Sequence record: PQ227709 | Reading direction: 5' to 3' (one strand) | Length of the DNA stretch: 40,175 nucleotides | Origin: Escherichia phage 536_P3 | In this document: piece after piece, positions 1 to 40,175 of the stretch | How the letters are laid out: each line of letters starts with the position of its first letter | Position numbering within the stretch: the first letter of the stretch is position 1 | The notes under the pieces: generated by a model | What the model saw: only the letters and a program-made list of their open reading frames with translations | Databases searched by the model: none | Told to the model about the DNA's origin: nothing | Made by a program: the position numbers and the translations under genes

Positions 1-251
1 TCTCATAGTGTAAGAACCTCAAGTACCCCCCATAGCCCTCTTAAAGCCACCTAAAGTCAGCCCTACCCCTAGGGTTTAACCTTCGGTTAACCTTGAGTGT
101 AGCGATAGCTCACTACGGTATCTCTCCAAGTGGTCTATAGGATAGCCTAAAGTGTTGCCTAAAGTCAATACCTAAAGTGGTGGATGGCTTAAGGAGAGGC
201 TTAAAGAGTGTCCTAGTGTACCAGTTCGATAGTACATCTCTATGTGTCCCT
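1..251. repeat. Left direct terminal repeat (DTR); identical copy at 39925..40175
   Basis: First 251 nt (tctcatagtgtaagaacctc...tctatgtgtccct) recur at the window end by direct comparison; typical of T7-like terminally redundant genomes. Confidence 0.9.
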
Positions 252-273
252 ATCTGTTAGCCTCATAAAGTAA

Positions 274-338
274 ACCCTAAAGACATCACCTAAAGCCACT
301 ACCTAAAGACCAGACCTAAAGCCATCACCTAAAGAGTG
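274..338. repeat. Array of five ~13-bp units with CCTAAAG core, just inside the left DTR
   Basis: cctaaagacatca/cctaaagccacta/cctaaagaccaga/cctaaagccatca/cctaaagagtgcc read directly; T7-like genomes carry CCTAAAG short repeats flanking the terminal repeats. Confidence 0.8.
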
Positions 339-412
339 CCGCTATCTTAAAGACAACCAGACCGATAGACCCATTGTTAACCTGTAGTGATGCCTTGTAG
401 TTATCTGTAGTC

Positions 413-436
413 AATTCAATTACCCTCACTAAAGGG
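413..436 (+). promoter_or_regulatory. T3-type phage RNAP promoter (phiOL position)
   Basis: aattcaattaccctcactaaagggaat, variant of the T3 consensus AATTAACCCTCACTAAAGGGAGA. Confidence 0.7.
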
Positions 437-492
437 AATAAGGGATACTTAAAGAGGGAATAAGGGATTTAATAAAAGATTTAAATTAATGG

Positions 493-522
493 TTGACTTT
501 AAGTAACCCTTAAGGCTATTAT
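493..522 (+). promoter_or_regulatory. Host sigma70 early promoter A1
   Basis: TTGACT, 18-nt spacer, TATTAT; flanking sequence parallels my recollection of the T7 A1 region. Confidence 0.65.
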
Positions 523-621
523 TCATCTCGTCAACGGGACAACGGCCTTAAAGCCACTCCCTGAGATACCGGAGTCAACCGGATAAGTAGACAGCCTGAT
601 AAGTCATACGAAAAACAGGCA

Positions 622-651
622 TTGACAACATGAAGTAACATGCAGTAAGAT
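622..651 (+). promoter_or_regulatory. Host sigma70 early promoter A2
   Basis: TTGACA, 18 nt, TAAGAT; near-identical to recalled T7 A2 (ttgacaacatgaagtaacatgcagtaagatac). Confidence 0.75.
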
Positions 652-746
652 ACACAACGCTAGGTAACACTAGCAACGTCAACCGGACACAAGGTGTCTT
701 CTAGGTGACTTAAGCGCACCACGGCATATAAAGCGAAACAAAATGG

Positions 747-775
747 TTGACAACATGAAGTAAACACGGTACGAT
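747..775 (+). promoter_or_regulatory. Host sigma70 early promoter A3
   Basis: TTGACA, 17 nt, TACGAT; matches recalled T7 A3 (ggttgacaacatgaagtaaacacggtacgatgtaccac). Confidence 0.75.
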
Positions 776-826
776 GTACCACGAAATGACGGAACAGTGA
801 GGCGGGACACTGAAAGCCGCTAGGGT

Positions 827-1080
827 CTAACGAAACCAGACCGACACGCTCTTTAACAATCTGGATAATAGCTCTTGAGTGTACCGATGTATAAGCGAAT
901 AACTCAAGGTCGCACTGAAAGCGTGGCCTTTATGATATTCACTTAACACGAACCTAACGAAACCAGACCGACACGCTCTTTAACAATCTGGATAATAGCT
1001 CTTGAGTGTACCGATGTATAAGCGAATAACTCAAGGTCGCACTGAAAGCGTGGCCTTTATGATATTCACTTAACACGAAC
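827..1080 (+). repeat. Perfect tandem duplication, 2 x 127 bp, each unit carrying a boxA-like CGCTCTTTAACAA and the R0.3 RNase III hairpin
   Basis: Unit ctaacgaaaccagaccgacacgctctttaacaatctgg...ctttatgatattcacttaacacgaac at 827..953 repeats at 954..1080 with no mismatch seen. Confidence 0.9.
1027..1070 (+). promoter_or_regulatory. RNase III processing site R0.3 (second copy at 900..943)
   Basis: aactcaaggtcgcactgaaagcgtggcctttatgatattcact, hallmark T7-group RNase III hairpin. Confidence 0.75.
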
Positions 1081-1099
1081 TAACATGAGGTAACACCAA

Positions 1100-1558
1100 A
1101 TGATTTTCACTAAAGAGCCTGCTAACGTCTTCTATGTACTGGTGTCAGCTTTCCGTTCAAACCTTGATGATGAGGTTAACATGAGTCGCCACCGCCACAT
1201 GGTTAGCACTTTACGTGCCGCACCGGGTATTTATGGCTCCGTTGAGTCAACCGATTTGACCGGGTGCTATCGTGAGGCAATCGCAAGCGCACCGACTGAG
1301 GAAAAAACGGTTCGTGTACGCTGCAAGGACAAGGCGCAGGCACTCAATGTTGCACGCTTAGCTTGCAATGAGTGGGAGCAAGATTGCGTACTGGTATACA
1401 AATCACAGACTCACACGGCTGGTCTGGTGTACGCTAAAGGTATCGACGGGTATAAGGCTGAACGTCTGCCGGGTAGCTTCCAAGAGGTTCCTAAAGGCGC
1501 ACCGCTGCAAGGCTGCTTTACGATTGACGAGTTCGGTCGCCGCTGGCAGGTGGCCTAA
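1100..1558 (+). CDS. 0.3: S-adenosyl-L-methionine hydrolase/lyase (SAMase), anti-restriction gene 0.3 of the T3 type
   Basis: 152-aa ORF, ATG with GAGG RBS; sequence MIFTKEPANVFYVLVSAF...FGRRWQV matches my recollection of T3 SAMase; first gene after the early promoters. Confidence 0.9.
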   Translation: MIFTKEPANVFYVLVSAFRSNLDDEVNMSRHRHMVSTLRAAPGIYGSVESTDLTGCYREAIASAPTEEKTVRVRCKDKAQALNVARLACNEWEQDCVLVYKSQTHTAGLVYAKGIDGYKAERLPGSFQEVPKGAPLQGCFTIDEFGRRWQVA

Positions 1559-1559
1559 C

Positions 1560-1715
1560 ATGAATCGTTATTACATCAACGTACCGGGCTGGGGTGGGTC
1601 TCTAACCTGCTACGGATACAACGAACGGGACGCACGGAAACGTTTTAGAGAACAACACGGCTTCGGAAGGCTTCCTAATGGGACGCGCCTATGGCTGGAC
1701 GCCCGTGATTGGTAA
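1560..1715 (+). CDS. Hypothetical 51-aa early protein (gene 0.4/0.45 position)
   Basis: ATG at 1560 overlaps the 0.3 stop (TAACATG); the track ORF 1368..1715 is an upstream extension in a frame overlapping 0.3. Confidence 0.55.
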   Translation: MNRYYINVPGWGGSLTCYGYNERDARKRFREQHGFGRLPNGTRLWLDARDW

Positions 1716-1719
1716 GTGA

Positions 1720-1765
1720 TAGACTCAAGGTCGCACTGTATGTGTGGCCTTTATGATTATCACTT
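1720..1765 (+). promoter_or_regulatory. RNase III processing site
   Basis: agactcaaggtcgcactgtatgtgtggcctttatgattatcact. Confidence 0.7.
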
Positions 1766-1779
1766 ATAGGACTAACACC

Positions 1780-1980
1780 ATGAGTAAACTTCTGGCAACA
1801 TCTAAAATAGAAGGCCAATGCACCGTAACACTGCGTGAGTATTACCACGGGTCAATGGGAAGCACCTATGTTGTGCGATACGGTAAACAGGTAACACATT
1901 GGGTAAACCCGATTTTAGCACAAGAGGATTATCAAGCCTGTGTGATACACCAAGCAACATGTGCGGGCTGGAATGATTGA
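1780..1980 (+). CDS. Hypothetical early protein (gene 0.6 position)
   Basis: Track ORF 1744..1980 begins at GTG inside the RNase III hairpin; first in-frame ATG at 1780 (MSKLLATSKIEG...). Confidence 0.5.
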   Translation: MSKLLATSKIEGQCTVTLREYYHGSMGSTYVVRYGKQVTHWVNPILAQEDYQACVIHQATCAGWND

Positions 1981-1999
1981 CATTATGGGAGGATTAGCA

Positions 2000-2158
2000 A
2001 TGGTTATCTTTATCGCTGTCGCACTCTTTGCGGTCGCTGGCTGGTACTCTGAGTCACGCAAGGCCGCTCGCTATCATCGCAAGATGGTTAAACTCATGGA
2101 ACACTTGGACGCAGAAGGGCGAGGCCGCGAGGCTATCGAACTGGTGAAACACGCATGA
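2000..2158 (+). CDS. Small hydrophobic protein (gene 0.65 position), probable membrane protein
   Basis: Track ORF 1961..2158 starts at GTG; ATG at 2000 follows GGGAGGA RBS; MVIFIAVALFAVAGWY is a hydrophobic helix. Confidence 0.5.
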   Translation: MVIFIAVALFAVAGWYSESRKAARYHRKMVKLMEHLDAEGRGREAIELVKHA

Positions 2159-2523
2159 TGATTCTCTTTATCGCACTGGTCTATCTGTGCATCGCAATGT
2201 AATTTATGCGAGACTTTAAGCGCGGTCTGGCAATACACAAGGCAACGCTGAGTTACTTTAAGTGGGGATTCATCCCACGGTTTACGGTTCGTGAACGCAA
2301 CGGACGCTTTAAGGCCAACAAGGTAGGAGTATTTTACATTGCTACGCACTAACTCAAAGCACGTAAAGACCGCACTGTATGCGATGGCGTATGGTGCATC
2401 GAAACGCAAGGTCAAACGCATCTTAACGAGACACCGCAAGATGACCGCACGACAGGCTGCAAGCGCTGTCAAATGGGCTGAATTTACTCTTTACTCTTCT
2501 TACAGATAACAGGACACTGAACG

Positions 2524-3633
2524 ATGACTTTCACCGAAGCACAAGCCACACTCGAAGCTATCCGCAACCTGCCGATTGACCGATTGGACGAACGCCAGCC
2601 CATGCTGGTGGCTCTTGCGGCTGCTATCGTGAACGCTGAGACTCAAGACGGCGAACTGACGCAGGCCAAGGGCAATTGGGGTCTGGAGTCTATGGACTAC
2701 TGGCAGACACTGGCTGAGCGTATGCGTGATGTTGGATTTGTACGCTTGGGTAACGGTCACTTTAGCGCAGCATATGAGCACGCATTGTTACCGGGCAAGG
2801 TTATCAAGGTAGGCTTTAAGAAAGAGGATTCAGGCGCTGCCTATGCTGCATTCTGCCGTATGAATCAGGGTCGTGAGGGTATCCCTACGGTGTACGACAT
2901 TCAGCGTCATACAGGCTGCTACACGGTGGTACTGGACTACCTGACGCCGCTTAACGATTGGTGCCACGGTGAAAGCGATAAGATTCGCCACCACTTCCAC
3001 GCTGCAAGGGAAATCATTGAGGAGGATTGCTTCGACACCGCCGAAGAGTACCCGATAAGCGAGGGCTTCATTGAGACCTGCAAGGATATTCGCAAGTTCT
3101 TCTTAGGCATCGCATCGTTCGATTGTCACAGCGGGAACATGATGAAAGACCAGATGGGACGCTTGATTATCACCGACCCGGTGTCATTCAGCGCAGACGA
3201 CAAGTTGAAGCCGGGTGAATTTCACTGTGACCCGGATGAACTAATCGCCGAGATTGAGGCGCTGAGGGCGCAGGAGGCTATCGAGCGCTGCAAGGCACGT
3301 AAGGCTAGGCGTGACCCTAAAGGAACCTTTCAGGTAGCGCGTAAAGCACGCATCAAGTGGCGCAGAAAGGCCGCTAAGCGCGTAAAGCACAACGCTAAGG
3401 TACTCGCTAGGATGCGCATGGACGCCAATCAGAATCGCAGGGATGAGCCTAGGGCGCGTATGGTGTGGGGTGATAAGCACTGGCGCAACGCTTGGATGCA
3501 CCACAATAACCTAAACTTTGCAGAACTGGAGCGCCGCGCTGCTGCGGCAATGATGATGCACGACGAGGTGCGCATTCAGTGGGGCAAACCGTTACACATA
3601 GACGCATACCTTGACAGGAGACTGCAAGGCTGA
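2524..3633 (+). CDS. 0.7: Serine/threonine protein kinase and host transcription shutoff protein
   Basis: 369-aa ORF between the 0.3 region and the RNAP gene; size and position match T7/T3 gp0.7. Confidence 0.85.
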   Translation: MTFTEAQATLEAIRNLPIDRLDERQPMLVALAAAIVNAETQDGELTQAKGNWGLESMDYWQTLAERMRDVGFVRLGNGHFSAAYEHALLPGKVIKVGFKKEDSGAAYAAFCRMNQGREGIPTVYDIQRHTGCYTVVLDYLTPLNDWCHGESDKIRHHFHAAREIIEEDCFDTAEEYPISEGFIETCKDIRKFFLGIASFDCHSGNMMKDQMGRLIITDPVSFSADDKLKPGEFHCDPDELIAEIEALRAQEAIERCKARKARRDPKGTFQVARKARIKWRRKAAKRVKHNAKVLARMRMDANQNRRDEPRARMVWGDKHWRNAWMHHNNLNFAELERRAAAAMMMHDEVRIQWGKPLHIDAYLDRRLQG

Positions 3634-3703
3634 TAGAGTCTTTTCTTACAGGTCATCATGAGGTGGCCTGAATAGGAACGATTTATTCACAATGAGGTAA
3701 GCA

Positions 3704-6358
3704 ATGAACATCATCGAAACTATCGAAAAGAATGACTTCTCCGAAATCGAACTGGCTGCTATCCCGTTCAACACACTGGCAGACCACTACGGCAGCGCAT
3801 TGGCTCGTGAACAACTAGCTTTAGAACATGAGTCTTATGAGCTAGGCGAGCGCCGCTTCCTCAAGATGCTTGAGCGTCAAGCGAAAGCTGGTGAGATTGC
3901 AGACAACGCAGCCGCTAAGCCGTTACTCGCTACACTTCTCCCTAAGTTAACCACACGTATCGTCGAGTGGCTCGAAGAGTACGCATCGAAGAAAGGCCGC
4001 AAGCCCGTAGCCTATGCACCGCTCCAGTTACTCAAGCCGGAAGCCTCCGCGTTTATCACCCTGAAAGTTATCCTTGCGTCACTGACCAGCACGAACATGA
4101 CAACCATTCAGGCCGCTGCTGGTATGCTGGGGAAGGCCATTGAGGATGAGGCACGTTTCGGTCGCATCCGTGACCTCGAAGCGAAGCACTTCAAGAAGCA
4201 CGTTGAGGAACAACTCAACAAACGCCACGGGCAAGTCTACAAGAAAGCCTTTATGCAGGTGGTCGAGGCCGATATGATTGGTCGAGGACTGCTTGGTGGC
4301 GAGGCGTGGTCTAGCTGGGATAAAGAAACCACGATGCACGTAGGGATTCGCCTGATTGAAATGCTGATTGAATCCACGGGTCTGGTGGAATTACAGCGCC
4401 ACAACGCAGGTAACGCAGGCTCTGACCATGAGGCACTGCAACTGGCCCAAGAGTACGTGGACGTATTAGCGAAGCGTGCAGGCGCTCTAGCGGGTATCTC
4501 TCCGATGTTCCAGCCGTGTGTCGTACCGCCGAAACCTTGGGTAGCAATCACCGGGGGCGGCTATTGGGCTAACGGTCGCAGACCTTTGGCACTAGTTCGC
4601 ACTCACTCTAAGAAGGGCTTGATGCGCTACGAAGACGTTTACATGCCAGAAGTCTACAAGGCTGTGAACATCGCGCAAAACACCGCATGGAAAATCAACA
4701 AGAAAGTTCTTGCGGTTGTCAATGAGATTGTGAACTGGAAGAACTGCCCGGTCGCAGACATTCCATCTCTGGAGCGCCAAGAGTTACCGCCTAAGCCGGA
4801 CGACATTGACACCAACGAGGCAGCACTCAAGGAGTGGAAGAAAGCCGCTGCTGGTATCTATCGCTTGGACAAGGCACGAGTGTCTCGCCGTATCAGCTTA
4901 GAGTTCATGCTGGAGCAGGCCAACAAGTTTGCAAACAAGAAAGCAATCTGGTTCCCTTACAACATGGACTGGCGCGGTCGCGTGTACGCTGTGCCGATGT
5001 TCAACCCGCAAGGCAACGACATGACGAAAGGCCTGCTGACCCTCGCTAAAGGAAAGCCAATCGGTGAGGAAGGTTTCTACTGGCTGAAAATCCACGGTGC
5101 GAACTGTGCAGGTGTCGATAAGGTTCCTTTCCCTGAGCGCATCGCGTTCATTGAGAAGCACGTAGACGACATTCTGGCTTGCGCTAAAGACCCAATCAAT
5201 AACACTTGGTGGGCCGAGCAGGATTCACCTTTCTGTTTCCTAGCGTTCTGCTTCGAGTATGCAGGCGTTGCGCACCACGGTCTGAGCTACAACTGCTCTC
5301 TGCCGCTGGCGTTCGACGGGTCTTGCTCTGGTATCCAGCACTTCTCCGCGATGCTCCGCGATGAGGTAGGTGGTCGTGCGGTTAACCTGCTGCCAAGCGA
5401 AACCGTGCAGGACATTTACGGCATCGTTGCGCAGAAAGTAAACGAGATTCTCAAACAGGATGCAATCAACGGCACGCCTAACGAGATGATTACCGTGACC
5501 GACAAGGACACCGGGGAAATCTCTGAGAAGCTCAAGCTGGGAACCTCAACGCTGGCGCAACAGTGGCTGGCATACGGTGTAACCCGTAGCGTAACTAAAC
5601 GTTCGGTCATGACGCTGGCTTACGGTTCCAAGGAGTTCGGCTTTCGTCAACAGGTATTGGACGACACCATTCAACCTGCGATTGACAGCGGTAAGGGCTT
5701 GATGTTCACCCAACCTAACCAAGCGGCTGGTTATATGGCTAAGCTGATTTGGGACGCGGTGAGCGTGACCGTAGTCGCAGCGGTTGAGGCGATGAACTGG
5801 CTCAAGTCTGCCGCGAAGCTGCTGGCTGCTGAGGTCAAGGACAAGAAGACCAAGGAGATTCTGCGCCACCGTTGCGCGGTTCACTGGACTACGCCGGACG
5901 GCTTCCCGGTCTGGCAGGAATACCGTAAGCCACTCCAGAAGCGTCTCGATATGATTTTCTTAGGGCAATTCCGTCTGCAACCGACGATTAATACCCTCAA
6001 GGATTCAGGCATTGACGCACACAAGCAGGAGTCTGGCATCGCGCCTAACTTTGTTCACTCACAGGATGGTAGCCACCTCCGCATGACAGTCGTTTATGCT
6101 CACGAGAAGTATGGCATTGAGTCCTTTGCGCTCATCCATGACAGCTTTGGGACTATCCCGGTAGACGCTGGTAAGCTCTTTAAGGCTGTGCGTGAAACGA
6201 TGGTTATCACCTATGAGAACAACGATGTGCTGGCAGACTTCTATGACCAGTTTGCAGACCAGCTACACGAGACCCAACTGGACAAGATGCCTCCGCTTCC
6301 GAAGAAAGGAAACCTGAACCTGCAAGACATTCTCAAGTCTGACTTTGCCTTTGCATAA
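3704..6358 (+). CDS. 1: Single-subunit DNA-dependent RNA polymerase (T3 type)
   Basis: 884 aa; MNIIE(T)IEKNDFSEIELAAIPFNTLADHYG...DFAFA matches recalled T3 RNAP; all phage promoters here are of T3 specificity. Confidence 0.97.
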   Translation: MNIIETIEKNDFSEIELAAIPFNTLADHYGSALAREQLALEHESYELGERRFLKMLERQAKAGEIADNAAAKPLLATLLPKLTTRIVEWLEEYASKKGRKPVAYAPLQLLKPEASAFITLKVILASLTSTNMTTIQAAAGMLGKAIEDEARFGRIRDLEAKHFKKHVEEQLNKRHGQVYKKAFMQVVEADMIGRGLLGGEAWSSWDKETTMHVGIRLIEMLIESTGLVELQRHNAGNAGSDHEALQLAQEYVDVLAKRAGALAGISPMFQPCVVPPKPWVAITGGGYWANGRRPLALVRTHSKKGLMRYEDVYMPEVYKAVNIAQNTAWKINKKVLAVVNEIVNWKNCPVADIPSLERQELPPKPDDIDTNEAALKEWKKAAAGIYRLDKARVSRRISLEFMLEQANKFANKKAIWFPYNMDWRGRVYAVPMFNPQGNDMTKGLLTLAKGKPIGEEGFYWLKIHGANCAGVDKVPFPERIAFIEKHVDDILACAKDPINNTWWAEQDSPFCFLAFCFEYAGVAHHGLSYNCSLPLAFDGSCSGIQHFSAMLRDEVGGRAVNLLPSETVQDIYGIVAQKVNEILKQDAINGTPNEMITVTDKDTGEISEKLKLGTSTLAQQWLAYGVTRSVTKRSVMTLAYGSKEFGFRQQVLDDTIQPAIDSGKGLMFTQPNQAAGYMAKLIWDAVSVTVVAAVEAMNWLKSAAKLLAAEVKDKKTKEILRHRCAVHWTTPDGFPVWQEYRKPLQKRLDMIFLGQFRLQPTINTLKDSGIDAHKQESGIAPNFVHSQDGSHLRMTVVYAHEKYGIESFALIHDSFGTIPVDAGKLFKAVRETMVITYENNDVLADFYDQFADQLHETQLDKMPPLPKKGNLNLQDILKSDFAFA

Positions 6359-6370
6359 CAAGCACTTAGC

Positions 6371-6394
6371 ATTAACCCTCACTAACGGGAGACT
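6371..6394 (+). promoter_or_regulatory. T3-type phage promoter (phi1.05 position)
   Basis: attaaccctcactaacgggagact. Confidence 0.8.
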
Positions 6395-6444
6395 ACTTAA
6401 GGTCTCCCACTTTAAGACACTTTAGGTACTAAGAGATTAAATTT

Positions 6445-6717
6445 ATGATTAACATTAAGACTTTCTTTAAGAACATCTTTAAGTTAAACCGCTTGACTTC
6501 CGTTAAGTTCTACGCTTGGATGCCCGGTAGTGATGACCTCCGCAAGACTGAATTTAAGCTAGGCTTAGGGCCGTGCGGTAAGGTGGTCACGAAGTTGGAA
6601 TGTTACTCAACGTCCTCCGGGATGGTCATCTTCCAGACCACTGAGGACAACGAAACGAAATCCTTCTACTACCCGGAAGGTTCAACGTGTGGTCGTATCG
6701 AACGGACATACAGTTAA
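6445..6717 (+). CDS. 1.05: Hypothetical protein, gene 1.05 position
   Basis: 90-aa ORF with ATG immediately downstream of a phage promoter. Confidence 0.6.
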   Translation: MINIKTFFKNIFKLNRLTSVKFYAWMPGSDDLRKTEFKLGLGPCGKVVTKLECYSTSSGMVIFQTTEDNETKSFYYPEGSTCGRIERTYS

Positions 6718-6737
6718 CCCTCACTAACGGGAGAGTT
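6714..6737 (+). promoter_or_regulatory. T3-type phage promoter (phi1.1 position)
   Basis: agttaaccctcactaacgggagagt, overlapping the 1.05 stop. Confidence 0.8.
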
Positions 6738-6740
6738 AGC

Positions 6741-6776
6741 CTCAAGGTCATCAAAGCGGGTGGCCTTTGTGATTAA
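6741..6776 (+). promoter_or_regulatory. RNase III processing site R1.1
   Basis: ctcaaggtcatcaaagcgggtggcctttgtgattaa. Confidence 0.7.
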
Positions 6777-6809
6777 CTTTCAATACACATCAACATGAGG
6801 TAAGATACT

Positions 6810-6950
6810 ATGCGTACCAACTTTGAGAAATTTACCAAGCGCGATTCAGTGGTCAACGAGCATGGCGAACAGTGGCAAGAGCGCCGTGACCGCATGAAGA
6901 AACGCCACAAGCAGCAGCGCGGTAACTCACAGAAACGGGAGTGGAACTAA
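6810..6950 (+). CDS. 1.1: Gene 1.1 small basic protein
   Basis: 46-aa ORF MRTNFEKFTKRDSVVNEHGEQWQERRDRMKKRHKQQRGNSQKREWN translated by hand; GAGG RBS; below the 60-aa track cutoff. Confidence 0.7.
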   Translation: MRTNFEKFTKRDSVVNEHGEQWQERRDRMKKRHKQQRGNSQKREWN

Positions 6951-7225
6951 TGATGGGACGTATCTATAGCGGCAACCTGAACGATTACAAAGATGCGGTA
7001 GCGCGTCTACAGGAAGACCATGATGTGACCGTGAAGATGGAGTCATTTAGCTACGAAAACCCAGCGAAGATGTGCAGGTCATGCGGTGAGGTTCTCCGTG
7101 TGTTCACACGCTCCGGGCATCTGGTGGCATCCAGAACCTTCGAGCATAGCGACAGCGATGTACAAATCAACGCGCAGACTGCATGGCTCCGTAAGGTTCA
7201 CAGCGAATTGAAACACTGGAAGTAA
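6950..7225 (+). CDS. 1.2: Gene 1.2 protein (inhibitor of host dGTPase in T7)
   Basis: Track ORF starts at GTG 6941; ATG at 6950 overlaps the 1.1 stop (TAATG); MMGRIYSGNL...KHWK resembles recalled T7 gp1.2 (MGRLYSGNL...KDWK). Confidence 0.8.
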   Translation: MMGRIYSGNLNDYKDAVARLQEDHDVTVKMESFSYENPAKMCRSCGEVLRVFTRSGHLVASRTFEHSDSDVQINAQTAWLRKVHSELKHWK

Positions 7226-7248
7226 TAACCCTCACTAACAGGAGAATC
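7225..7248 (+). promoter_or_regulatory. T3-type phage promoter variant (phi1.3)
   Basis: taataaccctcactaacaggagaa. Confidence 0.7.
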
Positions 7249-7283
7249 CTCAAGGTCACTTTAACGAGTGGCCTTCGTGATTC
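7248..7283 (+). promoter_or_regulatory. RNase III processing site R1.3
   Basis: cctcaaggtcactttaacgagtggccttcgtgattc. Confidence 0.65.
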
Positions 7284-7319
7284 GAACTGATTAACTTTCA
7301 AACAATGAGGAACAACCTT

Positions 7320-8366
7320 ATGAACATCTTCAATACCAACCCATTCAAAGCTGTGTCATTCGTAGAGTCTGCCGTTAAGAAAGCGCTGGAGACCTCCGGC
7401 TACCTGATGGCTGACATTAAGTATGATGGCGTGCGTGGTAACATTGTGGTTGACAACGTGGCTGAGGCCGCATGGCTGTCCCGCGTGTCCAAGTTCATCC
7501 CGGCGCTGGAACACCTGAACGGTTTCGATAAGCGCTGGCAGCAACTTCTTAACGATGACCGCTGCATCTTCCCGGATGGCTTCATGCTGGATGGTGAACT
7601 GATGGTCAAAGGTGTAGACTTCAACACCGGGTCTGGCCTGCTGCGTACCAAGTGGCTCAAGAAGGATAACGCCGATTTCCATAACGTAATGGTCACACCA
7701 GACATGCTCAAGCCACGTAAGGTGGGAGTAGCTAAACGGGTTCGCACCGCCTTTGAGTTGGACACTAAGCGCCTGAGCGTGCGCCTGTATGCGGTCATGC
7801 CGATTCACATTGCGGAGTCTGGCGAGGATTACGATGTGCAGAACCTGCTGATGCCATATCATGTGGAAGCCATGCGCTCTCTTCTGGTTGAATACTTCCC
7901 GGAAATCGAGTGGCTTATCGCTGAGACCTACGAGGTCTACGATATGGATTCACTGAGTGAACTGTACGAGGCCAAGCGTGCCGAAGGCCACGAGGGTCTC
8001 ATTGTGAAAGACCCACAGGGCATCTACAAGCGAGGCAAGAAGTCTGGCTGGTGGAAGCTCAAGCCTGAGTGTGAGGCTGATGGTATCATTCAGGGTGTCA
8101 ATTGGGGAACCGAAGGTTTAGCTAACGAGGGCAAAGTGATTGGCTTTAGTGTGCTTCTTGAGACTGGTCGTTTAGTAGACGCCAACAACATCTCTCGCGC
8201 ACTGATGGACGAGTTCACAGCCAACGTTAAGGCACACAGTGAAGACTTCTACAATGGGTGGGCCTGTCAGGTCAACTATATGGAAGAGACCCCGGATGGC
8301 TCCCTGCGTCACCCTAGCTTCGAAAAGTTCCGAGGCACTGAGGACAACCCTCAAGAGAAAATGTAA
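7320..8366 (+). CDS. 1.3: ATP-dependent DNA ligase
   Basis: Adenylation motif KYDGVRG; C-terminus ...ETPDGSLRHPSFEKFRGTEDNPQEKM matches recalled T7 ligase; ATG 7320 preferred over track start 7305 because of GAGG RBS 9 nt upstream. Confidence 0.93.
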   Translation: MNIFNTNPFKAVSFVESAVKKALETSGYLMADIKYDGVRGNIVVDNVAEAAWLSRVSKFIPALEHLNGFDKRWQQLLNDDRCIFPDGFMLDGELMVKGVDFNTGSGLLRTKWLKKDNADFHNVMVTPDMLKPRKVGVAKRVRTAFELDTKRLSVRLYAVMPIHIAESGEDYDVQNLLMPYHVEAMRSLLVEYFPEIEWLIAETYEVYDMDSLSELYEAKRAEGHEGLIVKDPQGIYKRGKKSGWWKLKPECEADGIIQGVNWGTEGLANEGKVIGFSVLLETGRLVDANNISRALMDEFTANVKAHSEDFYNGWACQVNYMEETPDGSLRHPSFEKFRGTEDNPQEKM

Positions 8367-8376
8367 CCAACTCACC

Positions 8377-8408
8377 GGCTCACCTTCACGGGTGGGCCTT
8401 TCTTCGTT
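8377..8408 (+). terminator. Early terminator TE for host RNAP (intrinsic hairpin plus U-tract)
   Basis: ggctcaccttcacgggtgggcc followed by tttcttcg, directly after the ligase stop. Confidence 0.7.
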
Positions 8409-8413
8409 CTAGG

Positions 8414-8438
8414 GAATTAACCCTCACTAACAGGAGAC
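8414..8438 (+). promoter_or_regulatory. T3-type phage promoter (phi1.5/1.6)
   Basis: gaattaaccctcactaacaggagac. Confidence 0.8.
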
Positions 8439-8445
8439 ACACACC

Positions 8446-8523
8446 ATGTGGCTTATCCTATTCGCTATCGTCGCAACGCTGGGATTAATGGTTGCCGACG
8501 ACAACATTTGGCCTGATTGTTAA
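8446..8523 (+). CDS. Small hydrophobic peptide (gene 1.5 position)
   Basis: 25-aa ORF MWLILFAIVATLGLMVADDNIWPDC with AGGAGA RBS; below track cutoff. Confidence 0.45.
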   Translation: MWLILFAIVATLGLMVADDNIWPDC

Positions 8524-8535
8524 GGAGACAACATC

Positions 8536-8793
8536 ATGCGTTTACACTTCAACAAATCCAATGGCATCTTTTCGGTTCGCCGTGAAGACCGCTCTACAGC
8601 AGTGGCCTCTGAGCGCAACGCCAAGCTGCCGCTGATTGGTTCGGTCGTCCCATTGTCGCCCCGTGTTCACCTGCTGATTACTCGTGGCGAGTTCGTAAAG
8701 GCGATGAACAAAGAGCGCCCACATCTGGAAGCTGTGGTCACTTACTGGCCTCGCATCCGCCTGTTCGTTAAGTGGATTAAGGAGGTGCTGTAA
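8536..8793 (+). CDS. 1.6: Gene 1.6 protein
   Basis: 85-aa ORF with AAGGAGA RBS; MRLHFNKSNGIFSVRREDRS...IKEV resembles recalled T7 gp1.6. Confidence 0.8.
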   Translation: MRLHFNKSNGIFSVRREDRSTAVASERNAKLPLIGSVVPLSPRVHLLITRGEFVKAMNKERPHLEAVVTYWPRIRLFVKWIKEVL

Positions 8794-9269
8794 TGCTGCA
8801 ACATCATTGGAACAAACCAGACTTAGAGGCTCGCTTCCCGGTTAACTCTGTTGTGCGCTACTCTGGCGGTGGTCTCAAGCGCATCTTAGGTATGAGCGGA
8901 GTGGTCACTGGTCACTCGCACACAGGTCGCGTTAAGGTTCGCTTCGGTACTCAGAACGCTGAGGTTCTTCCTGACAACCTGATTCCGCTGCCTAAAGTAG
9001 GCCAGAACGTGGAAGCACCGAAGACAGAAGTCAAGTCTGACGTAACCCACCCTAACCACTACATGTTGTTCGACAACGTGGAAGCCATTGAGGTTATCGC
9101 CCGGTCAATGACCGTCGAGCAATTCAAAGGCTACGTGCTGGGAAACATCCTGAAATACCGTCTGCGTGCTGGTAAGAAATCAGAACTGGCAACGATGGAG
9201 AAAGACCTTAAGAAAGCGGCTTTCTATCAGGAACTGTTTGACAAGTATAAAGGTCTGTGCCATGCGTAG
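8793..9269 (+). CDS. 1.7: Gene 1.7 protein (nucleotide kinase family in T7), short form
   Basis: 158 aa; C-terminal HYMLFDNVEAIEVIARSMTVEQFKGYVLGNILKYRLRAGKKSELA matches recalled T7 gp1.7 C-terminus; TAATG coupling to 1.6. Confidence 0.8.
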   Translation: MLQHHWNKPDLEARFPVNSVVRYSGGGLKRILGMSGVVTGHSHTGRVKVRFGTQNAEVLPDNLIPLPKVGQNVEAPKTEVKSDVTHPNHYMLFDNVEAIEVIARSMTVEQFKGYVLGNILKYRLRAGKKSELATMEKDLKKAAFYQELFDKYKGLCHA

Positions 9270-9708
9270 AACCAATCCAACAACCGGACTACCGTTTAAG
9301 CGTGGCGATGTTCGTGAGGATGGCTACAGGTTTCTGACGTACCAGAAGAGTGTTGTCCGAAAGGATGGCACTTTCAAGGAAGTTTGGATTCATCCAGACA
9401 AGTACGAGGCAACACTGAAAGGAATCTCTAAGGCTGGCGTTAAGTGTCAGCGTGCTCGAAGGGCAAAGCAGAAGGTGTGGGTAGATGAATACAAAGTGTC
9501 TCGCGGGTGTGAGCGCTGCGGCTTCGACAGTCACCCTTCCGCCTTGGACTTTGACCACATGGACAGGAGCCTAAAGTCGTTTGAGATTAGCCAACACATT
9601 GGCCTAAAGTCTGACGATGAGTTGATGGCAGAAATCCAGAAGTGTAGAATCCTGTGCGCCAACTGTCACAGAATCAAATCGTTTGAGGAAGGAGACTATC
9701 TAAGATGA
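9262..9708 (+). CDS. HNH family endonuclease, putative free-standing homing endonuclease
   Basis: First ATG of track ORF 9166..9708, overlapping the 1.7 stop; motif CERCG...DFDHMDRSLKSF...ILCANCHRIK (CxxC...DH...N...CxxCH). Confidence 0.75.
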   Translation: MRRTNPTTGLPFKRGDVREDGYRFLTYQKSVVRKDGTFKEVWIHPDKYEATLKGISKAGVKCQRARRAKQKVWVDEYKVSRGCERCGFDSHPSALDFDHMDRSLKSFEISQHIGLKSDDELMAEIQKCRILCANCHRIKSFEEGDYLR

Positions 9709-9851
9709 CGCTTCGTGAATGCTGCGATTGGTGTGCCGCTAAGTGGAACCAAGCTATTGAGGATGGTGACAAGGCGGCTGCTGACGCTTACCAACAACTG
9801 TACGCGCTGTGGGAGCGGCGCTTTAAGGAGGCTCAAAGTGGAGCAACGTGA
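9705..9851 (+). CDS. 1.8: Gene 1.8 protein
   Basis: 48-aa [19 protein letters not shown]...[21 protein letters not shown] overlap with the HNH stop, GAAGGAGA RBS; resembles recalled T7 gp1.8. Confidence 0.7.
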
Positions 9852-10002
9852 ACAGAAGTACCTTCTGACGATTGAAGGTAACACCGAGTCCTTTGAGGTT
9901 CCGGTATTCGCCCGGTCTCTCGAAGAGGCAACGCTACAGGCTGAACATTACGAGGACGCTGGCTTCATTGTGAGCCGCATCCGTCCAGAAGTGAAAGCCT
10001 AA
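9838..10002 (+). CDS. 2: Gene 2 protein (inhibitor of host RNA polymerase)
   Basis: ...[38 protein letters not shown] resembles T7 gp2 (SFEVPIYAETLDEAL...GFEVTRVRP); inferred GTG start at 9838, 6 nt after AAGGAGG. Confidence 0.7.
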
Positions 10003-10026
10003 TTACCCTCACTAAAGGGAACAACC
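10003..10026 (+). promoter_or_regulatory. T3-type phage promoter (phi2.5)
   Basis: ttaccctcactaaagggaacaacc. Confidence 0.75.
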
Positions 10027-10054
10027 CAATCATTAACCACAAAGGAGAAACATT

Positions 10055-10756
10055 ATGGCTGGTTTCAAGAAGAAAATCTACACCTCTGGTCTTGGCACTG
10101 CTGAGCCTTATGCTTACCTGAGTAAGCCAGATTACGGCAACGAAGAGCGGGGCTTTGGCAACCCTCGTGGTATCTATAAGGTAGACCTGACTCTTTCCAA
10201 TAAAGACCCGCGCTGTCAGGCGATGGTCGATGAAATCGTGAAGACTCACGAAGAGGCTTATGCTGCTGCCGTGGAAGAGTTCGAGGCTAACCCGCCGCAG
10301 GCACAGCGTGGTAAGAAACCGCTGAAACCTTACGAGGGCGACATGCCGTTCTTCGATAACGGTGACGGTACGACTACCTTCAAGTTCAAATGCTATGCGT
10401 CTTTCCAAGACAAGAAGACCAAAGAGACCAAACACATTAATCTGGTCGTGGCCGATAGCAAGGGCAAGAAGATTCAGGACGTTCCGATTATCGGCGGCGG
10501 CTCTAAGCTGAAAGTGAAATACTCTCTGGTGCCTTACAAGTGGAACACAGCTGTGGGCGCAAGCGTCAAGCTGCAACTGGAGTCCGTGATGCTGGTCGAA
10601 CTGGCTACCTTCGGTGGTGGTGGCGGTGAAGATGAGTGGGCCGATGAAGTCGAAGATGGTGGTTACACTGCGAGTGAATCCCGTCAGTCCAGCGATGAGC
10701 AGGAGTGGCAGGAAGACGAGCACGAAGAAACCCCGGATGAGGATGAAGACTTTTGA
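10055..10756 (+). CDS. 2.5: Single-stranded DNA-binding protein
   Basis: 233 aa with acidic C-terminal tail ...EDEHEETPDEDEDF as in T7 gp2.5. Confidence 0.92.
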   Translation: MAGFKKKIYTSGLGTAEPYAYLSKPDYGNEERGFGNPRGIYKVDLTLSNKDPRCQAMVDEIVKTHEEAYAAAVEEFEANPPQAQRGKKPLKPYEGDMPFFDNGDGTTTFKFKCYASFQDKKTKETKHINLVVADSKGKKIQDVPIIGGGSKLKVKYSLVPYKWNTAVGASVKLQLESVMLVELATFGGGGGEDEWADEVEDGGYTASESRQSSDEQEWQEDEHEETPDEDEDF

Positions 10757-11208
10757 GTCGCCTGAACCGCGAACAACTGCAAGCTAAGATTCGTGCCAAT
10801 GTAGAACTGGAGGGCGACTGCTGGATTTGGCAGAAGTCCTTCGGTTCTCATGGATACGGTAACATAGGCACTGGTGGCGGTCGAAATGAGACCGTCCATC
10901 GGGTGTCTCATAAAGTGTTTAACGGAGAGATACCCAAGGGTCTGATTGTCTTACATAGCTGCGACAACAGGAAGTGCTGCAACCCGGCACATCTTCGAGC
11001 GGGAACTAGGGTTGACAACATGAAGGATGCCTTGCACCGCTCCCCAATAAAGCGCAAGCTGACACTGGAGGAAGCACAGGAGATTTATGATTCTAAGCTG
11101 TCACAAAGAAAACTCGCTGAACTCTATGGTGTATCTCAGAGATTAATCTGGAACATAAAGAGAGGTGTAGCATGGCAGCATATGGTGCAAAAGGAATCCG
11201 AAAAGTAG
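10753..11208 (+). CDS. HNH endonuclease with C-terminal helix-turn-helix, putative homing endonuclease
   Basis: 151-aa ORF with TTG start overlapping the 2.5 stop (no ATG upstream of the conserved core); motifs GDCWIW...GYG...HRVSH...LHSCDNRKCCNPAHL; C-terminal LSQRKLAELYGVSQRLIWNI HTH-like. Confidence 0.7.
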   Translation: MSRLNREQLQAKIRANVELEGDCWIWQKSFGSHGYGNIGTGGGRNETVHRVSHKVFNGEIPKGLIVLHSCDNRKCCNPAHLRAGTRVDNMKDALHRSPIKRKLTLEEAQEIYDSKLSQRKLAELYGVSQRLIWNIKRGVAWQHMVQKESEK

Positions 11209-11621
11209 GTTCCTTCCGTTCTGGACTTGAAGATAAAGTCCACAAACAACTGGAGGCTCGTGGTGTAAAGGCTGAATATGAAATGTGGAAGATTCCATAT
11301 GTTGTGCCAGCCAGTAATCACACGTACCGACCAGATTTTATTTTACCCAATGGAATCATTGTCGAGACCAAGGGACTTTGGGAAGCTGATGACCGGAAGA
11401 AGCACTTGCTCATCCGTGAGCAGTACCCTGAACTGGACATTCGTCTGGTGTTCTCTTCGAGTCGTACCAAAATCTACAAAGGGTCTCCAACTTCTTACGC
11501 TGAGTTCTGCGAGAAGAAGGGGATTCTCTTTGCCGACAAACTGATACCCGTCGAGTGGCTCAAGGAGCCTAAGCGGGAAGTACCGTGGGAGAAACTAATT
11601 CGTGTAAAGGAGAAAAAGTAA
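11172..11621 (+). CDS. 3: Endonuclease I (Holliday junction resolvase)
   Basis: MAAYGAKGIRKVGSFRSGLEDKV...PASNHTYRPDF... matches recalled T7 gp3. Confidence 0.93.
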   Translation: MAAYGAKGIRKVGSFRSGLEDKVHKQLEARGVKAEYEMWKIPYVVPASNHTYRPDFILPNGIIVETKGLWEADDRKKHLLIREQYPELDIRLVFSSSRTKIYKGSPTSYAEFCEKKGILFADKLIPVEWLKEPKREVPWEKLIRVKEKK

Positions 11622-12077
11622 ATGGCTAAAGTTCAATTCAAACCACGAGCAACCACGGAGGCAATCTTTGTACATTGCTCAGCAACCAAGCCAAGCCAGA
11701 ACATTGGCGTTCGTGAGATTCGTCAGTGGCACAAAGAGCAGGGCTGGTTAGACGTAGGATATCACTTCATCATCAAGCGTGATGGTACTGTGGAAGCAGG
11801 CCGCGATGAACTGGCTGTAGGTTCCCACGTGAAAGGTTACAACCACAACTCCGTAGGCGTATGCCTCGTTGGTGGGATTGATGATAAAGGCAAGTTCGAC
11901 GCCAACTTTACACCTGCGCAAATGCAAGCGCTGCGTAGTCTGCTGGTCACGCTGCTGGCGAAGTACGAAGGGTCTGTTCTCCGTGCTCACCACGATGTTG
12001 CACCTAAAGCCTGCCCGTCCTTCGACTTGAAGCGCTGGTGGGAGAAGAACGAACTGGTTACATCTGACCGAGGGTGA
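11622..12077 (+). CDS. 3.5: Lysozyme (N-acetylmuramoyl-L-alanine amidase; inhibitor of phage RNAP)
   Basis: 151 aa; MAKVQFKPRATTEAIFVHCSATKPSQNIGVREIRQWH... matches recalled T7 lysozyme. Confidence 0.93.
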   Translation: MAKVQFKPRATTEAIFVHCSATKPSQNIGVREIRQWHKEQGWLDVGYHFIIKRDGTVEAGRDELAVGSHVKGYNHNSVGVCLVGGIDDKGKFDANFTPAQMQALRSLLVTLLAKYEGSVLRAHHDVAPKACPSFDLKRWWEKNELVTSDRG

Positions 12078-12081
12078 TACC

Positions 12082-12188
12082 ATGAGGATGATTTGTATTC
12101 GATGTGATAAGCCGTTGAAGAGTCGTGTACCGTCACGTCAGTGTCAGTGCAAAGACCCAATCAAGGCGGAGGAACACACAGAGGAATA

Positions 12189-12189
<1 letters not shown>
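12082..12189 (+). CDS. Small Cys-rich protein (gene 3.7 position)
   Basis: 35-aa ORF MRMICIRCDKPLKSRVPSRQCQCKDPIKAEEHTEE translated by hand; GAGGG RBS. Confidence 0.5.
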
Positions 12190-14005
<1,816 letters not shown>

Positions 14006-14029
14006 TTAACCCTCACTAACGGGAACAAC
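14006..14029 (+). promoter_or_regulatory. T3-type phage promoter (phi4.3)
   Basis: taattaaccctcactaacgggaac. Confidence 0.8.
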
Positions 14030-14051
14030 CTCAAACCATAGGAGACACATC

Positions 14052-14264
14052 ATGTTTAAATTCATTAACGCTTTAGGTAAGCTGGTAGTTAAACTGTACT
14101 TCATCGAAGCCAAGAAGCTGGACAATAAGGCCAAAGCTGATTCACAGCGAGCCATTGAGTTGGCGAAACAGTCACGTGAGAAATCCGATGCGGCTGTTAG
14201 TGGCATCCACAAGTCGGCAGCGATTGCAGCCAAAGCACAATCCATGAGCAAATTCTTTGAGTAA
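14052..14264 (+). CDS. 4.3: Gene 4.3 protein
   Basis: 70-aa ORF at the conserved position after the phage promoter. Confidence 0.75.
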   Translation: MFKFINALGKLVVKLYFIEAKKLDNKAKADSQRAIELAKQSREKSDAAVSGIHKSAAIAAKAQSMSKFFE

Positions 14265-14276
14265 GGAGCGCACACT

Positions 14277-14561
14277 ATGAGCAAGTCAATCACCCACGCA
14301 AACACCATCCGTCTGCCAGACACCGCTGACCAGTTCTCCCGCCGAGTACACATCAATGTGCGTGGTGAGAAGGTCACGATGGTCTACCGCTGGAAAGACC
14401 ACAAGTCTCCGAAAGCACACACTCAACGCATGACCTTGGATGACAAGCAGGTAGGTCGCCTGATGGGTGCCCTGACGATGGCTGCTGACAAGGTGGTCGG
14501 TGATAACCGTGAGCGTCTGGTAGAGTTCGGCGCTGGTATGCAAGAGATTATCGAGAAGTGA
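14277..14561 (+). CDS. 4.5: Gene 4.5 protein
   Basis: 94-aa ORF with AAGGAG RBS between 4.3 and gene 5. Confidence 0.75.
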   Translation: MSKSITHANTIRLPDTADQFSRRVHINVRGEKVTMVYRWKDHKSPKAHTQRMTLDDKQVGRLMGALTMAADKVVGDNRERLVEFGAGMQEIIEK

Positions 14562-14566
14562 TAAAC

Positions 14567-14610
14567 TCAAGGTCGCCCAAGGGTGGCCTTTATGATTATC
14601 ATTTAGCACG
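14567..14610 (+). promoter_or_regulatory. RNase III processing site upstream of gene 5
   Basis: taaactcaaggtcgcccaagggtggcctttatgattatcattta. Confidence 0.7.
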
Positions 14611-14628
14611 AAACCAAAGGAGGGCATT

Positions 14629-16743
14629 ATGCTCGTAAGTGACATTGAGGCCAACAACCTCTTAGAGAAAGTCACCAAGTTTCACTGTGGCGTTATCTAT
14701 GACTACCGTGATTGTGAGTATCATAGTTATCGTCCGGGCGACTTCGGGGCGTATCTGGATGCGCTGGAAGCCGAGGTGAAGCGAGGTGGGCTTATTGTTT
14801 TCCATAACGGTCACAAGTATGACGTTCCGGCTTTAGAGAAGCTCGCAAAGCTGCAACTAAATCGTGACTTCAAGTTACCACGTGAGAATTGTATTGACAC
14901 ATTGGTACTCTCGCGTTTACTTCATGCGAACCTTAAAGACACAGACATGGGGCTTCTTCGTTCCGGGAAACTACCCGGTCGTCGCTTCGGGTCTCACGCT
15001 CTGGAGGCATGGGGTTATCGCTTGGGCGAGATGAAAGGTGAATACAAGGACGACTTCAAGGCTATGCTGGAAGAGCAGGGCGAAGAATATGTTGATGGTG
15101 CTGAGTGGGTTTCATTCAACGAGCCGATGATGGCGTATAACGTTCAAGACGTTGTGGTCACGGTCAAGCTCTTCGAGAAATTCCTGAGTGACCTCCACTA
15201 CTTCCCCGCTGGTATGGACTTCACGAAGTACGATGCGGATTTATTCTGGCGTGAAGCTGGTGAGTCTGTGGATATTGAACACCGCGCAGCGTGGCTTTTA
15301 GCGAAGCAGGAGCGTAACGGCTTCCCGTTCAACACACAGGCCATTGAGGAACTTTATGTAGAACTGGCAGCGAAACGCGCCGAACTTCTGCGAAAGTTAA
15401 CCGAAACGTTTGGCTCGTGGTATCAACCGAAAGGTGGTAAGGAACTCTTCAAGCACCCACGGACAGGCAAACCACTTCCGAGTTATCCTCGCGTGGTCTA
15501 TCCGAAACAGGGTGGCGTGTACAAGAAGCCTCGTAATAAGGCACAGCGCGAAGGTCTTGAACCTTGCGACTTGGACACGAGGGATTACATGGAGGGTGCT
15601 CCGTATACTCCAGTAGAGTTCGTTACGTTCAAGCCGAGCAGCCGTGACCACATTCAGAAGAAACTACAGGAGGCCGGATGGGTGCCTGAGAAGTTCACCG
15701 AGAAGGGTGCGCCTGTGGTGGACGATGAGGTCTTGGAGCATGTACGAGTGGATGACCCTGAGAAGCAGGCGTGCATTGACTTGATTAAAGAGTACCTGAT
15801 GATTCAGAAGCGAATCGGTCAGGCGGCAGAAGGTGACAAAGCGTGGTTACGTTATGTTCAAGATGATGGTAAGATTCACGGAGCCGTTAACCCTAATGGT
15901 GCTGTTACAGGTCGTGCTACTCATAGCTTCCCGAACCTCGCTCAGATACCCGGAGTTCGTTCTCCTTACGGTGAGCAGTGTCGTAGTGCTTTTGGGGCTG
16001 AACACCATCTGGACGGGCTTACGGGCCAGCCTTGGGTGCAAGCGGGGATAGACGCCAGTGGCTTAGAGTTGCGCTGTCTGGCACACTTCATGGCTCGTTT
16101 CGATAACGGAGAGTATGCGAATGAGATTCTCAACGGTGACATTCACACCAAGAACCAGAACGCTGCGGAACTCCCAACGCGCGACAACGCCAAGACCTTC
16201 ATTTACGGGTTCCTTTACGGAGCCGGAGATGAGAAGATTGGTCAGATTGTTGGAGCCGGGAAGGAGCGCGGGAAGGAACTCAAGAAGAAATTCTTAGAGA
16301 ACACCCCGGCGATTGCAGCGCTACGAGAAGCTATCCAACAGTCTCTCGTTAAGTCTTCCGCTTGGATTGGCGGTGAGCAGAAAGTACAGTGGAAGCGCCG
16401 TTGGATTAAAGGTCTGGATGGTCGCAAGGTTCACGTCAGGTCTCCACACGCAGCGCTCAACACATTGTTGCAGTCTGCTGGTGCTCTGATTTGTAAGCTG
16501 TGGATTATCAAGACCGAAGAGATGCTCATTGAGAAAGGCTTGAAGCATGGCTGGGATGGCGACTTTGCGCAGATGGGATGGATTCATGATGAAGTCCAGA
16601 TTGCGTGTCGCACAGAAGAGATAGCCAAGGTCGTCGTAGAGGTAGCCCAAGAAGCTATGCGATGGGTTGGCGAACATTGGAACTTCCGTTGTCGCTTAGA
16701 CACAGAAGGTAAGATAGGCCCGAATTGGGCGGCTTGCCACTAA
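14629..16743 (+). CDS. 5: DNA polymerase (family A, thioredoxin-binding type)
   Basis: 704 aa; MLVSDIEANNLLE...HCGVIYDY... and C-terminal ...GPNWAACH match recalled T7 gp5. Confidence 0.97.
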   Translation: MLVSDIEANNLLEKVTKFHCGVIYDYRDCEYHSYRPGDFGAYLDALEAEVKRGGLIVFHNGHKYDVPALEKLAKLQLNRDFKLPRENCIDTLVLSRLLHANLKDTDMGLLRSGKLPGRRFGSHALEAWGYRLGEMKGEYKDDFKAMLEEQGEEYVDGAEWVSFNEPMMAYNVQDVVVTVKLFEKFLSDLHYFPAGMDFTKYDADLFWREAGESVDIEHRAAWLLAKQERNGFPFNTQAIEELYVELAAKRAELLRKLTETFGSWYQPKGGKELFKHPRTGKPLPSYPRVVYPKQGGVYKKPRNKAQREGLEPCDLDTRDYMEGAPYTPVEFVTFKPSSRDHIQKKLQEAGWVPEKFTEKGAPVVDDEVLEHVRVDDPEKQACIDLIKEYLMIQKRIGQAAEGDKAWLRYVQDDGKIHGAVNPNGAVTGRATHSFPNLAQIPGVRSPYGEQCRSAFGAEHHLDGLTGQPWVQAGIDASGLELRCLAHFMARFDNGEYANEILNGDIHTKNQNAAELPTRDNAKTFIYGFLYGAGDEKIGQIVGAGKERGKELKKKFLENTPAIAALREAIQQSLVKSSAWIGGEQKVQWKRRWIKGLDGRKVHVRSPHAALNTLLQSAGALICKLWIIKTEEMLIEKGLKHGWDGDFAQMGWIHDEVQIACRTEEIAKVVVEVAQEAMRWVGEHWNFRCRLDTEGKIGPNWAACH

Positions 16744-16752
16744 GGAGGATTT

Positions 16753-17085
16753 ATGGGAGGCGTGGCTACACTAAGGTTCCACAATATGCCGACCGGGTGT
16801 GTAGTCTGCGTTTCACATAAGCGCAACCACGATGGCTACTTCCGGTACAGCGTAGGGTCGTCCAGAAAGGGCGAGAAGAAATGCTTCATGTTTCACCGAT
16901 GGGTTTGGGAGCAACACCGTGGGCCAATACCCGAAGGGTACGAGATAGACCACTTATGCCTGAACCGTGGGTGCTGCAACGTAGAACACTTGCAGTGCAT
17001 CCCGAAGCGTGAACACATAATCAAAACCAACAAAGAGCGCAAGCTCATAAAGGAGAAACATTATGGCAATGACCAAACACTTTAA
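16753..17085 (+). CDS. 5.3: HNH endonuclease (gene 5.3 position)
   Basis: 110 aa, AAGGAGG RBS; motif EIDHLCLNRGCCNVEHLQCIPKREH. Confidence 0.75.
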   Translation: MGGVATLRFHNMPTGCVVCVSHKRNHDGYFRYSVGSSRKGEKKCFMFHRWVWEQHRGPIPEGYEIDHLCLNRGCCNVEHLQCIPKREHIIKTNKERKLIKEKHYGNDQTL

Positions 17086-17365
17086 AGTAACCTTCGACGT
17101 TACCGCTGTGATTGACAGCGAATCCGAGAAGAATCTGAACGAGTTGCTGGTAGACCTAGCTAAGAAGGCCGGGGCTGGCGAGAAGCTGAATCCGTTCAAA
17201 CAAGAACTGCTTATTCAAGGCCTGACACACGGGCCGGAAGGCGCTGCTGCGTTCTGTATCAAGCAGGGTCTCCGTGAGTTTATCCGTGATGGTCACAGTG
17301 AGTTAAGCTCTACCGAGCAGAAGCTGATGAGATTCTCACCTGCAACTGTACGGGAGGTGTTCTAA
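17063..17365 (+). CDS. 5.5: Gene 5.5 protein (binds host H-NS in T7)
   Basis: MAMTKHFKVTFDVTA...SPATVREVF matches recalled T7 gp5.5. Confidence 0.85.
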   Translation: MAMTKHFKVTFDVTAVIDSESEKNLNELLVDLAKKAGAGEKLNPFKQELLIQGLTHGPEGAAAFCIKQGLREFIRDGHSELSSTEQKLMRFSPATVREVF

Positions 17366-17574
17366 TGAGTGAATACCTGAAAGTGCTGGCAGCTATCAAA
17401 GGCTGCCCTAAGTCCTTTCAGTCGAACTATGTGCGAAACAATGCGGCTCTCGTAGCTGAGGCCGCTTCTCGTGGACACATTAGCTGTTTGACTGTGGGTG
17501 GTCGCAATGGTGGAGCATGGGAGGTCACAGCCTCTGGTGTGCGCTTCCTGAAACGAATGGGAGGTTGCGTATGA
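17365..17574 (+). CDS. 5.7: Gene 5.7 protein
   Basis: 69-aa ORF MSEYLKVLAAIKGC... at the conserved position. Confidence 0.8.
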   Translation: MSEYLKVLAAIKGCPKSFQSNYVRNNAALVAEAASRGHISCLTVGGRNGGAWEVTASGVRFLKRMGGCV

Positions 17575-17783
17575 GTAAGCCTTTAGACTATATGGGCAAT
17601 GAGATTAATATTGGTGACACGGTGATATACGTTGGGGCTGGTTACACCACGTTCAAACGTGAGTCTGTCACAAAGATAAGCCCGAAGACTGTCACGCTTG
17701 GGGATAAGTCACGCTTGGATTCGTTCACTCGACGCCCGTTCGCTTCCGTAATTGTCGTGAAGCAAGGAGGAGGTGTGGTATGA
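17571..17783 (+). CDS. Hypothetical 70-aa protein between 5.7 and 5.9
   Basis: ATG 17571 overlaps the 5.7 stop (ATGA) and its own stop overlaps the 5.9 start (ATGA); track ORF 17517..17783 is an upstream extension. Confidence 0.55.
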   Translation: MSKPLDYMGNEINIGDTVIYVGAGYTTFKRESVTKISPKTVTLGDKSRLDSFTRRPFASVIVVKQGGGVV

Positions 17784-17911
17784 TTATGCCTAAGAGTGAC
17801 ATTGTAACGATGACTCGTGATGCGTGGAATGACGTTAGCGCATACATTGAGTTCCTCGAAGGTCGCCTAGCTAAGCTGAACGCGCTGGAGGCACACGGGG
17901 TTGACAACTGA
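17780..17911 (+). CDS. 5.9: Gene 5.9 protein (RecBCD inhibitor in T7)
   Basis: 43-aa ORF MIMPKSDIVTMTRDAWNDVSAYIEFLEGRLAKLNALEAHGVDN; resembles T7 gp5.9 (...RDVWNDIQGYIDSLE...). Confidence 0.75.
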   Translation: MIMPKSDIVTMTRDAWNDVSAYIEFLEGRLAKLNALEAHGVDN

Positions 17912-17958
17912 TGTGGTTATGACGATGCAACCGCTGAACTCTTTAAGGAGGATGACGA

Positions 17959-18873
17959 ATGAGCCTAATCACATTGAAAGACTTCGCGGAGATGCGTGAA
18001 GGTAAGCCTACGGAGAAGGGAGTGCTGGTCATGGATGGTGACTGGCTTGTGTATCAGTCGATGGCTGCTGCCGAAGTTGAGACGGATTGGGGTGATGATA
18101 TTTGGACTCTGGAGTGTGACCACGCTAAGGCTCGTAGCATTCTTGATTCTGCAATCGAATCATACCGAACCCGCAAGAAGGCGTGGCGTGACGCTACGGT
18201 AGTTCTGGCGTTTACCGATGATGTTAACTGGCGTAAGGTTCTGGTCGATGAGACCTATAAGGAGAACCGAAAGGCGACCCGTAAACCTGTGGGATACCGC
18301 GACTTCCTTCAAGCTCTGTGGGAGCGCGATGAGTTCATTCACATCAAAGAGGACATGCTTGAAGGTGATGACGTTATGGGCATCATAGGGTCTGGTCACG
18401 AGGTCTTCGGCTTCAAGAAGGCTGTGTTGGTCTCCTGTGACAAGGACTTCAAGACTATCCCTGACGTTGACTTCCTGTGGTGTACCACTGGTAACATCCT
18501 GACGCAGACCAAAGAGACCGCTGATTGGTGGCATCTCTTCCAGACTATCAAGGGCGATATGACCGATGGCTACTCCGGGATTCCCGGCTGGGGCGATACG
18601 GCAGAAGGTTTCCTGAATGACCCGTTCATTGTGGAGCCTGTAGAGTCCGTGTTGAAGTCTGGCAAGAACAAGGGGCAGACAGTAACCAAGTGGGTGAAGC
18701 GTGCTCCTGATGCGACTGAGACGCTGTGGGACTGCATTAAATCCATTGGTGCCAAAGCTGGGATGACCGAGCAGGAAATCATCAAGCAAGGCCAGATGGC
18801 TCGCATTCTTCGCTTCGAGGAATACAATTACATTGACAAGGAGATTTACCTATGGACGCCGCAAAGTACATAA
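17959..18873 (+). CDS. 6: 5-prime to 3-prime exonuclease
   Basis: 304 aa; ...VMDGDWLV...CDHAKAR...GDDVMG...[10 protein letters not shown]...[11 protein letters not shown]... matches recalled T7 gp6. Confidence 0.95.
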
Positions 18874-18965
18874 CCATCGCTGTGCTGGTAGGTATGCTGG
18901 CGCGAGGTCTCTGGATGCTCGCTCTCATAGTCCGAGACGTGAAGCGAGACTCCGAGATTAAGTGA
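18852..18965 (+). CDS. 6.3: Gene 6.3 small membrane-like protein
   Basis: 37-aa [40 protein letters not shown] overlapping the gene 6 end; same length as T7 gp6.3. Confidence 0.6.
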
Positions 18966-18984
18966 TAAACTCAAGGCTCTCTAC

Positions 18985-19008
18985 AATTAACCCTCACTAA
19001 AGGGAAGA
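18985..19008 (+). promoter_or_regulatory. T3-type phage promoter (phi6.5) nested in an RNase III-like hairpin (18966..19028)
   Basis: aattaaccctcactaaagggaaga sits between actcaagg and gcctttatgattatt. Confidence 0.8.
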
Positions 19009-19058
19009 GGGAGCCTTTATGATTATTACTTTAAGACTTAACCTTAAGAGGTGAAATT

Positions 19059-19304
19059 ATGTTACAACCAATTAATCATGTTTTAACTCATCCCGATGAT
19101 ATTCCTAGTATGCCTCGTGCAGCTAAAGAGTATCTACAGGTGCGCTTCAATCAGACCTACGTGATGGAGTCAGGGGAGTACCGTGCGCTCCGCGCTGCTG
19201 GATACTCTGAGTCTTTCATTGCGGGTGTGATGCATGGTCTGTACCTTGCCTCTCGTACACTTGATGAGATTGAGGTGCGTAAAGAGCAACTGAGACAGGA
19301 GTAA
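19059..19304 (+). CDS. 6.5: Gene 6.5 protein
   Basis: 81-aa ORF, AAGAGGTGA RBS. Confidence 0.75.
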   Translation: MLQPINHVLTHPDDIPSMPRAAKEYLQVRFNQTYVMESGEYRALRAAGYSESFIAGVMHGLYLASRTLDEIEVRKEQLRQE

Positions 19305-19308
19305 TTAT

Positions 19309-19560
19309 ATGTGCTGGAAACCGAAGGTGAAAGTCCCTAAGATGGACACTAACCAGATTCGCGCTGCCGAACCAGCACCTTTGACTGAGCCACCGAAATC
19401 TGTGGTATGGGGAGGCGATGATGATGAGGACACCAGCGTGTCTTCCTCTGAGGTTCCAACCACACAGAGCAGCGGTAAGAGCAGTCTTAAGGTAAAGCTG
19501 GATGACAGCGCAGCCAAGAACAAGAGTAAATCCTCCATTCGCTCCAAGGCGTTTGGGTAA
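19309..19560 (+). CDS. 6.7: Gene 6.7 protein (small virion protein)
   Basis: 83 aa; MCWKPKVKVPKMDT... resembles recalled T7 gp6.7. Confidence 0.8.
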   Translation: MCWKPKVKVPKMDTNQIRAAEPAPLTEPPKSVVWGGDDDEDTSVSSSEVPTTQSSGKSSLKVKLDDSAAKNKSKSSIRSKAFG

Positions 19561-19586
19561 CTGTGACATAACATAGGGGACACATT

Positions 19587-19907
19587 ATGGGATTCTTCAA
19601 GAAAATCAAGAAAGCCGTTAAGAAAGTAGTTAAGGAAGTTGGCAAACCGATCGAGAAGGCTGGTAAGGAAGTCGGTAAAGCCGTTGGTGGGGCGCTGGGT
19701 GCAGGTAAGCAGGAGATTATCCAACAAGAGGCTCCAGCACCAGTAGTGTCTGCGCCGCCTCCAGCACAGATTGTAGATGTACCTGAACAGGATAAGGCTG
19801 AGGGTGAGGATGAGGCGCAAACCGAGAGCGCACGTAAGAAGGCCCGAGCTGGCGGTAAGAAGTCTCTGAGTGTAGCCCGTAGCTCCGGCGGTGGCATCAA
19901 CATCTAA
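19587..19907 (+). CDS. 7.3: Gene 7.3 protein (virion/tail-associated)
   Basis: C-terminus ...AQIVDVPE...EDEAQTESARKKARAGGKKSLSVARSSGGGINI matches recalled T7 gp7.3. Confidence 0.85.
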   Translation: MGFFKKIKKAVKKVVKEVGKPIEKAGKEVGKAVGGALGAGKQEIIQQEAPAPVVSAPPPAQIVDVPEQDKAEGEDEAQTESARKKARAGGKKSLSVARSSGGGINI

Positions 19908-19917
19908 GGAGGACTGA

Positions 19918-21525
19918 ATGGCTGATTCTAAACGTACAGGCTTGGGCGAAGACGGTGCTAAAGCTACCTATGACCGCCTAACGAACGACCGTAGAGCCTA
20001 TGAGACTCGTGCGGAAAACTGTGCGCAATACACCATTCCGTCCTTGTTCCCGAAGGAGTCCGATAACGAATCTACCGACTACACGACTCCGTGGCAGGCT
20101 GTAGGTGCGCGGGGTCTTAACAATCTGGCCTCTAAATTAATGCTGGCACTATTCCCGATGCAGTCGTGGATGAAGCTGACCATTAGTGAATATGAGGCGA
20201 AGCAGCTTGTTGGAGACCCTGATGGACTCGCTAAGGTGGACGAGGGTCTGTCTATGGTTGAGCGTATTATCATGAATTATATCGAATCCAACAGCTACCG
20301 TGTGACGCTCTTTGAGTGCCTCAAGCAGTTGATCGTGGCGGGTAATGCACTGCTTTACTTACCGGAACCCGAAGGTAGCTACAATCCGATGAAGCTGTAC
20401 CGATTGTCTTCTTATGTTGTCCAAAGAGACGCATACGGCAATGTGTTACAGATTGTCACTCGTGACCAGATAGCCTTTGGTGCTCTCCCGGAAGACGTTC
20501 GGTCTGCGGTAGAGAAAGCTGGTGGTGAGAAGAAGATGGACGAAATGGTCGATGTGTACACCCATGTGTATCTCGATGAAGAGTCCGGCGATTACCTCAA
20601 GTACGAGGAAGTAGAGGACGTTGAGATTGATGGCTCCGACGCCACATATCCGACTGACGCTATGCCCTACATTCCGGTTCGCATGGTTCGCATTGATGGC
20701 GAGTCTTACGGTCGCTCCTACTGCGAAGAATACTTAGGTGACTTAAGGTCTCTTGAGAATCTCCAAGAGGCTATCGTTAAGATGAGCATGATTAGCGCGA
20801 AGGTCATCGGTCTGGTGAACCCGGCTGGCATTACGCAGCCACGTAGATTAACCAAAGCTCAGACTGGTGACTTCGTTCCGGGTCGTCGAGAAGATATTGA
20901 CTTCCTGCAACTGGAGAAGCAAGCTGACTTTACCGTAGCGAAAGCTGTGAGTGACCAGATAGAAGCACGCTTATCGTATGCCTTTATGTTGAACTCTGCG
21001 GTACAGCGCACAGGTGAACGTGTGACCGCCGAAGAGATTCGATACGTTGCGTCAGAACTGGAAGATACGCTTGGTGGCGTCTATTCGATTCTGTCTCAAG
21101 AACTGCAATTGCCTCTGGTTCGTGTGCTCTTGAAGCAACTCCAAGCAACCTCGCAGATTCCTGAGCTACCGAAAGAAGCCGTTGAGCCTACTATCAGTAC
21201 AGGTCTGGAAGCAATCGGGCGTGGTCAAGACCTCGATAAGCTGGAGCGCTGTATCTCCGCTTGGGCTGCTCTGGCTCCTATGCAGGGAGACCCGGACATT
21301 AACCTTGCTGTCATTAAGCTGCGAATTGCTAACGCCATTGGTATTGATACTTCTGGTATCCTACTTACGGACGAGCAGAAGCAAGCCCTGATGATGCAGG
21401 ATGCTGCCCAAACGGGCGTGGAGAATGCTGCGGCTGCTGGAGGTGCTGGCGTGGGTGCGCTCGCTACATCAAGTCCAGAAGCTATGCAGGGTGCCGCTGC
21501 GCAGGCTGGCCTAGACGCCACCTAA
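19918..21525 (+). CDS. 8: Portal (head-tail connector) protein
   Basis: 535 aa, AAGGAGG RBS; size and position match T7/T3 gp8. Confidence 0.93.
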   Translation: MADSKRTGLGEDGAKATYDRLTNDRRAYETRAENCAQYTIPSLFPKESDNESTDYTTPWQAVGARGLNNLASKLMLALFPMQSWMKLTISEYEAKQLVGDPDGLAKVDEGLSMVERIIMNYIESNSYRVTLFECLKQLIVAGNALLYLPEPEGSYNPMKLYRLSSYVVQRDAYGNVLQIVTRDQIAFGALPEDVRSAVEKAGGEKKMDEMVDVYTHVYLDEESGDYLKYEEVEDVEIDGSDATYPTDAMPYIPVRMVRIDGESYGRSYCEEYLGDLRSLENLQEAIVKMSMISAKVIGLVNPAGITQPRRLTKAQTGDFVPGRREDIDFLQLEKQADFTVAKAVSDQIEARLSYAFMLNSAVQRTGERVTAEEIRYVASELEDTLGGVYSILSQELQLPLVRVLLKQLQATSQIPELPKEAVEPTISTGLEAIGRGQDLDKLERCISAWAALAPMQGDPDINLAVIKLRIANAIGIDTSGILLTDEQKQALMMQDAAQTGVENAAAAGGAGVGALATSSPEAMQGAAAQAGLDAT

Positions 21526-21548
21526 TAACCCTCACTAAAGGGAGACCT
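21525..21548 (+). promoter_or_regulatory. T3-type phage promoter (phi9)
   Basis: taataaccctcactaaagggagac. Confidence 0.8.
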
Positions 21549-21626
21549 CATCTTTGAAATGAGCGATGACTAAAGGTTGGAGTCCTTTGGTTTCCCTTTA
21601 TCTTTAACAACTTAGGAGATTTAACA

Positions 21627-22559
21627 ATGGCTGAATCTAATGCAGACGTTTATGCGTCCTTCGGTGTGAACAACGCGGTAATGACCGGAAGCACACCTAC
21701 AGAACACGAACAGAATATGCTGAGTCTCGATGTTGCTGCCCGTGATGGCGATGATGCAATCGTACTTAGCGAGGAACCGAGTTCTCATGATGATGACCCT
21801 TATGCGGCTGGTGTAGACCCGTTCGCTGATGGTGAAGACGATGAGGGCCGCATTCAGGTTCGTATCAGTGAAGATGGTAATGAAGCCGAGTTCGACACTG
21901 GTAGCGATAACGCTGAGGTGGAGACCGAAGGTGAAGCCGATGAGTTTGAGCCGCTGGGTGACACTCCAGAAGAACTGAGCCAAGTGACTGAACAATTAGG
22001 TCAGCACGAAGAAGGCTTTCAGGCGATGGTCGAGCAGGCCGTTGAGCGTGGACTGAGCGCAGAGTCTGTGACTCGCATCTACGAAGAGTACGAATCCGAT
22101 GGCATCTCTGAGAAATCCTACGCGGAACTCGAAGCTGCTGGCTATAGTCGTGCCTTTGTGGACTCCTACATCTCCGGTCAGGAAGCCCTTGTAGACCAGT
22201 ACGTCAATCAGGTAGTTGCCTTTGCTGGTGGTAAGGAGCGCTTTAGCGCAATCCATACGCACCTTGAAGCAACCAACCCGGCTGCGGCTGAGTCCCTTGA
22301 GGCTGCCATGATGAACAGAGACTTGGCGACTGTCAAAGCAATTATCAATCTGGCTGGTGAGAGTTACACGAAGAAATTCGGTAAGCCTGCCAACCGTAGT
22401 GTTACCAAGCGTGCTACTCCGGTTAAACCTGTAGCTCGTCAGAAAGAGGGCTTTACGAATCAGGCTGAGATGATTAAAGCTATGAGTGACCCGCGTTACC
22501 GTAGTGATGCTGCCTACCGTCAAATGGTAGAACAGAAGGTTATCGACTCCAGTTTCTAA
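21627..22559 (+). CDS. 9: Capsid assembly (scaffolding) protein
   Basis: 310 aa, highly acidic, immediately upstream of the capsid gene. Confidence 0.9.
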   Translation: MAESNADVYASFGVNNAVMTGSTPTEHEQNMLSLDVAARDGDDAIVLSEEPSSHDDDPYAAGVDPFADGEDDEGRIQVRISEDGNEAEFDTGSDNAEVETEGEADEFEPLGDTPEELSQVTEQLGQHEEGFQAMVEQAVERGLSAESVTRIYEEYESDGISEKSYAELEAAGYSRAFVDSYISGQEALVDQYVNQVVAFAGGKERFSAIHTHLEATNPAAAESLEAAMMNRDLATVKAIINLAGESYTKKFGKPANRSVTKRATPVKPVARQKEGFTNQAEMIKAMSDPRYRSDAAYRQMVEQKVIDSSF

Positions 22560-22582
22560 TTAACCCTCACTAAAGGGAGAGA
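22558..22582 (+). promoter_or_regulatory. T3-type phage promoter (phi10), consensus
   Basis: aattaaccctcactaaagggagaga. Confidence 0.85.
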
Positions 22583-22715
22583 CCATAGATGACTACAATG
22601 GTTGAATCACCTGAGCACAGAACTTTGTGGTCACTCCCGTAGGTGAAACATTGAGAACCAACTCGATTCAAGTAGTAACCAAACTTTTCTTTAAATTAAC
22701 ATAAGGAGATTCAAC

Positions 22716-23762
22716 ATGGCTAACATTCAAGGCGGACAGCAAATTGGTACTAATCAGGGTAAGGGTCAGTCCGCAGCGGACAAACTGGCGCTGTTCCTGA
22801 AAGTGTTCGGCGGTGAAGTCCTGACGGCTTTCGCTCGCACCTCCGTGACCATGCCTCGTCACATGCTGCGCTCTATTGCTTCTGGTAAGTCCGCACAGTT
22901 CCCTGTGATTGGTCGCACCAAAGCTGCTTACCTGAAACCGGGTGAGAACCTCGATGACAAACGTAAGGATATCAAACACACCGAGAAGGTAATCCACATT
23001 GATGGCCTGCTGACTGCGGACGTTCTGATTTACGACATTGAGGACGCGATGAACCACTACGACGTTCGCGCTGAGTACACCGCACAGTTGGGTGAATCTC
23101 TGGCGATGGCGGCTGACGGTGCTGTACTGGCTGAACTGGCTGGTCTGGTTAACCTGCCTGACGCCTCCAATGAGAACATCGAGGGTCTCGGTAAGCCAAC
23201 CGTACTGACTCTGGTTAAGCCGACCACTGGCGACCTGACTGACCCGGTTGAGCTGGGTAAAGCGATTATTGCTCAGTTGACTATCGCTCGTGCGTCTCTG
23301 ACCAAGAACTACGTTCCGGCTGCTGACCGTACCTTCTATACCACTCCTGATAACTACTCTGCGATTCTGGCTGCCCTGATGCCGAACGCTGCAAACTATC
23401 AGGCACTGATTGACCCTGAGCGCGGTACTATCCGTAACGTGATGGGCTTCGAAGTGGTTGAGGTTCCGCACCTGACCGCTGGTGGCGCTGGTGATACCCG
23501 TGAGGATGCCCCGGCTGACCAGAAGCACGCTTTCCCGGCGACTTCCAGCACTACCGTTAAGGTTGCTCTGGATAACGTTGTGGGCCTGTTCCAGCACCGC
23601 TCTGCGGTTGGTACGGTCAAGCTGAAAGACTTGGCTCTGGAGCGCGCTCGTCGTGCGAACTATCAGGCTGACCAGATTATCGCTAAATACGCGATGGGTC
23701 ACGGCGGTCTGCGTCCAGAAGCTGCTGGCGCTATCGTGCTGCCAAAGACTTCGAAGGCTTAA
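22716..23762 (+). CDS. 10A: Major capsid protein 10A
   Basis: 348 aa, AAGGAGA RBS; MANIQGGQQIGTNQGKGQSAADKLALFLKVFGGEVLTAFARTSV... matches recalled T3/T7 capsid. Confidence 0.96.
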   Translation: MANIQGGQQIGTNQGKGQSAADKLALFLKVFGGEVLTAFARTSVTMPRHMLRSIASGKSAQFPVIGRTKAAYLKPGENLDDKRKDIKHTEKVIHIDGLLTADVLIYDIEDAMNHYDVRAEYTAQLGESLAMAADGAVLAELAGLVNLPDASNENIEGLGKPTVLTLVKPTTGDLTDPVELGKAIIAQLTIARASLTKNYVPAADRTFYTTPDNYSAILAALMPNAANYQALIDPERGTIRNVMGFEVVEVPHLTAGGAGDTREDAPADQKHAFPATSSTTVKVALDNVVGLFQHRSAVGTVKLKDLALERARRANYQADQIIAKYAMGHGGLRPEAAGAIVLPKTSKA

Positions 23763-23896
23763 GGGTAGCGCCTTTGAGTATGAACGCGGAGAGTGAAGTG
23801 GAGCCGACCCAAGAGGTAGCCGCCGAAGTAGCTCTCACGCCTCAACAGAAGGCCGCCATTACTCGTGCTCGTAACAAGGCACTTAAGTCTCAATAA
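23756..23896 (+). CDS. 10B: Gene 10B C-terminal extension segment, reachable by -1 frameshift near the 10A end
   Basis: The -1 frame is open from 23687 to a TAA at 23894..23896 (…GLRVAPLSMNAESEVEPTQEVAAEVALTPQQKAAITRARNKALKSQ); T7/T3 make a minor capsid protein 10B this way. Confidence 0.5.
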   Translation, partial: GLRVAPLSMNAESEVEPTQEVAAEVALTPQQKAAITRARNKALKSQ

Positions 23897-23907
23897 CAAC
23901 AACAAGC

Positions 23908-23950
23908 AAACCCCTTGGGTTCCCTCTTTGGGAGTCTGAGGGGTTTTTTG
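23908..23950 (+). terminator. Tphi-like late terminator
   Basis: caaaccccttgggttccctctttgggagtctgaggggttttttg, GC hairpin plus T6 run after the capsid gene, analogous to T7 Tphi. Confidence 0.8.
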
Positions 23951-23952
23951 CT

Positions 23953-23976
23953 TTAAACCCTCACTAACAGGAGGTA
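23953..23976 (+). promoter_or_regulatory. T3-type phage promoter variant (phi11)
   Basis: tttaaaccctcactaacaggaggt. Confidence 0.65.
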
Positions 23977-23981
23977 ACATC

Positions 23982-24572
23982 ATGCGCTCTTATGAGATGA
24001 ACATTGAGACCGCAGAAGAGCTATCAGCAGTCAACGACATTCTGGCTTCCATCGGTGAGCCGCCAATATCAACCCTTGAGGGTGATGCGAATGCTGACGT
24101 TGCGAATGCTCGACGCGTACTCAATAAGATTAACCGACAGATTCAATCACGAGGATGGACATTCAATATTGAGGAAGGTGTTACCCTTCTACCGGATGCG
24201 TTCTCTGGTATGATTCCGTTTAGCTCTGATTATCTGTCCGTAATGGCAACCAGCGGTCAGACACAGTATATCAACCGTGGTGGCTATCTCTATGACCGCT
24301 CTGCGAAGACTGACCGATTTCCTTCTGGTGTTCAGGTCAACCTGATTCGTCTGAGAGAGTTCGATGAGATGCCTGAGTGCTTCCGTAACTACATCGTCAC
24401 CAAGGCTTCACGCCAGTTCAACAACCGATTCTTCGGTGCGCCGGAGGTTGATGGGGTGCTTCAAGAAGAAGAACAGGAAGCGTGGCGTGCGTGCTTCGAG
24501 TACGAACTAGACTACGGCAACTACAACATGCTGGACGGTGACGCATTCACCTCTGGTCTACTTAACCGCTAA
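23982..24572 (+). CDS. 11: Tail tubular protein A
   Basis: 196-aa ORF, size and position as T7 gp11. Confidence 0.9.
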
Positions 24573-24587
24573 TAACAAGGAGGCTCT

Positions 24588-26993
24588 ATGGCTCTCATTA
24601 GTCAATCAATCAAGAACCTCAAGGGTGGTATCAGCCAACAGCCAGATATTCTCCGGTTCGCTGAACAAGGTAGCGTACAGATTAACGGTTGGTCTTCTGA
24701 GTCCGAGGGTCTCCAGAAGCGCCCACCGATGATTCACCTTAAGACCCTTGGCCCTGCTGGGTACGTAGGTGCGCAACCTTACGTGCATCTTATCAACCGG
24801 GATGAGTTCGAGCAGTATTTCGTGGTGTTCACTGGTGAGGACATTAAGGTGTTCGACCTCGATGGTAAGGAGTACCAAGTACGTGGAGACCGCTCTTATG
24901 TACGAACAGCCAACCCACGGGAAGACCTTCGGATGGTAACGGTGGCTGACTACACCTTTGTGACCAACCGTAAGGTGGTTGTGCAGAGTAACGACCAATC
25001 GGTCAACCTTCCGGGCTTTAAAGACCAAGGCGATGCACTAATTAACGTTCGAGGTGGTCAATATGGGCGTAGACTCTCAATCGAGTTCAATGGGGCTGAG
25101 CGTGCTGCTGTGCAACTACCAGACGGTTCACAACCAGCACACGTCAATGAGGTTGACGGTCAGGCCATCGCTGAGAAGCTGGCGGCTCAGTTACGGAATA
25201 ACCTAGGGAACCCCAACAATGACCAAGACCCAAATAAGTGGCGGTTCAATGTTGGCCCCGGATTCATCCATATCCTTGCACCAAATAACGATAACGTTTG
25301 GGGACTACAGACTAAGGATGGTTACGCAGACCAGCTAATCAACCCTGTAACACACTACACTCAGTCGTTCCAGAAGCTGCCTATCAACGCTCCAGATGGG
25401 TACATTGTGAAGATTGTAGGTGACACCTCCAAGACTGCCGACCAGTATTACGTTAGGTTCGACCTCAACCGTAAAGTGTGGGTAGAAACAATTGGATGGA
25501 ACACAAGGACTCACCTACATTACCACACGATGCCTTGGGCACTGGTACGTGCTTCTGACGGGAACTTTGACTTCAAGGTACTTGAGTGGGGTGCCCGTAC
25601 TGTGGGTGATGATACAACCAACCCATACCCATCGTTTACCGGACAGACAATCAACGATATTTTCTTCTTCCGTAACCGTTTAGGCTTCCTTAGTGGGGAG
25701 AACATCATCTTGTCTCGCACCTCGAAATACTTCAACTTCTTCCCGGCATCCGTGTCAAACTACTCCGACGATGACCCAATCGACGTTGCGGTTAGTCATA
25801 ACCGGGTGTCAACCTTGAAGTATGCCGTTCCGTTCTCCGAAGAGTTGCTCCTGTGGTCTGACCAAGCGCAGTTCGTTCTGACAGCCTCTGGTATCCTATC
25901 GAGCCGCTCCGTAGAGTTGAACCTTACGACTCAGTTCGACGTGCAAGACAGGGCACGCCCACATGGTGTAGGACGTAATGTGTACTTTGCGTCACCTCGC
26001 GCTTCATTCACATCCATTAACCGATACTATGCGGTACAGGACGTAAGCTCTGTGAAGAACGCAGAGGACATGACGGCTCACGTTCCGAACTACATACCTA
26101 ATGGGGTATTTAGTATATCAGGCACAACTGCTGAGAACTTCGCGGCTATCCTTACGAGCGGAGCACCGAACCGAGTGTATATCTACAAGTTCCTCTACAT
26201 TGATGAGGAAATTAGACAGCAGTCGTGGTCTCATTGGGACTTTGGTGACAACGTTACGGTTTTCGCCGCACAGGTGATAAACTCAACAATGACTGTATTG
26301 ATGGGTAATGAACATAATGTGTGGATGGGACGATTACACTTCACGAAGAACTCAATTGACATTCCGGGAGAGCCGTACAGATTATACATCGACGCTAAGC
26401 GGAAATACACCATCCCTGCCGGGACGTATAATGATGATACCTACCAGACGTCCATAAGCCTCGCAACGATTTATGGGATGAACTTCACTAAGGGTAGAGT
26501 GTCTGTGGTCTTCCCTGATGGAAAGATTATAGAGGTAGACCAGCCAATCAACGGTTGGGGCAGTGACCCGGTGTTACGACTTGATGGGAACCAAGAGGGC
26601 CAAGTGGTTTACATTGGGTTCAACATCCCGTTCACTTATACGTTCTCGAAGTTCCTCATCAAGAAGACTGCTGAGGACGGCTCGACGGCTACCGAGGATA
26701 TCGGACGTTTACAGCTTCGGCGTGCATGGGTAAACTATGAGGACTCTGGAGCGTTCACCATCCGTGTGAACAACCTGTCCCGTGAGTTCATCTACACAAT
26801 GGCTGGCGCTCGTTTGGGTTCTGACAACCTGCGTGTTGGTAGGTCGAACATTGGCACAGGGCAGTATCGCTTCCCGGTGGTGGGTAATGCGCAGACGAAC
26901 ATAGTAACTATCGAGTCCGATGCGTCAACGCCACTGAACATCATTGGGTGCGGCTGGGAGGGGAACTACCTTCGTCGTTCTTCTGGCATTTAA
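24588..26993 (+). CDS. 12: Tail tubular protein B
   Basis: 801-aa ORF, AAGGAGG RBS, size and position as T7/T3 gp12. Confidence 0.9.
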   Translation: MALISQSIKNLKGGISQQPDILRFAEQGSVQINGWSSESEGLQKRPPMIHLKTLGPAGYVGAQPYVHLINRDEFEQYFVVFTGEDIKVFDLDGKEYQVRGDRSYVRTANPREDLRMVTVADYTFVTNRKVVVQSNDQSVNLPGFKDQGDALINVRGGQYGRRLSIEFNGAERAAVQLPDGSQPAHVNEVDGQAIAEKLAAQLRNNLGNPNNDQDPNKWRFNVGPGFIHILAPNNDNVWGLQTKDGYADQLINPVTHYTQSFQKLPINAPDGYIVKIVGDTSKTADQYYVRFDLNRKVWVETIGWNTRTHLHYHTMPWALVRASDGNFDFKVLEWGARTVGDDTTNPYPSFTGQTINDIFFFRNRLGFLSGENIILSRTSKYFNFFPASVSNYSDDDPIDVAVSHNRVSTLKYAVPFSEELLLWSDQAQFVLTASGILSSRSVELNLTTQFDVQDRARPHGVGRNVYFASPRASFTSINRYYAVQDVSSVKNAEDMTAHVPNYIPNGVFSISGTTAENFAAILTSGAPNRVYIYKFLYIDEEIRQQSWSHWDFGDNVTVFAAQVINSTMTVLMGNEHNVWMGRLHFTKNSIDIPGEPYRLYIDAKRKYTIPAGTYNDDTYQTSISLATIYGMNFTKGRVSVVFPDGKIIEVDQPINGWGSDPVLRLDGNQEGQVVYIGFNIPFTYTFSKFLIKKTAEDGSTATEDIGRLQLRRAWVNYEDSGAFTIRVNNLSREFIYTMAGARLGSDNLRVGRSNIGTGQYRFPVVGNAQTNIVTIESDASTPLNIIGCGWEGNYLRRSSGI

Positions 26994-27013
26994 CTTAAAG
27001 TCTCCCTGCGGTG

Positions 27014-27038
27014 AATTAACCCTCACTAAAGGGAGACA
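27014..27038 (+). promoter_or_regulatory. T3-type phage promoter (phi13), consensus
   Basis: gaattaaccctcactaaagggagac. Confidence 0.85.
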
Positions 27039-27065
27039 CTAATAGATACGAGGGGTTAAAGCATT

Positions 27066-27476
27066 ATGTATATTACAAAGTGTTTACAAAGCCACGCTGA
27101 CAACTTTCAACCGTCCATAGAGGACATTCTGGAAGCTGAGGCATTGGGTGTCGAACCTAAAGTAATTCCTGATGAGAACACTGTGGCAATGCTTAGCGAT
27201 AACGCTGTGTTGGCAATTGGTGGCAATCAGGGAGACCGAGTATGGTTTCTTACCTCTAAGTACGTCCCACTGTTTAACTTAAAGGAGCGCTTAGAGTTTC
27301 GTAGACTTATCATTGAATATCGTGATATGATGTTGAGCCAGTACGAGTCCATTTGGAATTTCGTTTGGGTAGGCAATAAGTCACACATTCGTTTCCTAAA
27401 GACCATAGGTGCGGTATTCCATAATGAGTTTACCGCTGATGGTCAATTTCAATTATTCACTATCAGTAGGAGGTAA
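27066..27476 (+). CDS. 13: Internal virion protein A
   Basis: 136-aa ORF after the phage promoter, position as T7 gp13. Confidence 0.8.
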   Translation: MYITKCLQSHADNFQPSIEDILEAEALGVEPKVIPDENTVAMLSDNAVLAIGGNQGDRVWFLTSKYVPLFNLKERLEFRRLIIEYRDMMLSQYESIWNFVWVGNKSHIRFLKTIGAVFHNEFTADGQFQLFTISRR

Positions 27477-27478
27477 CT

Positions 27479-28072
27479 ATGTGCTGGATGGCAGCGATTC
27501 CTATCGCCATGATGGGTGCCCAAGCTCTGAGTAGCCAGAACAGTGCTGACAAGGCACGAGTGGCACAGACAGAAGCTGGACGCCGACAGGCAATGGAGAT
27601 GGTCAAAGAGATGAATATCCAGAATGCCAACGCCTCATTGGAACAACGAGACGCCCTTGAAGCTGCATCCTCTGAGTTGACTTCACGTAACATGCAGAAG
27701 GTACAGGCTATGGGAACCATCCGTGCAGCTATTGGCGAGGGCATGCTTGAAGGTGAGTCCATGAAGCGCATCAAGCGTATCGAAGAGGGCAACTACATTC
27801 GGGAGGCAAATAGTGTCACCGAGAATTACCGCCGAGACTACGCGAGTATCTTTGCGCAACAGTTGGGACGCACTCAGTCCACAGCAAGTCAAGTCGATTC
27901 CATATACAAGAGCGAGGCCAAAGGTAAGTCTGGTCTTATGCGCGTACTAGACCCTCTGTCCATTATGGGTCAGGAAGCTGCAAGTCAATATGCGGCTGGT
28001 GGATTTGACAAGAAAGGTGGAAACCAAGCAGCACCTATCAGTGCCGCCAAAGGAACTAAGACCGGGAGGTAA
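27479..28072 (+). CDS. 14: Internal virion protein B
   Basis: MCWMAAIPIAMMGAQALSSQNS...AAKGTKTGR matches recalled T7 gp14 (MCWAAAIPIAISGAQ...AAKGTKTGR). Confidence 0.9.
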   Translation: MCWMAAIPIAMMGAQALSSQNSADKARVAQTEAGRRQAMEMVKEMNIQNANASLEQRDALEAASSELTSRNMQKVQAMGTIRAAIGEGMLEGESMKRIKRIEEGNYIREANSVTENYRRDYASIFAQQLGRTQSTASQVDSIYKSEAKGKSGLMRVLDPLSIMGQEAASQYAAGGFDKKGGNQAAPISAAKGTKTGR

Positions 28073-28074
28073 TA

Positions 28075-30318
28075 ATGGCTAGTAAACTAAATAGTGTTTT
28101 AGGTAACATGGCGACTCCCGGTATGGAACGACTCCGGGGCGTCAAAGGCATGGACTACCGGGCAGCAACCATTCAGGCTGAACAACCAAGAGCGAGTCTT
28201 CTGGACTCCATTGGTCGATTCGCTAAGGCTGGTGCCGATATGTACATGGCGAAAGATGAACGTGATAAGCAACGAGCCGACGAGCGCTCCAATGAGATTA
28301 TCCGTAAGCTGACCCCTGAGCAGCGCCGACAGGCTATCCAGAATGGTACACTGCTGTATCAGGATGACCCATACGCAATGCAAGCCTTGAAGTTCAAGAC
28401 CGGGCGTAACGCTGCGTTCCTCGTTGACGATGAGGTTCAACAGGCCATCAAAGAGGGCCGCTTCCGTACTCGTGAAGAGATGGAGCAGTATCGTCACTCA
28501 CGCCTACAGGAGCACTCGAAGTCGTTCGCTGAGCAGTTCAGCATCAATGAGATGGACGAGGAGTACCAGAAGGGTTTCAATGCTAACATCACCGAGCGCA
28601 ACATCGCTCTGTATGGGGCACATGATACCTTCCTGAGTGACCAAGCGCAGAAGGGTGCAATCCTGAACTCGAAGGTTGAACTCAATGGTGTCCTGTCTGA
28701 CCCTGACCTACTGTCTCGTCCTGAGTCCGGTGAGTTCTTCCAGAACTACATTGACAACTCCTTGGTGACAGGGATGACTGACAATCAGGCTCAACAGGTT
28801 ATCTCTTCGTCCCTGAATGACGTGCTACAGCGTCCGGGTGGTGCCGCCTTCTTGCAGAACATTGAGAACCGCAAGGTGACTCTTAATGGCGCTACGACTA
28901 CCTATCGTGAACTGATGGGCGACGAGCAGTGGCAGGCCATGATGATTAAGGCACAGCACACTCAATTCCAGAACAACGCGAAGTTAACCGAGAAGTTCCG
29001 ACTGGATATTAACTCAGCGCTTAACCAAGCGGACACTGGTAAAGGCTGGGAGACTCTTCAAGGTATCAAGGCCGAACTCGATAAGATTCAGCCGGGTGAA
29101 GAGATGACTCCTGAGCGTGAGTGGCTGATTTCCGCACAGGAACAGATGCGCACACGCTTCAAGCAGGAACAGGCTGAGACAGCCAAGCTGATGGACAAGC
29201 AGCAGAAGACCCTGAATAAATCTTTGGTAATCGACAAGCAGTTCCAGAAGCGCCTCAACGGTGAATACGTCTCGACCAACTATAAGGACATGCCGACCAA
29301 CGAGAACACTGGTGAGTTTACACATAGCGATATGGTCAACTACGCGAACCAGAAGTTAGCGGAAATCGAAGCGATGGACTTAACACCTGAACAGAAAGAC
29401 AAACTGAAATTGGACTACCTACGGGCAGACTCCAAGGAGGGTGCTTTCCGTGCAGCGTTTGGTGAGATGATTACTGATGCTGGAAACGAATGGCAGGCTG
29501 CGGTGATTAATGGCAAGATGCCTGAGAGCACACCAGCGCTGGACAACCTTCGTCGCATCCGCAACACTGACCCTGACCTGATTGCCTCTCTGTATCCTGA
29601 CAAGGCCGAGTTGTTCCTGACGATGGACATGTTGGATAACCAAGGCATCGACACGCAGGTTCTTATCGACGCTGATAAGGCCCGCGCACAGAAGACCAAG
29701 GAGATGCAGTTTGAGGATGACCGAGCGTGGGCTGCTATGATGAACGATTCAACGAATCCTCAAATCAAGTACATGCCTTCGAGTGTCCAAGGGTATGCCC
29801 GGAAGATTTATGATTCCGTGAAGTACCGGACAGGGAACCCTGACATGGCAACTGAACAGGTCGCAAAGTTCCTCTCTGATTCGACGACCACGTTCTCCAG
29901 TAGCGATGTTGAGGGCGATACCTATGGTGTCCTGCCGAAGAACATCCTGACTGTTTCGGATGACCCTAAGTCGTGGGAGCAAGGGAAGAACATTCTGGAC
30001 GAAGCCATTAAGGGAATCACAGCGGCGAACCCTTGGATTACCAACAAGCAACTGTCGGTGTACCAGCAAGGTGATTCAATCTACCTGATGGACACAACCG
30101 GACAGGTTCGCATTCGGTATGACCAAGAGTTGCTCCAGCGTGAGTACCAGCGTACCGCACAGATGCAAGCTGAGGCAGCGCGAGAGAAAGCCCTCAAAGA
30201 GGCCAACAAACGTGCCCCAATCAGTCGTGTAACACAGGCGCGTGAAGAAGCGCGTAAACGTGTCCAAGAGAAACGGAAGAAGACTCCGAAGTACATCTAT
30301 GGACGTAAAGAAGACTAA
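28075..30318 (+). CDS. 15: Internal virion protein C
   Basis: 747-aa ORF, same size and position as T7 gp15. Confidence 0.9.
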   Translation: MASKLNSVLGNMATPGMERLRGVKGMDYRAATIQAEQPRASLLDSIGRFAKAGADMYMAKDERDKQRADERSNEIIRKLTPEQRRQAIQNGTLLYQDDPYAMQALKFKTGRNAAFLVDDEVQQAIKEGRFRTREEMEQYRHSRLQEHSKSFAEQFSINEMDEEYQKGFNANITERNIALYGAHDTFLSDQAQKGAILNSKVELNGVLSDPDLLSRPESGEFFQNYIDNSLVTGMTDNQAQQVISSSLNDVLQRPGGAAFLQNIENRKVTLNGATTTYRELMGDEQWQAMMIKAQHTQFQNNAKLTEKFRLDINSALNQADTGKGWETLQGIKAELDKIQPGEEMTPEREWLISAQEQMRTRFKQEQAETAKLMDKQQKTLNKSLVIDKQFQKRLNGEYVSTNYKDMPTNENTGEFTHSDMVNYANQKLAEIEAMDLTPEQKDKLKLDYLRADSKEGAFRAAFGEMITDAGNEWQAAVINGKMPESTPALDNLRRIRNTDPDLIASLYPDKAELFLTMDMLDNQGIDTQVLIDADKARAQKTKEMQFEDDRAWAAMMNDSTNPQIKYMPSSVQGYARKIYDSVKYRTGNPDMATEQVAKFLSDSTTTFSSSDVEGDTYGVLPKNILTVSDDPKSWEQGKNILDEAIKGITAANPWITNKQLSVYQQGDSIYLMDTTGQVRIRYDQELLQREYQRTAQMQAEAAREKALKEANKRAPISRVTQAREEARKRVQEKRKKTPKYIYGRKED

Positions 30319-30336
30319 CAGTGATAAGGAGGCTCC

Positions 30337-33300
30337 ATGAGCTACGATAAGAACAAACCTAGCGAGTTCGATGGGTTATTTCAAAAAGCGGCAGACAATC
30401 ATGGGGTCTCCTATGACCTGCTTCGTAAATTAGCATTCAACGAATCCAGCTTTAATCCAAAGGCCAAATCCCCAACTGGCCCGAAGGGTCTCATGCAGTT
30501 CACCAAAGGTACAGCCACTGCGCTTGGCCTCAAGGTTACTGACGCTGATGACGATGACCGTTACAACCCTGAGTTGGCTGTGGATGCAGCCGCTCGTCAC
30601 CTGAGTGACCTCATTCGGAAGTACGATGGGGATGAACTCAAAGCTGCCTTGGCGTATAATCAGGGCGAGGGACGCAACGGTGCTCCACAGATACAGGCTT
30701 ATGATAAAGGCGATTGGGCCTCAATATCTGAGGAAGGTCGTAACTATATGCGTAACCTGATGGACGTAGCTAACAGTCCTCGCAAGGGGGACTTGGAGGC
30801 GTTCGGCGGTATCACCCCAAAGGCTAAGGGCATTCCATCGGGGGATGCATTTGCTGGAATCGGGAAGAAGCAGACGGTAGGAACTGACCTGCCGGAGTCA
30901 ACTGGATTCAAAGTGGAGGGTAAAGAGCAGCAAGCGCCTAACGTGCCTTATGCTAAGGACTTTTGGGAAAAGACTGGAACAACACTGGACGAGTTTAATT
31001 CTCGTTCAACCTTCTTCGGAATCGGAGATGCCACAAGTGCAGAACTTCACAACTCCGTATTGGGTGTGGCTTTTCGTGCCGCTCGTAGTGATGACGGTTT
31101 TGATTTATTCAAGGACACCATTACGCCGACTCGCTGGAACAGCCATACGTGGACTCCAGAAGAGTTAGAGCGTATCCGTAAGGAAGTGAAGAACCCCTCG
31201 TACATCAACGTGGTCACTGGAGGCTCTCCTGAGAATCTGGATGCCCTCATTAAGATGGCGAATGATAACTACGAGATGGACGCGCGGTCTGCCGATGCTG
31301 GTGTTGGTGCCAAACTTACTGCTGGTATCGTCGGTGCTGGTGTAGACCCGCTGAGTTACGTGCCGCTAGTAGGTGTAGCCGGGAAGGGTCTCAAGGTGGC
31401 TAACAAGGCTTTCATTGTCGGTACTCAAAGTGCTGGCCTCGCTGTTGCCTCTGAGGGTATCCGTACATCAATCGCTGGTGGAGAAGCCCACTATGCTGAT
31501 GCTGCTTTAGGTGGTCTGATGTTCGGTGCTGGGATGAGTGCAATAAGTGATGCTATCGCGGCTGGTATTCGCCGTTCCCGTGGGACTGAGGTTGTTAATG
31601 ACTTCGCTCCTATGGCACACCGCTTGGAAGCCCGTGAGACCGCTCTGAACACTGGTGGGGAAGACCTGACCCGTATGCCTAGTGAGAACCGTGTATTCGA
31701 CCGTGAGCACGCTGGCGTTGAGTATTCGCCTCTGGAGACCGAGCCGGGTGCCATTGTGTTGCCTCAAGGTCAAATCCTTAGCGACACCAACCCGCTGAAC
31801 CCTCAGACTCTTAGCGAGTTCGAGGCGGTAAACCCTGAGCGTGCCGCGCGTGGTATCTCTTTGGGTGGCTTCACTGAGATTGGCTTGAAGACTCTACGCT
31901 CAGAGAACCCGACTGTTCGCGCCATTGCGAGTGACCTTGTGCGCTCTCCGACTGGTATGGAGTCCGGGACTTCTGGTAAGTTCGGTGCGACAGCTTCTGA
32001 CATTAAGGAGCGACTCCACGCGAACAACCAGCGCACCTACAATCAACTTTATGATGCTGTACGTGCTGCAATGAAAGACCCTGAGTTCTCCACTGGTGGG
32101 GCCACAATGAGCCGTAAGGAAATCCGACAGGAAATCTACAAGCGTGCAGCCTTAGCGATTGAGCGGCCTGAGCTTCAAGCAAACCTGACAAAGGGTGAGC
32201 GGAATGTGATGAACATCCTTAAGCAGCACTTTGACCTCAAACGTGAAATCATGGAGAACCCGTCAATCTTCGGCAACACCAAGGCGGTTAGTATCTTCCC
32301 CGGCTCCCGCCACAAGGGAACCTACGTGCCAAACGTGTACGACCGCGCAATCAAGATTGAGATGGTTAACCGCTACGGTAATGATGGCTTGCAGCGAGCA
32401 ATCGCTGAGTCATGGTTGACGTCCTATCGCGCACGTCCAGAAGTCAAAGCGAGGGTCGATGAGTACCTGATGGAACTCAATGGTCTCAAATCCGTGCAGG
32501 AAGTTACACCTGAGATGGTGCAGAAGCACGCGATGGATAAGGCGTATGGTATTTCACACACTGACCAGTTCTCTGCCTCCTCTGTCATTGAGGATAACAT
32601 TGAGGGTCTGGTGGGAATCGAGAACAACAACTTCTTGGAAGCCCGTAACATGTTCGACAGTGACATGGCGGTGACTCTCCCTGATGGTAACACGTTCTCT
32701 GTGAATGACCTGCGTACCTATGACATGGCTGAAATTCTCCCTGCATATGACCGCCGAGTTGATGGTGATGTTGCAATCATGGGTGGTTCCGGTAAGACTA
32801 CCAAAGACCTGAAAGATGAAATCATGGCGCTGGATAAGCAGTCAGAGGGTAACGGCACACTGAAAGGTGAGGTGGAAGCTCTCAAGGACACCGTGAAGAT
32901 TCTGACTGGTCGCGCTCGTAGGAACCCGGAAGGCGCTTGGGGTACAGCCCTGCGCTCCGTAAATGACCTCACGTTCTTTGCTAAGAACGCCTATATGGGC
33001 GCACAGAACGTTACTGAAATCGCTGGTATGCTGGCTAAAGGTAACGTCTCTGCGATAACTCATGGAATCCCTATGATTAACGATTGGGTCAACCGTGGGA
33101 AACCGCTGCGTGCCTCCGAGATTAAAGAGCTACACGGAATGGTGTTTGGTAAGGAACTAGACCAGCTAATCCGTCCGGGACGTGAAGACCACGTGCGCCG
33201 ACTCCGGGAGTCTACGGACACCAGCGCTGCGGTTGCCAATGTGGTCGGTACGATTCGTTTCGGTACTCAAGAGTTGGCTGCACGATCTCCTTGGACAATG

Positions 33301-34299
33301 CTCCTAAACGGAACATCAAACTACATTCTTGATGCTGCCCGTCAGGGTGTTCTTGGGGATGTGGCTGGAGCGGCCCTTGCTGGGAAAGCCTCTAAGTTCG
33401 GTAAGGCAAACTACCTTAAGTCTGCCTCTATCAGCCCTGAGCAGTGGAATGGAATCAAGCAGTTGTTCAGAGACTATGCGACTCGTGGAGAAGACGGTAA
33501 GTTCACCATTCGTGACAAACAGGCTTTCGCTAACGACCCTCGGTCAATGGACTTGTGGCGGCTGGCTGACAAGGTGGCAGATGAGACTATACTGCGCCCT
33601 CACAAGGTTTCCTCACAGGACTCCAAAGCGTTCGGTGCAGGGGTGAAGATGGTGATGCAGTTTAAGAACTTCGTCATCAAGTCCCTTAACTCCCGGTTCG
33701 TCCGTAGCTTCTACGAGGCAACGAAGAACAACCGTGCGTTAGACCAAGCGTTGACTCATATCATCTCTTTGGGTCTAGCTGGTGGTTACTACGTTGCGCA
33801 GGCGCACCTTAAGGCCGCAAGCCTACAGGAGCACAAACGTAAGGAGTACCTTAAGAACGCCCTTGACCCTAAGATGATTGCTCATGCATCAATCTCTCGT
33901 AGTTCACACTTAGGCTCGCCATTGAGTATCTACGACATGTTCGCTGGGATGGTTGGTAGCGATACCTATAAGTACACCCGCTCTACGGTACTCCCTAAAG
34001 AGTCCGAGAAGCGTGACCCCAACAAGGCGGTGACAGGTAGACAGGTGGCTTCAACTATCGCGGGTGCAGTTGGTGAGCAGGTTCCGGGTTTAGGTTTTGT
34101 TGGCTCTGTAGGTGCAACAGCTATTAACGCCGCTTCCCTACTGTCTTCTCCAAACAAGGCTACCGCTCTGGAGTTCCGTACAGGACTCTTCAATACCTCT
34201 CGTGAGTTAATTCCTAATGACCCGCTCTCGCAGCAACTCATTATGAAAATCTACGAGGCTAACGGTATTCGCATCAAGGAGACGCCGAAGAAACAATAA
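30337..34299 (+). CDS. 16: Internal virion protein D with N-terminal lytic transglycosylase domain
   Basis: 1320 aa; N-terminal ...GPKGLMQFTKGTATALGL...AALAYNQGEG is an SLT-like motif as in T7 gp16. Confidence 0.92.
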   Translation: MSYDKNKPSEFDGLFQKAADNHGVSYDLLRKLAFNESSFNPKAKSPTGPKGLMQFTKGTATALGLKVTDADDDDRYNPELAVDAAARHLSDLIRKYDGDELKAALAYNQGEGRNGAPQIQAYDKGDWASISEEGRNYMRNLMDVANSPRKGDLEAFGGITPKAKGIPSGDAFAGIGKKQTVGTDLPESTGFKVEGKEQQAPNVPYAKDFWEKTGTTLDEFNSRSTFFGIGDATSAELHNSVLGVAFRAARSDDGFDLFKDTITPTRWNSHTWTPEELERIRKEVKNPSYINVVTGGSPENLDALIKMANDNYEMDARSADAGVGAKLTAGIVGAGVDPLSYVPLVGVAGKGLKVANKAFIVGTQSAGLAVASEGIRTSIAGGEAHYADAALGGLMFGAGMSAISDAIAAGIRRSRGTEVVNDFAPMAHRLEARETALNTGGEDLTRMPSENRVFDREHAGVEYSPLETEPGAIVLPQGQILSDTNPLNPQTLSEFEAVNPERAARGISLGGFTEIGLKTLRSENPTVRAIASDLVRSPTGMESGTSGKFGATASDIKERLHANNQRTYNQLYDAVRAAMKDPEFSTGGATMSRKEIRQEIYKRAALAIERPELQANLTKGERNVMNILKQHFDLKREIMENPSIFGNTKAVSIFPGSRHKGTYVPNVYDRAIKIEMVNRYGNDGLQRAIAESWLTSYRARPEVKARVDEYLMELNGLKSVQEVTPEMVQKHAMDKAYGISHTDQFSASSVIEDNIEGLVGIENNNFLEARNMFDSDMAVTLPDGNTFSVNDLRTYDMAEILPAYDRRVDGDVAIMGGSGKTTKDLKDEIMALDKQSEGNGTLKGEVEALKDTVKILTGRARRNPEGAWGTALRSVNDLTFFAKNAYMGAQNVTEIAGMLAKGNVSAITHGIPMINDWVNRGKPLRASEIKELHGMVFGKELDQLIRPGREDHVRRLRESTDTSAAVANVVGTIRFGTQELAARSPWTMLLNGTSNYILDAARQGVLGDVAGAALAGKASKFGKANYLKSASISPEQWNGIKQLFRDYATRGEDGKFTIRDKQAFANDPRSMDLWRLADKVADETILRPHKVSSQDSKAFGAGVKMVMQFKNFVIKSLNSRFVRSFYEATKNNRALDQALTHIISLGLAGGYYVAQAHLKAASLQEHKRKEYLKNALDPKMIAHASISRSSHLGSPLSIYDMFAGMVGSDTYKYTRSTVLPKESEKRDPNKAVTGRQVASTIAGAVGEQVPGLGFVGSVGATAINAASLLSSPNKATALEFRTGLFNTSRELIPNDPLSQQLIMKIYEANGIRIKETPKKQ

Positions 34300-34319
34300 A
34301 CCCTCACTAAAGGGAGAGA
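34296..34319 (+). promoter_or_regulatory. T3-type phage promoter (phi17)
   Basis: ataaaccctcactaaagggagaga. Confidence 0.75.
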
Positions 34320-34372
34320 GGTCACATTCTGGCCTCTTCTCTCTCTTAATGCTAATTTACAAAGGAGGTCAC

Positions 34373-36058
34373 ATGGCTACAACTATTAAGACCGTGATGA
34401 CTTACCCGCTGGATGGCTCCACTACGGACTTCAATATTCCGTTTGAGTATCTGGCGCGTAAGTTCGTCAGAGTGACCCTTATCGGTGTTGACCGAAAGGA
34501 ACTCATCTTGAATCAAGACTATCGTTTTGCAACTAAGACCACAATCTCCACAACGAGAGCATTGGGGCCAGCGGACGGTTATAACCTTATCGAGATTCGT
34601 CGGTATACCTCAGCTACTGAACGTCTGGTTGACTTTACGGATGGCTCAATCCTCCGTGCGTATGACCTGAACATCTCGCAGGTGCAGACCCTCCACGTTG
34701 CTGAGGAAGCTCGTGACCTTACCGCTGATACGATTGGCGTTAACAACGATGGCGACTTGGATGCTCGTGGTCGTCGTATCGTGAACGTTGCGGACGCTAA
34801 AGACCCCGGTGATGCAATAACTTTAGGCCAAGTCCAGAAGTGGAACGAATCCGCGCTGAACTCTGCGAACCGCGCACGGGCTGAGGCCGACCGTGCAACT
34901 GCGCGTGCTTCCGAGGCTGCTACCTCTGCGGGTAACTCTGCTAGTTCTGCAAGCCTGTCCCGTGATTGGGCTATCAAGGAATCGCCGGTGGAAGGAACCT
35001 TTAAGTCTTCCCGGTCGTATGCCCTTGACTCTATGGAGTACCGGGATGCGTCCAAGAGTTCTGCTGATGCTAGTGCTGCAAGTGCTGGTGCCGCTAAGAC
35101 CTCTGAGATTAACACGAAGAACTCAGAAATCGCCGCTAAGACCTCTGAGACCAACGCGAAGACCTCTGAGACCAACGCTAAGGCTTCCGAGGAACGAGCC
35201 ATTGAGGAAGCAAATAAGCTGGAGAACATGAACGATTTGGCTGGTGCAATCAAAGAGGTTCTCAAGCCAGAAGGTGCTACTTCGGGCAAGGTTGTGTGGA
35301 AATATGATATTGATAGTAAAGTCCTCCGCGCCTACAACGGTATGTCGATTGGTTGGGATTGGGACGGTACTGGTAGTCCATTCATGAATTTCTATCGTGG
35401 GAAGGACGCACCTCAAGGAACCCTTAGCGTTGACGTAGGAGAACTCAGACTGTCAAACATCGGAAGACTACGAGTACAAGCCCCACTAAACGTAGCGGGC
35501 GACTACACGCAGGACGCTGGTAGCGTATGGATTAACTCAGGAGGCTGGATTCATATGTCAAACCGAGTCCCCTCTGGTGGTAACGGTAATCGAACTCAGG
35601 GCATCTTCCTGATGAACGGAATGGGAAACAATGGTCAGCGCTCCGAGTATTTCTTGGAGGACAACGGTCAGCGTATGGCGCAACAACTCGTAGTCACCAA
35701 TGGCACTAACCAAGCGTGGTACACATTCGAGGAACACGGACTTGTCATGAACAAGAACATGCGCATTAGCTGGGGTGGTAGAACCGCCTCGTACCAAGAG
35801 AATGGTGACATCACTGGTCAGGGCATTATCTGGAGTGGCGGCTCACTGAGTGCCCATTGCAATCGCTTTCTCACTAACATCTGGATTGGTGCTGGACGTC
35901 AGCGGCACGTAGGACAACAGACTTGGGAAGGTTGGATTGACAATGGGTGCGTCATGCGTGGTATCAAGCAGATTCGTGCTGGTGGTGACTGCTTCATTGA
36001 GGAACTGTTCTTTAATGAAATGTGGAAAGGTACAGACGTAGGCCAGTGGATTATCTAA
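34373..36058 (+). CDS. 17: Tail fiber protein
   Basis: 561 aa from ATG 34373 (AAAGGAGG RBS; track ORF starts upstream at 34349); N-terminus MATTIKTVMTYPLDGSTTDFNIPFEYLARKFVRVTLIGVDRK matches the conserved T7/T3 gp17 N-domain; C-terminal half not recognised. Confidence 0.93.
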   Translation: MATTIKTVMTYPLDGSTTDFNIPFEYLARKFVRVTLIGVDRKELILNQDYRFATKTTISTTRALGPADGYNLIEIRRYTSATERLVDFTDGSILRAYDLNISQVQTLHVAEEARDLTADTIGVNNDGDLDARGRRIVNVADAKDPGDAITLGQVQKWNESALNSANRARAEADRATARASEAATSAGNSASSASLSRDWAIKESPVEGTFKSSRSYALDSMEYRDASKSSADASAASAGAAKTSEINTKNSEIAAKTSETNAKTSETNAKASEERAIEEANKLENMNDLAGAIKEVLKPEGATSGKVVWKYDIDSKVLRAYNGMSIGWDWDGTGSPFMNFYRGKDAPQGTLSVDVGELRLSNIGRLRVQAPLNVAGDYTQDAGSVWINSGGWIHMSNRVPSGGNGNRTQGIFLMNGMGNNGQRSEYFLEDNGQRMAQQLVVTNGTNQAWYTFEEHGLVMNKNMRISWGGRTASYQENGDITGQGIIWSGGSLSAHCNRFLTNIWIGAGRQRHVGQQTWEGWIDNGCVMRGIKQIRAGGDCFIEELFFNEMWKGTDVGQWII

Positions 36059-36069
36059 AGGAGGACGAT

Positions 36070-36480
36070 ATGGAAAAGATTTATGAGAACTTCAAGCAGT
36101 GCGAAGTTACCGATGAGTATCGTAAGGCCGTGGGCGCCCCTTCGGATGCCCGGTTCTTCATGGACGATGAGGGTAACGATTGGTATGACCTGATGTATAA
36201 GCTGGACAGTACCGGGAAGTATACCGTGGCATTCTACCCTGATGGCTACGTTTCCTACGCGGCTACCAAGGTGGCTGGTCATCATGGTTGCGATGGTTGC
36301 TCTGTGACGCAGGTAGACACCCTTCCGGGAGAGTTCAAGACTGGCGTCTATTGGTTCTTCAACCGCGAGACACATTCGGTGGAAGAGCGCGAGCGTCCTA
36401 CATATGAGGAACCTAAGCGCACCAAGGAAGACATTATGGCCGACCTGCTTAAACTACAGAAGGAGCTACAGGCTATGTAA
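36070..36480 (+). CDS. Hypothetical 136-aa protein between tail fiber and holin, no recognisable motif
   Basis: ATG 36070 follows AAGGAGG (36058..36064) directly after the gene 17 stop; the canonical T7 order is 17 then 17.5; MEKIYENFKQCEVTDEY...HHGCDGCSV...EDIMADLLKLQKELQAM. Confidence 0.7.
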   Translation: MEKIYENFKQCEVTDEYRKAVGAPSDARFFMDDEGNDWYDLMYKLDSTGKYTVAFYPDGYVSYAATKVAGHHGCDGCSVTQVDTLPGEFKTGVYWFFNRETHSVEERERPTYEEPKRTKEDIMADLLKLQKELQAM

Positions 36481-36520
36481 CGCCGGAGCAACTGATGACT
36501 AACACATAAGGAGAACAAGA

Positions 36521-36724
36521 ATGTTATCTTTTGACTTCAACAATGAGGTCGTTAAGGCTGCGCCGATTGTTGGCACAGGGGTCGCTGATGGGGCGGCCCG
36601 ACTCTTTTGGGGACTATCGTTAAACGAGTGGTTCTACGTTACAGCTATCGCCTACACAGTGGTTCAGATTGGTGCCAAGGTAGTCGATAAGATGATTGAC
36701 TGGAAACGTGCAAACAAGGAGTAA
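36521..36724 (+). CDS. 17.5: Holin (type II)
   Basis: MLSFDFNNEVVKAAPIVGTGVADGAARLFWGLSLNEWFYVTAIAYTVVQIGAKVVDKMIDWKRANKE is near-identical to recalled T7 gp17.5. Confidence 0.93.
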   Translation: MLSFDFNNEVVKAAPIVGTGVADGAARLFWGLSLNEWFYVTAIAYTVVQIGAKVVDKMIDWKRANKE

Positions 36725-36727
36725 CCT

Positions 36728-36994
36728 ATGAGCGACAAGACTTTAATCAAGCTGCTGGAGATGCTAGACACGGAGATGGCACAGCGTATGCTTGCTGACC
36801 TCCAGAGCGAGGAACGCCGAACGCCGCAGCTTTACAACGCAATCGGCAAACTGTTAGACCGCCATAAATTCCAAATCAGTAAGCTGACCCCGGATGAGAA
36901 CATCCTTGGCGGTCTCGCGGCTGGTCTGGAAGACTACAACAAAGTGGTCGGCCCTAATGGTCTGACTGACGATGAGACTATCACGCTACAGTAA
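36728..36994 (+). CDS. 18: Terminase small subunit
   Basis: MSDKTLIKLLEMLDTEMAQRMLADL... matches recalled T7 gp18. Confidence 0.93.
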   Translation: MSDKTLIKLLEMLDTEMAQRMLADLQSEERRTPQLYNAIGKLLDRHKFQISKLTPDENILGGLAAGLEDYNKVVGPNGLTDDETITLQ

Positions 36995-36996
36995 GT

Positions 36997-37040
36997 GACA
37001 TACTCAAGGTTCTCCACGCGGGGAGCCTTTATGGATGTTA
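36997..37040 (+). promoter_or_regulatory. RNase III processing site R18.5
   Basis: catactcaaggttctccacgcggggagcctttatggatgtta. Confidence 0.65.
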
Positions 37041-37083
37041 TTTGGTGCATCTATGTAAAATCTGAAAATTGATGGGAGGTGTT

Positions 37084-37536
37084 ATGCTAAAACTTTTACG
37101 CAGCGCACTCCCTTGGGTACTCGCCGGGACACTCTTTATGGGTGGCTGGCACTTAGGGTCAACCCATGAGAGAGCAAACTGGAAGGAGGTAATCCAAAAT
37201 GAATACATTGCGAAAACAAAAGCAACCGCAACAACTCAGGCAGAGGTCAGTAGGGTATCCCGTGAGTACCAAGAAGAGATTGCAGCCATTGAAGGCAGCA
37301 CTGATAGGATGCTTAATGACCTGCGTAGTAATAATAAGCGGCTGTCAGTCCGCATCAAGACCCTTACCGGACTACCAGAAGATAACGGTAGATGCGAGTT
37401 TAATGGTCGAGCCGAACTACACGAGTCAGATGCTAAGCGTATTATCGGAATAACCCAAGCTGCTGACGCTCACGTAAGAGCGCTCCAGCGTACTATTAAG
37501 GAGATGCAGAATGAGCGACACCCAAGCAAACCGTAA
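37084..37536 (+). CDS. 18.5: Rz-like i-spanin
   Basis: ATG 37084 after GGGAGG (track ORF starts at 37069); [26 protein letters not shown]... resembles T7 gp18.5. Confidence 0.88.
37199..37453 (+). CDS. 18.7: Rz1-like o-spanin lipoprotein, embedded in the +1 frame of 18.5
   Basis: 84 aa with lipobox ...VVIISGC and C-terminal [18 protein letters not shown] resembling T7 gp18.7. Confidence 0.85.
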   Translation: MNTLRKQKQPQQLRQRSVGYPVSTKKRLQPLKAALIGCLMTCVVIISGCQSASRPLPDYQKITVDASLMVEPNYTSQMLSVLSE

Positions 37537-39274
37537 TGCGCTAATCATTGCGCAGCTTAAGGGTGACTTCGTGGCCTTCCTGTTCGTATTGTGGAAGGCT
37601 TTGGCTCTCCCGCCACCGACTAAGTGTCAGATTGATATGGCCCGGTGTCTGGCTAACGGAGACAACAAGAAGTTTATCCTACAGGCTTTCCGTGGTATCG
37701 GGAAGTCATTCATCACCTGTGCGTTCGTTGTGTGGACGTTATGGCGTGACCCTCAGTTGAAGATACTGATTGTCTCTGCATCCAAAGAGCGTGCGGACGC
37801 TAACTCCATCTTCATCAAGAACATCATTGACCTGCTGCCCTTCTTGGCTGAGCTAAAGCCTCGCCCCGGTCAGCGTGACTCTGTGATTAGTTTCGATGTT
37901 GGCCCTGCCAAGCCTGACCACTCTCCGTCTGTGAAGTCGGTGGGTATCACTGGTCAGTTGACTGGTAGCCGTGCTGATATCATCATAGCGGATGACGTTG
38001 AGATTCCGTCAAACTCCGCAACACAAGGTGCTCGTGAGAAGCTGTGGACTCTGGTGCAGGAATTTGCTGCGCTTCTGAAACCGCTGCCGACTTCTCGCGT
38101 TATCTACCTTGGCACGCCTCAAACCGAAATGACCTTGTACAAGGAACTCGAAGATAACCGTGGGTACACCACAATCATCTGGCCTGCGCTCTATCCGCGT
38201 AGCCGTGAGGAAGACTTGTACTATGGCGACCGTCTGGCCCCGATGCTCCGCGAAGAGTTCAACGATGGGTTCGAGATGCTCCAAGGTCAACCGACTGACC
38301 CCGTGCGCTTCGATATGGAAGACCTGCGTGAGCGTGAGTTGGAATACGGTAAGGCTGGCTTCACTTTGCAGTTCATGCTCAACCCGAACCTGAGTGATGC
38401 CGAGAAGTACCCCTTACGCCTCCGTGACGCTATCGTGTGCGGTCTGGACTTCGAGAAAGCCCCAATGCATTATCAGTGGCTTCCGAACCGTCAGAATCGC
38501 AATGAAGAGCTTCCTAACGTGGGCCTTAAGGGTGATGATATTCATAGCTATCATTCGTGCAGCCAGAACACTGGACAGTACCAGCAGCGCATCCTCGTGA
38601 TTGACCCTAGTGGTCGCGGTAAGGATGAGACTGGTTACGCAGTGTTGTTCACCCTGAACGGCTACATCTATCTGATGGAAGCTGGCGGGTTCCGCGATGG
38701 TTATTCCGATAAGACCCTTGAGTCCCTCGCTAAGAAAGCGAAGCAGTGGAAGGTTCAGACAGTGGTCTTCGAGAGTAACTTCGGGGATGGTATGTTTGGT
38801 AAGGTATTCAGCCCTGTGCTCCTGAAACACCATGCAGCCGCTATGGAAGAGATTCGCGCTCGTGGTATGAAGGAACTACGCATTTGTGATACGCTGGAGC
38901 CTGTACTCTCTACGCACCGCCTTGTGATTCGTGACGAGGTGATTCGTGAGGACTACCAGACTGCCCGTGACGCTGATGGCAAGCATGACGTTCGCTATTC
39001 GCTGTTCTACCAGTTGACCCGTATGGCCCGTGAGAAGGGCGCTGTGGCACATGATGACCGACTTGATGCGTTAGCATTGGGTGTGGAGTTCTTACGCTCT
39101 ACGATGGAACTGGACGCTGTGAAGGTGGAGGCTGAGGTGCTTGAGGCGTTCTTAGAGGAACACATGGAGCACCCAATCCATTCGGCTGGTCATGTAGTTA
39201 CCTCTATGGTTGACGGTATGGAACTCTATTGGGAGGATGACGATGTGAATAGCAATAGGTTCATTGACTGGTAG
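37511..39274 (+). CDS. 19: Terminase large subunit
   Basis: 587-aa ORF at the right end, size and position as T7 gp19. Confidence 0.93.
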
Positions 39275-39354
39275 TTATGCATATTGAGTGCATAAGGAAG
39301 CATTGAGACCACGGATGGTCACTTTAAGAAACTCCTTAAGAATCAACTAGTTTG

Positions 39355-39378
39355 CATTAACCCTCACTAAAGGGAGAG
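39355..39378 (+). promoter_or_regulatory. T3-type phage promoter (phiOR)
   Basis: attaaccctcactaaagggagaga. Confidence 0.8.
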
Positions 39379-39517
39379 AGGGGACTTAAAGCTACTATAT
39401 AGGTTAGTCATTCAAGTTATGCAATGACCCTTTATGCACTTAGAGTCTCCTCTATGATTGGTGATATTATCATTGTATAATCACCCTACCTTAGAGCAAC
39501 TGAAAGGAGGTGGCTCA

Positions 39518-39667
39518 ATGTTACGCTTGCTGATTGCCCTGCTGCGTCATAGAGTCACTTGGCGATTTCTTCTGGTACTTGCTGCTACCCTTGGGTACGC
39601 AGGTCTTACTGACCACCTCGGTCAACTGGAAGTGGCCTTTTGCTCTATACTCTCTTGTGGGGATTAA
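39518..39667 (+). CDS. 19.5: Gene 19.5 small hydrophobic protein
   Basis: ATG 39518 after AAAGGAGG (track ORF starts at 39458); MLRLLIALLRHRVTWRFLLVLAATLGYAGLT... matches recalled T7 gp19.5. Confidence 0.8.
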   Translation: MLRLLIALLRHRVTWRFLLVLAATLGYAGLTDHLGQLEVAFCSILSCGD

Positions 39668-39748
39668 ATTATTGTTGATGACCGACAAGCGGCTCTGAGG
39701 GATTCGTAGGTATAGTTTCACTACACCAACTCATCCCTGTAGAGTCAA

Positions 39749-39890
39749 CCCTAAAGGTTATACCTAAAGATGCCCTGTAGTTCGTAATGGTCTTACAGGG
39801 TCTTCTGGTGTCTCCTAGCTATCCCTTCGGGATGCGCCTATGGTCTCACCTATGGTGTGGCCTTACCTAAAGTGGTTGCCTAAAGAGACC
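39749..39890. repeat. Right-end CCTAAAG short-repeat clusters and a 7-bp inverted repeat, just upstream of the right DTR
   Basis: ccctaaaggttatacctaaagat (39749..39771), CCCTGTA-13 nt-TACAGGG (39773..39800), cctaaagtggttgcctaaagag (39866..39887). Confidence 0.7.
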
Positions 39891-39924
39891 CTTTAAGAAT
39901 TTACCACAAAAATCTGAATGGGTA

Positions 39925-40175
39925 TCTCATAGTGTAAGAACCTCAAGTACCCCCCATAGCCCTCTTAAAGCCACCTAAAGTCAGCCCTACCCCTAGGGTT
40001 TAACCTTCGGTTAACCTTGAGTGTAGCGATAGCTCACTACGGTATCTCTCCAAGTGGTCTATAGGATAGCCTAAAGTGTTGCCTAAAGTCAATACCTAAA
40101 GTGGTGGATGGCTTAAGGAGAGGCTTAAAGAGTGTCCTAGTGTACCAGTTCGATAGTACATCTCTATGTGTCCCT
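39925..40175. repeat. Right direct terminal repeat (copy of 1..251)
   Basis: Direct comparison with the first 251 nt of the window. Confidence 0.9.

Follow-up and report, generated by a model that had tools for sequence, protein, structure and literature searches.

The second copy of a 127-bp sequence that stands twice, head to tail, in the early leader of Escherichia phage 536_P3, before its first gene, is very probably an artifact of assembly and finishing, that is, an untrimmed 127-bp assembler overlap that is absent from the phage genome. Most likely the phage itself has a single leader with one boxA-type box and one R0.3 hairpin, as its relatives do, and its true genome length is 40,048 bp. 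A first-pass annotation of this DNA had interpreted the repeat as a recent duplication or a laboratory-passage rearrangement and had listed an assembly artifact just as a refuter of that interpretation. Its description of the anatomy of the region held up; its causal reading did not, and the artifact it had set aside is the best explanation. A recent duplication or passage rearrangement is unlikely given that the length of the repeat equals the SPAdes maximum k, that the record was re-opened, that the relatives have a single copy and that sibling records contain artifacts of their own.

We analyzed the whole deposited stretch of 40,175 bp (“the window”), which is a complete T3-like phage genome of the genus Teetrevirus. 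Over its first 25 kb it is 94-96% identical to Pantoea phage vB_PdeP_F2M1C (F2M1C below), Klebsiella phage Patroon, Citrobacter phage SH1, Salmonella phage phiSG-JL2, and others. The features that bear on the repeat are these:

1-251, no strand assigned: left direct terminal repeat, identical to 39925-40175
493-522, plus strand: A1, host-RNA-polymerase early promoter (sigma-70 match 10/12)
622-651, plus strand: A2, host-RNA-polymerase early promoter (sigma-70 match 10/12)
747-775, plus strand: A3, host-RNA-polymerase early promoter (sigma-70 match 10/12)
827-953, plus strand: copy 1 of the 127-bp unit, 100% identical to 954-1080
847-859, plus strand: candidate boxA-type box CGCTCTTTAACAA, copy 1 (unique core, consensus match, conserved in T3 and T7)
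892-945, plus strand: predicted R0.3 RNase III-type hairpin, copy 1 (54/54 identity to T3 R0.3; local fold)
954-1080, plus strand: copy 2 of the 127-bp unit, followed at once by the gene 0.3 Shine-Dalgarno sequence and ATG
974-986, plus strand: candidate boxA-type box CGCTCTTTAACAA, copy 2 (same basis as copy 1)
1019-1072, plus strand: predicted R0.3 RNase III-type hairpin, copy 2 (native position relative to gene 0.3)
1100-1558, plus strand: gene 0.3, S-adenosylmethionine hydrolase/lyase (SAMase), 152 aa (Pfam PF23780 S-AdoMet_lyase; annotation of relatives)
39925-40175, no strand assigned: right direct terminal repeat, identical to 1-251

As described in the first-pass annotation, positions 827-953 and 954-1080 are two abutting 127-nt units, 100% identical and arranged head to tail. 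When each base of the window was compared with the base 127 positions downstream, the run of matches started at 827 and was exactly 127 long, and there is therefore no additional in-register homology at either flank: zero extra bases match (t at 826 versus c at 953, and c at 954 versus t at 1081). The length of the repeat and its spacing are both exactly 127. The only perfect repeats of at least 40 bp in the 40,175-bp window are this tandem and the 251-bp terminal repeat, and the 127-bp repeat is not attributable to chance. The junction between 953 and 954 reads CACTTAACACGAAC followed directly by CTAACGAAACCAG. We sought microhomology at the end-points of the duplication as a signature of recombination and found none at the junction. 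Such homology is an expected, although not an absolute, criterion for a genuine duplication; illegitimate joins exist. Copy 2 runs into gene 0.3 through the same join as the single copy does in all relatives.

The repeat also doubles a 40-aa open reading frame on the minus strand that lies antisense to the box and the hairpin (827-949 and 954-1076). Its homologue is called a “hypothetical protein” in relatives (e.g., UNA05036.1 and UNA05177.1), and it is probably a spurious gene call.

The first-pass annotation had assigned a boxA-like element and an R0.3 hairpin to each unit, and both assignments were borne out. A perfect boxA core, GCTCTTTAACA, is found on the plus strand at 848-858 and 975-985, downstream of A1-A3. 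In both units it fits the gamma-proteobacterial boxA consensus, GYTCTTTAANA, on the transcribed strand (PMC5725501). Even when one mismatch is tolerated, the 12-nt core GCTCTTTAACAA has no further sites in the genome, where chance alone would give 0.10. The box CGCTCTTTAACAATCTGG is common to the window unit and the leaders of T3 and T7. We found no open-access literature on boxA in the leaders of T7-group phages (T3, T7, or phiYeO3-12). These matches support the box of the unit as a candidate boxA-type, that is, NusB/NusE-binding, element.

The 54-nt hairpin segment corresponds to T3 positions 822-875, annotated as “RNase III recognition site R0.3” in AJ318471, and is identical to it at all 54 positions; copy 2 of the segment ends 27 nt ahead of the ATG of gene 0.3. 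It folded into an irregular, bulged hairpin with an upper stem, a lower stem, and an internal loop, and the z-score of the fold was only -1.9, as expected for a bulged stem. Identity and fold support the hairpin as a predicted R0.3 site of the T7 group for RNase III processing. When the two-copy leader was folded as a whole, both hairpins were local and independent in the centroid structure, while in the minimum-free-energy fold the 5' arm of copy 1 paired with the 3' arm of copy 2. A scan of positions 1-4000 against Rfam at a permissive threshold gave no match to R0.3 or boxA and returned two chance-level hits only.

R0.3 has three paralogues elsewhere in the window, at 1713-1766, 6756-6800, and 14579-14623. 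The first is 83% identical to R0.3 over 54 nt and is the counterpart of the site annotated as R0.45 in phiSG-JL2; the other two have the 3' arm of R0.3 and the downstream ribosome-binding region in common. Together, the three paralogues make up a dispersed family of RNase III-type sites.

The placement of the units in the early leader, between A1-A3 and the SAMase gene, was likewise upheld by the promoter matches and by PF23780. In alignments, the three sigma-70 matches correspond to the A1-A3 promoters annotated in T3 and phiSG-JL2, and transcripts from A1-A3 would read through the repeat. In T3 (AJ318471) and T7 (NC_001604) the leader has the order A3, boxA, R0.3, gene 0.3, in single copy. 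Each unit of the window reproduces this leader, but the window has two units where T3, T7, and the other relatives have one. The arrangement is also similar to the leader of the E. coli rrn operons, in which a host-polymerase transcript has a boxA of the GYTCTTTAANA type and, downstream of it, an RNase III hairpin, although this likeness is one of layout only.

Over 30 nt, the A2 and A3 regions (609-638 and 734-763) share 80% identity at a spacing of 125 bp, and A1 is 129 bp ahead of A2. Judged from its sequence, the triple promoter has the appearance of an old tandem amplification whose period is near that of the 127-bp repeat.

A single copy of the unit was found in about 100 relatives. A 501-bp query over the region matched 257 phage records, and in the 84 records with at least 80% query coverage the matching length was approximately 366-391 bp, equivalent to one copy, with two longer exceptions. 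We considered phiSG-JL2 (EU547803.1), which matched 498 bp of the 501-bp query, as a second two-copy genome; however, alignment and a repeat search revealed an unrelated insertion of 124 bp (approximately 800-925) between CCGACA and boxA, which lengthens the early leader. The longer match of Pantoea phage F1M1C, examined as a possible duplication, is really a 36-bp insertion. It lies at approximately 737-772, just after A3, and has short GCTACCAC-like repeats.

In nine of the ten scanned whole relatives, the boxA core and R0.3 each occur exactly once. F2M1C is the tenth; its recombinant leader, likewise in single copy, contains a variant box (GTTCTTTAACAA). The leader of F2M1C between A3 and the box (670-1000) is largely different. 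The early leader is a hotspot of indels and recombination.

A 70-nt probe spanning the junction always matched in two pieces, which mapped to opposite ends of a single copy, and the 30-nt junction sequence was absent from the viral contigs of IMG/VR, the metagenome contigs of JGI, and the genome contigs of GTDB. Two independent assemblies encode an identical SAMase, and the second copy was seen in neither: ENA contig k141_36323 covers the whole leader and has one copy, and Logan contig SRR13378546 starts inside the unit and shows one copy only. We asked whether these two contigs come from the same isolate as the window and rejected this, as they are different strains with SNPs; the window's own reads are not represented.

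The length of the repeat corresponds to a setting of a common assembler. SPAdes uses odd values of k of at most 127, with defaults of 21, 33, 55, 77, 99, and 127. When the assembly of a phage genome closes into a cycle, its contig is output with its first k bases again at its end, and the resulting overlap at k = 127 has been documented as a “127 bp artefactual DTR”. In the documented artifact the overlap is at the two ends of the raw contig, whereas in the window it is internal and head to tail; an internal, head-to-tail position follows when a contig is re-opened with its overlap left in place. The window begins at the exact left terminus of T3 (TCTCATAGT) and has the 251-bp repeat at both ends, and the contig must therefore have been closed and then re-opened. 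This shows that the record was opened at a T3-type physical end and that its finishing was manual or scripted. The repeat thus has an allowed value of k as its length, its copies are identical and adjacent, it lies in a re-opened record, and it is absent from independent isolates and assemblies.

We propose the following course of events. Reads of a terminally redundant T3-like genome would have been assembled by a de Bruijn graph assembler at k = 127, whereby the terminal repeat collapsed and the graph closed to a cycle. The output would have been a 39,924-bp linear contig, in which the 39,797 unique bases are followed by a repeat of the first 127. This contig would then have been cut at the physical left end, following the T3/T7 convention, and its old end joined to its old start with the overlap untrimmed, which would leave a perfect head-to-tail 127-bp repeat where the old contig ends met, at 827-1080. 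The second copy of the 251-bp terminal repeat would have been appended last. Copy 1 (827-953) would correspond to the 3' end of the old contig or, equivalently, to the redundant copy. Joining untrimmed ends produces an exact k-base repeat at an arbitrary internal position, and no microhomology at the junction is needed. We infer the identity of the assembler and the order of the steps, and SPAdes from the number 127 alone.

Similar defects were observed in sibling records. We scanned eleven genomes, the ten whole relatives and the window, for perfect repeats. The perfect tandem duplications in this set are 77, 127, and 127 bp long, and no other length occurred; two of the ten sibling records therefore contain a perfect tandem repeat with the length of a SPAdes k. 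The closest whole-genome match to the window, F2M1C (OL744212.1), has a perfect 127-bp tandem at 34922/35049 (34922-35175). In the deposited form its tail-fiber ORF has 403 aa; with one copy deleted it has 535 aa, and the restored ORF aligns lengthwise with the tail-fiber region of the window. The annotation of F2M1C is fragmented here into a CDS at 33849-35060 and small “hypothetical proteins”. As in the window, the repeat of F2M1C is perfect, 127 bp long, and head to tail, in a phage of the same genus, and the record begins within one base of the T3-type left end.

The other common maximum k in SPAdes is 77. In Klebsiella phage mtp14 (OX335419.1), gene 1 contains a perfect 77-bp tandem at 5467/5544 (5467-5620) that breaks the RNA polymerase gene into ORFs of 580 and 335 aa; with one copy deleted the product is 884 aa, the length found in the window. 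Like the window, mtp14 is a Teetrevirus with T3 gene order and a perfect head-to-tail repeat of a SPAdes default k length; it differs in that k is 77 and that the ORF of an essential RNA polymerase is broken. Its record starts approximately 80 bp inside the terminal repeat. Neither F2M1C nor mtp14 would be viable as deposited, and both repeats are therefore artifacts. In contrast, the repeat of the window lies in a non-coding leader, so that proof of an artifact from a broken reading frame, as available for the truncated tail fiber of F2M1C and for mtp14, does not apply to it.

One alternative is a genuine and very recent tandem duplication in the phage stock, arising either naturally or during laboratory passage. 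The region is non-coding and insertions in it are tolerated in relatives: the leader changes length in nature, by +124 bp in phiSG-JL2 and +36 bp in F1M1C, and is of a different kind in F2M1C. The two hairpins form independently in the centroid fold, and nothing in the sequence makes two copies lethal. A leader that tolerates changes in length, together with the older duplication of 125-bp period in the early promoter region (A2/A3), means that a genuine duplication would be viable and not unprecedented. However, a length of exactly 127 bp would then have to be a coincidence, and of the perfect tandems in the group (77, 127, and 127 bp) two are artifacts. Recombination between short direct repeats would moreover leave some microhomology at the junction, where there is none, and the junction occurs in no relative or collection searched. 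T7-group phages recombine direct repeats efficiently, and a perfect 127-bp tandem should vanish quickly unless it is selected. We consider a genuine duplication improbable for these reasons.

It could also be speculated that a different bookkeeping error had the same outcome: a manual merger of two contigs, or of a contig with a reference-guided patch, may have counted a 127-bp overlap twice, or a circularization or polishing tool may have duplicated the seam. Like the untrimmed assembler overlap, this fits a perfect repeat that lacks a biological parallel, in a record whose ends are finished and defined. It would leave the exact value of 127 unexplained on its own, whereas the documented SPAdes k-mer overlap explains it, and we regard it as very improbable. 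The biological conclusion would be the same for both, namely one true copy. A two-copy leader that is ancestral to, or selected in, a sub-lineage has next to no probability and is refuted within the collections searched, as the copy-number comparison with T3-group relatives that the first-pass annotation had proposed gave one copy in all those examined, and the two copies of the window are without any divergence; we found nothing in its favor.

If the second copy is an artifact, as we favor, the deposited genome exceeds the true length by 127 bp and contains a spurious second regulatory module and an extra 40-aa antisense ORF, and inferences about duplicated antitermination or processing signals would be wrong. 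The 127-bp repeat is not a novel feature, and the main value of the result is one of data hygiene. The check exposed two more public Teetrevirus records with a broken essential gene, OL744212.1 (tail fiber) and OX335419.1 (RNA polymerase). Screening for perfect tandems in which length equals spacing and is 55, 77, 99, or 127 would clean up many phage records.

On the other hand, if the duplication is real, early transcripts from A1-A3 would carry two boxA boxes of the NusB/NusE type and two R0.3 hairpins. Cleavage of both hairpins by RNase III would then be expected to set free an additional, boxA-containing fragment of approximately 127 nt. The copy proximal to gene 0.3 is in the native position, and the 5' end of the 0.3 mRNA would therefore be as in single-copy phages; the effect on SAMase expression would presumably be small or nil, which suggests a modest and probably near-neutral variant. 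Such a phage would be a natural experiment on how early gene expression responds to leader processing and Nus-factor loading, and also on the survival of a perfect 127-bp repeat under T7-type recombination.

Several other repeats and length differences were observed in the window. The terminal repeat is 251 bp in the window, 231 bp in T3, and 230 bp in phiSG-JL2, and a 19-bp insertion (TGTAGCGATAGCTCACTAC) at 98-116 makes up most of this difference. Just inside the left terminal repeat, at 276-335, is an array of 4.6 copies of a 13-bp CCTAAAG-N6 repeat; the same motif is also scattered across 150-340 and is typical of the ends of T3/T7 genomes. The tail-fiber region (34373-36025) contains a repeat with a 21-bp period at 35092-35182 (approximately 4.3 copies, 74% matches, with a 42-bp super-period), which presumably encodes a 7-residue repeat.

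Follow-up and report, generated by a model that had tools for sequence, protein, structure and literature searches.

A 51-residue basic protein of PHROG family 13225 encoded next to the SAM lyase gene in the early region of a T3-like phage

The early region of Escherichia phage 536_P3 carries, directly downstream of its S-adenosylmethionine lyase (SAMase) gene, a 51-codon ORF (positions 1560 to 1715 on the plus strand, TAA stop included), for which the translation, PHROG assignment, homologues, mode of selection and AlphaFold2 model together point to a basic ββαβ protein of PHROG family 13225. This ORF is almost certainly a genuine early accessory (class I) gene, the product of which most likely binds a host macromolecule, probably in the course of counter-defence or host takeover. 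In the following, the window refers to the whole stretch of DNA analysed (40,175 nt; sequence record PQ227709), which corresponds to the complete, linear genome of a T3-like phage (Teetrevirus).

Genomic context and expression of the 51-codon ORF

The region from 1090 to 2520 of the window exhibits 98.4% identity to Salmonella phage phiSG-JL2 and 98.3% identity to Citrobacter phage SH1 and Pantoea phage F1M1C, and the left end of the genome was shown to follow the canonical T3/T7 class I layout, comprising promoters A1 to A3, the R0.3 site, gene 0.3, a number of small ORFs, the gp0.7 kinase gene (2524-3633) and the RNA polymerase gene (3704-6358), the latter two being represented in the ORF list. 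Three strong sigma-70 early promoters were identified on the plus strand between positions 493 and 775 (A1, 493-522; A2, 622-651; A3, 747-775), each matching 10 of 12 consensus positions and each agreeing in position with its counterpart as annotated in T3 and phiSG-JL2. The R0.3 RNase III hairpin (plus strand; assigned on the basis of the phiSG-JL2 and T3 annotations and of membership of repeat family D2) is present in two copies, at 892-945 and at 1019-1072, of which the latter, proximal copy forms the 5′ boundary of the mRNA encompassing gene 0.3 and the small ORF. A further RNase III-type hairpin of the same repeat family, corresponding to R0.45 in the phiSG-JL2 annotation, is located at 1713-1766 on the plus strand. 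This 54 nt element is 83% identical to the R0.3 hairpins, has a predicted folding energy of -26.5 kcal/mol (z=-5.4) and starts with the stop codon of the 51-codon ORF as its first triplet.

Three additional features of the genome were recorded. The first 40 nt of the window recur at position 39925, which yields a direct terminal repeat of ~251 nt (1-251 and 39925-40175) and identifies the window as a complete linear genome. Upstream of gene 0.3, a perfect 127 nt tandem duplication (827-953 and 954-1080) doubles the R0.3 hairpin together with a weak promoter-like site; the repeated unit is present as a single copy in phiSG-JL2, F1M1C, Poynor, T3 and SH2, and the duplication could be recent or could be an assembly artefact. 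Between genes 0.45 and 0.6, a 52-residue ORF with a hydrophobic N-terminal segment (2000-2158, plus strand; PHROG 25811, E=8e-40) represents another conserved small early gene with no assigned function, being annotated in several relatives and not in phiSG-JL2.

Gene 0.3 (1100-1558, plus strand) encodes a SAMase of 152 residues, as deduced from a match to Pfam PF23780 (E=2.7e-42), its assignment to PHROG 2226 and the gp0.3 annotation in phiSG-JL2. The 51-codon ORF follows immediately, with its ATG at 1560-1562 and its TAA at 1713-1715, and its presence and deduced protein sequence were found to be exactly as given in the first-pass annotation. The same annotation had described a TAACATG overlap between the two genes, which is erroneous, as the SAMase stop codon (1556-1558) and the ATG are adjacent and are separated by a single C at position 1559. 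Reading of the upstream sequence revealed a Shine-Dalgarno (SD)-like AGGTG at 1548-1552 (plus strand), within the 3′ end of the SAMase gene and 7 nt 5′ of the ATG, and SD-like motifs of the GGAG/GAGG type were present 5-10 nt 5′ of the start in all 13 homologues checked, with a spacing as in the window. In the mechanically generated ORF list, this frame is represented by a 115-residue ORF (1368-1715) that begins at an in-frame ATG inside the SAMase gene. This extended product was rejected, as the start at 1560 is supported by the observation that all homologues start at a methionine aligned with it, each with an SD-like motif of its own.

The location of the ORF between A1-A3 and gene 1, on the same strand and bounded by RNase III sites, in synteny with T3 and phiSG-JL2, assigns it to class I. 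Host RNA polymerase would thus transcribe the ORF from A1-A3, after which RNase III cleavage at R0.3 and R0.45 would generate a dicistronic mRNA carrying the SAM lyase gene and the 51-codon ORF. The latter would be translated from its own SD sequence, starting 1 nt past the SAMase stop codon, a proximity that makes translational coupling possible.

Conservation and selection

According to the ORF list, the same 6 kb of the window contains many spurious ORFs of 40-130 residues, and the case for a real gene therefore rests on comparative evidence and not on ORF length. The profile search that had been proposed as a check in the first-pass annotation yielded a full-length match to PHROG 13225, a family with no assigned function (E=4.5e-25, 88 bits; residues 1-47 against profile positions 1-48 of 50). 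A tblastn search of 50,697 phage records identified homologues of the ORF in 96 records. Among these, ten close Teetrevirus relatives encode an identical or 98% identical protein, members of other Autographiviridae genera (Berlinvirus, Kayfunavirus, Apdecimavirus and Ningirsuvirus) exhibit 70-75% amino acid identity, Vequintavirinae myoviruses of 140-150 kb (CR3, phiTE and CB7) 50-58%, and Casjensviridae and other phages of Serratia, Pseudomonas and Rhodobacter 39-47%. An HMM search of 1.84 billion representative sequences retrieved 238 clusters (at 50% identity) with E<=1e-3, 38 of them with E<=1e-10, nearly all of which consist of stand-alone proteins of 45-80 residues. A scan of viral contigs revealed eight family loci, mostly duplicates of GenBank phages, and a pattern-limited scan of 185,579 species genomes detected no relative, a result consistent with restriction of the family to phages and with its absence from host chromosomes.

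Pairwise comparisons by the Nei-Gojobori method revealed seven synonymous and no nonsynonymous differences between the ORF and its counterparts in three close relatives. For distant pairs, synonymous sites were saturated (pS 0.6-0.9), as compared with pN values of 0.1-0.4, and omega ranged from 0.04 to 0.37 for those pairs for which it was computable. These substitution patterns indicate that the ORF is kept by purifying selection. What is conserved between these unrelated genomes is the protein sequence, which excludes an RNA or regulatory element as the explanation, and the comparative data combined make it almost certain that the 51-codon ORF is a real gene.

A protein with 100% identity is encoded by phiSG-JL2, SH1, ESh10, F1M1C/F2M1C and CT02, and the window protein is not distinguishable from other members of PHROG 13225, with which it shares its size (45-60 residues) and stand-alone architecture. 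The family is already known, being represented by PHROG 13225 and by GenBank entries listed as 'hypothetical protein', including UNA05038.1 of Pantoea phage vB_PdeP_F1M1C, ORF4 of Yersinia phage AP10 and CB7_136 of Pectobacterium phage CB7, and it is often missed by annotation. In the curated GenBank/RefSeq records of phiSG-JL2 (1510-1662) and SH1 (1381-1533), for instance, the gene encoding the identical protein is unannotated. Scans of the protein and its relatives against Pfam, NCBIfam and PADLOC assigned no family; neither the sequence motifs of the family nor its PHROG identifier occur in the literature searched, and two screens of phage accessory genes do not list the family in their supplementary tables. 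A paper on anti-Dnd activity that was considered as a lead, through JSS1_004, was found to concern the gp0.7 kinase and was set aside.

Rare fusions were observed among metagenomic proteins, with one instance of each type. P0157 (L034, 331-1197) consists of two tandem family units of ~50 residues followed by a pentapeptide-repeat domain (PF00805, E=1.6e-30), P0122 contains two copies of the ~50-residue unit, and P0181 (L035, 6001-6630; 209 residues) carries a unit at its C-terminus. These arrangements hint that the family unit may serve as a portable binding module. P0163 (915 residues) is composed of 11 tandem repeats of ~75 residues, each with IPGFGPYKFNPKEDAKQAQKRFQEVTG, which matches family profile positions 6-36 (E=4.5e-7). 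Together with two other long proteins matched in multiple stretches, P0068 (WWWW repeats) and P0136 (lectin-like repeats), it was judged to represent a repeat or low-complexity artefact or to be unexplained.

The genomic neighbourhood of family members was shown to differ between phage groups. In Teetrevirus, Berlinvirus, Kayfunavirus and Ningirsuvirus, the family member is located directly after the SAMase gene, from which it is separated by 2 nt past the stop codon in Berlinvirus, while its start overlaps the SAMase stop (ATGA) in the Kayfunavirus and Ningirsuvirus relatives; in AP10 and in the Kayfunavirus 01KA, it is located in the Ocr/0.4 block. In large or non-T7-like phages, it is surrounded by extended series of small genes with no assigned function, and no annotated gene recurs beside it. 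Only unknown families were found beside it in CR3, CB7, Smarc1, UF_RH7, 20Sep420, Kashira, RcMcDreamy and the metagenomic contigs, and none of the neighbourhoods examined outside T7-like phages contained an adjoining SAM lyase or known anti-defence gene. As the non-T7-like neighbours are all of unknown function, guilt by association can be argued only for the early region of T7-like phages, in which all genes are early whatever they do.

Predicted structure and surface charge

An AlphaFold2 model based on an alignment of 64 sequences (pLDDT 93.4, pTM 0.73) predicts, with high confidence, a single-domain ββαβ protein comprising strand β1 (residues 2-7), strand β2 (14-19), a helix (22-33) and strand β3 (43-46). 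The protein has a net charge of +4 and a pI of about 9.8, and a basic character was observed throughout the 64 aligned members, with net charges of +2 to +8 (median +5), a median pI of 9.99 and a pI above 9 in all but one of them (63/64). Conserved columns include P9-G10, G34 and P39-x-G41-T42, which are structural in nature, as well as A25-R26, R30 and R37. Basic residues occupy the columns of R26, R30 and R37 in 81-98% of members, and residues 23, 27 and 28 are mostly basic, which, by helix periodicity, would place a conserved strip of positive charge along the exposed side of the helix. This basic face, together with the loop that follows the helix, is the probable contact surface of the protein, and its conservation suggests that the partner is an acidic protein surface or a nucleic acid.

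The latter option is embodied in a reading according to which the product is a small RNA- or DNA-binding protein and not an inhibitor of a protein partner; it might, for example, modulate the processing, stability or translation of early mRNA, or coat or compete for DNA. The high pI across the family, the clustering of conserved arginines along one side of the helix and in the loop after it, and the position of the gene, which ends exactly at an RNase III hairpin, are consistent with such a function, and the basic charge fits nucleic-acid binding equally well as protein inhibition. Conversely, no recognised nucleic-acid-binding motif and no Pfam or NCBIfam match was found, the fold similarity is generic, and homologues in other phages are not located beside RNase III sites, the link to such sites being specific to T7-like phages. 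A role in nucleic-acid binding is consequently viewed as rather unlikely.

Structural comparison using Foldseek identified AcrIE2, T7 Gp2 and the ribosomal protein eL20/LX as the nearest solved folds, all with weak scores and none with sequence homology; the family profile, when run against the sequences of the entire PDB, returned no match at E<=10. In the BFVD database, significant matches were confined to the family itself, and weaker ones included Xylella phage proteins and an 'RNA polymerase inhibitor' (E=0.065). As regards AcrIE2 (PDB 7chq/7kix), the similarity to the 51-residue model is limited (E=2.5, probability 0.38), the solved protein is larger (87 residues) and has extra elements, the profile search against PDB sequences detected no homology, and the analysis revealed no link between PHROG 13225 and CRISPR-Cas.

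The top PDB match of the model was Gp2 in complex with the RNA polymerase (RNAP) holoenzyme (4lk0_M; E=0.43, probability 0.87, TM 0.64), which raises the option that the 51-residue protein is remotely related to T7 Gp2, with its charge inverted, and inhibits or modulates host RNAP by docking on it. The ββαβ fold of Gp2 is shared by the predicted model, the BFVD match named above is of the same kind, and an hhalign comparison with an alignment of Gp2 proteins (PF16857), assembled from the gp2 of the window itself and its relatives, brought β1, β2 and the helix into register and aligned the invariant alanine of the helix. This comparison, however, attained a probability of 3.3% (pairwise E=0.013), so that homology to Gp2 is not demonstrable. 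No match to PF16857 was obtained at E<=1, and the family profile found no PDB sequence at the threshold given above. The arginines of the RxRP motif in β3 of Gp2 are needed for binding to the β′ jaw of RNAP. This R-x-R-P motif is invariant in the Gp2 alignment and absent from the PHROG 13225 family, and the Gp2 family is acidic (median net charge -5, pI 4.6), as opposed to the basic PHROG 13225 family (median +5, pI 10). Furthermore, gp2 is a middle (class II) gene, unlike the class I gene described here, and the phage already possesses a bona fide gp2. Action as a Gp2-like RNAP effector is accordingly judged improbable. The gp2 gene of this genome (PF16857) is located within an ORF at 9715-10002 on the plus strand; its relatives have been called as proteins of 54 or of 77-95 residues, with annotated starts that are inconsistent across databases.

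Relationship to T7 gp0.4 and variation at the insertion site

The first-pass annotation had placed the ORF at the gene 0.4 position and noted that its product does not resemble gp0.4, the FtsZ inhibitor of T7. As it had stated, T7 gp0.4 has 51 residues; it is encoded directly after gene 0.3 (T7 1278-1433). The dissimilarity was borne out, as BLASTP produced no alignment between the two proteins even at E<=100. Clear homology to gp0.4, which would have spoken against the annotation, was looked for and not found, and gp0.4 homology was rejected; true gp0.4 homologues are detected in the same type of comparison at E=1e-32 (AP10) and E=2e-5 (01KA). The two genes are alike in length, in their position directly after gene 0.3, in class I expression and in lying 5′ of an RNase III site. 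Apart from the lack of sequence similarity, they differ in fold (a modelled helix-turn-helix for gp0.4 versus the predicted ββαβ arrangement) and in net charge (about -2 by sequence count versus +4).

The suggestion that the ORF replaces gene 0.4 was not upheld. In T3, Klebsiella phage Patroon and Citrobacter phage SH2, the site is empty, whereas two phages carry both genes. Yersinia phage AP10 encodes Ocr, a gp0.4 protein 88% identical to that of T7 (E=1e-32) and, as a separate ORF, the family member ORF4, the latter two at 1123-1275 and 1698-1847, respectively. In Kayfunavirus 01KA, a gp0.4-like ORF (E=2e-5; 1843-2004) is located directly 5′ of the family member (2001-2150). Use of the slot after gene 0.3 is thus not mutually exclusive, as AP10 and 01KA have both genes, and T3, Patroon and SH2 have neither; in addition, family members occur in phages that have no T7-like early region at all. 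From the coexistence of both genes in AP10 and 01KA, and the absence of both elsewhere, it follows that gp0.4 and PHROG 13225 are independent accessory genes that are able to coexist. The early regions of AP10 and 01KA are mosaics of interchangeable small-gene cassettes.

These findings also bear on the proposal that the protein is a convergent analogue of gp0.4, i.e. a different small protein in the gp0.4 slot that blocks cell division through FtsZ or another divisome protein. Its length of 51 residues, its position after gene 0.3 and its early expression match those of gp0.4, T3-type phages have been reported to lack gp0.4 (PMC13423816), and one of 13 members gave a noise-level match to an NCBIfam Icd-like division-inhibitor model (E=0.033). 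The latter match is not significant after multiple testing, however, and the presence of both genes in AP10 and 01KA argues against redundancy, while most T3-like phages have neither gene and the fold and charge are unrelated to those of gp0.4. A gp0.4-like block of cell division is consequently considered very improbable. The more general suggestion of the first-pass annotation, that of a host-takeover protein with a target other than that of gp0.4, is a reasonable hypothesis.

A MAFFT alignment of the junction in the window, phiSG-JL2, Patroon, SH2 and T3 delineated a presence/absence cassette of 164 nt (1549-1712, plus strand), in place of which T3, Patroon and SH2 have 7 nt (agtacaa/agtacag). 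In these three phages, which do not carry the ORF, the SAMase gene ends with ...CGCTGGCAAGTACA(A/G)TAA and the RNase III hairpin follows directly, and the TAA after the cassette serves as the SAMase stop codon at empty sites and as the stop codon of the 51-codon ORF in the window. A near-identical cassette was found in 12 of the 162 phage records that match the surrounding region, these 12 representing ten phages plus RefSeq duplicates, and a diverged allele is present at the same site in Klebsiella phage GP-5. In view of the empty sites in T3, Patroon and SH2, the ORF represents an insertion/deletion cassette in the T3 lineage and not an exchange for gp0.4. Horizontal transfer has spread the family, in the form of a single-gene cassette, through phage families that are unrelated to each other.

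That the ORF is spurious, whether as non-coding spacer, as a piece of the RNase III/regulatory region or as an extension of the SAMase gene read in the wrong frame, as might be argued from its omission from the phiSG-JL2 and SH1 records and from the frequency of chance ORFs of such length in the window, is extremely improbable and is already contradicted by the data at hand, namely the conservation of the protein between unrelated families of phages in the face of synonymous saturation, the HMM family matches (PHROG 13225 and 238 clusters), the confident fold prediction, the conserved SD-like motif and the fact that the hairpin works without the ORF sequence in empty-site phages.

Proposed role and implications

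The preferred reading is that the 51-codon ORF represents an accessory class I gene of T3-like Teetrevirus phages, and that its product is, on balance, an early host-interaction protein. As 51 residues are too few for an enzyme, the protein most likely acts in a non-enzymatic, stoichiometric manner by binding a host macromolecule, presumably through the basic helix face and adjoining loop, in common with the other small proteins of classes I and II in the T7 group. A function in counter-defence or takeover is suggested by the patchy presence of the gene among near-identical phages, its horizontal spread, its apparent absence from bacterial chromosomes in the pattern-limited scan and, in T7-like phages, the adjoining anti-restriction gene; counter-defence as the specific role of this protein is, taken alone, less likely than not. 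T7-like early regions have already yielded small inhibitors of key host machinery and of defence systems, among them Ocr, SAM lyase, gp0.4, gp0.6, gp0.7 and Gp2, and the gene described here is an uncharacterised member of this well-known kind of small early accessory proteins.

The family is compact, has a confidently predicted fold, is under clear purifying selection and spreads horizontally across very different phage families, all of which is typical of genes with a useful accessory function. The gene constitutes a reasonable candidate for functional screening, even though it represents one more conserved hypothetical small phage protein and presents nothing contrary to expectation. Citrobacter phages SH1, which carries the gene, and SH2, which does not, provide a natural pair on the same host, making its function directly testable.

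A more far-reaching and rather doubtful idea holds that the family forms a class, so far unrecognised, of mobile, charge-inverted effectors with a Gp2 fold, basic mini-proteins that many unrelated phages direct, at a very early stage, at a single conserved host target that is acidic or a nucleic acid. If this were true, candidate targets would include a defence sensor of wide distribution, a factor acting on the nucleoid or in RNA processing, and an RNAP site not described before, and T7-like phages would use a two-gene counter-defence module composed of a family member and either SAM lyase or Ocr. Such a target would add a node of phage-host interaction that is conserved from phages of Enterobacterales to those of Pseudomonas and Rhodobacter.

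Follow-up and report, generated by a model that had tools for sequence, protein, structure and literature searches.

How did an HNH nuclease gene come to stand between genes 1.7 and 1.8 of a T3-like phage, and does it behave there as a mobile element? The window analysed here, a stretch of 40,175 nt from Escherichia phage 536_P3 (PQ227709), is a complete T3-like genome of the genus Teetrevirus. The initial annotation of this DNA had seen in it the footprint of a free-standing homing endonuclease inserted between conserved genes. Its premise, that genes 1.7 and 1.8 are neighbours in T7, is correct: they are adjacent and overlapping in both T7 and T3.

An intact HNH gene overlapping both of its neighbours

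The 148-aa reading frame is present where it had been reported, at 9262..9708 on the plus strand, and is intact (447 nt; ATG 9262-9264, TGA 9706-9708); its assignment to an inserted, free-standing homing-endonuclease-like gene draws on the ORF check, a match to phrog_3106 and its homologues. The longest ORF that can be drawn mechanically in this frame opens with a GTG at 9166, but we set the start at 9262 because the homologues all begin at the residue equivalent to that ATG (MKRxNP…). Full-length homologues are recovered by tblastn with E-values of 2e-58 to 3e-59, and, judged from the sequence, the reading frame and its homology are far above chance level.

The identity of the flanking genes was also correctly recognized. 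Upstream lies gene 1.7 (8793..9269, plus strand), a member of the DUF3310, gp1.7 nucleotide-kinase family (Pfam DUF3310, E = 5e-22) whose product is 91% identical to T3 gp1.7; downstream lies gene 1.8 (9705..9851, plus strand; phrog_1312, E = 4e-19). The HNH gene shares 8 nt with 1.7 and 4 nt with 1.8. At its 3' end the overlap is exactly as described, the TGA sharing an ATGA with the 1.8 start codon at 9705-9707. At its 5' end the overlap itself stands, but the ATG does not lie on the 1.7 stop codon, as had been thought; it is 3 nt upstream (ATGCGTAG, with the stop TAG at 9267-9269).

An intron context is unsupported, since an Rfam scan of positions 8000-11500 at E ≤ 1 matched no RNA family, group I and group II introns included; the gene has its own start and stop between the host genes, outside any intron or intein. 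Several other expectations that one might hold for such a gene were considered and rejected. Foreign base composition is not seen, the G+C content of the insert being 0.49 versus 0.508 for the genome, and GC3 is also near that of the flanks. For a promoter or terminator within the insert we found only weak consensus matches, in numbers near chance expectation. A packaging-associated HNH protein does not fit either: the gene sits in the early/middle DNA-metabolism region and is absent from most relatives, and, as judged from gene order, the T7-type terminase genes are about 25 kb or more away, outside the first 25 kb of the genome.

The insertion falls on the gene 1.8 start codon

Alignment of the 1.7-1.8 junction with insert-free relatives, the check that the initial annotation had proposed, defines the inserted segment to the nucleotide. 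We compared the window with T3, F2M1C, LL2, KLB4, AP5, ESh12 and Sekstaphage-1, all of which join 1.7 directly to 1.8. Their junction reads CTGTG[CT]TATGACGCTTCG and contains CTGTGCTATGACGCTTCG, and that of the window reads CTGTGCCATG[CGTAG…CTAAGATG]ACGCTTCG, with the insert in brackets. The insertion thus described comprises 443 nt (9265..9707, plus strand) and falls exactly on the start codon of gene 1.8; since ATG recurs at both ends, the bounds may just as well be given as 9262..9704. No intact copy of the insert-free junction occurs elsewhere in the window, with up to 3 mismatches allowed.

The C-terminus of gp1.7 reads …LCHA* in the window versus …LCYDAS* in the insert-free genomes, so that, by this alignment, the insertion has changed only its last residues. 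Gene 1.8 can be aligned with its T3 and F2M1C counterparts from the second codon on. The translation-initiation region that now precedes the HNH gene (AAGG, 8 nt, ATG; 9250..9264, plus strand) appears to be that of gene 1.8, as seen from an alignment of 5 insert-bearing and 7 insert-free sequences; in LL2 and KLB4 the 1.8 ribosome-binding site is annotated at the matching position. Within it, T9254 (G elsewhere) and C9261 (T elsewhere) are found in 5/5 insert-bearing Teetrevirus-type sequences, the window included, and in 0/7 insert-free ones. In turn, the 3' end of the HNH gene (9686..9708, plus strand), read directly from the sequence, carries a new Shine-Dalgarno motif, AGGAG (9690-9694), together with the ATGA for 1.8. 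On this comparison the insert takes over the ATG and the ribosome-binding region of gene 1.8 and supplies AGGAG and ATGA as replacements, because of which both neighbours should stay translatable.

A rare gene with two alleles at one site

The HNH gene is absent from nearly all T7/T3-like genomes; its presence at this position in all of them would have spoken against an insertion, as the initial annotation had pointed out. It is missing even from the genome nearest to the window, that of Pantoea phage F2M1C, which matches 96% of the first 25 kb at 95.5% identity. A 1.8-kb region was matched by 108 related phage records, of which 0/108 cover at least 80% and none has the window allele. All Teetrevirus records recovered join 1.7 directly to 1.8, except those of two phages, Klebsiella phage 6996 and Citrobacter phage SH1, which carry a second allele at the same site with 44-46% amino-acid identity to that of the window.

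This second allele (URY98811.1 in 6996, where it is annotated merely as 'hypothetical protein', and a remnant in SH1) belongs to the genus of the window, has the identical insertion point (…CTGTGCCATG…) and passes to gene 1.8 through the same ATGA, preceded by an equivalent GAGGGAGAC. It differs from the window allele in encoding 130 aa, without residues 3-12 and part of the N-terminal hairpin. The SH1 copy has a +1 frameshift within five consecutive G residues, for which a sequencing error could be to blame. Over the 1.8-kb region the flanks of 6996 and SH1 are ~91-93% identical to those of the window, and the upstream flank of SH1 is 97% identical. Because alleles so divergent share one site in genomes so similar around it, the gene seems to have spread horizontally, the site probably being invaded independently. 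A 97%-identical HNH gene was also found on the metagenome contig L008, where another 1.8 haplotype follows downstream, a combination suggestive of recent movement or recombination.

We also considered whether co-conversion had extended far upstream from the insert, as the window, L008 and SH1 share a haplotype at the 3' end of gene 1.7. This idea was abandoned: the same haplotype (…QFKGYVLG…) is present in LL2 and KLB4 without the insert, so it is not linked to the HNH gene. The insert-specific flanking markers in Teetrevirus are just T9254 and C9261, next to the insert.

Homologues in other phages

Copies in T7-like Yersinia phages show 60-61% identity to the window protein and those of KP34-type Drulisvirus 57%, and all of these adjoin a DUF3310 gene. 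The window protein is thus nearer to copies in two other genera than to the second allele of its own genus, which contradicts vertical descent. The RefSeq records of phiA1122 and KP34 already label members of the family 'HNH endonuclease' at this position.

The phiA1122 gene (NP_848271.1, phiA1122p09) is alike over its full length and in architecture, and like that of the window it stands between a DUF3310/gp1.7-family gene and 1.8 and overlaps both. The same gene is also carried by Yersinia phages Y, R, YpP-Y, YpP-R and YpsP-G and by 'Enterococcus' phage EFA-2. However, phiA1122 is a Teseptimavirus, and in it a divergent DUF3310 gene, short at 76 aa, has taken the place of the full-length T7-type 1.7 and forms a two-gene cassette with the HNH gene, whereas the window retains its native T3-type 1.7 and has received the HNH gene alone. 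Compared with T7, phiA1122 has the whole of gene 1.7 and the ~30 nt that directly follow the 1.8 start codon replaced, and the replacement is bounded by flanks almost identical to T7. In KP34, gp36 (YP_003347628.1) lies directly downstream of gp35, a short DUF3310 'nucleotide kinase' gene. These copies are sporadic in their genus, the KP34-type cassette being present in 15/249 Drulisvirus relatives, and differ from the window gene in belonging to Slopekvirinae, in gene order (endonuclease VII - DUF3310 - HNH - RNA polymerase) and in a longer C-terminal tail. Between KP34 and other Drulisvirus, as between phiA1122 and T7, the whole DUF3310 gene differs along with the HNH gene, a joint difference compatible with co-conversion or with cassette transfer. 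An unrelated gene of HNH_3 type occupies the equivalent junction in Drulisvirus phi1_146034; we conclude from its position that this junction has been invaded repeatedly.

In a neighbour-joining tree, built without support values, 62 family members fall into groups that each keep one neighbour: DUF3310 (before or after the HNH gene), TerL, PolA or AEP primase/UvrD helicase. The first dozen contexts had suggested that adjacency to DUF3310 is universal. This is not so, as only 7/45 full-length relatives in an IMG/VR sample show it, and the link holds for particular clusters only. Full-text literature searches found no paper on the DUF3310-HNH link or on this HNH lineage.

Protein architecture

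The protein is predicted to consist of an N-terminal module of ~55 aa, a long helix and a zinc-stabilised HNH (beta-beta-alpha-metal) core. The core spans residues 82-142 (9505..9687, plus strand; CxxC, DH, CxxCH), as delimited by a Pfam match, conservation and the AF2 model. The HNH signature quoted in the initial annotation was found in full (C83-x2-C86, D98-H99, C132-A-N134-C135-H136-R-I-K) and is invariant or nearly so over 26 homologues: C83, C86, H99, C132, N134 and C135 are invariant, and D98 and H136 are conserved in at least 90%. Both pairs of the zinc site (C83-x2-C86 and C132-x2-C135) are therefore present and invariant, and the catalytic D98-H99 is accompanied by the downstream N134 and H136.

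Profile searches, from which lack of an HNH fold might have emerged, point to HNH instead. phrog_3106, 'HNH endonuclease', matches at E = 2e-37. Pfam HNH (PF01844) scores 20.8 bits over residues 83-140, 0.6 bit short of the gathering score of 21.4 (E = 4.5e-4), and is matched at E < 0.01 by 14/26 family members; an NCBIfam search with the window protein gave no match. The AF2 model is confident (pLDDT 95.5), and its strands 95-99 and 128-132 with helix 133-142 are modelled as a beta-beta-alpha unit. The best Foldseek matches in the PDB are HNH nucleases (Cap5, Gme HNH 4h9d and the Cas9 HNH domain), all weak at E ~0.2.

The N-terminal module (residues 1-57; 9262..9432, plus strand) was delimited by AF2 and by its profile. 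It is modelled as a beta-hairpin (strands 23-32 and 38-43) followed by the start of the long helix at residue 45, and is presumed to be a DNA-recognition module. Its profile recovers 628 clusters at a 50% identity level, and in many of them two to five copies stand in tandem, joined to other nuclease domains; a Pfam search with the module matched no family. A WRKY-like fold was entertained after a PDB profile search returned AtWRKY1 (E = 0.09-0.3; EDGYxW/F…Y.QK alignment) and was dropped: Pfam WRKY gave no match, and Foldseek with the N-domain model gave nothing relevant. Tentatively, and with more doubt than confidence, we suggest that phage His-Me-finger nucleases may have in this module (KRxNPxTGxPFxRGDxRxDGxxFxxY…DGxFxExW) a widespread but so far undescribed repeat for DNA recognition, present in 1-5 tandem copies on at least two different catalytic domains, and that its sequence might set the homing target (gp1.7/DUF3310, large terminase, DNA polymerase A or primase/helicase).

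Origin and mobility of the gene

It appears that the locus is best explained by invasion, in which a free-standing gene for an HNH homing endonuclease entered a T3-like phage at the 1.7/1.8 junction, a reading that we hold with a probability of about 75%. The precise site of presence and absence, the second allele, the frameshift in its SH1 copy, the incongruent relationships, the lack of an intron and the clusters tied to particular neighbours all fit the footprint suspected at the outset. Counting against it, no clear tract of co-conversion was found, and base composition does not set the insert apart as foreign. Characterised free-standing homing endonucleases of phages, T4 MobE (HNH) and F-CphI of cyanophage S-PM2, have demonstrated activity (PMC2790892, PMC6083498). 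From the literature and general knowledge, they too are small nuclease genes between conserved genes, sporadic among relatives, and a gene of this type is expected to cut the insert-free allele and to spread with flanking DNA by recombinational repair. They differ from the window gene in having no detectable sequence kinship with it past the His-Me finger core and in their N-terminal module.

By the same logic, the window enzyme would be a product of the middle (DNA-metabolism) transcript, its synthesis coupled to that of gene 1.7, in cells co-infected with an insert-free relative. Its target would be the intact 1.7/1.8 junction or a nearby site in the 3' end of 1.7, recognised mainly via the N-terminal module, and would be nicked or cut. 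The phage recombination machinery would then repair the break from the HNH-bearing template, so that the recipient gains the gene together with flanking DNA of variable length. The phage's own genome could be immune as the insertion splits the site, through the adjacent substitutions T9254 and C9261, or both. Nuclease activity, target site and homing of the window protein are what we infer here from comparative evidence.

The gene might instead be a retained accessory nuclease that helps the phage and is not purely selfish, for example by cutting the DNA of competitors (exclusion) or by salvaging nucleotides from degraded DNA together with the gp1.7 kinase. The intact reading frame with its conserved catalytic residues, the adjacency to DUF3310, before or after the HNH gene, in ~20 contexts over several phage groups, and the preserved expression of both neighbours would suit such a role. 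We nevertheless consider it unlikely: the gene is rare in each genus (2 other phages in 108 Teetrevirus records, and the Drulisvirus minority given above), the unrelated HNH_3 gene uses the same junction, and sister clusters show an equivalent tie to TerL, PolA or primase/helicase, which fits a choice of target better than a partnership with the kinase. Exclusion of competitors, moreover, belongs to homing-endonuclease biology and is hardly a separate mechanism.

It is also rather improbable that the gene is a stranded, immobile relic, which once entered by homing or illegitimate recombination, is now inactive or without a target, and is kept since its deletion would harm the expression signals of 1.7 and 1.8. 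Imprecise loss would indeed be costly, as the insert provides the Shine-Dalgarno motif and start context of 1.8; the related SH1 copy is seemingly frameshifted, and three other copies (YpsP-G, FK1979 and RCIP0072) gave two-piece tblastn matches. The window reading frame, however, is full length with all conserved residues retained, the L008 copy in another flanking haplotype argues for recent movement or recombination, and many insert-free relatives with a conserved junction remain as potential targets. Far less credible is a gene ancestral to T3/T7-like phages at this position and lost many times, the apparent insertion being a deletion in most relatives. Homologues do occur at the 1.7/1.8 position in Teetrevirus, Teseptimavirus and Drulisvirus, but precise, scar-free deletion would have to restore the same overlapping junction in all recovered genomes except those of three phages in total. 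Neither the divergence of the Teetrevirus alleles, set against flanks ~91-93% identical over the 1.8-kb region, nor the closer kinship of the window allele with the T7-like and Drulisvirus copies agrees with such a history.

Implications

Taken alone, the gene is another HNH homing-endonuclease-like gene in T7/T3-like phages, a group known to carry several. It offers, however, a clean test system: the site is precise to the nucleotide and near-identical insert-free genomes (T3, F2M1C, LL2) are abundant as substrates, so intron-less homing becomes directly testable in a genetically tractable phage. The locus also illustrates an insertion at low cost, in which the start site of the downstream gene is taken, a substitute ribosome-binding site is brought along and both neighbours are still expressed. 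For phage engineering and therapy genomics, the 1.7/1.8 junction is a naturally permissive insertion point. Finally, the family amounts to a map of target switching, as it splits cleanly by neighbour gene, and the repeat module, unnamed in Pfam, may determine the choice of target. If this proves true, the retargeting of homing endonucleases could be studied in this family as in a natural 'beads on a string' system, whose simplest member would be the window enzyme, having one module and a sharply defined site of insertion.

An insertion at the 1.7/1.8 junction

The phage 536_P3 genome is a complete T3-like one with T3-type promoters. Its two ends are consistent with a complete linear molecule that carries direct terminal repeats of some 230–250 bp: positions 39925..40175 repeat 1..~250, with a terminal match to the first 230 nt of Pantoea phage vB_PdeP_F2M1C (F2M1C) at 86.5%.

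The initial annotation had described a 148-aa ORF at 9262..9708 (plus strand, 447 nt) between genes 1.7 and 1.8, and both the ORF and its neighbours were confirmed. Gene 1.7 (8793..9269) encodes a DUF3310 protein with 91% identity to T3 gp1.7, and gp1.8 (9705..9851) matches phrog_1312 (E=4e-19); gene 1.6 lies upstream of 1.7, gene 2 (RNA polymerase inhibitor) downstream of 1.8. In a mechanical ORF list the same frame extends upstream to a GTG at 9166; every homologue has its first residue aligned with the 9262 ATG (MKRxNP…). This ATG falls within the final codons of gene 1.7 (ATGCGTAG), whose stop TAG occupies 9267-9269, therefore the two ORFs overlap by 8 nt, but the ATG is not on the stop codon itself. 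At the other end the TGA (9706-9708) shares an ATGA with the 1.8 ATG (9705), just as had been noted.

T7 and T3 have genes 1.7 and 1.8 side by side, with an overlap. A megablast search with the 1.8-kb region returned 108 related phage records, none of which covers at least 80% of it; most align over ~1,366 nt versus 1,801 nt in the window. In the overall closest genome, F2M1C (95.5% identity over 96% of the first 25 kb), 1.7 runs straight into 1.8 with no HNH gene. Apart from the HNH region, collinearity with F2M1C breaks internally only at 17581..17769 (~190 extra nt in the window) and 23747..23909 (F2M1C longer by ~160 nt).

The junction was aligned with those of seven insert-free genomes (T3, F2M1C, LL2, KLB4, AP5, ESh12 and Sekstaphage-1). 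These read …CTGTG[C/T]TATGACGCTTCG…, and their last 1.7 codons (…LCYDAS*) contain the 1.8 ATG. The window reads …CTGTGCCATG[CGTAG … CTAAGATG]ACGCTTCG…, and thus carries 443 extra nt, placed at 9265..9707 or equally at 9262..9704. As a result of the insert, the HNH gene has taken over the start position of 1.8 and the AAGG ribosome-binding region from which insert-free genomes translate that gene, the HNH 3′ end (encoding …FEEGDYLR*) provides a new AGGAG (9690-9694) and ATGA for 1.8, and gp1.7 ends in …LCHA*. Only two flanking substitutions, T9254 and C9261, are insert-specific, being present in all insert-bearing sequences and in no insert-free one. A scan of the window that tolerated up to 3 mismatches found the insert-free junction nowhere intact. 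The HNH region matched no Rfam family, which makes this a free-standing gene rather than an intron-borne one.

A predicted HNH nuclease with a repeat-type N-terminal module

The motif reported initially was found as C83xxC86, D98-H99 and C132-A-N134-C135-H136, and its residues are invariant or nearly so in 26 homologues, down to 35% identity. The phrog_3106 'HNH endonuclease' profile matches the protein at E=2e-37. Pfam PF01844 scores 20.8 bits, slightly below its gathering score of 21.4, and reaches E<0.01 in 14 of the 26 family members; a search of NCBIfam with the window protein matched none. An AF2 model built from the family alignment (pLDDT 95.5, pTM 0.74) has a beta-hairpin (23-43) and a long helix (45-81), followed by strand 95-99, helix 118-125, strand 128-132 and helix 133-142; this last part is a beta-beta-alpha unit interrupted by an inserted helix. 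In Foldseek comparison with the PDB, HNH nucleases rank top (CBASS Cap5, Gme HNH nickase 4h9d, Cas9 HNH) at E ~0.2-0.5. The predicted HNH assignment is well supported by sequence, and structure comparison agrees only loosely.

A profile of residues 1-62, spanning the ~55-residue N-terminal module (9262..9432), retrieved 628 clusters at 50% identity, 336 of them at E<=1e-10. Many hold 2-5 tandem copies, and some module proteins carry, as a C-terminal fusion, a nuclease motif of another kind (CPxLG…SPSxDRIxPxKGYxxGN…), which looks Endo VII/His-Me-like when read by eye, with no profile match. Pfam matched neither the single module nor the multi-copy proteins. A likeness to the WRKY DNA-contact strand was weak (E=0.09), found no support in Pfam or in Foldseek with a separate domain model, and was set aside. 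The module is probably a DNA-recognition element; such a reading would fit other phage homing endonucleases, whose DNA-binding domains are repetitive and shuffled (PMC10448857).

Alleles at the same site and relatives in other genera

Klebsiella phage 6996 has, at exactly the HNH position, a 130-aa ORF with 44-46% identity to the window protein and, like the window, an ATGA junction to 1.8. In Citrobacter phage SH1 a +1 frameshift within a GGGGG run interrupts this allele (~1268..1650 of L002), through genuine decay or through a sequencing error in the homopolymer; only a 50-aa fragment is annotated in RefSeq. Two-piece tblastn matches were also obtained for the HNH copies of YpsP-G, FK1979 and RCIP0072. 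The upstream flank of SH1 is 97% identical to that of the window and its 1.8 nearly identical, thus almost identical flanks enclose very different HNH alleles. On a metagenome contig (L008) the site is occupied by an HNH 97% identical to the window's, with a downstream 1.8 haplotype that differs from the window's. In some relatives a further HNH_3-type gene separates the DNA ligase gene from gene 1.6 (L008 120..596; phage LL2, L020 1..33); the window has no such gene in that interval.

The nearest database relatives (60-61% identity) come from phiA1122, other Yersinia pestis T7-like phages and 'Enterococcus' phage EFA-2. Since this region of EFA-2 (MT350293.1) is almost the same as in T7 and phiA1122, both enterobacterial T7-like phages, the Gram-positive host stated for it looks doubtful. 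Compared with T7, phiA1122 lacks the whole of gene 1.7 and the ~30 nt directly downstream of the 1.8 start codon; a short divergent DUF3310 gene plus HNH stands there instead, between nearly identical flanks. KP34-type Drulisvirus copies have 57% identity with the window protein, and their DUF3310 + HNH pair occurs in only 15 of 249 Drulisvirus relatives. At the equivalent junction Drulisvirus phi1_146034 (L033 1027..1506, compared with phage CX1) has an unrelated HNH_3-type gene, between a nucleotide kinase and a 1.8-like gene. From these occupants it follows that the junction is invaded repeatedly, and that it serves two or more nuclease families as a hotspot.

The HNH gene adjoins a DUF3310 gene in all of the first dozen contexts, in one group of Thy1-encoding phages on its opposite side. 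As a universal rule this adjacency was ruled out by an IMG/VR sample, in which 7 of 45 full-length relatives abut DUF3310 (within 26 bp), as do 0 of 35 relatives sharing the HNH half only. The remaining full-length relatives lie directly after the large terminase gene or the family-A DNA polymerase gene, or in an AEP primase-UvrD helicase interval. A neighbour-joining tree of 62 members, without support values, gives one neighbour type per cluster; it groups the window with phiA1122 and L009 (another family member), then with KP34 and two further members (L016, L029), and puts the 6996 allele on a deep branch of its own. Such sub-lineages, each linked to a single conserved gene, are what one would expect of free-standing homing endonucleases, and argue against a specific functional partnership of the HNH protein with the kinase.

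Probable homing and its alternatives

What the sequences show is an insertion polymorphism with exact boundaries and expression signals that are kept, together with conservation of the catalytic residues, a site that holds independent alleles, relationships at odds with the backbone, and clusters that are neighbour-specific. These features support the original reading as a free-standing homing endonuclease, to which we give a probability of about 0.75, with cleavage, recognition and transfer inferred. The enzyme would be produced alongside the middle genes and would recognise and nick or cut the DNA of a co-infecting insert-free relative, either at its uninterrupted 1.7/1.8 junction or close by in the 3′ end of 1.7; recombinational repair would then copy the HNH gene and some flank out of the HNH-bearing genome. 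The carrier may be protected by the insertion splitting the site, by the two adjacent substitutions, or both. It is unlikely that the gene is instead a nuclease retained for some benefit, slightly less likely that it is a stranded relic, and very improbable that an ancestral gene has suffered many losses.

Several HNH genes are known in T7/T3-like phages. The window has a second one at 10753..11208 (plus strand, 151 aa; Pfam HNH_3, E=9e-13, with a weak helix-turn-helix match), between gene 2.5 (SSB) and gene 3 (endonuclease I), which it overlaps by 37 nt. It is homing-endonuclease-like and unrelated to the HNH gene at 9262..9708. F2M1C has a counterpart at the equivalent place, annotated 'HNH homing endonuclease', and the note on the SH1 gene so positioned reads 'Homing endonuclease'; between 2.5 and 3 this HNH_3 gene is missing from T3 and 6996.

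The family at 9262..9708 is already named 'HNH endonuclease' at this position in RefSeq phiA1122 and KP34. Within the phage collection nothing matches the window's allele more closely than 61.5% identity, and the 97% match lies only on the 2.1-kb metagenome contig; the allele is new as a sequence within a known family, and no other member of its sub-lineage had been seen in a Teetrevirus backbone. Its modest value lies in a nucleotide-precise site in a tractable phage, in the neighbour-specific clusters of the family and in its unnamed repeat module.

Follow-up and report, generated by a model that had tools for sequence, protein, structure and literature searches.

A TTG-initiated gene for a probable HNH homing endonuclease between genes 2.5 and 3 of a T3-like phage

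Between the genes for the single-stranded DNA-binding protein (gene 2.5) and endonuclease I (gene 3), the genome of Escherichia phage 536_P3 carries a small open reading frame (ORF) that is probably an expressed, free-standing homing-endonuclease gene of the HNH_3 (I-HmuI-like) class and the T7 gene 2.8 type. A probability of about 0.8 is assigned to this reading. The window, meaning the whole stretch of 40,175 nucleotides analyzed here (record PQ227709), represents a T3-like phage (Teetrevirus) with genes of the T3/T7 family in canonical order, and its nearest relatives in the phage collection are Teetrevirus members infecting Klebsiella, Pantoea, Leclercia, Citrobacter, and Shigella (approximately 95% identity). 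It also encodes an S-adenosylmethionine lyase of the T3 gene 0.3 type, a hallmark of T3-like rather than T7-like phages. The HNH gene is already known, having been annotated as an HNH or HNH homing endonuclease in near-identical genomes. What is added here is the conservation of its TTG start codon across distant homologs and its strict linkage to one allele of gene 3.

The HNH gene and its junctions

The ORF, here termed allele A, encodes a protein of 151 amino acids, and the coordinates and descriptive statements given for it in the original prediction all proved correct (Table 1). Its start is built from the end of the upstream gene. At the junction, which reads GAC TTT TGA, the last T of the final Phe codon (TTT) of gene 2.5 and the TG of the stop codon (TGA, 10754-10756) together form the TTG (10753-10755), giving a 4-nt overlap, TTGA, of the HNH gene with the gene 2.5 stop. 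No start farther 5ʹ is possible because an in-frame TGA at 10744-10746, 9 nt 5ʹ of the TTG, closes the frame, and the first canonical in-frame start after the TTG, a GTG, comes only at codon 51, within the conserved core. TTG 10753 is the sole canonical start open to the ORF. In the record of Klebsiella phage Patroon, a ribosome-binding site is annotated at the position matching the GAGGA of the window.

At its other end, the ORF runs into gene 3, and the overlap of 37 nt that had been predicted is exact, extending from the gene 3 ATG to the final base of the HNH stop codon. The last 11 residues of the HNH protein (WQHMVQKESEK) are consequently gene 3 read in another frame, and in this tail the differences between alleles extend only as far as the differences in gene 3. 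The ribosome-binding site of gene 3 likewise lies inside the HNH ORF and is annotated as such in the Patroon and LL2 records. The gene 3 ATG is nested in GCA TGG (11170-11175), the codons for Ala140 and Trp141; the same arrangement on an "nnA TGG" pair with a Trp codon is seen in alleles B and C (described below) and in a Przondovirus copy, but not in T7.

Table 1. Features of the 2.5/3 region and other genes mentioned in the text (window positions unless stated otherwise)
Feature	Position	Strand	Remarks
S-adenosylmethionine lyase gene, T3 gene 0.3 type	1100-1558	+	Pfam E=2.7e-42
HNH ORF between gene 1.7 and genes 1.8/2	9262-9708	+	148 aa from ATG; PHROG 3106, E=2e-37
T3-type phage RNA polymerase promoter	10001-10020	+	AATTACCCTCACTAAAGGGA; 2 mismatches to T3 consensus; 5ʹ of gene 2.5
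Gene 2.5, single-stranded DNA-binding protein	10055-10756	+	Pfam SBB_T7, E=9.9e-87
Shine-Dalgarno-like GAGGA	10739-10743	+	By sequence; 9 nt 5ʹ of TTG, within gene 2.5 acidic-tail codons
HNH gene (allele A)	10753-11208	+	151 codons; TTG start, TAG stop at 11206-11208
Nuclease core, residues 17-90	10801-11022	+	Conserved residues in 65 homologs; Pfam HNH_3
C-terminal three-helix HTH DNA-binding domain (predicted), residues 105-136	11065-11160	+	
Ribosome-binding site for gene 3, GAGAGGT	11160-11166	+	By sequence; K-R-G codons at end of HTH
HNH/gene 3 overlap, 37 nt	11172-11208	+	Gene 3 ATG at 11172
Gene 3, endonuclease I	11172-11621	+	Pfam Phage_endo_I, E=2.1e-80
Third HNH_3 gene, gene 5.3 position	16753-17085	+	110 aa; E=4.5e-19
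T7 gene 2.8 ORF	1069-1488 of T7 locus L007		Follows gene 2.5, overlaps gene 3

A nuclease core followed by a DNA-binding domain

According to its sequence and predicted structure, the protein consists of a nuclease core of the His-Me finger type and, after it, a small predicted helix-turn-helix (HTH) domain, the layout of I-HmuI, in agreement with the domain order proposed originally. Pfam HNH_3 (PF13392) matches residues 48-90 with 48.1 bits (E=8.8e-13; gathering cut-off 24.8 bits), and matches to HNH endonuclease families in PHROGs reach E-values down to 1e-30. Below threshold, Pfam additionally returns the His-Me zinc-loop family and, for residues 113-138, HTH_psq (18.7 bits, under its cut-off of 20.4). 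A search of 5.8 billion proteins yielded 157 relatives, nearly all of them HNH_3 proteins. When IMG/VR was scanned with the single protein, one locus was recovered; scanning with an alignment recovered 80 distant HNH_3+HTH genes in unrelated contexts, which indicates that this family is very large but is uninformative on the 2.5/3 site.

All of the HNH motifs that had been quoted are found in the core, which includes C23, W24, W26, G34-Y35-G36, H49-R50, H68-S-C70-D71-N72, C75-x-N77-P78-x-H80-L81, and N89. In an alignment of 65 homologs, C23, Y35, H68, C70, C75, N77, P78, H80, G84, and N89 are invariant, and W24, W26, G34, G36, H49, R50, D71, N72, and L81 are at least 90% conserved. The full catalytic and metal-ligand set (the His and Asn of LHSCDN, the His of NPAHL, the downstream DN, and the Cys/His zinc ligands) is present in the window protein, with the individual roles of these catalytic and zinc-ligand residues being putative.

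An AlphaFold model built from the 65-homolog alignment has a mean pLDDT of 90.7. The first 50 residues are also confidently modeled, and confidence drops only in the last 11 residues (to 68, then 51). The model predicts a beta-beta-alpha-metal fold, and among solved structures it matches I-HmuI best, followed by I-PpoI and, after these, by HTH domains. A sequence search of the solved structures gave a marginal HTH match alone, to a phage repressor (E=0.29), and it took a comparison of folds to recover I-HmuI.

Conservation of the start codon and selection on the protein

Seven copies of allele A, from the window and six GenBank phages, were compared, and all seven are intact and share an identical ...TTTTGAGTCGCC... 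junction. Five more distant copies come from two Przondovirus phages (69% identity) and three metagenomic sequences (90%, 85%, and 58% identity), and each is placed between a gene for the single-stranded DNA-binding protein and one for endonuclease I. The TTG within TTTTGA is kept in all 12 homologs inspected (58%-99% identity), across four different gene 2.5 C-terminal contexts. GenBank annotators have chosen the same TTG start for Patroon, phage 31, F2M1C, 10164-302, and KP13MC5-2, so the TTG start overlapping the gene 2.5 stop, as originally proposed, is upheld by comparison and by independent annotation. In phages with an empty site and in those carrying alleles B or C, gene 2.5 ends with TAA, not TGA; thus, the G that makes the TTG is specific to the allele A-type lineage.

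Comparison with the Przondovirus copy (69% amino acid identity; pS 0.70, pN 0.23 over the whole ORF, corresponding to a dN/dS of approximately 0.13) reveals two very different halves. Over the nuclease core (residues 17-86), amino acid identity is 93%, with a pN of 0.07 and a pS of 0.81, at which synonymous sites are saturated. Over the linker and HTH (residues 87-140), identity falls to 45%, with a pS of 0.68 and a pN of 0.40. These substitution patterns indicate strong purifying selection on the nuclease core, whereas the HTH appears to be diverging fast, and such a contrast is expected of an active nuclease with a DNA-recognition module that changes with its target. Within allele A, approximately half of the 20 variable sites are non-synonymous, which may reflect relaxed constraint over recent time. 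Together with the intact reading frame in every allele A copy, the low dN/dS marks the ORF as a genuine gene rather than a chance ORF.

Transcription and translation of the HNH gene

The window contains 14 T3-type promoter sites, compared with none expected. The one that precedes gene 2.5 starts at 10001, and the next lies at 12189; no phage promoter was found between 10021 and 12188. Since no promoter intervenes, the HNH gene is read from the promoter at 10001 along with genes 2.5, 3, and 3.5. A promoter or terminator of its own was considered and rejected: a search for a sigma-70-like site serving the HNH gene found none, and hairpins resembling terminators are weak and lie for the most part on the wrong strand.

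In relatives with an empty site, the TAA of gene 2.5 and the ATG of gene 3 overlap in TAATG. In carriers, the HNH ORF takes over this coupling to gene 2.5 through the TTG in TTGA. Ribosomes that finish the heavily translated gene 2.5 would re-initiate at the weak TTG, and the low-level, coupled expression suggested for the HNH protein is a reasonable reading of the junction.

A polymorphic site in T3-like phages

Phages lacking the insert, with which a comparison had been proposed, do exist. Of 103 records matched by a probe of 151 nt across the empty 2.5/3 junction, 71 have this junction intact, T3, phiYe-F10, and phiSG-JL2 among them. The remaining records match one half of the probe only, and those inspected carry allele A, B, or C; in such carriers, it is the left half, up to the gene 2.5 stop, that is matched. 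The site is thus either empty or occupied, with sharp edges, by one of at least three HNH alleles: allele A (the window type, 151 amino acids, TTG start) in nine records; allele B (156 amino acids, ATG start) in SH1, ESh8, and others; and allele C (158 amino acids) in LL2 and others. The three are mutually 46%-50% identical in amino acid sequence.

Occupancy differs even among phages of the same host or source. Among Pantoea phages, the junction is empty in F1M1C and holds allele A in F2M1C and allele B in F5M1C. Citrobacter phage SH1 has allele B and SH2 an empty site, and allele B has been described as a homing endonuclease that SH1 has and SH2 lacks (PMC4925675). Klebsiella phages mtp1 and mtp14 carry allele A, whereas mtp8 and mtp15 are empty.

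The window contains other HNH genes as well. The gene at the 2.5/3 junction had been called the second, and by gene order this is true, since the HNH ORF at 9262-9708 precedes it and an HNH_3 gene at 16753-17085 follows. Pfam HNH falls just under threshold in the ORF at 9262-9708, and the best match in the phage collection is 61.5% identical in amino acid sequence; a relative with 60% identity occupies this slot in Yersinia phage phiA1122. The segment at approximately 9260-9700 is missing in 10 of 10 aligned Teetrevirus relatives, making this ORF rarer than the gene at the 2.5/3 junction. The third gene, straight after the DNA polymerase gene, is without a C-terminal HTH. Furthermore, additional HNH genes are annotated near the ligase gene (gene 1.3) in Patroon (36-452 and 1569-1868 of locus L094) and LL2 (1404-1877 of locus L098) and are missing from the window, so that nuclease-gene content varies at several slots among its relatives.

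Linkage to an allele of endonuclease I

Downstream of the HNH gene, gene 3 is itself divergent. In sliding comparisons of the window with empty-site phages, genes 2.5 and 3.5 are 95%-100% identical but gene 3 only 55%-82% at the nucleotide level, and the divergent tract has sharp edges at approximately 10733 and 11621. The encoded proteins follow the same pattern: between carriers of allele A or B and empty-site phages, gp3 is 74%-77% and gp2.5 97%-99% identical in amino acid sequence. Gene 3 of the window type (at least 92% nucleotide identity) was found in 20 records, and 20 of 20 carry allele A or B. Two further records stand at 86%, and the one inspected, Klebsiella phage 5OI88, has a B-like ORF in the slot; all other gene 3 matches are below 77% identity. 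Endonuclease I of the window type has 149 amino acids, and its gene abuts gene 3.5 and occurs solely next to an HNH gene. The T3 type, at empty sites, has 153 amino acids, and its gene shares 8 nt with gene 3.5; a third type occurs in LL2.

The HNH alleles have also been exchanged separately from what surrounds them. Between the window and Patroon, allele A is 98%-100% identical, whereas the adjoining stretch of gene 3, roughly 80 nt, is 68%-82% identical. Between the window and ESh8, an allele B phage, gene 3 and the flanks are 95%-100% identical and the nuclease ORFs 45%-77%. Allele A is accordingly combined with either of two gene 3 backgrounds, the breakpoints coinciding with the ORF edges, and this uncoupling of its identity from that of its flanks points to recent lateral movement. 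The linkage of the window-type gene 3 suggests a nuclease-plus-gene-3 cassette. Complete linkage and edge-precise swaps are the trace that would be expected of a free-standing homing endonuclease that targets its neighborhood, without amounting to proof of one. No target could be picked out by sequence because the gene 3 alleles differ by approximately 30% along their whole length.

Mosaicism is not confined to this tract. Around gene 1.7 (8800-9000), the bin at 8800 is 65%-76% identical to most relatives and 94%-95% identical to Patroon, ESh8, and SH2, and in the patch at 12200-12400, the bin at 12200 is 69%-72% identical to mtp14 and Patroon and 98%-100% to others. These patches indicate frequent recombination in the early and middle region.

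Known relatives and comparable systems

The window gene is a syntenic homolog of T7 gene 2.8, a kinship that the original prediction did not mention. T7 gp2.8 (139 amino acids) shares the HNH_3 core and predicted C-terminal HTH, and its gene occupies the same slot, following the gene 2.5 stop directly and running into the start of gene 3; it also has a non-ATG start, GTG. The two proteins match by tblastn (E=5e-12) with 46% identity over residues 53-135 and are 38% identical overall. However, T7 gene 2.8 starts after a TAA, without a TGA overlap, and its product is 12 residues shorter and has another HTH sequence. A literature search found no biochemical characterization of T7 gp2.8 or of allele A. 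In a recent preprint, gene 2.8 is handled as one of the homing endonucleases of T7 (bioRxiv 10.1101/2025.09.07.674715).

Near-identical copies of the window gene are annotated as "HNH endonuclease" or "HNH homing endonuclease" in Klebsiella phages Patroon (QBQ72883.1) and 31 (QGH73729.1) and Pantoea phage vB_PdeP_F2M1C (UNA05195.1), and the same coding sequence is labeled "hypothetical protein" in Leclercia phage 10164-302 (ATA65258.1). These copies differ from the window by 5-10 of 456 nt, with a few amino acid substitutions (at K54, V139, and others), and are alike in start, stop, and neighbors. Unlike Patroon and F2M1C, the window combines allele A with the gene 3 background that otherwise accompanies allele B.

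The closest structural relative, I-HmuI (PDB 1U3E), is an HNH nicking endonuclease of Bacillus phage SPO1 with approximately 20% sequence identity to the window protein. It is encoded by an intron, whereas the window gene stands free between two genes, and TM-scores are low (0.35-0.39) because the domain arrangement differs. In genetic organization, a likeness is offered by the T4-type pairs SegF/gene 56, SegG/gene 32, and MobE/nrdB, in which free-standing homing endonucleases target a neighboring gene. Shared features are an intergenic selfish nuclease, a divergent and presumably cut-resistant allele of the adjacent essential gene, and a presence that varies among close relatives. The Seg proteins, however, are GIY-YIG nucleases, unlike HNH_3. 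For the window nuclease, linkage points to gene 3 as a putative target.

Homing and alternative explanations

If the gene works as a homing endonuclease gene, the HTH would read a specific DNA sequence, and the core would nick or cut the DNA of relatives without it, either in their T3-type gene 3 or at, or close to, the empty 2.5/3 junction. In a mixed infection, repair would copy the nuclease gene and the cut-resistant gene 3 allele into the rival genome. Cleavage, nicking, target site, and homing are all putative. A more tentative extension, possible but carrying considerably less weight, is that the mobile unit is a two-gene cassette of approximately 890 nt (about 10733-11621), composed of the HNH gene and a cut-resistant allele of the essential gene 3, that would displace the T3-type gene 3 in co-infecting relatives. 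The slot would be contested by three nuclease alleles that differ in their HTHs, and binding by the HTH might also blunt break-sensing host defenses, as reported for other homing endonucleases of T7.

The last point leads to a distinct and rather unlikely alternative, in which the protein is kept mainly for the benefit of the phage, by blunting break-sensing defense or hindering co-infecting phages, with DNA binding mattering more than homing. Phage HNH homing endonucleases are reported to attenuate GAPS4 immunity even when catalytically dead, and T7 lacking genes 2.8, 3.8, and 7.7 loses its competitiveness against the wild type only in cells with active GAPS4 (2025 preprint, 10.1101/2025.09.07.674715). 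That work, however, examined gp3.8 by itself and the triple mutant but did not test gp2.8 singly. Every carrier examined has an intact copy of the window gene with its core under strong purifying selection, as a benefit to the phage would predict, but constraint is strongest on the nuclease core and not on the HTH, which argues that catalysis matters, and the gene is missing from about 70% of matched relatives. Such a benefit is in any case compatible with homing rather than exclusive of it. Ordinary homologous recombination among T7- and T3-like phages could instead have moved the HNH gene and its linked gene 3 as a module, in which case the nuclease would be inactive or would play no part in how it is distributed. 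The divergent tract does have sharp edges, which fall at gene boundaries, where gene 2.5 ends and where gene 3.5 starts, without a gradient of co-conversion, and Studiervirinae genomes are mosaic elsewhere in the region, as in the bins at 8800-9000 and 12200. This is nevertheless improbable given that none of the catalytic and zinc-ligand positions varies among 65 homologs and that non-synonymous change in the core is so rare against saturated synonymous change (pN 0.07 vs pS 0.81). Moreover, three HNH alleles share exactly one site, and allele A is joined to two gene 3 backgrounds, the breakpoints lying at the ORF edges, a pattern produced by nuclease-driven exchange.

The least probable alternative, to which hardly any weight is given, concerns how the protein is made, either as a gp2.5-HNH fusion, through slippage of tRNA-Phe by -1 where the run of T meets the gene 2.5 stop, or from an internal start. 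The HNH frame is the -1 frame of gene 2.5, the junction has four or five T before the stop, and several homologs read GAT TTT TGA, on which re-pairing after a -1 slip would be perfect. However, the GAC TTT of the window makes re-pairing imperfect, neither an X XXY YYZ heptamer nor any obvious stimulator is present, and in alleles B and C and T7 gene 2.8, a separate ATG or GTG follows a TAA stop. Initiation at codon 51 would drop C23, W24, W26, and G34-Y35-G36, which are conserved and confidently folded. The internal GTG and the frameshift fusion were both rejected as sources of the main product on these grounds. A role as a packaging HNH protein that partners the terminase was also rejected: the protein combines HNH_3 with an HTH, its gene lies in the DNA-metabolism region far from the terminase, and most relatives lack it.

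Significance

In itself, the gene is a routine selfish element of T7- and T3-like phages and matters little beyond correct annotation. It does provide a clean, comparatively validated case of a TTG start built from the last sense codon of the upstream gene and its TGA, and TTG starts built on an upstream stop in this way can escape automated gene callers. For the engineering of these phages, it is relevant that the ribosome-binding site and start codon of gene 3 sit in the end of the HNH ORF. Additionally, a junction that is empty or filled by one of three alleles in phages of the same host or source is a convenient system for tests of homing and interference competition. Should the three alleles, with their different HTHs, compete for the one slot, the locus would be a weapon of interference competition among co-circulating T3-like phages.

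Follow-up and report, generated by a model that had tools for sequence, protein, structure and literature searches.

Gene 17 of the phage genome analysed here raises the question of how its tail fiber is put together: which parts it shares with known fibers, which part has been exchanged, and whether a tandem repeat in its shaft changes in copy number. The first-pass annotation of this DNA had described a mosaic fiber with a T3/T7-type anchor, an unrecognised and swapped tip, and a 21-nt repeat that could vary in copy number. The evidence set out below makes it probable that gene 17 encodes a modular fiber, built from a T7 anchor, a coiled-coil shaft, an exchanged block and a Mu-type tip, and accompanied by its own Mu-type tail fiber assembly protein (Tfa). 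Relative to the Kpn-11mx group of phages, anchor, shaft, tip and Tfa are kept at about 86–99% identity, and a block of 153 residues differs.

The window (the whole stretch of DNA analysed, 40,175 bp) is a complete linear phage genome of T3-like type (Teetrevirus) with 251-bp direct terminal repeats. Its left 25 kb was covered to 92–96%, at about 95% identity, by the teetreviruses Pantoea F2M1C, Klebsiella Patroon, Citrobacter SH1 and Salmonella phiSG-JL2. The right 15 kb was best matched by Klebsiella phage Kpn-11mx (97% coverage, 95.9% identity, in two pieces). Gene 17 (34373..36058, + strand; 561 aa and stop) was defined by its open reading frame and ribosome-binding site and matched phrog_4242 (tail fiber; E 7e-157). 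It follows gene 16 (internal virion protein) and precedes the holin gene, an order also found in T3 and T7. Translation starts at the ATG at 34373, which is preceded by an AAGGAGG ribosome-binding site, and stops at 36056-36058; an in-frame ATG at 34349 has no AAGGAGG-like site before it.

Gene 17 is preceded by a phage RNA-polymerase promoter, AATAAACCCTCACTAAAGGGAGA (34295..34317, + strand), which overlaps the stop codon of gene 16 and which we take, from the consensus, to be of the T3 type. The promoter core ACCCTCACTAAAGGGA was matched exactly at 34300-34315; the window has 16 such sites, each of them on the + strand (0.02 expected by chance). No such site separates gene 17 from the chaperone gene at 36070..36480, so the two genes are probably carried on one transcript. 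When gene 17 was used as a megablast query, 115 phage records were matched, with a maximum coverage of the gene of 61%; the first ~1,033 nt were 94–97% identical to Klebsiella teetreviruses (mtp14, KPP-5, Kpn-11mx and VAC1). The exact fiber and exact Tfa sequences were absent from a collection of 15 billion proteins, and no NCBIfam match was obtained for either protein.

The N-terminal tail-attachment domain (aa 1-155; 34373..34837, + strand) was identified by Pfam PF03906 (Phage_T7_tail; E 1.3e-58, 197.5 bits against a cut-off of 25.2); this T7-type domain would fix the fiber trimer to the tail. Over aa 1-150 the fiber was 78.0% identical to T3 gp17, 77.3% to T7 gp17 and 99.3% to the Kpn-11mx fiber. 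Sequence matches in the PDB were to T7 gp17 (7boz, E 5.9e-83) and to two chains of 164-165 residues deposited as 'Tail fiber protein' (8e4g, E 1e-73; 8dsp, E 4.6e-73). The T3/T7-type anchor proposed for the first ~150 residues was thus confirmed, and its identity is high; the match is not confined to it, however, since the shaft can still be aligned up to about aa 296. BLASTP alignments were limited to aa 1-296 with T3 gp17 (53% identity) and to aa 1-327 with T7 gp17 (50% identity), and the part of the fiber left over showed 17.7% global identity. The distal half is therefore unlike that of T7, as had been claimed, and the fiber is not a near-identical, full-length counterpart of the T3 fiber. 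The two peptides quoted in the first-pass annotation, WDWDGTGSPF and GGNGNRTQGIFLMNGMGNNGQ, were both present.

Many Klebsiella podophage receptor-binding proteins end in a self-cleaving intramolecular chaperone, and the distal half was also considered as such an end, or as a capsule depolymerase or tailspike. The relatives of this phage infect Klebsiella, and a T7-like fiber with an intramolecular chaperone appears in a BASEL figure legend (PMC11990801). Against this, a Pfam search up to E 1 returned the N-terminal domain only, with no pectate-lyase, beta-helix or Peptidase_S74 match, the distal part is merely ~260 aa long, and a separate Tfa gene is present. A distal half of this kind is hardly credible.

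The proximal shaft (aa 151-296; 34823..35260, + strand) was aligned with the T3 and T7 shafts at about 28% identity, and aa 151-300 were 96% identical to the Kpn-11mx fiber. Its hydrophobic residues gave an autocorrelation peak at a lag of 7 over the whole shaft, including the part before the heptad array described below, and the same was found for T7. A weak YadA_stalk match at aa 135-173 fell under the Pfam cut-off. The proximal half-fiber of T7 is described as a triple coiled coil (bioRxiv 10.1101/2025.10.22.683886), and the shaft of the present fiber, from aa 151 to about aa 296, is probably also a trimeric alpha-helical coiled coil, into which five AKTSETN-like heptads would be incorporated.

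The 21-nt in-frame tandem repeat reported at first pass was recovered with Tandem Repeats Finder at 35092..35182 (period 21, 4.3 copies, 74% matches, score 105). Together with a repeat search, a unit identity matrix and a shuffle test, this defined five units of 21 nt (7 aa) within the shaft (aa 241-275; 35093..35197, + strand), which read in register as AKTSEIN TKNSEIA AKTSETN AKTSETN AKASEER. In 20,000 shuffles of aa 151-300, a five-unit in-register run of xKxSExx occurred 0 times, and the longest run was 2. At the DNA level units 1, 3 and 4 were alike at 18-20 of 21 bases.

An array of this kind could be a copy-number-variable locus, at which slippage alters fiber length or host range. Two neighbouring units that are identical at 20 of 21 bases would suit such a locus, as would the T3 and T7 fibers, which have exactly one heptad fewer at the array site (a single 7-residue gap), and four more distant T7-like fibers (L012, L013, L025 and L027), in which similar xKxSExN arrays of other lengths are placed elsewhere in the shaft. 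Yet units 2 and 5 share only 8-14 of 21 bases with the other units, and all eight close relatives examined (L001-L003, L007-L010 and P0004) have five heptads at aa 241-275 although their unit sequences have drifted. Slippage at this locus is accordingly very improbable, and the suggestion that the repeat varies in copy number was not upheld. Because heptad periodicity spans the whole shaft and occurs in T7 too, the array is best taken for ordinary coiled-coil sequence, to which whole heptads have been added or from which they have been lost in the course of long-term evolution.

Beyond the shaft, the final stretch common to all Klebsiella-type relatives is a conserved junction (aa 301-344, ending in KVVWKYDIDSKVLRAYNGMSIGWDWDGTGSPFMNF; 35273..35404, + strand), which was 100% identical to mtp14, 98% to VAC1 and 87% to Kpn-11mx. 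From the N-terminus to the end of this junction (aa 1-344) the gene has about 96% DNA identity to many Klebsiella and other enterobacterial teetreviruses, Pantoea phages included. The similarity then ends. In blastn comparisons with Kpn-11mx, similarity of about 96% extended from upstream of gene 17 to 35405, restarted at 35862 and continued far downstream; with mtp14 and VAC1 it ended at 35403 and 35401, respectively, and restarted only at 36506. The left breakpoint is thus placed within 35401-35405 by all three comparators.

These breakpoints delimit a replaced block of 153 residues (aa 345-497; 35405..35863, + strand, with the DNA gap at 35406..35861). Apart from this block, the right 15 kb shows no substantial difference from Kpn-11mx-type phages. 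The block is rich in G, N, S and Q and predicted to be beta-rich. Its identity to the corresponding block was about 24% in every relative, with no similarity at the DNA level. The low identity of the block, between stretches of DNA about 96% identical, is consistent with an exchange through homologous recombination. A foreign base composition was considered for the block and rejected, its GC content being 0.522 against 0.508 for the genome. The proposal of a mosaic fiber was therefore right in that a T7 anchor is joined to a distal part unlike T3 and T7, but the swapped piece is internal and the tip, at 86% identity to Kpn-11mx, is conserved.

The best local matches of the block were to a tail fiber whose N-terminus is not of the T7 type (P0008; 44% over 98 aa) and to two T7-like fibers (P0005 and P0006; about 35%). 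When the block alone was compared by tblastn with 50,697 phage records, no match was found, and a 217-aa query made of the block and the tip domain gave none among 72,556 plasmids. Searches of IMG/VR, JGI metagenomes and GTDB (one genome per species) with the block returned one weak locus or none, and no close relative. A full HMMER scan with aa 301-561 against 1.84 billion representative proteins yielded only 11 relatives (best 46% identity), some of which have quite different N-termini yet share the motif ISWGGRTAxYQENGDI and the sequence after it. From these searches aa 345-497 appear to be a new allele, without a close relative in any collection searched. The reading frame is intact and similarities were found at the same relative position in other fibers, so the block can be taken as a genuine allele rather than an artefact.

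The end of the block runs into a conserved fiber motif, ISWGGRTASYQENGDITGQGIIWSGGSLSAHCNRF (aa 465-499; 35765..35869, + strand), which closes with a predicted short linker helix at aa 492-499 and is common to otherwise unrelated tail fibers (P0008-P0011). The motif matched aa 436-465 of T7 gp17 both in a profile search (E 4e-4, the second PDB match after Mu S) and with hhalign (E 8e-4). The T7 fiber consists here of a pyramid domain, a linker that is alpha-helical and a tip (PMC11680406). The present fiber would have a beta-rich sub-terminal region at about aa 300-491, followed by the motif and a short linker helix as in T7 gp17 and many other fibers. Structure prediction, which had been proposed for the tip, gave a poor AF2 model of the distal fiber, replaced block included (mean pLDDT 51.6), with values of about 56-81 over the tip domain; the linker helix at aa 492-499 is visible in this low-confidence model. 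A Foldseek match of the same low-confidence model to 4a0t had a TM of 0.2.

The fiber would be closed by a 64-residue C-terminal domain of the Mu S type (aa 498-561; 35864..36055, + strand), which was detected by profile search and hhalign. Its identity was 86% to Kpn-11mx (9 of 64 residues differ) and 73% to P0002 and P0003. The top PDB match of profile A4, which covers the last ~106 residues and contains bridging sequences, was the Mu tail fiber protein S (5yvq_A, aa 414-503 of 504; E 2.3e-5), whereas tip profile A1, which is broader, reached no better than E 0.1 with Mu S. Comparison with Mu S by hhalign gave 96.3% probability (E 1.8e-9), and one fiber, P0010, forms a bridge, since both the tip of the window fiber (E 1e-11) and the 64 residues at the end of Mu S (E 9e-11) can be aligned with it. 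For the T7-type pyramid and tip domains (4A0T), no BLASTP similarity was found past aa 296 (T3) or 327 (T7), and the linker motif alone matched. Judged by these profiles and their bridging sequences, the tip domain appears to belong to the Mu S type rather than to the T7 type. The C-terminal half is thus not unrecognised, as first thought: its tip is related to the C-terminus of Mu S and its linker motif is shared with T7 gp17.

Few other proteins with this tip were found. A word-indexed protein search with the tip alone found nothing, a search with the tip alignment found two proteins only, and no significant Pfam match was obtained for the tip; the last 105 residues gave a single weak locus in metagenomes and no match among genomes. 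The domain follows at least three unrelated types of upstream block, namely those of the window, of Kpn-11mx and P0001, and of P0002 and P0003. The N-terminal region of P0003 is differently built and has its best matches in other tail-fiber families.

A gene for a tail fiber assembly protein of 136 aa (36070..36480, + strand), which had been overlooked in the first-pass annotation, starts 12 nt past the fiber stop behind an AAGGAGG ribosome-binding site at 36058-36064. The protein matched phrog_136 ('tail fiber assembly protein', E 7.4e-13); the match stops at position 133 of the 178 of the profile, so that about the last 45 positions are missing. Neither this protein nor nine homologues gave a significant match to any Pfam family, Caudo_TAP (PF02413) included. 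A single-sequence PDB search gave only noise, and a profile of ten T7-like Tfa homologues had 5yvq_B as its best PDB match (E 0.008). The AF2 model, made from a five-sequence alignment, was confident (mean pLDDT 88.5) and has the TfaMu fold of the N-terminal fiber-binding domain. Its C-terminus is a single helix (aa 119-135), whose sequence (RTKEDIMADLLKLQ.EL) is nearly invariant among homologues otherwise 30% identical. In Tfa proteins a variable N-terminal domain binds the fiber tip and conserved C-terminal helices trimerise (PMC9608196). The model suggests that the 136-aa protein follows this plan in a shortened form, in which the trimerising part would be one helix.

The Tfa was 98.5% identical to its Kpn-11mx counterpart, and the arrangement of a fiber gene with a downstream Tfa gene was the same in nine related loci. 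By tblastn, homologues turned up in 49 phage records; these measure 32-41 kb and come from phages of Klebsiella, Erwinia, Escherichia, Pantoea and others. A protein search with the Tfa gave four proteins only. In T3 and T7 there is no gene between gene 17 and the holin gene 17.5. Several homologues are labelled 'ssDNA-binding protein' in GenBank (KPP-5, VAC1, Emp27, VR4605 and HZP2) and some others tail fiber assembly protein. The former labels are what would be expected if the fiber were an ordinary self-folding one of the T3/T7 type and the downstream ORF unrelated to it, which we regard as extremely unlikely. An ssDNA-binding function was considered for the Tfa and rejected, and the labels are an annotation error.

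Co-variation of tip and Tfa was compared over seven related loci with a Tfa behind the fiber gene. In the two loci with a Tfa 98% identical to that of the window, the last 64 fiber residues were 84-86% identical; in five other T7-like loci, with Tfa identities of about 30-34%, they were 17-28% identical. This co-variation, together with the presence of at least three blocks on one tip type, supports the view that tip domain and Tfa form one functional unit and that the preceding block is exchangeable. The chaperone is presumed to dock onto the tip domain. If the Mu S/U pair is taken as a model, the C-terminal domain would be bound by three copies of the Tfa, which would set off correct trimerisation at the distal end and might remain on the finished fiber.

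It was then considered where host specificity might be located. The replaced block is the likeliest source of any host-range difference, and would act through the choice of receptor. In T7, the host-range regions map to tip-domain loops that lie below the linker helix (PMC11680406), and the Tfa of Mu stays on the fiber tip and is a reported contributor to receptor recognition (PMC9608196). The tip domain of the present fiber is the conserved part, unlike the host-range site of T7, so the replaced block may not be the receptor-binding surface. It could instead be a structural spacer, equivalent to the T7 pyramid, with recognition located in the tip, perhaps jointly with the Tfa, and a receptor essentially identical to that of Kpn-11mx-type phages, given that the tip is 86% and the Tfa 98.5% identical to those of Kpn-11mx. 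Such a spacer seems rather unlikely, since replacement by a block of about 24% identity between flanks of about 96% is the pattern expected under diversifying selection, and the same tip domain has been joined to at least three unrelated block types.

We would tentatively propose, as a possibility, that in Tfa-capped T7-like fibers specificity lies in the exchangeable sub-terminal block, that tip and Tfa are a conserved folding nucleus, and that the block of the window may lead the phage to a receptor or host not used by any sequenced relative. As 9 of the 64 tip residues also differ from Kpn-11mx, specificity of the block and recognition in the tip are not mutually exclusive.

Host-range engineering relies mainly on T7-like phages as its chassis, and therapy cocktails make use of Klebsiella teetreviruses. 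The locus described here is a natural and precisely bounded exchange unit, in which 153 residues lie between a group-wide junction and a conserved tip with its chaperone. The block can probably be exchanged while the chaperone pair is left as it is, but if the extreme end of the fiber is grafted, the matching Tfa gene should go along. A correction of the annotation is due for the Tfa homologues in 49 sequenced phage genomes, several of which are recorded as 'ssDNA-binding protein'.

Among known systems, the closest are the Klebsiella and Pantoea teetreviruses (Kpn-11mx, MW296877; Emp27, VR4605, ViciousJeremy, PoeticCupcake, VSG32, Pantoea F5M1C and KPP-5), which have the same gene order (16, 17, tfa, holin). 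They share with the window aa 1-344 at about 96% DNA identity, the last 64 aa at 84-86% and the Tfa at 80-99%, and differ from it in aa 345-497 (about 24% identity, without DNA similarity). The Klebsiella and Teetrevirus literature examined contained no mention of the fiber type of the window. The gp17 fibers of T3 and T7 (4A0T, 7EY9 and others) resemble the present one in the anchor (77-78%), the alignable shaft, the position of the promoter and the linker-helix motif, but they have no sequence similarity to it in the pyramid and tip, lack a chaperone gene and have one shaft heptad fewer. Compared with Mu S/U (TfibMu:TfaMu, 5YVQ), the fiber of the window belongs to a podovirus and has a T7-type anchor, the sequences are only about 14-18% identical, and there is no invertible segment; the Tfa of Mu has 175 aa, whereas that of the window has 136 aa and is without the conserved C-terminal Tfa region.

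In the Teseptimavirus EmilieLinder (Bas103), a gp17-type fiber, Gp59, is followed by a Mu-like Tfa, Gp60, and the two are predicted to form a 3:3 complex (PMC11990801, S7 Fig). EmilieLinder belongs to another genus and is not among the 49 tblastn matches of the window Tfa; by description rather than by sequence, it is like the window a T7-like podophage with a separate Mu-like Tfa behind the fiber. Because this fiber/Tfa pair has been published (PMC11990801) and some homologues are annotated as Tfa, the design of a T7-like fiber with a Mu-like Tfa is already known; what the window adds is one allele of the variable block and clear boundaries of its exchange.

The tip domain of the gene 17 fiber (34373..36058, plus strand), its last 64 residues, was also found in fibers of different construction. 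Two relatives of the distal fiber from the protein scan, P0003 and P0007, are built differently in their N-terminal regions, the best matches of which are to other tail-fiber families (phrog_13173, phrog_25042), and a related tip domain stands at the C-terminus of both. Against the last 64 residues of the window fiber, identity is 73% for P0003 and, across 50 of these residues, 36% for P0007. The tip-plus-chaperone unit therefore passes between distinct phage lineages.

Residues 436-465 of T7 gp17 pair with residues 470-499 of the window fiber. The window fiber, Mu S and prophage-type fibers share with T7 gp17 the motif that surrounds its linker helix (DGNIQGTKWGGKWLDAYL), with the pattern ENGDIxGxxWGGxLSxxL. 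It is a common junction ahead of tip domains that are otherwise unrelated, and tail fibers in general may have a recombination or folding boundary at this point.

Homologues of the 136-residue Tfa protein encoded directly downstream of gene 17 (36070..36480, plus strand) are labelled 'ssDNA-binding protein' or 'putative ssDNA binding protein' in the GenBank records of KPP-5, VAC1, Emp27, VR4605 and HZP2, and 'hypothetical protein' in most of the remaining records. The match of the predicted fold to TfaMu, the phage Mu assembly protein U, shows that the ssDNA-binding labels are incorrect. An ORF of 236 residues on the minus strand (34579-35289), antisense to the fiber shaft and repeat region, lies entirely within the well-supported fiber gene; most likely it is no gene but a shadow ORF arising from the biased shaft sequence.

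The T3-type promoter core ACCCTCACTAAAGGGA, with up to 2 mismatches allowed, occurs at 16 sites in the window (chance expectation, 0.02), all on the plus strand and including those at 422, 10005, 18990, 21528, 22563, 27019, 34300 (in front of gene 17) and 39360. Variants with ...TAACGGGA or ...TAACAGGA are concentrated in the 5-14 kb region.

A perfect tandem duplication of a 127-bp unit (827-953 and 954-1080) is located just upstream of a gene 0.3-like ORF (1100..1558), the counterpart of which is labelled S-adenosyl-L-methionine hydrolase in some related records. The unit is present as a single copy in the ten best related phages, where a 501-nt query covers only 374 nt; the duplication could be genuine or else an assembly artefact. 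A motif of the unit recurs at 1713-1766, 6756-6800 and 14579-14623, and may be an RNase III-type processing site.

Direct terminal repeats of 251 bp (1-251 and 39925-40175) are 100% identical, which makes the window a complete T7-like genome that includes its two termini. The terminal repeats of T3 and T7 are given as 231 bp and 160 bp, respectively (PMC11680406).

Follow-up and report, generated by a model that had tools for sequence, protein, structure and literature searches.

A two-domain mechanism for fibre chaperones has been described for phage Mu and the cyanophage Pam3 (PMC9608196). Pam3 gp25 combines a variable, TfaMu-like N-domain, which binds the fibre, with a conserved helical C-domain, which trimerises, and the protein associates with the fibre in a 3:3 complex (PMC9608196). 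The Mu chaperone, gpU (TfaMu, PDB 5YVQ chain B), is encoded directly after the fibre gene and is likewise built of an N-domain that varies and a helical C-part that is conserved. For T7-like phages, a figure legend from the BASEL collection (PMC11990801, S7 Fig) describes a Mu-like Tfa, Gp60, downstream of the fibre gene of Teseptimavirus EmilieLinder, for which AlphaFold-Multimer predicted a hexameric assembly with the fibre like that of Mu. This legend is the only literature that we found on Tfa proteins in Teetrevirus or Studiervirinae.

The locus compared here lies in Escherichia phage 536_P3 (sequence record PQ227709), from which a stretch of 40,175 nucleotides was analysed (the window). 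The first 25 kb of the window are 95–96% identical to Teetrevirus (T3-like) phages of Klebsiella, Pantoea, Citrobacter and Salmonella. Between the tail fibre gene (gene 17) and the holin gene (gene 17.5) lies an ORF whose product is, with little doubt, a tail fibre assembly protein (Tfa), a short-form chaperone for the gene 17 fibre of the Mu gpU/lambda Tfa kind. The features referred to below are as follows.

34295..34317, plus strand: T3-type phage RNA polymerase promoter (phi17 equivalent) upstream of gene 17, with one mismatch to AATTAACCCTCACTAAAGGGAGA
34373..36058, plus strand: gene 17, tail fibre, 561 aa (Pfam Phage_T7_tail, E 1e-58)
35360..35842, plus strand: divergent distal segment of the fibre, residues about 330–490, no more than 31% identical to any sequence among 50,697 phage records
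35846..36055, plus strand: fibre tip, the last ~70 residues (...NIWIGAGRQRHVGQQTWEGWIDNGCVMRGIKQIRAGGDCFIEELFFNEMWKGTDVGQWII), putative binding site of the chaperone
36058–36064, plus strand: ribosome-binding site AAGGAGG, ending 5 nt upstream of the ATG, as the sequence itself shows
36070–36480, plus strand: ORF of the probable chaperone, 136 aa and 15.8 kDa, from ATG 36070 to TAA 36478–36480
36070..36393, plus strand: N-terminal domain of this protein, residues 1 to about 108, with a TfaMu-like fold; candidate fibre-tip binder
36418..36480, plus strand: C-terminal amphipathic helix, residues 117–136 (RTKEDIMADLLKLQKELQAM), and stop codon
36521..36724, plus strand: gene 17.5, T7-type class II holin (Pfam Phage_holin_2_2, E 1e-32; PHROG 920, E 2e-30)

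Residues 1–314 of the gene 17 product (ORF residues 9–322) align with residues 1–291 of T7 gp17 (7BOZ, E 6e-83). We place the start of gene 17 at ATG 34373 (MATTIKTV...), since an AAGGAGG at 34361–34367 and the T7 gp17 alignment both support it over the in-frame ATG 34349, 24 nt upstream (MLIYKGGH...), which is the start used in the GenBank records of VSG32, KPP-5 and Leclercia phage 10164-302. The gene ends in TAA at 36056–36058, leaving a gap of 11 nt to the ATG of the ORF, and the last base of this stop codon is shared with the ribosome-binding site of the ORF. A mechanical ORF list starts the ORF at GTG 36022, within gene 17; we take 36070 instead because the ribosome-binding site favours it. 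Upstream starts that overlap gene 17 are also found in deposited records of the chaperone gene (L001, 2977–3411; L002, 2453–2917; L004, 2318–2797), with products of 145–160 aa as against 128–138 aa. Downstream, the holin gene sets the limit of the inserted slot and is followed by genes for the small terminase subunit, the spanins Rz and Rz1, and the large subunit of the terminase. The holin genes of T7 and T3 come straight after the fibre gene, with a gap of 58 nt, and the ORF is therefore extra relative to both type phages. A preliminary description of this DNA had given the canonical order as 17 then 17.5, correctly for both T7 and T3, and had reported an ORF with a strong AAGGAGG and ATG just past the gene 17 stop, which is confirmed. 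It had also called the product mildly acidic with a C-terminal helix; both points are borne out by a pI of 4.8 (26 acidic versus 17 basic residues) and by a predicted structure in which residues 119–135 are helical (pLDDT about 96) and the whole 136-aa protein folds with high confidence. Homologues at E<=1e-3 occur in 49 phage records and, together with the confident fold, they establish the ORF as a real gene and not a chance reading frame.

Eleven T3-type promoters lie on the plus strand of the window (at 6370, 6712, 8415, 12188, 14004, 18985, 21523, 22558, 27014, 34295 and 39355), with 0–3 mismatches to the T3 consensus and none expected by chance, which confirms that the specificity of the phage RNA polymerase is T3-type. 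The promoter at 34295 precedes gene 17 and the next one is that at 39355, while neither a promoter nor a convincing terminator was found between gene 17 and the ORF. The two genes would thus be carried on one late transcript, since the promoter lies upstream only and nothing separates them. The phi17 transcript is predicted to begin with a 9-bp stem-loop at 34316–34338 (GAGAGGTCA...TGGCCTCTT), which a CT-rich run follows. This stem-loop could stabilise the 5' end as a hairpin or mark a site of processing.

The family to which the protein belongs was identified through profiles. Single-sequence searches of Pfam, NCBIfam and PDB sequences gave noise only (DUF1654 at E 0.18, an alpha/beta hydrolase at E 0.6), with no NCBIfam match, and a word-indexed homologue search retrieved four close relatives only, the distant ones requiring an exhaustive search of representatives. 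The protein matches PHROG 136, 'tail fiber assembly protein', at E 7.4e-13, with residues 3–134 on profile positions 3–133 of 178. A search of 1.84 billion representative proteins with a profile built from the window protein and four close relatives returned 35 at E<=0.001, of which about two dozen are 100–145 aa long with the same C-terminal motif; it also reaches several proteins of 170–180 aa that pass Pfam Caudo_TAP. Two homologues found in this way illustrate the connection: P0009 (profile E 1.2e-12) scores 27.5 bits against a Caudo_TAP cut-off of 22.1 and is 46% identical to the window protein across 107 residues, and P0037 matches Caudo_TAP at E 3e-30. In the PDB, the top match of a profile made from short forms only is the Mu Tfa (5YVQ_B, E 0.0033), and the same match reaches E 1.2e-13 after canonical members are added. 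The preliminary description could match the protein to no T7/T3 protein or domain; the PHROG 136 hit and the link to Caudo_TAP-positive proteins now supply a match, and the sensitive profile search that it had named as a check leads, through the Mu Tfa, to a known family of fibre chaperones. Its list of accessory functions did include a fibre accessory protein, which stands, while no support was found for the anti-defence, exclusion or receptor-modifying genes listed beside it.

The N-terminal domain has the TfaMu fold, a central beta-sheet packed by helices, and holds an invariant W38-Y39 (DEGNDWYDL). The canonical C-domain, which consists of two helices and a ...W..YR..L.RVD...WP... end, is present in part, the second helix and that end segment being missing. 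The protein gives no match to Pfam Caudo_TAP (PF02413) at E<=1 and lies below its gathering threshold of 22.1 bits, which six other proteins do reach (five homologues that the profile search retrieved, and the protein of LL2). Because it falls short of both the model and a complete C-domain, we class it as a short-form relative (PHROG 136, TfaMu fold) and not as a Caudo_TAP member.

We can thus compare the protein with the described chaperones in some detail. First of all, TfaMu and the window protein share the gene position directly after the fibre gene and the arrangement of a variable N-domain before a conserved helical C-part. Their similarity is at the level of profiles, with 12% identity, and TfaMu is a protein of 175 aa with a two-helix C-domain, whereas the window protein has 136 aa and one helix. 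TfaMu also serves the fibre of a myovirus and the window protein the gp17 fibre of a podovirus, and no similarity was detected between the two fibre tips. Second, the lambda/P2-type Tfa proteins (Caudo_TAP) are homologous in the N-terminal domain, P0009 being an example, and the Caudo_TAP proteins of the T3-like phages LL2 and Leclercia phage 10164-302 are full-length and occupy the same slot between gene 17 and 17.5; the window protein, on the other hand, scores below their Pfam model and lacks the C-terminal segment. Third, Pam3 gp25, with which the comparison is by description only, has a multi-helix bundle in place of one helix. Finally, EmilieLinder Gp60 resembles the window protein, again by its description in the legend, in being a separate Tfa encoded after the fibre gene.

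The closest relatives, 96–99% identical to the window protein and equal to it in length, occupy this slot in seven deposited genomes of Teetrevirus phages of Klebsiella or Pantoea (ViciousJeremy, PoeticCupcake, VSG32, Kpn-11mx, Emp27, VR4605 and Pantoea F5M1C). They differ from it by one to six residues and come with the same fibre tip, and the corresponding protein of KPP-5, in the same slot, is 80% identical. Homologues of 30–45% identity fill this slot in other Teetrevirus, in Berlinvirus, Ningirsuvirus and Erwinia phages and in metagenomic T7-like contigs, and the order of fibre then chaperone on the same strand recurs in 9 related loci. The comparison with relatives that the preliminary description had envisaged thus finds the gene at the same locus across these groups. 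Its suggestion that the gene is undescribed does not hold, since near-identical proteins are deposited and three of them already carry the name: 'tail fiber assembly protein' in ViciousJeremy and PoeticCupcake and 'putative tail fiber assembly protein U' in VSG32. The gene is therefore of a known kind, with the right name already present in the databases on near-identical entries.

The remaining close records are labelled 'hypothetical protein' or 'ssDNA binding protein', and the latter raises the question of whether the protein binds single-stranded DNA. The labels themselves (Emp27, KPP-5, VR4605, VAC1, HZP2) are what speaks for such a function, which we regard as wholly improbable: searches of Pfam, PHROGs and NCBIfam match no SSB family, a separate gene of the window at 10055–10756 encodes its gp2.5-type SSB (PHROG 112, E 7e-56), and the fold is that of TfaMu. 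The 'ssDNA binding protein' label looks like a propagated mis-annotation.

The relationship between the protein and the fibre is most clearly seen in the structure of the fibre itself, which is a three-part mosaic. Residues 1 to about 330 are 83–100% identical to several Teetrevirus fibres. Identity over residues about 330–490 falls to 10–30%, even in comparison with phages whose chaperone is 97% identical; this segment differs from those of all seven close Teetrevirus relatives, is uncoupled from the type of chaperone and is probably the host-specificity part. The last ~70 residues, the tip, follow the chaperone instead. Between the window and VSG32, the tip is 79% identical and the preceding 180 residues are 33% identical, while the N-part of the chaperone is 97% identical; the tip is likewise 79% identical in KPP-5. 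VSG32 and MegaDucksbill give the reverse picture, with 16% identity in the last 70 fibre residues, 88% in the preceding 180 and 27% in the N-part of the chaperone. Over the 45 pairs formed by 10 loci, the Pearson correlation of identity is 0.87 between tip and chaperone and 0.49 between mid-fibre and chaperone. In agreement with this, a tblastn search with the last 100 fibre residues retrieved, out of 50,697 records, exactly the eight whose chaperone is at least 80% identical (query residues 11–100, 68–70% identity), besides a weak partial match in Sodalis phage phiSG1.

The pairing is also found at a greater distance. In a metagenomic contig (L012, from Logan ERR12350108; 3728–5356), the gene for a short fibre whose tip is related to that of the window precedes the gene for the canonical Tfa P0009. 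The last 115 residues of this fibre are 30% identical to the window tip and have the same ...WII end, and it is the N-domain of P0009 in which the 46% identity to the window protein lies. The contig carries a baseplate wedge gene and is therefore not T7-like, and its Tfa is followed by a holin of a different family (Phage_holin_3_1), so the arrangement of fibre, Tfa and holin also exists outside T7-like phages. Given the co-variation, the co-occurrence in eight records and the pairing in L012, tip and chaperone N-domain move together between phage types. Such joint movement is what the Mu/Pam3 model (PMC9608196) would predict, by analogy, for an N-domain that binds the fibre.

These data also bear on the proposal in the preliminary description that the gene is a moron, an independent accessory gene inserted at the fibre/lysis junction with a role in anti-defence, superinfection exclusion or receptor modification. 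The absence of the gene from T7 and T3 and the varying content of this site among related phages fit such an insertion. Inheritance is, however, tied to the last ~70 fibre residues and is thus not independent, the gene lacks a separate promoter or terminator, and by both fold and sequence family the protein belongs with the fibre chaperones. PADLOC, whose library covers defence and not anti-defence, gave no match. We therefore consider a typical moron insertion very improbable and retain the fibre chaperone.

Just before the exchangeable tip, members of the family carry the stretch DGNI.G..W.GKWL (NGDITGQGIIWSGGSL in the window, ~35780–35840). It is the sole match of the distal fibre to T7 gp17, at residues 434–474 (4A0T, E 1.7e-5), and is a plausible recombination joint for cassettes of tip plus chaperone. 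A profile of the fibre C-termini did not find the Mu fibre (5YVQ) when searched against the PDB, and their match to Pfam was limited to a weak one to gp37_trimer (E 0.017, 3/10 members).

The second part of the protein, its short C-terminus, differs from the described chaperones but is strongly conserved. The retained motif, RTKEDIMADLLKLQ.EL, is the most conserved part among short forms: R117, K119, I122, D125, L126, L129, E132 and L133 are each shared by 25 or more of 27 homologues with N-domains of only 25–50% identity. In alignments, the helix falls on the first of the two in the canonical Tfa C-domain, and its hydrophobic positions 122, 126, 129, 133 and 136 follow a heptad pattern that is apparent on direct reading of the sequence. 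In its first 19 codons, six of seven homologues differ from the window by 8–12 synonymous and 2–6 non-synonymous changes, and the near-identical VSG32 by 3 synonymous and 0 non-synonymous ones. The excess of synonymous changes shows that the helix is conserved through selection on the protein and not through recently shared DNA.

The last ~45 positions of both the Caudo_TAP and PHROG 136 profiles have no counterpart in the window protein, and it could be thought that this is a decaying remnant, a canonical Tfa that has lost these C-terminal residues, no longer works and is carried passively with the acquired tip. This seems scarcely credible for a short form that is conserved over several genera with a nearly invariant helix, whose codon differences are mostly synonymous in six of seven comparisons, and which retains a strong ribosome-binding site and a confidently folded model. 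A working short-form chaperone thus remains the preferred reading, and its C-terminal helix may serve as the oligomerisation module; as the canonical C-domain is only partly present, oligomerisation by a single helix is an extrapolation.

One may speculate further that T7-like phages (Studiervirinae and at least one more distant Autographiviridae-like contig) own a minimal module, a single amphipathic helix of ~20 residues (RTKEDIMADLLKLQEEL), which is kept with the backbone while N-domains and tips are swapped in from other phages, including those with a baseplate. The occurrence of a related N-domain with a canonical C-domain elsewhere (P0009 in L012) is in line with this proposal, which we nevertheless put forward as tentative. 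If true, it would be the smallest known Tfa assembly module and would offer a ready-made adaptor with which T7/T3 scaffolds could be given new fibre tips. In itself, the conserved C-terminus of a single helix is only a mildly new point.

By analogy with the Mu and Pam3 systems, the protein could act in the following way. It would be made late, from the phage-polymerase transcript that it has in common with gene 17. The N-terminal domain, which extends to about residue 108, would bind the C-terminal tip of the fibre chains, which here would be a different tip of ~70–115 residues gained by recombination in place of the self-folding tip domain of T7 and T3. The C-terminal helices (residues 117–136) would then associate between copies of the chaperone and so align three fibre C-termini, allowing trimerisation of the fibre to start at the tip and to run towards the N-terminus. 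The present comparison establishes homology, fold, gene position, inheritance together with the fibre tip and selection on the helix; physical binding, the 3:3 stoichiometry and the need of the fibre for the chaperone in order to fold are inferred from the work on Mu and Pam3.

A related question is where the protein goes after assembly. It is possible, and compatible with a chaperone role, that virions retain it on the fibre tip, where it would belong to the receptor-binding structure and help to determine host range, although we hold this to be somewhat doubtful. Mature particles of Ur-lambda and Mu contain their chaperones, TfaMu remaining on the distal fibre, whereas Pam3 gp25, also TfaMu-like, is absent from virions (PMC9608196); both outcomes therefore occur in the family. 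The exchange of the variable N-domain along with the fibre tip would suit a receptor-binding part. The part of the fibre without a close relative, on the other hand, is residues 330–490 and not the tip with its chaperone, which points to host specificity residing elsewhere.

For annotation, the assignment as a fibre chaperone means that the gene is due the name tail fibre assembly protein, in place of 'hypothetical' or 'ssDNA-binding protein', and that it is no candidate for anti-defence. For swaps of gene 17 tips in T3/T7-type Klebsiella phages, it implies that the chaperone, or at least its N-domain, must accompany the last ~70–115 fibre residues, and the natural mosaics mark the joints at which fibre tips are exchanged. 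The single-helix C-terminus, in turn, raises the small question of how little of a Tfa suffices.

The preliminary description had also drawn attention to an HHGCDGC motif. It is indeed present, at residues 71–77 of the 136-aa protein, but as a motif it is not conserved: of 27 short-form homologues, 1 has H71, 10 have H72, and C74 and C77 are found in 5 each, and G76 alone is conserved. A metal-binding or zinc-ribbon protein was considered and rejected, the Cys/His ligands not being conserved among these homologues, and an alignment of GHHGCDGC to 'carbonic anhydrase' (E 0.8) is a chance match to the same non-conserved stretch. At positions 11 and 71, where R stands in all four aligned close relatives, the window protein has C and H, respectively. 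These two changes, which create the apparent 'HH' and a third cysteine, are probably neutral.
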